From Macrostomum lignano (taxonomy: Eukaryota), in contig NIVC01004986.1 in NCBI GenBank assembly GCA_002269645.1, positions 1-29,440 on the forward strand: a stretch of 29,440 bases of DNA, in the 5' to 3' direction. This document shows positions 1-29,440 of the stretch, piece after piece. Within the stretch, counting starts at the first letter, position 1, and each line of letters starts with the position of its first letter. The position numbers and the translations under genes were made by a program. Below the pieces are notes generated by a model. The model saw only the letters and a program-made list of their open reading frames with translations, was not told the DNA's origin and did no database searches.

Positions 1-144
1 GCAGGCTTGTGCAGCGCATTTGATTATTACCTGTAGAAGCCAAATAGGCTGATTTATCTCTCTGAAGAAGTTCTGCAGTTTCCTAGGTTGTTATTAAAAC
101 TGTCTATATCATCACTCTTGTCTTTCTGCTCTCCCTACGCCTCT

Positions 145-1410
145 TCACACTCCTCTCTACACCTTTTCCCCCTCTCCTCTACACCCTCTCCTTCCTCTCT
201 ATACTCTCCCCTCTCCTCTCTACTCTCCCTCTCCTCTCTACTCTCTCCTCTCCTCTCTACACTCTCTCTCCTCTCTACACTCTCTCCTCCTCCCTCTACA
301 CTCTCCCCTCTCCTCTCTACACTCTCCTCCTCTCTTCTCTACACTCTCTCCCTCTTCTCCTCTCTACACTCTCCCCCTCTCTCCTCTACACTCTCCCCTC
401 TCCTCCTACACTCTCCTCCTCTCCTCTACACTCTCCTCTCCTCTCTACACTCTCTCCTCCTCTCCTACACTCTCCCCCTCTCCTCTCTACACTCTCCTCC
501 TCTCTTCTCTACACTCTCTCCTCTTCTCCTCTCTACACTCTCCCCCTCTCCTCTCTACACTCTCCCCTCTCCTCTACACTCTCCCCCTCTCCTCTCTACA
601 CTCTCCCCCTCTCCTCTCTACTCTCTCCTCTCCTCTCTACACTCTCCTCTCCTCTCTACACTCTCCTCCTCTCTCTACACTCTCCCCTCTCCTCTCTACA
701 CTCTCCCCCTCTCCTCTACTCTCTCCTCTCTCTCTACACTCTCCTCTCCTCTCTACACTCTCCTCTCTTCTCTACACTCTCCTCTCCTCTCTACACTCTC
801 CTCTCCTCTCTACACTCTCCCCTCTCCTCTCTACACTCTCCCCTCTCCTCTCTACACTCTCCTCCTCTCCTCTACACTCTCCTCTCCTCTCTACACTCTC
901 TCCTCCTCTCCTCTACACTCTCCCCCTCTCCTCTCTACACTCTCCTCCTCTCTTCTCTACACTCTCTCCTCTTCTCCTCTCTACACTCTCCCCCTCTCCT
1001 CTCTACACTCTCCCCCTCTCCTCTCTACACTCTCCTCCTCTCCTCTACACTCTCCCCCTCTCCTCTCTACACTCTCCCCTCTCCTCTCTACTCTCTCCTC
1101 TCTCTCTACACTCTCCTCTCCTCTCTACACTCTCCTCCTCTCCTCTACACTCTCCCCCTCTCCTCTCTACACTCTCCCCCTCTCCTCTCTACTCTCTCCT
1201 CTCTTCTCTACACTCTCCTCTCCTCTCTACACTCTCCTCTCTTCTCTACACTCTCCTCTCCTCTCTACACTCTCCTCTCCTCTCTACACTCTCCTCCTCT
1301 CCTCTCTACACTCTCAGCCTCTCCCCTCTACACTCTCAGCCTCTCCTCTCTACACTCTCAGCCTCTCCTCTCTACACTCTCAGCCTCTCCTCTCTACACT
1401 CTCTCTCTGC
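145..1410. repeat. CT-rich degenerate tandem array (core ctctctacactctc) in the intron upstream of afadin-like exon A
   Basis: About 1.25 kb almost purely C/T with recurring 'ctacactctc'; G nearly absent on the + strand. Confidence 0.95.
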
Positions 1411-1584
1411 ACCTTCCTCTTTCCATTCTACACCCTCCTCTGTACCTTCTTCCCCTCTTTACCTTTCTCTATCCCTGTCCCTCCATCTCAACTAGTCCTA
1501 CATAAACACGGCCTTCATAATCTTACAATCTAAAATATTTTTTTCGATACATATCGCCATCGTTTTTCTTAACCTACCCAACAG

Positions 1585-2019
1585 ATCCGAGCGATGCGCC
1601 TTCGTGAAGTTCGCGAAACAGTGGAAAGAAACGCCGCCCGTCGTGAAGCCCAAGAAGAGGCCGAACGGCGCCAGCGCGCTGCCGAGGCCGCCCAGCGCCA
1701 GCGCGAATCACTCGAACTGTACGAGCGCGAACGACAAGTAGAGAAGCAGCGCGAGGAGGCGCGCCAAGCCGAAAGAATGCGCCAACACGAGGAGTGGCTT
1801 CGCGATCAGCAGCGCCGCAGCGGCCTCGGCAGATACAGCGGCGCCGCCGATGACGATGACGATGAATCGACCTCGTCGTCTTCATCGTCCGAGGATGGGG
1901 AGGAAGACCAGGCCCAGGCCAGTCGCGAGCGGGAGCGTCAAAGAACTCTCGAGCGGGAGCGTCGGCAGCAGGAGGAGGCGGAGCTTAAACGGAAATTGCA
2001 GCAGCAGCAACTGCAGCAG
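1585..2019 (+). CDS. AFDN: Afadin/canoe-like gene, internal exon A (E/R/Q-rich helical region, acidic-Ser patch)
   Basis: Acceptor ccaacag|ATC at 1584/1585 and donor CAG|gttggg at 2019/2020; 145 codons IRAMRLREVRETVERN...LQQQQLQQ, phase 0-0; splices in frame to the exons below. Confidence 0.75.
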
Positions 2020-2039
2020 GTTGGGCTGAGGCACTGTCG

Positions 2040-2640
2040 GTTCAGGCTGTGAGATTGTAGGTTCAGGCTGTGAGATTGTAGGTTCAGGCTGTGAGATTGT
2101 CTGTTCAGGCTGTGAGATTGTAGGTTCAGGCTGTGAGATTGTAGGTTCCGGCTGTGAGACTGTAGATTCAGGCTGTGAGATTGTAGGTTCAGGCTGTGAG
2201 ATTGTCTGTTCAGGCTGTGAGACTGTAGGTTCAGGCTGTGAGACTGTAGGTTCAGGCTGTGAGATTGTAGGTTCAGGCTGTGAGATTGTAGGTTCAGGCT
2301 GTGAGATTGTCGGTTCAGGCTGTGAGATTGTAGGTTCAGGCTGTGAGATTGTAGGTTCAGGCTGTGAGACTGTAGGTTCAGGCTGTGAGATTGTAGGTTC
2401 AGGCTGTGAGACTGTAGGTTCAGGCTGTGAGACTGTAGGTTCAGGCTGTTAGACTGTAGGTTCAGGCTGTGAGATTGTAGGTTCAGGCTGTGAGATTGTC
2501 GGTTCAGCCCTTCAGACTGTAGGTTCAGCCCTTCAGACTGTAGGTTCAGCCCTTCAGACTGTAGGTTCAGTCCTTCAGACTGTAGATTCAGCCCTTCAGA
2601 CTGTAGGTTCAGCCCTTCAGACTGTAGATTCAGCCCTTCA
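2040..2640. repeat. 21-bp intronic minisatellite (gttcaggctgtgagattgtag), switching to variant gttcagcccttcagactgtag near 2500
   Basis: About 28 tandem units read directly. Confidence 0.95.
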
Positions 2641-2724
2641 GGCTAGAGTTTTCCAGGCTGTTGAGTTCAAGAGCATTCAAGTTGTGACATCAAGGTTCAC
2701 AATTGTTCTCAAATGTAATTTCAG

Positions 2725-2781
2725 GAAGAATCTGAACGCCGTCGCAAGCAAGACGAATCGGAGCGTCTACTTAGACAAGTA
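2725..2781 (+). CDS. AFDN: Afadin-like exon B (EESERRRKQDESERLLRQV)
   Basis: Acceptor tttcag|GAA and donor GTA|gtaagt (alternative donor 3 nt upstream at 2778); phase 0-0. Confidence 0.7.
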
Positions 2782-2864
2782 GTAAGTTGACGAATTCCCA
2801 TTTTTAAACTAGATTTGAATACAGGCTGCAGAAACTTTATTTGTCGTCTGTGAACTTTCTACAG

Positions 2865-2927
2865 GAGGAAGACCAAAGGCGAAAGCAGGCAGAACGAGAG
2901 GCTTCGGAACGCGAAAAAATGCAAAGA
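2865..2927 (+). CDS. AFDN: Afadin-like exon C (EEDQRRKQAEREASEREKMQR)
   Basis: Acceptor ttctacag|GAG and donor AGA|gtgagc; 21 codons, phase 0-0. Confidence 0.72.
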
Positions 2928-3196
2928 GTGAGCGCTCGCTAATTTGCATATAGTGACGAAAAAAGGAACTGAAATGTTTTATGCGCTTCTAGTTAGCAGT
3001 TTGTGTTTAATTAATTTGCTAATTCTAATAAAGTTGTTAAAATCCTTTATTGGTAAGGATTTCACTTTCTTAGTAGTAGTGAAACAGAGAAAGCTTTGTT
3101 TATTTAAGGTGTAAATTCCAGGCTAAACTTTTGTGACTAACTGTTTTCTATTATACGAGTACTTACTTTACTATTTAAAGTAAGCCTGGAAGCAAA

Positions 3197-3735
3197 AAGC
3201 TCTTGACCAAAACCGCTCTTGACCAAAACCGCTCTTGACCAAAACAACTCCTGACCAAAACCACTCCTGACCAAACCCACTCCTGACCAAAACTACTAAC
3301 CAAAGCCACTCCTGACCAAAACTACTGACCAAAACTACTCCTGACCAAAACCGCTCCTGATCAAAACTACTCCTGACCAAAACCGCTCCTGACCAAAACT
3401 ACTCCTGACCAAAACTACTCCTGACCAAAACCGCTCCTGACCAAAACTACTCCTGACCAAAACCACTCCTGACCAAACCACTCCTGACCAAAACTACTCC
3501 TGACCAAACCCACTCCTGACCAAAACTACTCCTGACCAAACCCACTCCTGACCAAAACCACTCCTGACCAAAACCACTCCTGACCAAAACTACTCCTGAC
3601 CAAAACCACTCCTGACCAAAACTACTCCTGACCAAACCCACTCCTGACCAAAACCACTCCTGACCAAACCCACTCCTGACCAAAACTACTCCTGACCAAA
3701 CCCACTCCTGACCAAACCCACTCCTGACCAAAACT
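3197..3735. repeat. About 17-bp intronic minisatellite (ctcctgaccaaaac[ta/ca/cg])
   Basis: About 30 tandem units ending about 20 bp before the exon D acceptor. Confidence 0.95.
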
Positions 3736-3755
3736 GTCATTAAAAAACCGCTCAG

Positions 3756-4025
3756 GAAGCCGCCGCGGAGCGCCGCCGTCAGGAGGACGCCGAGTTGGCC
3801 GCGGCCGCCGCCGAAACGGAGCGTCGCCGCCTTCTAGCCGAGGCCGAGGAGGAAGAGCGGCTTCGTCGCCAGATGGAAGAGGAATGGCGCCGCAAAGATG
3901 AAGAACGAATGCGCCGATTTCGCGAACTCGAAGCCCAGCAACAACAGTTGGAGCAGTCTCGAAAGCGCCAGTCCGAGGATCAGGAGGAGCTGGAAAGACA
4001 GGCCCGACTGCGTCAGATACTGCAG
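3756..4025 (+). CDS. AFDN: Afadin-like exon D (EAAAERRRQEDAELAAAAAETERRR...RLRQILQ)
   Basis: Acceptor ccgctcag|GAA and donor CAG|gtattc; 90 codons, phase 0-0; in frame with track ORF 3795. Confidence 0.78.
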
Positions 4026-4654
4026 GTATTCCCGCCGTTTCAGAATTGGAAAAGTCATGACCTTAAATGTTATTTTTGTGAAATGTGTGCCACCCCAGCC
4101 CCAGGGGGGGGGGGGGGTAGGGGCATAGCCTAATGGTCTACCCGTTAAAAAAGATACCGTAACAAGCACGACAAGCATCACAAGCGCATCCTGTGAGTTG
4201 TAGAATCGTAAAATAGTCGCGAAAAAAGCCGTCCAAGAATCGTTGTGTCTGCGCTTGACTTTCTACTAGCTCAGTAGGCTAGTCAGCGCACTTGCTTTAA
4301 ACACAACAACGATTCTAGCACGCCTCAGATACGACTCTACGACCCCAGATTCGAATTGATTCTTGGGGGACTCTTTTGTCAACTTTTCGGCAACTTTTAC
4401 CTTCACATCACTCAATGACTCAACAACTCAACGACTTCTTGGCCTCTGATATGCAATATTGGAATCTCGGCTTGGCTCTTCTCGTGCTATTAACGCCTTT
4501 GAATTGTACATGCCTGACGATAAATAAAGTAGGGTCGCTGTACACTCCTGTGTGAGTGTGTGCCTGCTCAGGGGGGTCGGCGAAATGGGCAGCAATGCCT
4601 CTCGCCGGTTGAGCGACAAGGTCGCTTAAAGTGCACCGTTAACCCTTCTTGCAG

Positions 4655-5173
4655 GCTCGCGGCTCTACAGCTGGCGGAGTGACTGCCGCCCCGCCACCGC
4701 CGCCGTCCTCCACTATCCCTAAAAAGTCGGTCAGCTTCGATAAAAATCTGAATAATAGCGGCACCACAGCGTCGGAGCATAATCACGAAGACATTGTTCG
4801 AGTACAGCGGCCATCAGTAATGCCGCCGCCTCCGCCGCCGGTGAAGCCGAAGCCGAAGCCCACTAATTCGTCTTCTCGGCCGACTAGCGGCTATTTCGAC
4901 TACTCGGCACCTCAGCAGCAGCCGCCGCAGTCTGTGACAGTAATCGGCGCCCAGGAGGTCTATCGGGATCCGCTGTTGCGCGGCGCCAATCGTCAACAAC
5001 GTCGCGACGTTGACGGCGACGCCGGGGTAGAGCGGTTGAGTTTTCACGACAAAATGCGCCGATTCGCTGGCGGCGACGAGTCCAATATTATCCAGTATAG
5101 CGAGCGCAGCAAGGCTAGCAGCGCCCAGCGGATGTTCGACCGGCCCGATGACTACGACGAGGAGGGCAATTAA
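4655..5173 (+). CDS. AFDN: Afadin/canoe-like terminal exon (Pro-rich plus C-terminal F-actin-binding region)
   Basis: Acceptor cttgcag|GCT, stop TAA at 5171-5173. Motifs KKSVSFD, VIGAQEVYRDP, ERLSFHDKMRRF and SKASSAQR match my recollection of afadin/canoe C-termini (TPGVIGAQEVYRDPR; LSFKEKMKMF / LTFKERQRLF; KVKASRK). Confidence 0.78.
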   Translation, partial: ARGSTAGGVTAAPPPPPSSTIPKKSVSFDKNLNNSGTTASEHNHEDIVRVQRPSVMPPPPPPVKPKPKPTNSSSRPTSGYFDYSAPQQQPPQSVTVIGAQEVYRDPLLRGANRQQRRDVDGDAGVERLSFHDKMRRFAGGDESNIIQYSERSKASSAQRMFDRPDDYDEEGN

Positions 5174-5309
5174 ACTTTAGGTTTATTATTAGTAATGGAA
5201 ATTCATTTTTAATTCGATTCCGCATATTCATCAAGTTTAAAACAAAGCGCCCGAGAAATGTTATAAGGGTTATCTGAAAGTTATAGATTTTATGGGAAGA
5301 ATAATCGAT

Positions 5310-5935
5310 TTTTTTACCGGTAAAAGTTATCGTTTTTCATTTTATCGGTAAAACTATCGATTTTCATTTTATCGGTAAAATAATCGATTTTCATTTTATC
5401 GTTAAAATTATCGATTTTCATTTTATCGTTAAAATTATCGATTTTCATTTTATCGGTAAAACTATCGATTTTGATTTTATAGGTAAAATTATCGATTTTC
5501 ATTTTATCGTTAAAATTATCGATTTTCATTTTATCGGTAAAACTATCGATTTTGATTTTATCGGTAAAATAATCGATTTTCATTTTATCGTTAAAATTAT
5601 CGATTTTCATTTTATCGGTAAAACTATCGATTTTGATTTTATCGGTAAAATTATCGATTTTCATTTTATCGGTAAAACTATCGATTTTGATTTTATCGGT
5701 AAAATTATCGATTTTCATTTTATCGTTAAAATTATCGATTTTCATTTTATCGGTAAAACTATCGATTTTGATTTTATCGGTAAAATTATCGATTTTCATT
5801 TTATCGGTAAAACTATCGATTTTCATTTTATCGGTAAAATAATCGATTTTCATTTTATCGTTAAAATTATCGATTTTCATTTTATCGGTAAAACTATCGA
5901 TTTTGATTTTATAGGTAAAATAATCTATTTTCATT
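5310..5935. repeat. 27-bp AT-rich minisatellite (ttttatcggtaaaattatcgattttca) downstream of the afadin-like stop
   Basis: About 23 tandem units; the unit length is a multiple of 3, which creates the spurious 206-aa minus-strand ORF. Confidence 0.95.
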
Positions 5936-8122
5936 TTGCCAGTGACATTATCGATTTAGTTTTATCAAATGAAAATGATCGATTTTATCGATTCTTGGAT
6001 CATTACAGTGCCATCGATTTTTATTTTGTCGGTAAAATTATCGATTTCATAATTGGTAGTTTCATATTTAGCGTGAATATAATGCAAAATAATAATTCTC
6101 AAAATAGCCGCTGATTTAACGATATATTTTATTAATTTATCTGCGAGAAAGTTTTGAACTCTAAAGTCCAGATTCCAGAAGCAACACACTTCCACATACG
6201 GTAGTCGGACTTTTTCACTTAATCATAATTTGATCACCTCGCTGTTGCTGCTTTTCGCAGTTTGTTTTTAAATAATTAATGAAACTTTTCGTTGAGGAAA
6301 AATCATCAACTGCACTTTTAAATATAGCCTAAGACTACTCATTCCGTGCGTTTCTAAGAATAGTTATGTAGTCTTTAGCCCCGTATCTGGCTATTTTTAT
6401 TATTATTTTTAAAAAGTAACTTCACTACTCTGGCAGTAGTATGTTCATTGTGTCAAGTGTAATATTATCTAATTTTTACAGTGTTTTTTTTCAATCCAAC
6501 ATTTTGATCATTAAGTGCTAATTAGTGAAATTTGTTAATAAAAAGGCTGTGTATTTTACGACAAAATCGTATCTATTCCACACGCGTTATTTTCTATTGC
6601 CCGTCAATTAGTTCAGCCTTCAATACAATAATATTCATAAATATTTTAATAGTTATGTTTGCAATCACTTTTTATATTATTATTATTTTACTGACCGTCA
6701 TTGCCACAAACTCTGTTTTTTCTGTCTCTGTTGCTCAATTCGCCTGGAAATTGCACGGATAAACATGCACTCCGCATATACTACTTACGATTACCAATTT
6801 GTCAGCTTTGTGTAGAACTAATTTTCGCTTTATTTAAAATGCTGTTTTCTGGTTTTGATTTTCGATAACACAACTATGGCACAAACAACAAAGATCGTCT
6901 GATTTTTGAGTCTTTGTCCTGCTGTTAAACTGTATTTTAAATTTAGTTATTGAAAAATTGCTTATTTTGTACATGTGTTTTATAGTTTTCTGTCCTTTGT
7001 GTGTTTTCGCATAAAATAACCCAGTATTTTCTTTATAAATAACCATATTATTAAAATATATAGCAGTACTATAAAGCTTGTTTCCAGTTGTGCACCTCCA
7101 AGCACTGCTGCCGCTAACGGGACCACGTATTGCATTGAACAATGTGACCTTACATGTAATCCCTTCACCCTGTACCTGATTCTCACGCTCTTAAAAAACT
7201 CTTTTATATGCATAGAAATTGCTTACTCTAACCAATAATGATCATTAATAAATAATACTAGAACCCGCATATACTACTTGCGCTTCGCATAAAAACCACT
7301 AGCGTATTATTAAAAACGGTTGGCCTATTTAAGAGGCAAATCGTTCAATTACTGGGTGATAATTTTCTTAGTAGCTTATCTATTAGCGTATAATGGCTGC
7401 ACAATTTAACCTGTGTAAAATTTTATTGCTTAATTATTTACGCGCACAATGATTAACTCGAAATTGTTCCAATTAACTGTTTGTTCAATCGTTCGCTTTG
7501 CTGGGCGATTAAAATATAAAAATTTCTCTACTGCCTGGCCGTATTTATAGCGTCGCCATAATTTTTGTTTCTGATTTTGTCTTAGTAGCTTATCGTGTAC
7601 AGAGCAGGCCATTGTGAACCTCGTTTAACGATTAATTGGTAAAGCATCGCTTTGCTTACTACTTTATTTATTTTAAATTTAATTGCAACGGGAAGTAGTA
7701 CGTATAGTAGTGAGTAGTAGTGAAAAGAAAATTTATTTAAAAGGCTGGTAATCTGATAGCAAATTCTAAATTATAAGTCGTAATGTAACACATTACAAAA
7801 TTATACTTAAAGTACAATAGAATCCGGGACTACTACTAATTATAGTGTCCTTTATATATAGCGAGTGGTCTTATAATTTGAGTAGAACTGGAAGTAAAAC
7901 TAGGCCGATGAGCCCGTAAAGCATCTTAGTTTCGTAGTGGAAAACTAGTAGTACATGTACACACCCGGAGTCCACTTATGCTTGTGGTTTTATAATCTCT
8001 TTTACACTGGATATAATTAGCTAGGCGATTGTTTTTACCAGAGTTGTGATATGATATGAGTTGCCACTGAACGCAATATCTATTCCTGTCATTCTAGCGC
8101 TGTATGTTAAATTTACCACGAA

Positions 8123-8813
<691 letters not shown>

Positions 8814-9294
8814 CAATATCTATTCCTGTCATTCTAGCGCTGTATGTTAAATTTACCACGAAACACTACAGCGAATTTCACTGGGGCTAGAGGGGGCAGC
8901 TAAGGCTAAGCCCAACTTTTCCATTGGTCATTTGTTACCGCAAAACTTTTTTGCTATTGGGGAAGCCAAAGAAACAGTACTAATTCGATTTTAATATAGT
9001 TTTATAAAAATAATAATTTAACATTACTTTTTAGGACATATAAAATTTATTGAAACGATTTGTAAACGAATATTGTTAGGAATAGCTTTTGTTGTTGTTG
9101 TTATACTGAAAGAAGCAAAATTTTTAAATTATATTGTAGTCAGTATTTTGTTCGTTTGATTTCGTTTAAGTCGTAATCTGAATCATTATTATGCTAATAG
9201 ACTGAACCTGCTATGCCCAAATACCTACTTATTAACACTATGTGTTGAGATATTTTAGTCAAATCGCTTATAACAATTATTAACTAAAAAAATC

Positions 9295-9319
9295 ATGGCA
9301 GCTAATCGAAAGTTGTTAG
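9295..9319 (+). CDS. CNOT3: CNOT3 exon 1 (MAANRKLL, 25 nt, phase-1 intron)
   Basis: aatcATGGCAGCTAATCGAAAGTTGTTAG|gtgagt; resembles the CNOT3 start MADKRKLQG; joins exon 2 to give ADVEKTLKKIGEG. Confidence 0.82.
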
Positions 9320-9521
9320 GTGAGTCAATTTTTCTAAAGTATTTTGTAGAAGTTAGTCAACCTTCTATTATATTTTCATTTTTAGTCTTGAAAATATTCA
9401 CAATACGTGCCAAAAGTTGCACTAAACTATTGTCAAGACATATACCCTGGGTTTTTGGACCATAAGGGTTTTTTGGCCCCTTGAAAATCTTATTGGCAAC
9501 TATATTTCTTGTATCAGAGGC

Positions 9522-9703
9522 CAGTAGCGCAACCAGAAATTTTTTGAGGGGGGGCGGATTCTGGAAGGTAAAGTCCCGGGAAGGGGGGGGCGGAGGGTGG
9601 CTCTATTTTTGGCGAATTCGCTTGGTCCCCCTTCGATTTTTTTTAGGTCTCTACCTAAGGGGGGGCAACCGCCCCCTGCCCCCCCCCCCTGGTTGCGCCA
9701 CTG
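9522..9703. mobile_element. 182-bp hAT-type MITE
   Basis: TIRs cagtagcgcaaccag / ctggttgcgccactg (14/15 match); perfect 8-bp TSD tcagaggc at 9514-9521 and 9704-9711. Confidence 0.9.
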
Positions 9704-10583
9704 TCAGAGGCCAATCTGACATGCCAGTTGCCAATTTCAAAAAATGATTTTTAAATGTAATAAAAGTGCCATATGACTCAATATGATGAAACTGTTAGTT
9801 TGTTATTGTTTGCAGCATAGATAGTAATCTTAGAGTTAAAAGAACAAATTTTTACTTTTCCAAAATATCCATCCTAAAGAATTAGGCTAGTTGCTAATGT
9901 GCAACCAAAAATAGTCATTGGCAACTGGATTTTGAGCCCCAAGGCCTAGGGCCAGCTGGCAACTGGATTTTCAACCTTAAAAAACCCAGATGTACTAGTC
10001 AGTCAGTCACTATCCATGTGGATACTAGAATAATATTGCTCTTACTCTTATAGCCATAGGGCAATTTCCTATTCAATGTTGCTATAATGCATTATTTTGC
10101 TTTTTAGATCCTTTTAACTTAGTCTTTCTAAGTCTATATGTTTTTTGAACAATAGCATATTAATGGCGTATGACTAAGACTGCCACAACTATTACTGGCT
10201 ACTAGTATTGGGAAGGAGCTACCAATCTTCTAGCATTGCTATTCCTCTCATTAGCTTCTTTCTTGCAGTCTTGTCCTACTGGCTCTCTTACCATTTGTCT
10301 CCTTTCTAGCACTATCTAATAATATATTAAGCCAAATTTCTCCCTTAACTCCCCCCAAGTATGGTAGTCTTTGTGTGTGGTAGGCCTAGTCTTAGTCCTA
10401 GTCTTAGTCCTACACCATATTAACTGCTTTCCTTTTTCACATATTATACATTTGAAATAATAATAGTATAAAAATTAAAATACTAATAAAAAAAATAATC
10501 ACTTTTTTTATAGAACAGAAGTGCAATAATCAATGTATCAATATTTTATTGTCTATTTTTATCTATTTTTTATTCCTATTTTT

Positions 10584-11404
10584 TAGTGTTCCACCGTAAG
10601 GAGGGTCCATGTACCGTAGCCATAGCTGTAAACAAAACTATGGCTTATTCCAATTCTCAGTATTCCGTAGCCATAGGTACCCAAAAATTACCATATTCCC
10701 ATAGTTCCCATAGCCATAGCCATAGGTTTAACAAAAAGTCTAAAAAATAAAATATCTTGAATCAAGATGATAACCTAGTGCTTAAACAACTGCAAATTAA
10801 ATTAGAAAATAAAAGAAACACTCGGTTACCTTTAAGATTATATTTCTTTTTTTTCAGAGCAACAATACTTAATTATTACTGAAAGTACTAATGCTAAACT
10901 TTTTCATATTAATAAAAATTAGAGTTAGCTAGTGTTTTTTGTATTTTTTTAGGTATATTTTATAAGTTTCTAGGTTGATAATACAGTTTACTAAAAGTAT
11001 CTTTGTTTAACTCTACCTGTTCCTAATATTTTTTTTCAATTTTTAACATTAATAACTATTGCTATGGGAATCTACAGAATGTGACAGCAACTACCATATT
11101 TCTTTGGTCATAGCCGCAAGAGCAGCTAGCTACCGTAGGCATATCCATACATGCGCAACTTTGGGAATCACCCGGCCGTTTCTGTTGGCAATACATACAT
11201 GTAAGTCGCTATTGGCTGAGAGCAGTCACGTGACTACTATTCCATCCAATAGCGACTTACATGTGTGTGTTGCCAATAGAAACGGCCGAGTGAATCCCAA
11301 GGTTGCGCCCAAGCATGGGCATATCTGTAGCTGCCATAGGCACCTATTTTACCATATTTGCCATAGGATCCCGTAGCCGTAGCTACAGCTACGGCGGAAC
11401 ACTA
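10584..11404. mobile_element. Non-autonomous hAT-type element with subterminal ccRtag repeats, carrying a nested MITE
   Basis: TIRs tagtgttccaccgta / tacggcggaacacta (14/15 match); perfect 8-bp TSD ctattttt at 10576-10583 and 11405-11412. Confidence 0.85.
11146..11317. mobile_element. 172-bp palindromic MITE, copy 1 (nested)
   Basis: About 60-bp inverted arms around central agtcacgtgact; CAT...ATG ends; 8-bp TSD ggcatatc at 11138-11145 and 11318-11325. Confidence 0.82.
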
Positions 11405-11598
11405 CTATTTTTTCAGTATAAAGTCAATATGTTTACTTCTTAAGTTAAACAAGAAATAAGATATATCCAAATATGTTTTAGTATTTTATGTAAATGTAAA
11501 GATTTAGCAGTTTAATGCTCTGTTCGTTTGAGTCAATTGAGTCATTAAAAAGTCTTAAAATAATTGCATTTCTGGTTTTGTATATTTATAGATTAAAT

Positions 11599-11768
11599 CA
11601 TGCTTGGGTGCCACCTTGGGATTCACTTGGCCATTTCTATTGGCAACACACATGTATGTCACTATTGGATAGAATAATAGTCACGTGACTACTCTTAGCC
11701 AATAGTGACTTATATGTGTGTGTTGCCAATAAAAATGGCCGGGTGATTCCCAAGGTTGTACATGTATA
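11599..11768. mobile_element. 170-bp palindromic MITE, copy 2 (opposite orientation to copy 1)
   Basis: Aligns end to end with the reverse complement of copy 1; flanks gattaaat / gatgaaat (7/8 TSD). Confidence 0.82.
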
Positions 11769-11845
11769 GATGAAATTGGGGTTTCCAGGTTCTAGAAAAA
11801 TGTGTTTTGTTATAACAAAACTAAGTTATATATACATATTGTTAA

Positions 11846-12803
11846 GGTTCTATGAAATTTGCTTGCCAAAGTTTGCTTGTAGGACTTTTACTTGTAGAAA
11901 TTTGCTTGCCAAAGTCTGCTTGCCAAACTTTGCTTGCAGAATTTTTGTTTGCCAAAGTCTACTTGCCAAACTTTGCTTGCAAAATTTTGCTTGCAGGAAA
12001 TTTGCTTGCTGCACATAAGCTTGCTGAAGTTTGCTTGCAGAACCTTGAAGAACCTATTATTGAGCTCTTGTATTTCTAGTTTTTATTTACTAAAATTCAT
12101 GGAAGTCACCTATAGTATTATGATTTTGTATGAGGATATGGCAGATTTGAAAAGCCCTAATGCAGAAATGGAATAATTTAGTTTTTTACTGGGTATATAT
12201 TCAACAAAAATTGGACACAATTTCAAACAATGCACATATCAAATGATTTAGGCAGCAAAATGTACAGAATAGATTTTTTGCAAATGAACATACATTGTAC
12301 ATCAATGTACATCATTTCTATCTACTAAGAGCCTGTTCTATAAAGCCATTGTAAGATAAGATCATTCTTAGCTCCTATCTCTGTAGTGTAAAAGTTCCAA
12401 CGTACAATCAAACTTATGCTACAATAGCTTTATAATACAACCCCTAAATTCTTAGAATAAAACTTTATAAGCCTAGTTTGAAAACTTAGTATCAAGTCAG
12501 TTTATATCGATACTGATAAGAATCCACTTCATGGACCAACTTCACAAGCAATCAAAACAAGCAGACAAGAAAATAATTTGGCAAGTTAAAACCTTGCAAT
12601 TGTGATTGTGAATTTCTAAGAAGCAGACATCAAAATTCTGCAAGCAAACTTCGGCAAGCAAAGTTCTTGCAAGCAAACTTCAGCAAGCAGAATTCTTGCA
12701 AACAAATTTCCTGCAAGCAAACTTGGCAAGCAAACTTCGGCTAGCTAAATTCCGCAAGCAAAGCTCAGCAAGCAAACTTCCTGCTAGCAAGCATCATACT
12801 CCC
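11846..12803. mobile_element. Foldback-like non-autonomous DNA element with inverted subterminal arrays of gcaagcaaactt-type units
   Basis: ttgcttgc-type array at about 11857-12040 and gcaagcaa-type array at about 12640-12792; GG...CC ends with weak TIR ggNNNtatga; flanking attgttaa at 11838-11845 and 12804-12811. Confidence 0.62.
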
Positions 12804-14486
12804 ATTGTTAAATAGTGACTAAGCGTTACAGTACAAGAATTCATGTAAATTAATAATTTACTTTGCCTATTAAATTAAAATTAAAATTAAAATTTAACTT
12901 AATTTTAATAATGCAAAATTTGAAATGTGTTTTTTTAAAAAGTAAAATTTTTTATTACTTATAATTTTAATAGTAAAAAAATAATAATTTAATTTAAAAT
13001 TTAAATTTAAATTTACTATGTAGTAATAATATTGTGAACTTGATGGAAATTTCAGGAAAATGTAAAATATTTAATAGTACAATAATTGAGAAAGTTTGCA
13101 AAGGTCACTACATAAATACCATAACATAGGCATAGTCCCTTTTGTTTTAAGGCATAATGAATTTGGCTGACTTTTACCAAAAATGATGAATTTTTATCAT
13201 TTACACTGGACTTAGGCCAACCCAATTTTCTATCAATTTTTAAAATAGGTATTTATACTAATACTATTTTTTCTAGACTAGACTGTTAGAAATGGAAATC
13301 TCTAGGATAATATTAAAACAGATTATAGTCATAGAGTATATGATAAATATAGGGCATAGGCCCTAATATTATTGGCAATCTTTCTAGGCCTATACCTTAT
13401 CTATCTAGCTTTTAGAAGTTCCAAAGATATTTTTCAAATAAAGATGATTGACAATATTCTTACCATCATTAGTCAAAACTTTTATGTTGTTTTAAATGAA
13501 ATAGTTGCAATGTAAAATAGATTAAAAATGATTAAAAAGGTCTTAAGACCTTTCTAATGCTTTAAGACTCAGAACAACTATCTAGACTATAGTCAAAATT
13601 TTTAAGCCTTAAGGAGAGTTATAAAAGTAAGCAACTTAAAAAGTTTGAATTTTATAGTTCATTTTTATTTTATATTTGTGCAATTAGCTTAAGTCAATTA
13701 GAAAAGGTAATAATAAGCAATCCAAAAAGCATATAAGTTGATTAAAAATTAACTCATAATAAGTGTTAATCCAATAAAGTTGACACAAAAATATAGAAAA
13801 TCTTGCACTTTTTTTCAAAACAGACTTCATAATATACTGTCTTTGCTTTTCCATCTTTTTAGCAAAACACAGAGGTCATCCAAGCAATTTCCAAGCAAAA
13901 AAGTATTAAATAATAATTGTAAAACTTGTATAATACTACTCAAAGTAAGCATACAATAAAATAAGTAACTTATTTATTTGAAACTCAAAAGCTAATTGGT
14001 TAATTATATAACATAAATAAGAAAGTTGTTTCAGTAGCATTAGCAGGTGCAGTAGAAAGTTACACAAGATAGGGAAAGAAGTGAATAAAATTGATTGATG
14101 CTCATGGGTAAACAATTAAGTTCACAATTTTAATGCAATGTAAAAAAGTTAATTAGTAAGAAGTTGTTATATTTTCATGATCAACATCATAAACAATGAG
14201 ATAAATTAAGCATTTCTATAAATTTTAATACATTTGTAATGTTGCAACTTCTCATCAGACTTATATTTTTGTTCTTTCTTTGTGTCTATCTTTGACATTG
14301 TCATTGATCAAAATGTCACTTCACGTTAATGTCCTCTGATTAATGACTGGTCATTAACTGTAAGACAAACAGCAATTTTAATTTAAAGGGCAAACCAGAC
14401 AAACAAAGCAACAATATATTCTTAATTAATTATGGTAAAGTCGTATCAAGTCATATTAAGCTCCATATCATTAGCTGTCTTATTTA

Positions 14487-15560
14487 TCAAACAAATTTGC
14501 ATTTGGACAAGGTGCAGTTGTTAAAGCTAAACTTTGCTATCACCAGATTTTCCTGATTAACGCTGGTGATTTGTATGTTTGACACCACATTGACAACCAG
14601 CTCACTGGCCCCAGAATTGCTTGGTCCTACATGTCTGGCCTGGTCACCTTTAACTTCTTCTTTAGTTTGCAGTGCCAATGCCGACGTCACAGCATAGCTG
14701 CTCGCTTGCAGAGATCGGTCCCGACATTTTGTAAGGTACCTGCATGCCGTTCATTCAGATGTCTGGCCGGTGATGGACATAATGTCGGCCAAGCTATGTC
14801 CCGCGGCCTCTAGATCCGTAATCCTGGTGACCCTAAGAAAATATGATCAATGATGATTACATTACTAATGCATGTAGTTTAAATGTTTTCTCTCAGATAA
14901 ATTAAAGATCTAAGATCTGTTATTGTTGAGATCAAAAAAATTAGTCGTACTACCTTATGCAATGGTTGGAATACAGCTTTGATAGCCCAGCCTTCTCACT
15001 CAAGTTATGCATGAATCAAACAAGATAGTTGACACCGCGATTCTGCTTTGTTGAATACGTAGGACTTCCATTCGCAGAGTTTGCCAGTGGCCATGGAAAT
15101 AGATGGTTCTATTTTCTTGGTTTCTTGGTTTCAACTAGTAGGTCTAGATATCGTCGTACCTTTTCAGTATCATAAATCCTTGCCTGCTTGTTGTTGGGTT
15201 TTGCTTTACTTCTCACTGGATCTGCGGACTTATTCTTAGACAGAAAAGGCGGGAGACAATAGAACTCCTTATCATCAGAGTCAGTGTGTAGCTCCAATGC
15301 ATCTCGTCATGTCAGATGCTGCAGGTGCTCTTGGCCTCTTTCGCCCAAGCAATATAGTATATAAAACAGAAATTTGTCTTGCTCTGCCACTGCCATACCT
15401 CCCTCAAAGTAGCATGCAATCTTTTGCATATCATCAGTCTCCAATTTCGATGTCTATGGCCTCCATTTTCGGCCATAGACAACTGCTTCACCAATGTTAT
15501 CTGTGGTACTGGCCATTGACATGAAGTGTACGCATCGATATTTTCTTTCCCGACTTTTCA
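14487..15560 (-). mobile_element. Decayed Crypton-type tyrosine recombinase gene (DUF3504-like), two exons
   Basis: One continuous minus-strand frame reads ...FYILYCLGERGQEHLQHLT*RD...EFY...SKN...ARIYD...HLFPWP...RGVNYLV*FMHNLSEKAGLSKLYSNHCIR, then a GT-AG intron at 14953-14833, then VTRITDLEAAGHSLADIMSITGQTSE*TACRYL...FSFNNCTL. HxxR box and catalytic Tyr are present, the His of TGH is replaced by Gln, and there are 5 in-frame stops. Confidence 0.85.
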
Positions 15561-15586
15561 CCGATAGACAATTCAATCAATGCAGC

Positions 15587-15685
15587 TAATATGAAGCACA
15601 AATTCAATTTAATGGCCAAATTGCCACTTGTGTGCTATGCGCACTCGTGCCCTTGGCCATTAACTTGAATTTGTGCTTCATATTA
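15587..15685. repeat. 33-bp inverted repeat (32/33 match, 33-bp spacer) upstream of the Crypton recombinase exon
   Basis: taatatgaagcacaaattcaatttaatggccaa at 15587-15619 versus ttggccattaacttgaatttgtgcttcatatta at 15653-15685. Confidence 0.9.
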
Positions 15686-18646
15686 ACCTACCATTAATGT
15701 TAACAATGAATTCATTGTTAACTCACAAAATTATTAATACTAATTTGTTAATATCCCTTGATATAAGCATCTTCCCAGATAGTAAGCATCCTACAGATAA
15801 TAGCCATTCTTAAATAGCAAGCATCCCTAGATAGAAGGAATCCCATACATGCCTGCTGAAAAATTCTGTGACAATTCAAACACATTTTGTGATCAAATCT
15901 GTCTCCAATAGTCATACCAGCTATCTTAATTCTGTGATTGAAACTCAAAAGAAATTTTGATAAAGCTAATAGTCCTTATTATCCTACTTGTAGTAGCAGC
16001 TTCTGAGTTTTTAATACCAAACAATTGTAAGATTTTATGCACTTTTTTAATTTACATTTTAGATAAATTAAGTATATTTGGAATAAAATGATGGCATAGC
16101 AATAAATATATATAAGATAGGGGATTTTGAACACTAATAAACTAATACACACATATTAATAATTGAAATCAGTGTAATACAAGCATACAAATCTATACAC
16201 AGGATGATATATAAATAACATATTGGTCAATTCTTGCCAGTAGATTAATTGTAATTGAAGACCTTGGGGCCTATACATCAGAATGGCATAGTTTAGTAGC
16301 AAATGCAAATAGATAATTAGCCAGCATAGTCGATTAGACCAAAGATCTAATGGAATTGCAGCTATATTGTTTGTTACAAATTTTTGTGGCCTAAACAAAG
16401 TTAAAGTTTGCAAATTTATTGTTCTTGCATTTTTTTCTCATATAGAATACCATTGTATATCTTAAAATTATTATATTATGTATTTGTAGTGACTGGAACA
16501 ATGGATTAACTCTACTAGCAAAGCTGTCAAAGCAAATGTATTTCAGTGCTTAAGATCCAAAGATGAGCAAGCATATTAGTATAAGATTAAAAGCCAGAGT
16601 AGTAGATATTAACAATGGTATACAACTGAAGGAACTGTAGAGTAGGAGATATAGCCATAGACTATATACTAAGTGTGACAAGCTTTGACTAGGACTATGT
16701 CAATATTATTGTGTCATTTCTTTGGATTTATATCTGTCTACAAGCTATTATTGCACTACTTTTATATTTGTTTATAGTACCTCATATCTTGCTTTGTAGC
16801 TTGCATGGTTGGCATAGTTTGATCTTTGCTTATCATTTTAATAGTTAATTGGCAAATTGTCAGATAGATTAGTTGATCCCCGTAAGACCAGTCAGCTATA
16901 CATATGCTTTTGAATTTATACGTGAGAGTCTCTATGAGTATTATAAGAGTCTTCAAATTAAAACATTCATATAAGCTGGCAGAAAAAGCAAAGCTCAACT
17001 CACCTCCAATTCAAATGTATCTTGATGCTTTTGATTGCAGGACTCGCTGCCATTAGCCTCAGTTATAGTCTATTTAGAAGCAACAATAGATGGAAAATTG
17101 ACAACTGGAGGCACTACACTTGGCTGACTTGACAAAATATAGTTGGGTTTATTATTTGTTTTAGGAGTTGCTCTGGTCAGTGTATGCTTGCTTTCCCATT
17201 TAGATTTTTTAGAAACAAGCTAAGATGTACATAGAGTATAGGGGTAATTTACTGTATATATATATTATATATACTTTGAAAGAATGTCAAATTCATTAGA
17301 GATTAGCTTAGCATTATGCCTCAATAAGCATATTATTTCATGTATTATTGATAGCAATAGTTTTGTCCTAGGGGTTACTTCTGTCTCTAATACAATGCCA
17401 CCAAAAGCTGTCATAGGGCTAATTTACTAATCTCTTAAGTGTTCTTCTTAGGTTGGTAGCTGCCACCAAGATTATCCTATTAATAAGTTATAAGTTTATC
17501 AATATTAGAATAATCTGAGAAATGTTTCTTAGAATAGGTCTGAGTATTTAGTCTGAGTATTATTCTGAGTATTAGTCTAAGTATTAGTCTGAGAAAAACT
17601 GTTAGCCCTGAAAGATTTTACTCTTCTGATTATTCTGGTAGCGTTTATTATTCTGGTAGCATTCTACTTAATAATGGCCTGAGTGGTATTTTGGCTTACT
17701 GGTATATGTATTTCATGTACTTTGCAAGTCCTTGGGCATTACCGAGATCAGAGGGTCATAGCCTTCGTTATTCTTACACGTATTACTTCAGATCTGCTTC
17801 GCAACTTCTTACTACTCAACACTGCTGCTTCTCAGTAGCATGTACTGTATATGCTTCGGTCTACTTCACTCTTATTTCTACAAATGAACAACTCGGGAAA
17901 TGGCTTCTCTTATATTTATTTGAAAACACTCCTTTCTTATTACTCTCACTTCTTTCGTAGGAACTGCACAAAGGCAAGTTGCTCTTCTCTCGGCTCAGAT
18001 CGCATCTATTTATACTAAAAATTTTAAGTAGTTTAAATAAAAATTAATTTGCGAAAATATTTTGGAAAATACGTATATTAAAACAAATCGTTTGCTTAGT
18101 TTTTGCCACGAATTTAAAAGCACTAAATCGTAGAAATATAGATCGCCCTTCACAGTTTCTTTTATTAATATTATTGTAAACTAAACTGACAACTGTATGT
18201 CTAACAAGTAGTAGTATAGATACTACACAACAATAATATAAAATAAAATAGAGCAATGTTTATAATGTGACAGAGTCCAAAACAGTAGCTGATCAGTCTT
18301 ACCAAAGGTGGCAGAAACTGTTTCTTGTCACTTCCCATCTTTCTTGAAAGCTTTGCTGCAGTTTTGCATTTCCCAATAGAAATCATGTCTTTGGCAATTT
18401 TTTTGTGTACTTTAAATCAGATCTAGAATCTGAGACTTGTACTATTTACCAGTGTATTTGTCCTTATCAAATAAGACTTTGAGCTGTATTAGAACTAAAA
18501 GGTCTGCATCATTGACTTGGAATAGAATATATTTAATGTTTAAGATAGTGTTCTATATATAATCTTGAATATTATACTGGTTGATTTTCTAAATATAATC
18601 TAAATATACTTCTAAATATACTTCCTATATACTAAAAATGAAAATA

Positions 18647-18692
<46 letters not shown>
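18647..18692. repeat. (GCTT)n microsatellite
   Basis: About 11 perfect units. Confidence 0.95.
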
Positions 18693-18694
<2 letters not shown>

Positions 18695-19386
18695 AATAGA
18701 TGGGAGATTTACTAAAAATGCAATTTAATATTTCAAAATCCAAAACAAAGTAAAAATTGTCTTTAAATTATCAAATTTTTTAGAAAGTAATCAATTTTGC
18801 TGCTTCTACTAGTTTACTATAACTTACATTAGCCAAGATAGCTAGGTCCATTTGTAATTGTGCATATATATAGTGCTAATTAAGTCACAAGGCATTTATA
18901 TCTCAAAGACCTTGAGAAAATGAAAAATTTTCATTTTTTCATTCTATGGATATTTTGGCAAACTAGAAAAATATTTCAAAAGAAAAGCTTTGCTTTTTTA
19001 TTAATATACCTAAGCTTAAAATGGCTATAGTAAGTCCTAAATGTTTGTTTTACTAAGCAAAAAATGTATTATATATAGTCAATAAAGTGGCTGCAGTATA
19101 TGTTTAAAAATTGTAAGGCTATATAATTATATGCATACTATATATGTAAGAATATTTTCTGTTAATATAATTGTTTTAACAAAATAGCAATGTATTATGC
19201 TTATATATATATGTTGCAAGGTATGCAAAAATTAAACACAGAACACACAGAGTATGAATATGTATATACTGTCCAATCATTAATATTTTATACCATCCCA
19301 AATTTAAAGTTTAATTCAGTTAAAGTAAGCATTTTTTGGCCCTTGCACAAGTACTTAAACAATACTTATTAATTCAAAACACTTAG

Positions 19387-19620
19387 CTGACGTGGAAAAA
19401 AACTCTAAAGAAGATTGGAGAAGGCCAGAAGGCATTTCAAGATATTTTCGACAAGTTTAATGAGTCCGTCAACCAAGCTCAGAAGGAGAAGTTTGAGAAT
19501 GAGCTCAAACGCGAGATTAAAAAGTTACAACGATACCGCGAACAGATTAAGACCTGGCAGGCGTCAAATGAGATTAAGGACAAGCGAAATCTTGCCGAGG
19601 CAAGAAAGAACATCGAGAGC
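19387..19620 (+). CDS. CNOT3: CNOT3 exon 2 (Not3 N-terminal coiled coil); contains an apparent 1-bp insertion in an A7 run
   Basis: Acceptor acttag|CT and donor AGC|gtaagt; downstream frame KTLKKIGEGQKAFQDIFDKF...QKEKFENELKREIKKLQRYREQIKTW; 234 nt where 233 are needed. Confidence 0.9.
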
Positions 19621-19697
19621 GTAAGTTATAGATTCAATGTACTTTTAAGTTCGCTGTGAATTGTTAGCAGAGATAATCTACAATCAATTCTCCTCAG

Positions 19698-19826
19698 GAT
19701 ATGGAACGGTTTAAGATAATCGAAAAGGAGACAAAGACCAAAGCCTACTCAAAAGAGGGGCTGGGCGCGGAGCAGAAGAAGGATCCGTTGCAAAAAGAAA
19801 AAGAGGACATCATGGACTGGGTTCGA
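19698..19826 (+). CDS. CNOT3: CNOT3 exon 3 ([22 protein letters not shown]...DWVR)
   Basis: Hallmark [18 protein letters not shown] motif; cctcag| and |gtgagt splice sites. Confidence 0.95.
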
Positions 19827-19909
19827 GTGAGTGTTCAAAGTTGCTTTTCAATAACGTTCCTTTGTCTATGCGCAGGTTTTTTAATTAATGTGTATATTCT
19901 TTGCAACAG

Positions 19910-20005
19910 GAGAACATCAGTACCCTTGAAAAGCAAATTGAAAAGCTGGAATACGACATCGAGCTGTTGATTGCGAATAGCAAAAAGAAGAAGTTAGATC
20001 GCGAT
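19910..20005 (+). CDS. CNOT3: CNOT3 exon 4 ([18 protein letters not shown]...KKKKLDRD)
   Basis: caacag| and |gtaagt splice sites; 32 codons, phase 0-0. Confidence 0.92.
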
Positions 20006-20091
20006 GTAAGTTAATAATAGAATTTAGCATCAAATTTTCCTTTATTTCTGTACTTGTCCTTCAGTTTCATTGCTTAAAAAATCTCTTTTAG

Positions 20092-20205
20092 AAGCAAGAC
20101 GAAATGGACTCAAAGAAAGACATTATTGGCAAGCATCGGTTCCACATTCACCGCCTCGAAGCCATCATGCGAATGCTGGACAATGACAACTTGGAGCTTG
20201 AGAAG
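20092..20205 (+). CDS. CNOT3: CNOT3 exon 5 (KQDEMD...HRFHIHRLEAIMRMLDNDNLELEK)
   Basis: ttttag| and |gtacaa splice sites; conserved HxxHIxxLExIxRxLDN motif. Confidence 0.92.
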
Positions 20206-20518
20206 GTACAAAACGTTTTTTTAAGAGTTCGATTTTTGACCAAAATTCCCGATTTCGGGCCTTGGGGACAGGGAAGCTCGGCGGTCGGGGTTTGTCTTGC
20301 AATGTCACACTTATGAGGACCAATCCACAATGCGCAGGGAGTGAACATGCTTGACGATTAGAAAGTCAGGGCAGCTGTACACCCTGTGTGAGTGTGAGTG
20401 CCTGCGTACACTATTGGCGCTTGCATGTGCTCAGTAGTCAGCGGAGCGGGCAGGATTGTCTCAGGCGCTGGTTGTGGGCCGATGGCAAGTCATCACCTTG
20501 TTTTATTAACTTTCCCAG

Positions 20519-20633
20519 GTGAAAGACATTAAAGACGACGTTGAGTATTACGTCAACCAAAATGAGGAAGCCGATTTCTGGGAGAACTACAACGAAAATA
20601 TCTACGACGAACTGGAGTTGGAAGATATTGGCG
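20519..20633 (+). CDS. CNOT3: CNOT3 exon 6 (VKDIKDDVEYYV...NENIYDELELEDIG)
   Basis: ttcccag| and |gtaggt splice sites; conserved IKDDVEYYV / NEnIYDdL motifs. Confidence 0.92.
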
Positions 20634-20772
20634 GTAGGTTGTTAATACTGTCCTTACTCGCTGACACAAATTTTCAGTAAATTTCTGAAGATCATCATCT
20701 ATTTTCTGTCATTCTCACGACCTTCGTAACACAGCGCTGCCGCTTTTATGACTCAATATCACAAATTTCTTA

Positions 20773-21543
20773 ACACAATCTCACGGCTTTCACTGATACA
20801 ATCTCACGGCTTTCACTGACACAATCTCACGGCTTTCATTGACAATCTCACGGCTTTCATTGACAATCTCACGGCTTTCACTGACACAATCTCACGGCTT
20901 TCATTGACAATCTCACGGCTTTCACTGACACAATCTCACGACTCACTGACACAATCTCACGGCTTTCACTGACACAATCTCACGGCTTTCATTGACAATC
21001 TCACGGCTTTCACTGACAAAATCTCACGGCTTTCACTGACACAATCTCACGGCTTTCACTGACACAATCTCATGACTCACTGACACAATCTCACGACTCA
21101 CTGACACAATCTCACGGCTTTCACTGACACAATCTCACGGCTTTCACTGACACAATCTCACGGCTTTCACTGACACAATCTCACGGCTTTCACTGACAAT
21201 CTCACGGCTTTCACTGACACAATCTCACGGCTTTCATTGACACAATCTCACGGCTTTCACTGACACAATCTCACGGCTTTCACTGACACAATCTCACGGC
21301 TTTCACTGACAATCTCACGGCTTTCACTGACACAATCTCACGGCTTTCATTGACACAATCTCACGGCTTTCACTGACACAATCTCACGGCTTTCACTGAC
21401 ACAATCTCATGACTCACTGACACAATCTCACGACTCACTGACACAATCTCACGGCTTTCACTGACACAATCTCACGGCTTTCACTGACACAATCTCACGA
21501 CTCACTGACACAATCTCACGACTTTCACTGACACAATCTCACA
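20773..21543. repeat. About 23-bp intronic minisatellite (gacacaatctcacggctttcact)
   Basis: About 34 tandem units with deletion variants; fills CNOT3 intron 6. Confidence 0.95.
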
Positions 21544-21589
21544 AGCCTTCCTGACGCTGGTATCCAACAACACCCTCCTACATCCGCAG

Positions 21590-22192
21590 CAATCCTCGCA
21601 ACTTCGCCGCACGACTCCGTTGACGAGACCACTCTGTCAGCCTCCATGGCAGCCGCAGCCGCCGCCGCCGCCTCTGCGACCCCAACGACAACGTCGGCAA
21701 CCAACGACAGTCAGCCTGCTGCTGCTCCACCGGCCGCATCAACCAGATCTGCATCCAGTGCATCCGCCGCCGCCACCACCGCTGCGACCGCTTATTCGGA
21801 GTCGACTCAGCCGCAGTCGCCGTCAACTCCGGCTTCGCAGTCCGCGCACCCGCAGCCTCCGCCGCCGTTGATTCTGCCTTCTCAGCATCAGCACAACCAG
21901 CAGCAGCAGCCGCTGATGTCCACCGCCGTTGCGAATCAGGCCGTTTCTTCTGGTTCTGCCGCTGCTCAGCCTCAGGCTGTGAAGTCACAGCTTCTGCCAC
22001 AGCAGCAACAACAGCAGCAACAACAGCAACAGCAGCAGCAGATGGCACAGAATGTCACTACAGGCGGCAGCAGTCAGGCTACAAACGATGGCTCGGATCG
22101 CGAAGGCTCGACCGCTTCTGTTTCTGAAGTGGCGTCGCCTTCGGTGCTGTCTGGCGGGCAGCTGAAATCGCAGGACCTGTTCTCTAATTTGG
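21590..22192 (+). CDS. CNOT3: CNOT3 exon 7 (low-complexity A/S/P/Q linker)
   Basis: ccgcag| and |gtgagt splice sites; phase 1-1, in frame with track ORF 21646 and with exons 6 and 8. Confidence 0.85.
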
Positions 22193-22229
22193 GTGAGTCA
22201 TTGTGGCGCCTCTGTTTTGTCAGCTTCAA

Positions 22230-22670
22230 GGTTATCCATCAAGGATGTGGTTTATCTACATCCTCCCAATGTTCAGGTGGAGGTTATCCACATCCTCCCA
22301 ATGTTCAGGTAGGGGTTATCCACATCCTCCCAATGTTCAGTTGGGGTTATCCGCATCCAATGTTCAGGTGGGGTTATCCACATCCTCCCAATGTTCAGTT
22401 GGGGTTATCCGCATCCAATGTTCAGGTGGGGTTATTCACATCCTCCCAATGTTCAGTTGGGGTTATCCGCATCCAATGTTCAGGTGGGGTTATCCACATC
22501 CTCCCAAAGTTCAGGTGGGGGTTATCCACATCCTCCCAATGTTCAGGTGGAGGTTATCCACATCCTCCCAATGTTCAGGTGGAGGGTATCCGCATCCTTT
22601 CAGTCTTGAGGGGTGGTTATCTACATTCTTACCAGTCTTTGGAGAAAAGTTATCCACATCCTCCCAACGC
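22230..22670. repeat. 32-33-bp intronic minisatellite (ggttatccacatcctcccaatgttcaggtgg)
   Basis: About 12 tandem units filling CNOT3 intron 7. Confidence 0.95.
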
Positions 22671-22704
22671 TCATTAATCCCATAATCCCCATAAATCCCT
22701 GCAG

Positions 22705-22822
22705 GCGGCAGCGCCAATTCGCAGTCCAGCAGTCAGGGGGGCGGCAGCGTCGGTGGCGGCGGTCTGCAATCGCTGCTCAGACTGAGCCAGGCGGGCCTGA
22801 CGCCGCAGCACCAGTTGCTTCT

Positions 22823-22855
<33 letters not shown>

Positions 22856-23720
22856 GACTGCATCGTCGCTTCTGTCAGGCGGTGACGGCATCGGTGGATC
22901 ATCAGTCGAGCCGCTTCTGCAGCAGCGCTCCGGTGGCATCCGCAGTCTGGCCGCCTCAGCTGCTGCCGCGGCCAACACCCAGCAGCAACAGCAGCAACTG
23001 TTGCTTCAACAGCAGCAGCAAGCGGCGGCTTCGTCAGGCAACTACTATGGCCAATCCACTGATCAGGCCCACCCAGCCGACCTGAAGCAGCTGTCATCGC
23101 AGGCTATTCTGGCTCGCCAACAGCAGCAGCAGCCAGTTGTCTCCGTGGCCGGTTATCATCCGTCTTCGTACCTGACCTCCGCAGCTGCCCAGCAGCAGCA
23201 GCAGCAGCAGCAACAGGCTCAGCAACATCTGCAGACAATCCGACTCGACCCAATGTCCATAGCCGCCCCGTTGCGGTCCCAGACTCCGCCTAGGCTGCAG
23301 GAGGCGCTCAGCAAGTTGGAGAACGGCTTCAAGAAGCTGCCGCACGCCGCCGATTCTGAACGATTTCGGCAGCACACAACGCATAATCCTACTCAAGTGC
23401 CGCCCTATTATCCGCAGTCGCCGCCGCCGGGCATGGACACCGAGGAGTTCTACGCTCGGCTAGACGTGCACACTCTGTTCTTCATCTTCTACTACTTCGA
23501 GGGCACCAAAGCCCAGTACTTGGCCGCTAAAACATTGAAGAAAATGTCCTGGCGATTCCACACCAAATATCTCATGTGGTTTCAACGCCACGAGGAGCCC
23601 AAAACCATCACGGACGATTTCGAGAAGGGCACCTACGTTTATTACGACTACGAGAAGGCGGTGCAAAAGCGACGCGACTTCACGTTCGAGTACAAGTACC
23701 TTGAGGACAAGGATCTGTGA
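22705..23720 (+). CDS. CNOT3: CNOT3 terminal exon 8 (polyQ linker plus NOT2/3/5 NOT-box domain)
   Basis: cctgcag| acceptor; [54 protein letters not shown]...[13 protein letters not shown] then TGA. The exons sum to 2331 nt (776 aa plus stop) after removing one A in exon 2. Confidence 0.96.
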
Positions 23721-24311
23721 ATCTGCGGCTTCTATAAATAAGCACAATGGATGTAATAAGTGTGCGCTAATACCAAGGACTGGCTCTGTCCGCGTGTCCG
23801 TCTCTATACATAACCATACACATTCACTCATTCACTATAAGCGTTTGAAGATTTATATGACGGCATTTTTGCCAACAAGTCAACCGTATCTAGGGACACC
23901 CAGTGCGCGTATTTCTTCTGTCTACGAGTACTACCCTTCTGAACTTCTCAGTCATCGATTTCTTCTGATCTGCTTCTTCTTTGTCGTCTGTCTGTCTCTG
24001 TCTTATTGTTTGTTGGTTCGCTGCACCCATTCTCCCTCTTAACTCCCCGGCCATTGACTGCATCTGCGTCACTTCTTATTACCTATTATACGACATAATA
24101 TAACTAACTAAAAAAGTGGTTTTAAAACGGCAGTAATGAAACAAAAAAACATTTTGACAAGTTTACTAGTTCTTTCGTGTTTTTGCTTCGATTTTTACAC
24201 AAATTTTATTTGAATTCGCTGACGAAACTCATAGCGACTCTTGTTCTCGACATGAGTAAGGTTCGCCCTAATTACATGTAAAAGGCAAACAGCGCTGACT
24301 AGCAGTGCCTT

Positions 24312-25320
24312 CTGAATTTTGGGAGGATGTGCAGTCACCCACTGAAGGTTGGGAGGATGTGCATAACCAGTCACTGAAGGTTGGGAGGGTGTGCATAACC
24401 AGCCACTGAAGGTTGGGAGGATGTGCATAACCAGCCACTGAAGGTTGGGAGGGTGTGCATAACCACCCACTGAAGGTTGGGAGGATGCGCATAACCAGTC
24501 ACTGAAGGTTGGGAGGATGTGCATAACCACCCACTGAAGGTTGGGAGGATGCGCATAACCAGTCACTGAAGGTTGGGAGGATGTGCATAACCAGTCACTG
24601 AAGGTTGGGAGGATGCGCATAACCAGCCACTGAAGGTTGGGAGGATGTGCATAACCAGTCACTGAAGGTTGGGAGGATGTGCATAACCAGTCACTGAAGG
24701 TTGGGAGGATGCGCATAACCAGTCACTGAAGGTTGGGAGGATGTGCATAACCAGCCACTGAAGGTTGGGAGGATGTGCATAACCAGCCACTGAAGGTTGG
24801 GAGGATGTGCATAACCAGCCACTGAAGGTTGGGAAGATGTGCATAACCAGCCACTGAAGGTTGGGAGGATGTGCATAACCAGCCACTGAAGGTTGGGAGG
24901 ATGTGCATAAACAGTCACTGAAGGTTGGGAGGATGTGCATAACCAGCCACTGAAAGGTTTGGAGGATTGCATATAGTCAAACAAAGAAGGTAGGGAGGAT
25001 GTGCATAACCAGTCACTGAAGGTTGGGAGGATGTGCATAACCAGCCACTGAAGGTTGGGAAGATGTGCATAACCAGTCACTGAAGGTTGGGAAGATGTGC
25101 ATAACCAGCCACTGAAGGTTGGGAGGATGTGCATAACCAGTCACTGAAGGTTGGGAGGATGTGCATAACCAGCCACTGAAGGTTGGGAGGATGTGCATAA
25201 CCAGCCACTGAAGGTTGGGAAGATGTGCATAACCAGTCACTGAAGGTTGGGAAGATGTGCATAACCAGCCACTGAAGGTTGGGAAGATGTGCATAACCAG
25301 TCACTGAAGGTTGGGAGGAC
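24312..25320. repeat. 32-bp minisatellite (cactgaaggttgggaggatgtgcataaccag[c/t]), inverted relative of the intron-7 array
   Basis: About 30 tandem units; source of the many spurious minus-strand ORFs here. Confidence 0.95.
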
Positions 25321-25631
25321 TGGTAGCTATAGTCGATGGCTCCAAATCCTGAAGAATTTAATTACTCTCAGCAACCACAGGATTTTGCAATTGGCTCGAC
25401 ATGCAGCTACGCTCGTTCGTGGCTTGCTTTAATTTCTGTTGCGGAATAATTAAAGTACATGTATAACAAACTTCATTTATGGGAGGCTTGCGTAATCTTT
25501 GAATTGCTTAGATTGAAGGTTTTGTCATATGGTATCATATTTTTTACAACAAGAATGGTGTCATATTTACACATGTATCTCTTTAACTAAAGAAATCCGG
25601 AAGTTAGGTTAAACGCGTAAAAGCTTCCAAC

Positions 25632-25962
25632 AGTGAGAGTGACAGATTTTAGCACTCTGAGTCTGTCACTCTTCAGATCTGTAACTCTGAATCTGTAACT
25701 TTCAGATCTCTTACAATTAACAGCCAACTAACAGTTAGTACTCTTCACAACTGACAGATTGGCTGTCTGAATCTGTCACTCTCACTACTATCAGATCGGC
25801 ACTGAATCTGTCACTCTCAGTACTGTCAGATCGGCACTCTGAATCTGTCACTCTTACTACTATCAGATCGGCACTCTGAATCTGTCACTCTCACTCCTGT
25901 AAGATCGGCACTCTGAATCTGTCACTCTCTCACTTCTGTCCCAGTTTAGATCTGACACTCTC
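25632..25962. repeat. 37-bp-unit array (cagatcggcactctgaatctgtcactctcactact), left arm of an inverted pair
   Basis: Several full and degenerate units; reverse complement of the 26452-26850 array. Confidence 0.85.
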
Positions 25963-26451
25963 CCAGTTGGTAAGGAGGCGGTTCGTCTAGAAATGATCAG
26001 TCTACGAAATTTAGTTTTACTTCATAAGCTTAACGCTGCAGATACTCACAAGTGGCATTAGCTGCACATTTTGTTCTCTTGCTTATTGAATCGAAGTGTA
26101 TAAATATTAAATAAATGGCTACAGTCACAAAACAGACCATTTTTACAATTGGCATCCAATTAATAGCAATAAAATGGAAATTTACTACGAGCTACTAGTG
26201 GATTTTCTCTATATTTTGCTGTCCTAAAATTGGAGCTCAGTCGTCCATTGTGAAATAGAAATGCTTCTTTTTTTCCTTAATTTTAATTGCAGTTAGGGCC
26301 ACTGCTATTAAAGCGTTTTAGCAATAAAAAATCATTTATGCTGGAGTCAGACTGATTTCAGAACTAGATCAAAGACGCAAAATTCTGGGAATCATAATTA
26401 TGATTTCTCTTATCAGATTCACTCTTTTTGTTCTGACTATACGAATTAATC

Positions 26452-26850
26452 TGCCGATCTGACAGTAGTGAGAGTGACAGATTCAGAGTGCCAATCTGGC
26501 AGTAGTGAGAGTGACAGATTCAGAGTGCCAATCTGGCAGTAGTGAGAGTGACAGATTCAGAGTGCCAATCTGGCAGTAGTGTGAGAGTGACAGATTCAGA
26601 GTGCCAATACGACAGTAGTGAGAGTGACAGATTCAGAGTGCCAATACGACAGTAGTGAGAGTGACAGATTCAGAGTGCCAATCTGGCAGTAGTGTGAGAG
26701 TGACAGATTCAGAGTGCCAATACGACAGTAGTGAGAGTGACAGATTCAGAGTGCCAATCTTATAGTTGTGAAGAGTGACAGATTCAGAGTGCCAATCTGA
26801 TAAATTGTGAAGAGTGACAGATTCAGAGTGCCAATCTGGCAGTAGTGAGA
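26452..26850. repeat. 37-39-bp-unit array (cagtagtgagagtgacagattcagagtgccaatctgg), right arm of an inverted pair
   Basis: About 10 tandem units. Confidence 0.92.
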
Positions 26851-27074
26851 GAAACACGAACAGAAATTGCCATTACTGTTTGCACTGCAAAGTACATGGC
26901 ACGTACCGGTCGATCTTAATGCTTGTTTTATGGTTATTGTCTGCAATTAAAACCATGTTAACAATCGCACTTACTTGACGATGGAAGAGTAAAACAAAAA
27001 CGCCCCGGAAAAAATCAGTTAAAATTGCTCATAATTATTGCTGTTTCCTGCCCTCACTTCCGCTGTCTCAAATG

Positions 27075-27084
27075 TATTTATAAG
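27075..27084 (+). promoter_or_regulatory. Putative TATA box for the small peptide gene
   Basis: tatttataag about 80 bp upstream of the ATG at 27162. Confidence 0.45.
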
Positions 27085-27161
27085 CCTACTGTTTCGTCGT
27101 GACAAAGCTAATCGAATTTAAACTTTTGGATTCATTAATTTTTTTTCGAAACAAAAAAGCC

Positions 27162-27338
27162 ATGCGTATTTTGTGTCTTGCAGTGCTGCTGATTTGCTCT
27201 TTAGCAATGACCACCTTGGCCTGTCACCATCCAGGACATGTGTCTGACTGCAGCTGCGGTTCCGATCACTGGTGCCGTGGATCACACTCACGTTGCAAAG
27301 GCGGCTTCTGCATTGGTCACGCAGGCTGCTATCACTGA
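27162..27338 (+). CDS. Intronless small secreted His/Cys-rich peptide (58 aa: 20-aa signal peptide plus 38-aa mature peptide)
   Basis: aagccATG; MRILCLAVLLICSLAMTTLA | CHHPGHVSDCSCGSDHWCRGSHSRCKGGFCIGHAGCYH*; GC-rich ORF in AT-rich flanks, TATA upstream and AATAAA downstream. Confidence 0.78.
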   Translation: MRILCLAVLLICSLAMTTLACHHPGHVSDCSCGSDHWCRGSHSRCKGGFCIGHAGCYH

Positions 27339-27367
27339 GTAGCCAGGCTCAAACATTTCAGTCTCTG

Positions 27368-27373
27368 AATAAA
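27368..27373 (+). terminator. Putative polyadenylation signal of the peptide gene
   Basis: AATAAA about 30 nt after the TGA. Confidence 0.5.
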
Positions 27374-27459
27374 TAGTACAGCATTGCAACTAACGGCTAC
27401 TCTTTTGTGCAATGCTAGCATCTACCCAGCTGTGAATTGCCGTCTTAGTTATTTTGAAA

Positions 27460-27580
27460 AGTCAGTCAGTCAGTCAGTCAGTCAGTCAGTCAGTCAGTCA
27501 GTCAGTCAGTCAGTCAGTCAGTCAGTCAGTCAGTCAGTCAGTCAGTCAGTCAGTCAGTCAGTCAGTCAGTCAGTCAGTCA
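27460..27580. repeat. (CAGT)n microsatellite followed by one 37-bp satellite unit (27581-27626)
   Basis: About 30 perfect units. Confidence 0.96.
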
Positions 27581-28455
27581 ATCTGACAGTATTGAGAGTG
27601 ACAGATTCTGAGTGCCCATCTGACAGCTGTTTCTGTCTTTTAAAGAAACCAAATCGGTTTTTTATGAGCCTGAATTTAGTAATCATCGGTTTCTCAAAAT
27701 TATGGCTGTTAAATGCTCGAGCTAGGTTGGAGTTCAGAATTTACTGATTTTACAAAGCGAGATACAGAAGTAGGAAAAAGTCCGGATTTCATCAGAAATC
27801 AAATGTTTAAAACTGGACAGGCTACATATATGTGGATATATATATGAGGGGCATGCAGATGTGGGGGTGAAGGCAGCTCCAGCCAATCAACGAACGAGTG
27901 AGACTGAACGAACGAGAGGATGAAACCATGTAGTTTCTACTAAACTATGCTTTGTTGGAGGCCGCAAAAGTACATATTTTACCTCTCTCAAATAAAACGC
28001 ACGTATGCTTTTGGTTCCTTCCAACATTATATTTTACATTCTCGTTGTATTCAATGATCTACATTCAAACTAAGTCTCTTGCATAGATCGATTGCAAACT
28101 GTGAAACTTTAGTGGTCGAGAGAGAGAGCGCGAAAGAGACGGAGACAGAAAGCCAGGCACGAAGGATCAAGTGCGATTTCGAAGACAATGAGCGGGTTTT
28201 ATTGATCTAAAGGCTACTCACCCGGCTCCCATTCTTTTCTGCCCGCGTCTCTCTGTCTGTCCGTCTAAAACCTGCTTCAGACCGCAACTAAGGAAGCAAC
28301 TTGCCGAATTCTCGCCACTCTCGAGCAATGCACAGCTGGAATGCAGTACAGTGCAGTGCAGTGTACGCCTATTTCGCAAGCTAACACTTGAAAAAAACTC
28401 TCTTAAAGCGTTGAGGGAGTGGAGAATTTTTTTCGGGAAACGAGACCTCAAAGCA

Positions 28456-28826
28456 ATGTTCCTCCTACTGAACAACGGCAAACGCGAGCAGCAGCAGCAG
28501 CAGCAGACGCCGGAGCCAACTCAGTTCGGTCGTCAGGCGTTTCAATTTGACGTGGACGACAATTTCGACGCATCCTGGGACACGCCCTCGTCACCGATGC
28601 GTCGGCAACAGCAGCAGCAGCGGCGGCAGCAGCAGCAGCAGCAGCAACCAAAGTACTATCCGGAGAATCATCCAATTCATCCAGAAGATGAACGACTCAA
28701 CGTGAAATGGCCTGCAAAACGGGAGACTCGGGCTCAGCAACAGCAGCAGCAGCAGCAGCCGTCCAAAAGTAGCGGAGTGCAAGCTGGTGTTGGATCAGCT
28801 GATTCAGATGGATCTTTTGAGCATAG
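28456..28826 (+). CDS. Probable first coding exon of an unidentified polyQ-rich protein (gene continues beyond the window)
   Basis: gcaATG FLLLNNGKREQQQ...DGSFEH; donor AG|gtttgt at 28826/28827; composition like the other host exons; no family recognised. Confidence 0.55.
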
Positions 28827-28851
28827 GTTTGTGGCTGTGACGACGTCGTAG

Positions 28852-29070
28852 GTTGGGAGTGAGGTGTATGCGAGAGTGAGGTGGGTGCAGGAGTGAGGTG
28901 GGTGCAGAGAGTGAGGTGGGTGCAGAGAGTGAGGTGGGTGTGGAAGTGAGGTGGGTGCGCGGGAGTGAGGTGGGTGCGGGAGTGAGGTGGTGCCGGGAGT
29001 GGGCTGGCATGGGTGCCGGAGTGAGCTGGGTGTTGCGGGAATGAGGTGAGTGTTGCGGGAGTGAGGTGGT
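28852..29070. repeat. G-rich about 19-bp minisatellite (gagtgaggtgggtgc...)
   Basis: About 11 degenerate tandem units just inside the predicted intron. Confidence 0.88.
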
Positions 29071-29440
29071 GCCGGTGATGTGTTCCTTATTACCCGACTT
29101 TCGATAATCAAGGAACAATCACTTCTAGCTCAGCAGCTAGGCAACCCAGTAAGTCAACAGAAGGTATTCAATTACCTTGAGTCCTTTGGAGATCTCTCGG
29201 AGTAGTTCTCGATTGTTTTCAGTTGCTCTCGTATAGTCACTTCTGACTTTCGTTTGTAGATCAGGTCCGATTCTTCTTTCTTCTTTCAAATAGTTCCGGC
29301 CGGATTCTGTCGCTCGGACCAATGGGAAGCTTCCGAATTAACAATGGGATCCCTGCGCCAAACTGCGGTCTAAATTAAGCCTCCTTCTTCTAGCAGTGCC
29401 TCTATGCACTCTAGGTATAGCTCCGGAAACCACTGATAGT

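Follow-up and report, generated by a model that had tools for sequence, protein, structure and literature searches.

An intronless unit in the 4.4-kb gap between the stop codon of a CNOT3 gene (position 23720) and the next gene, which begins near 28456, probably encodes an orphan secreted cysteine-rich peptide with a new Cys framework. In the window, which is the whole stretch of 29,440 nucleotides analysed here, the parts of this unit, from a TATA-like element to a polyadenylation signal, all occur in canonical order and spacing. We consider it likely that the unit is a real gene for a secreted cysteine-rich peptide. The fuller proposal, in which a lineage-restricted single-exon gene produces a secreted Cys/His-rich peptide with a role in host defence, is put forward tentatively, as its chances appear to us to fall only slightly short of even. 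Orphan secreted cysteine-rich peptides are a broad and well-known kind that is common in animal genomes, and in under-sampled animal lineages such orphan genes, of which this unit would be one, hide unannotated in intergenic DNA that is rich in repeats. Provided that it is expressed, the gene would add a new Cys framework, unusually rich in His, to the secreted mini-proteins of animals, and its 38-residue product would be a compact, synthesisable candidate for antimicrobial activity gated by pH or metal. Without expression, a function or a gene family, it would be one more candidate and no surprise.

The features of the locus are listed below. The TATA-like element, the polyadenylation signal and the U/GU-rich stretch were read from the sequence, the coding sequence was taken from the list of open reading frames (ORFs) and its translation, and the signal peptide was predicted by a heuristic test of the n, h and c regions and the (-3,-1) rule.

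26452-26856, + strand: array of the 37-nt satellite, the upstream boundary (from the tandem-repeat listing)
27075-27084, + strand: TATA-like element, TATTTATAAG
27085-27161, + strand: predicted short leader, A-rich, with G at -3 (aaaaagccATGc)
27162-27338, + strand: single-exon coding sequence of 58 codons plus TGA (27336-27338)
27162-27221, + strand: predicted signal peptide, MRILCLAVLLICSLAMTTLA
27222-27335, + strand: predicted mature peptide, CHHPGHVSDCSCGSDHWCRGSHSRCKGGFCIGHAGCYH, 38 aa, 4.08 kDa, assuming a cut after Ala20
27368-27373, + strand: AATAAA polyadenylation signal, 30 nt past the stop codon
27401-27409, + strand: U/GU-rich stretch, TCTTTTGTG
27460-27580, + strand: perfect (AGTC)30 array, 100% matches, between the 3′ end of the gene and the satellite remnant
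27580-27630, + strand: about 1.3 further units of the 37-nt satellite, the downstream boundary

The core of the TATA-like element, TATAAG, occupies 27079-27084 and lies 83 nt 5′ of the ATG at 27162-27164. On reading the sequence, no upstream ATG was found between the element and this start codon, which is the first ATG beyond the upstream in-frame stop. From this arrangement we infer that the gene is transcribed and where its transcription would start. The stretch TCTTTTGTG is located at the spacing expected of a downstream polyadenylation element and may function as one. Tandem Repeats Finder reported no internal tandem repeats within the unit. No good splice donor is seen inside the ORF, and therefore the single-exon reading stands. 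We considered whether the ORF belongs to a larger gene as one of its exons and rejected this, because near the 3′ end the sole GT comes after the stop codon and the GTs inside the ORF make poor donors. An initial annotation of this DNA had described a compact intronless unit composed of a TATA element, an ATG, a signal peptide, a stop codon and AATAAA, and each of these parts was recovered from the sequence and the ORF list at coordinates that agree within 1-2 bases. Rfam gave no match in the window. A scan for bacterial promoters and terminators was also empty and is irrelevant to this DNA; a eukaryotic gene model is appropriate because the neighbours are ordinary metazoan genes with GT-AG introns.

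The ORF translates into MRILCLAVLLICSLAMTTLA followed by CHHPGHVSDCSCGSDHWCRGSHSRCKGGFCIGHAGCYH. In a classical signal peptide, a basic n-region precedes a hydrophobic h-region of at least eight residues, and the polar c-region that follows places small residues at positions -3 and -1. All of these are present at the N-terminus of the precursor, where the n-region is M-R, the h-region is ILCLAVLLICSLA (I3-A15, 13 residues) and the c-region is MTTLA, and the heuristic filter was passed by only two of the 74 ORFs considered in the window. The preferred cut would fall after Ala20, between T-L-A and C (T at -3, A at -1), and is favoured by the n/h/c geometry; a second site obeying the (-3,-1) rule occurs after Ala15, between S-L-A and M. 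Given the cut after Ala20, translation bears out the earlier description of a 38-aa peptide with seven Cys in the spacing C8C1C5C6C4C5C and seven His. The same C-terminal part holds seven Gly and five Ser, such that His, Cys and Gly each account for 18% of the predicted mature peptide, and no two Cys are adjacent. Folded secreted peptides seldom have an odd number of Cys. The predicted mature peptide contains no dibasic processing site, and the product would thus be a simple signal peptide plus mature peptide; an amidation signal is also missing from the peptide. Several of the Cys stand close to Gly (CSCG, WCRG, GGFC and AGC), and Gly beside Cys is typical of tight disulfide-rich turns.

A single-sequence AlphaFold2 model, which is of low confidence (mean pLDDT 61.7), contains four short strands and leaves residues 1-6 disordered; when this low-confidence model was used as the query, Foldseek found no match in the PDB at E≤10. 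The peptide resembles knottins in its size (approximately 30-40 aa), in the three disulfides that it could form, in its Gly-rich turns and, in the model, in its short beta strands. In a knottin, six Cys are knotted through the pairs I-IV, II-V and III-VI. However, the odd Cys count, the one-residue loop of the CxC and the lack of a CC or a short III-IV loop are atypical of knottins. The initial annotation had likened the motifs CxxDxxC and CxxGxC to small knottin-like folds. Both motifs are present in the predicted mature peptide, as CGSDHWC and CKGGFC, whereas the likeness to knottins gained no support from the model, from Foldseek or from the atypical CxC and is neither supported nor excluded.

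The strongest rival to a real gene is a chance ORF. According to this explanation, a non-coding stretch between genes, rich in repeats, would by accident specify a hydrophobic N-terminus and then codons rich in Cys, His and Gly, and fortuitous TATA-like and AATAAA hexamers would lie in the AT-rich flanks. The length of the ORF is unremarkable, as the window contains 74 ATG-initiated ORFs of 40-150 aa, and the position of the unit between satellite arrays would also suit a chance origin. Among these 74 ORFs, that of the peptide alone combines a signal-like N-terminus with at least six downstream Cys. Simulation of the window with an order-2 Markov model produced a signal-like ORF with six or more Cys in 9 of 3000 windows (about 0.3%). 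When a TATA element at -150 to -40 and an AATAAA within 80 nt past the stop codon were also required, all nine chance ORFs were removed and none of the 3000 windows retained one. A chance product is therefore unlikely within one window. A genome of 10^4-10^5 windows is nevertheless expected to contain dozens of chance ORFs with a signal and Cys, of which few would have both flanking signals. Because chance ORFs of this kind would be many genome-wide, the case for a gene depends to a large extent on the flanking signals and on the peak in composition. The GC content peaks exactly on the ORF, at 0.53 compared with 0.36 upstream and 0.40 downstream. Moreover, the predicted leader is free of ATG and a GU-rich element lies 3′ of AATAAA, and both features argue against chance.

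Codon usage bears on the same question. A whole-codon coding score placed the ORF at the level of the background, as a chance ORF would be. However, this score was trained on 900-1200 codons from the neighbouring genes, which include no Cys codon, and it is confounded by the odd amino-acid composition of the peptide and by the absence of Cys from the training exons. Since the whole-codon score is uninformative, the choice among synonymous codons was used instead. The synonymous-codon log-likelihood ratio of the ORF is 1.9, against expectations of -18.2±7.2 for non-coding composition and 16.9±6.3 for the coding sequence of the neighbouring exons; the ORF thus lies 2.8 SD over the non-coding expectation and 2.4 SD under the neighbouring housekeeping exons. 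The individual choices include seven TGC against two TGT and five CAC against two CAT, and all three Arg codons are CGT, whereas AGA is the commonest Arg codon of the background. The ORF is clearly more coding-like than the background and less biased than the housekeeping genes.

The searches for relatives were empty, which is what a chance ORF would also produce. A word-indexed search of 5.8 billion proteins gave no candidate relative, and phmmer found no match at E≤0.001 among 1.84 billion representative proteins. The exact peptide sequence had no record in assemblies, scans of metagenome, prokaryotic-genome and viral contigs with back-translated degenerate patterns gave no confirmed relative, and substrings of the peptide had no match in the full text of papers. 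Within the window, the peptide and the 600-nt unique segment around the gene were compared by tblastn and blastn, and only self-matches came back. For a query of 58 aa, an identity of roughly 60% or more is needed to reach significance in libraries this large. In Pfam, the only match was a sub-threshold one to DUF6732, with no defensin, hepcidin or transposon-protein match. The precursor scored 18.4 bits, under the gathering threshold of 27 bits, and the match runs through the signal peptide; the mature peptide alone scored 11.8 bits (E=0.22). No paper mentioning DUF6732 was found in the literature. Together with the lack of a significant match in the PDB and of any in the two protein libraries, this bears out the statement of the initial annotation that the peptide belongs to no named family.

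The missing homologues are weak evidence of chance, because the less conserved last exon (174 aa) of a gene further upstream in the window likewise finds none. The initial annotation had held that a lack of conserved homologues would speak against a gene. Taken literally, this is what was observed; it is uninformative, since a neighbouring real gene has an exon that also lacks detectable homologues and since the libraries contain no close relative of the source animal. The adjacent CNOT3 gene (19386-23720, + strand) illustrates the position of the source. It has short GT-AG introns of 56-71 nt and long poly-Gln/Ala tracts, and its identity is given by the Not3 N-domain in the exon at 19399-19644 (Pfam, 6.6e-30) and by the NOT box that closes the ORF at 22815-23720 (Pfam, 8.6e-34). 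The NOT box, although highly conserved, has at most about 70% identity to that of any named animal, and the N-domain is approximately 58% identical to the human one. In a neighbour-joining tree, the branch of this CNOT3 is long and joins none of the named phyla, which indicates a fast-evolving or poorly sampled metazoan source. Considering both sides of this evidence, we regard a chance ORF as an unlikely explanation, and a real gene as the likely one.

Given a real gene, a role in defence is our tentative choice, although its probability remains somewhat below even. Among orphan cysteine-rich peptide genes with a single exon and a TATA promoter, defence is the most frequent role. According to the proposal, the gene would be served by its own TATA promoter and AATAAA terminator in the gap after CNOT3, and its 58-aa product would enter the secretory pathway by means of the 20-residue signal peptide and be released, with no further processing, as a 38-residue peptide of about 4 kDa. 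Three disulfides, made by six of the seven Cys, would stabilise a small core rich in beta structure, and the remaining Cys, probably Cys1, would be free, link two molecules into a dimer or bind a metal. By calculation, the predicted mature peptide has a net charge of +1.6 at pH 7.4, +6.3 at pH 6.0 and +8 at pH 5.0, and because of this rise at low pH, the His residues could gate binding to membranes or cell walls. The peptide would act as a host-defence effector that is near-neutral at pH 7.4 and, through its seven His, strongly cationic at pH 5-6, and acidification or the binding of Cu, Ni or Zn would switch on its attack on membranes or cell walls. The N-terminal Cys-His-His would be one possible metal site, provided that the cut falls after Ala20. 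What the sequence shows is the anatomy of the unit and how improbable it is by chance; the cleavage site, the disulfide pairing, the metal binding and the defence role are inferred.

The Cys-His-His site had been proposed as a Cu/Ni-binding ATCUN motif. An ATCUN motif is defined as H2N-X-X-His (PMC7701195). The peptide conforms to this definition, with a residue other than Pro at position 2, only if the precursor is cut exactly after Ala20; cleavage after Cys21 would remove the motif and bring the number of Cys to an even six. The ATCUN argument is therefore conditional on cleavage between Ala20 and Cys21, which is a predicted site. In addition, with seven His in 38 residues, His would stand at position 3 with a chance of approximately 18% from composition alone, and its presence there is unremarkable.

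Several known peptides illustrate how such an effector might operate. In histatin-5, the clavanins, and tick microplusin/hebraein, a high His content confers a pH-switchable charge and binding of Cu and Zn. The peptide resembles these His-rich antimicrobial peptides in its calculated charge switch (from +1.6 to +8). However, the histatins and clavanins are linear and free of Cys, microplusin is a helical protein of about 10 kDa, and no sequence similarity to the peptide was detected in any of them. Hepcidin-25 is a cysteine-rich antimicrobial peptide with an N-terminal ATCUN site for Cu and Ni (PMC7232333) and is the nearest functional analogue of the proposed ATCUN peptide. Nevertheless, hepcidin has eight Cys, including adjacent pairs, starts with DTH, and shares neither sequence nor framework with the peptide. 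The framework of the beta-defensins is different as well. Cysteine-stabilised alpha-beta defensins combine CxxxC with CxC, whereas the peptide has a CxC (Cys10-Ser-Cys12) and no CxxxC.

A bolder version of the defence proposal would make the peptide the founder of a new structural family, a three-disulfide mini-scaffold in which Cys-His-His and five further His act as a "metal hook" of thiolate, amine and imidazole ligands. By binding Cu, Ni or Zn, the hook would kill microbes through redox chemistry or starve them of metal, and the family would occur only in an animal lineage that evolves fast and is poorly sampled. We regard this version as a long shot.

A secreted peptide of this composition might also have a role other than defence, as a metal handler or buffer, as a His/Cys cross-linked biomaterial or adhesive, or as a signalling ligand or pheromone. 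The high content of His, Cys and Gly would suit such a role, the odd Cys could form intermolecular cross-links, and His- and Gly-rich secreted proteins occur in metal-hardened invertebrate materials. However, repeats and greater length are usual in structural and adhesive proteins, whereas the gene encodes one 38-aa unit with no internal repeat. Furthermore, the peptide lacks the amidation or dibasic signals that are typical of neuropeptides, and nothing in the context of the gene points to the tissues concerned. Therefore, we consider a non-defence role improbable.

The third alternative is that the peptide is a toxin or an ion-channel modulator, a small beta-defensin-like disulfide peptide of venom or mucus, with antimicrobial activity that is secondary at most. 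[quoted passage not shown] A second register pairs CHHPGH...GF with CYPGQ...GF, and the two peptides thus have in common CGSDHWC-x6-C and a start of the form C-[Y/H]-P-G. The pairwise score exceeds that of 99.76% of composition-preserving shuffles (p=0.0024). However, phmmer assigned the match 12.8 bits and E=1.5 against 177,635 sequences, and the similarity is not significant because p=0.0024 fails across a search of that size. Ueq 12-1 is likewise secreted, has a mass of approximately 4-5 kDa and begins with Cys; it is an orphan with a unique, beta-defensin-like fold and with antimicrobial and channel-modulating activity, and it has ten Cys in the framework C6C2C5C4C6C5C6CCC and a 14-aa propeptide (PMC5450702). 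In contrast, the peptide has neither a propeptide nor the diagnostic C-terminal CCC, its framework differs from that of Ueq 12-1, and the shared heptapeptide lies between Cys III and IV here and between Cys VI and VII in Ueq 12-1. The two also differ in charge and in His, as Ueq 12-1 is anionic (pI 5.28) with three His, compared with the seven of the peptide.

The SCRiPs, small cysteine-rich proteins of cnidarians, provide a second comparison. They resemble the peptide in having a signal peptide followed by a disulfide-rich mature peptide of 40-48 aa, and they form lineage-restricted families. Eight Cys, the last three of them adjacent near the C-terminus, define their framework, one instance of which is C(6)C(6)C(7)C(5)C(6)CCC (PMC10892658). 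The peptide has seven Cys, no CC or CCC, and other spacing. Judged by its sequence, the peptide is not a member of the Ueq 12-1 group, structural group 12 of the sea-anemone peptides, or of the SCRiPs. The likeness to Ueq 12-1 may serve as a lead, and it would deserve more weight only if the source were a cnidarian; nothing marks the source as cnidarian or venomous, and the long branch of CNOT3 joins no named phylum. We think it quite improbable that the peptide is a toxin of this kind, and a secreted defence peptide remains our preferred reading.

It is very improbable that the unit came from mobile or repetitive DNA as a fragment or passenger and is now a short cysteine-rich piece, captured or stranded between satellite arrays, that no longer works as a gene. 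In favour of this explanation, the unique segment of 600 nt that holds the unit (26857-27459) lies between copies of the 37-nt satellite in the same orientation, next to two inverted arrays with 87-93% complementarity. Against it, the window contains only one copy of the segment, which is without terminal inverted repeats of its own; on reading the sequence, AATAAA is not followed by a poly(A) tail; no transposon protein is similar to the segment; and the ORF runs in full from Met to stop and has its own signals.

The inverted pair is a feature in its own right. The 37-nt satellite occurs on the - strand at 25621-25938 and on the + strand at 26452-26856, the two arrays being separated by about 520 nt of unique sequence, and the foldback-like pair lies directly upstream of the peptide gene. 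The bracketing may have arisen when the gene inserted into an array or when the array expanded on both sides of the gene. An exact search of metagenomes with the core of the satellite gave no match. The last CNOT3 exon is flanked by one 32-nt minisatellite family in inverted orientation (consensus units were compared by eye): the first array lies in a CNOT3 intron at 22252-22626 (+ strand) and the second is the 1-kb array at 24312-25319 (- strand), past the CNOT3 stop codon.

The upstream gene, the one with the 174-aa last exon, occupies 1594-5173 (+ strand) and consists of three coding-looking ORFs that are Glu/Arg- and Pro-rich, charged and Q/A-rich, with no Pfam domain and no detectable homologue for any of them. 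A likeness of its C-terminal VIGAQEVYRDP to afadin was considered, and the assignment to afadin was rejected because the searches did not confirm it. An isolated GC-rich island at 8000-8900 (0.53) interrupts a 15-kb AT-rich spacer (0.26-0.37) and contains broken ORFs on the - strand, including the motif CPFCG...EETAEH, which is reminiscent of the C-terminus of ORF2 of a non-LTR retrotransposon. The identification of the island at 8-9 kb as a LINE remnant was rejected because no Pfam support was found. Distinct minisatellites are unusually dense, at 150-1403, 2035-2633, 3200-3734, 5287-5957 and 20773-21542, with periods of 22, 21, 16, 27 and 23 nt, and are mostly located in introns or spacers. 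With all arrays included, tandem repeats account for roughly 20% of the window.
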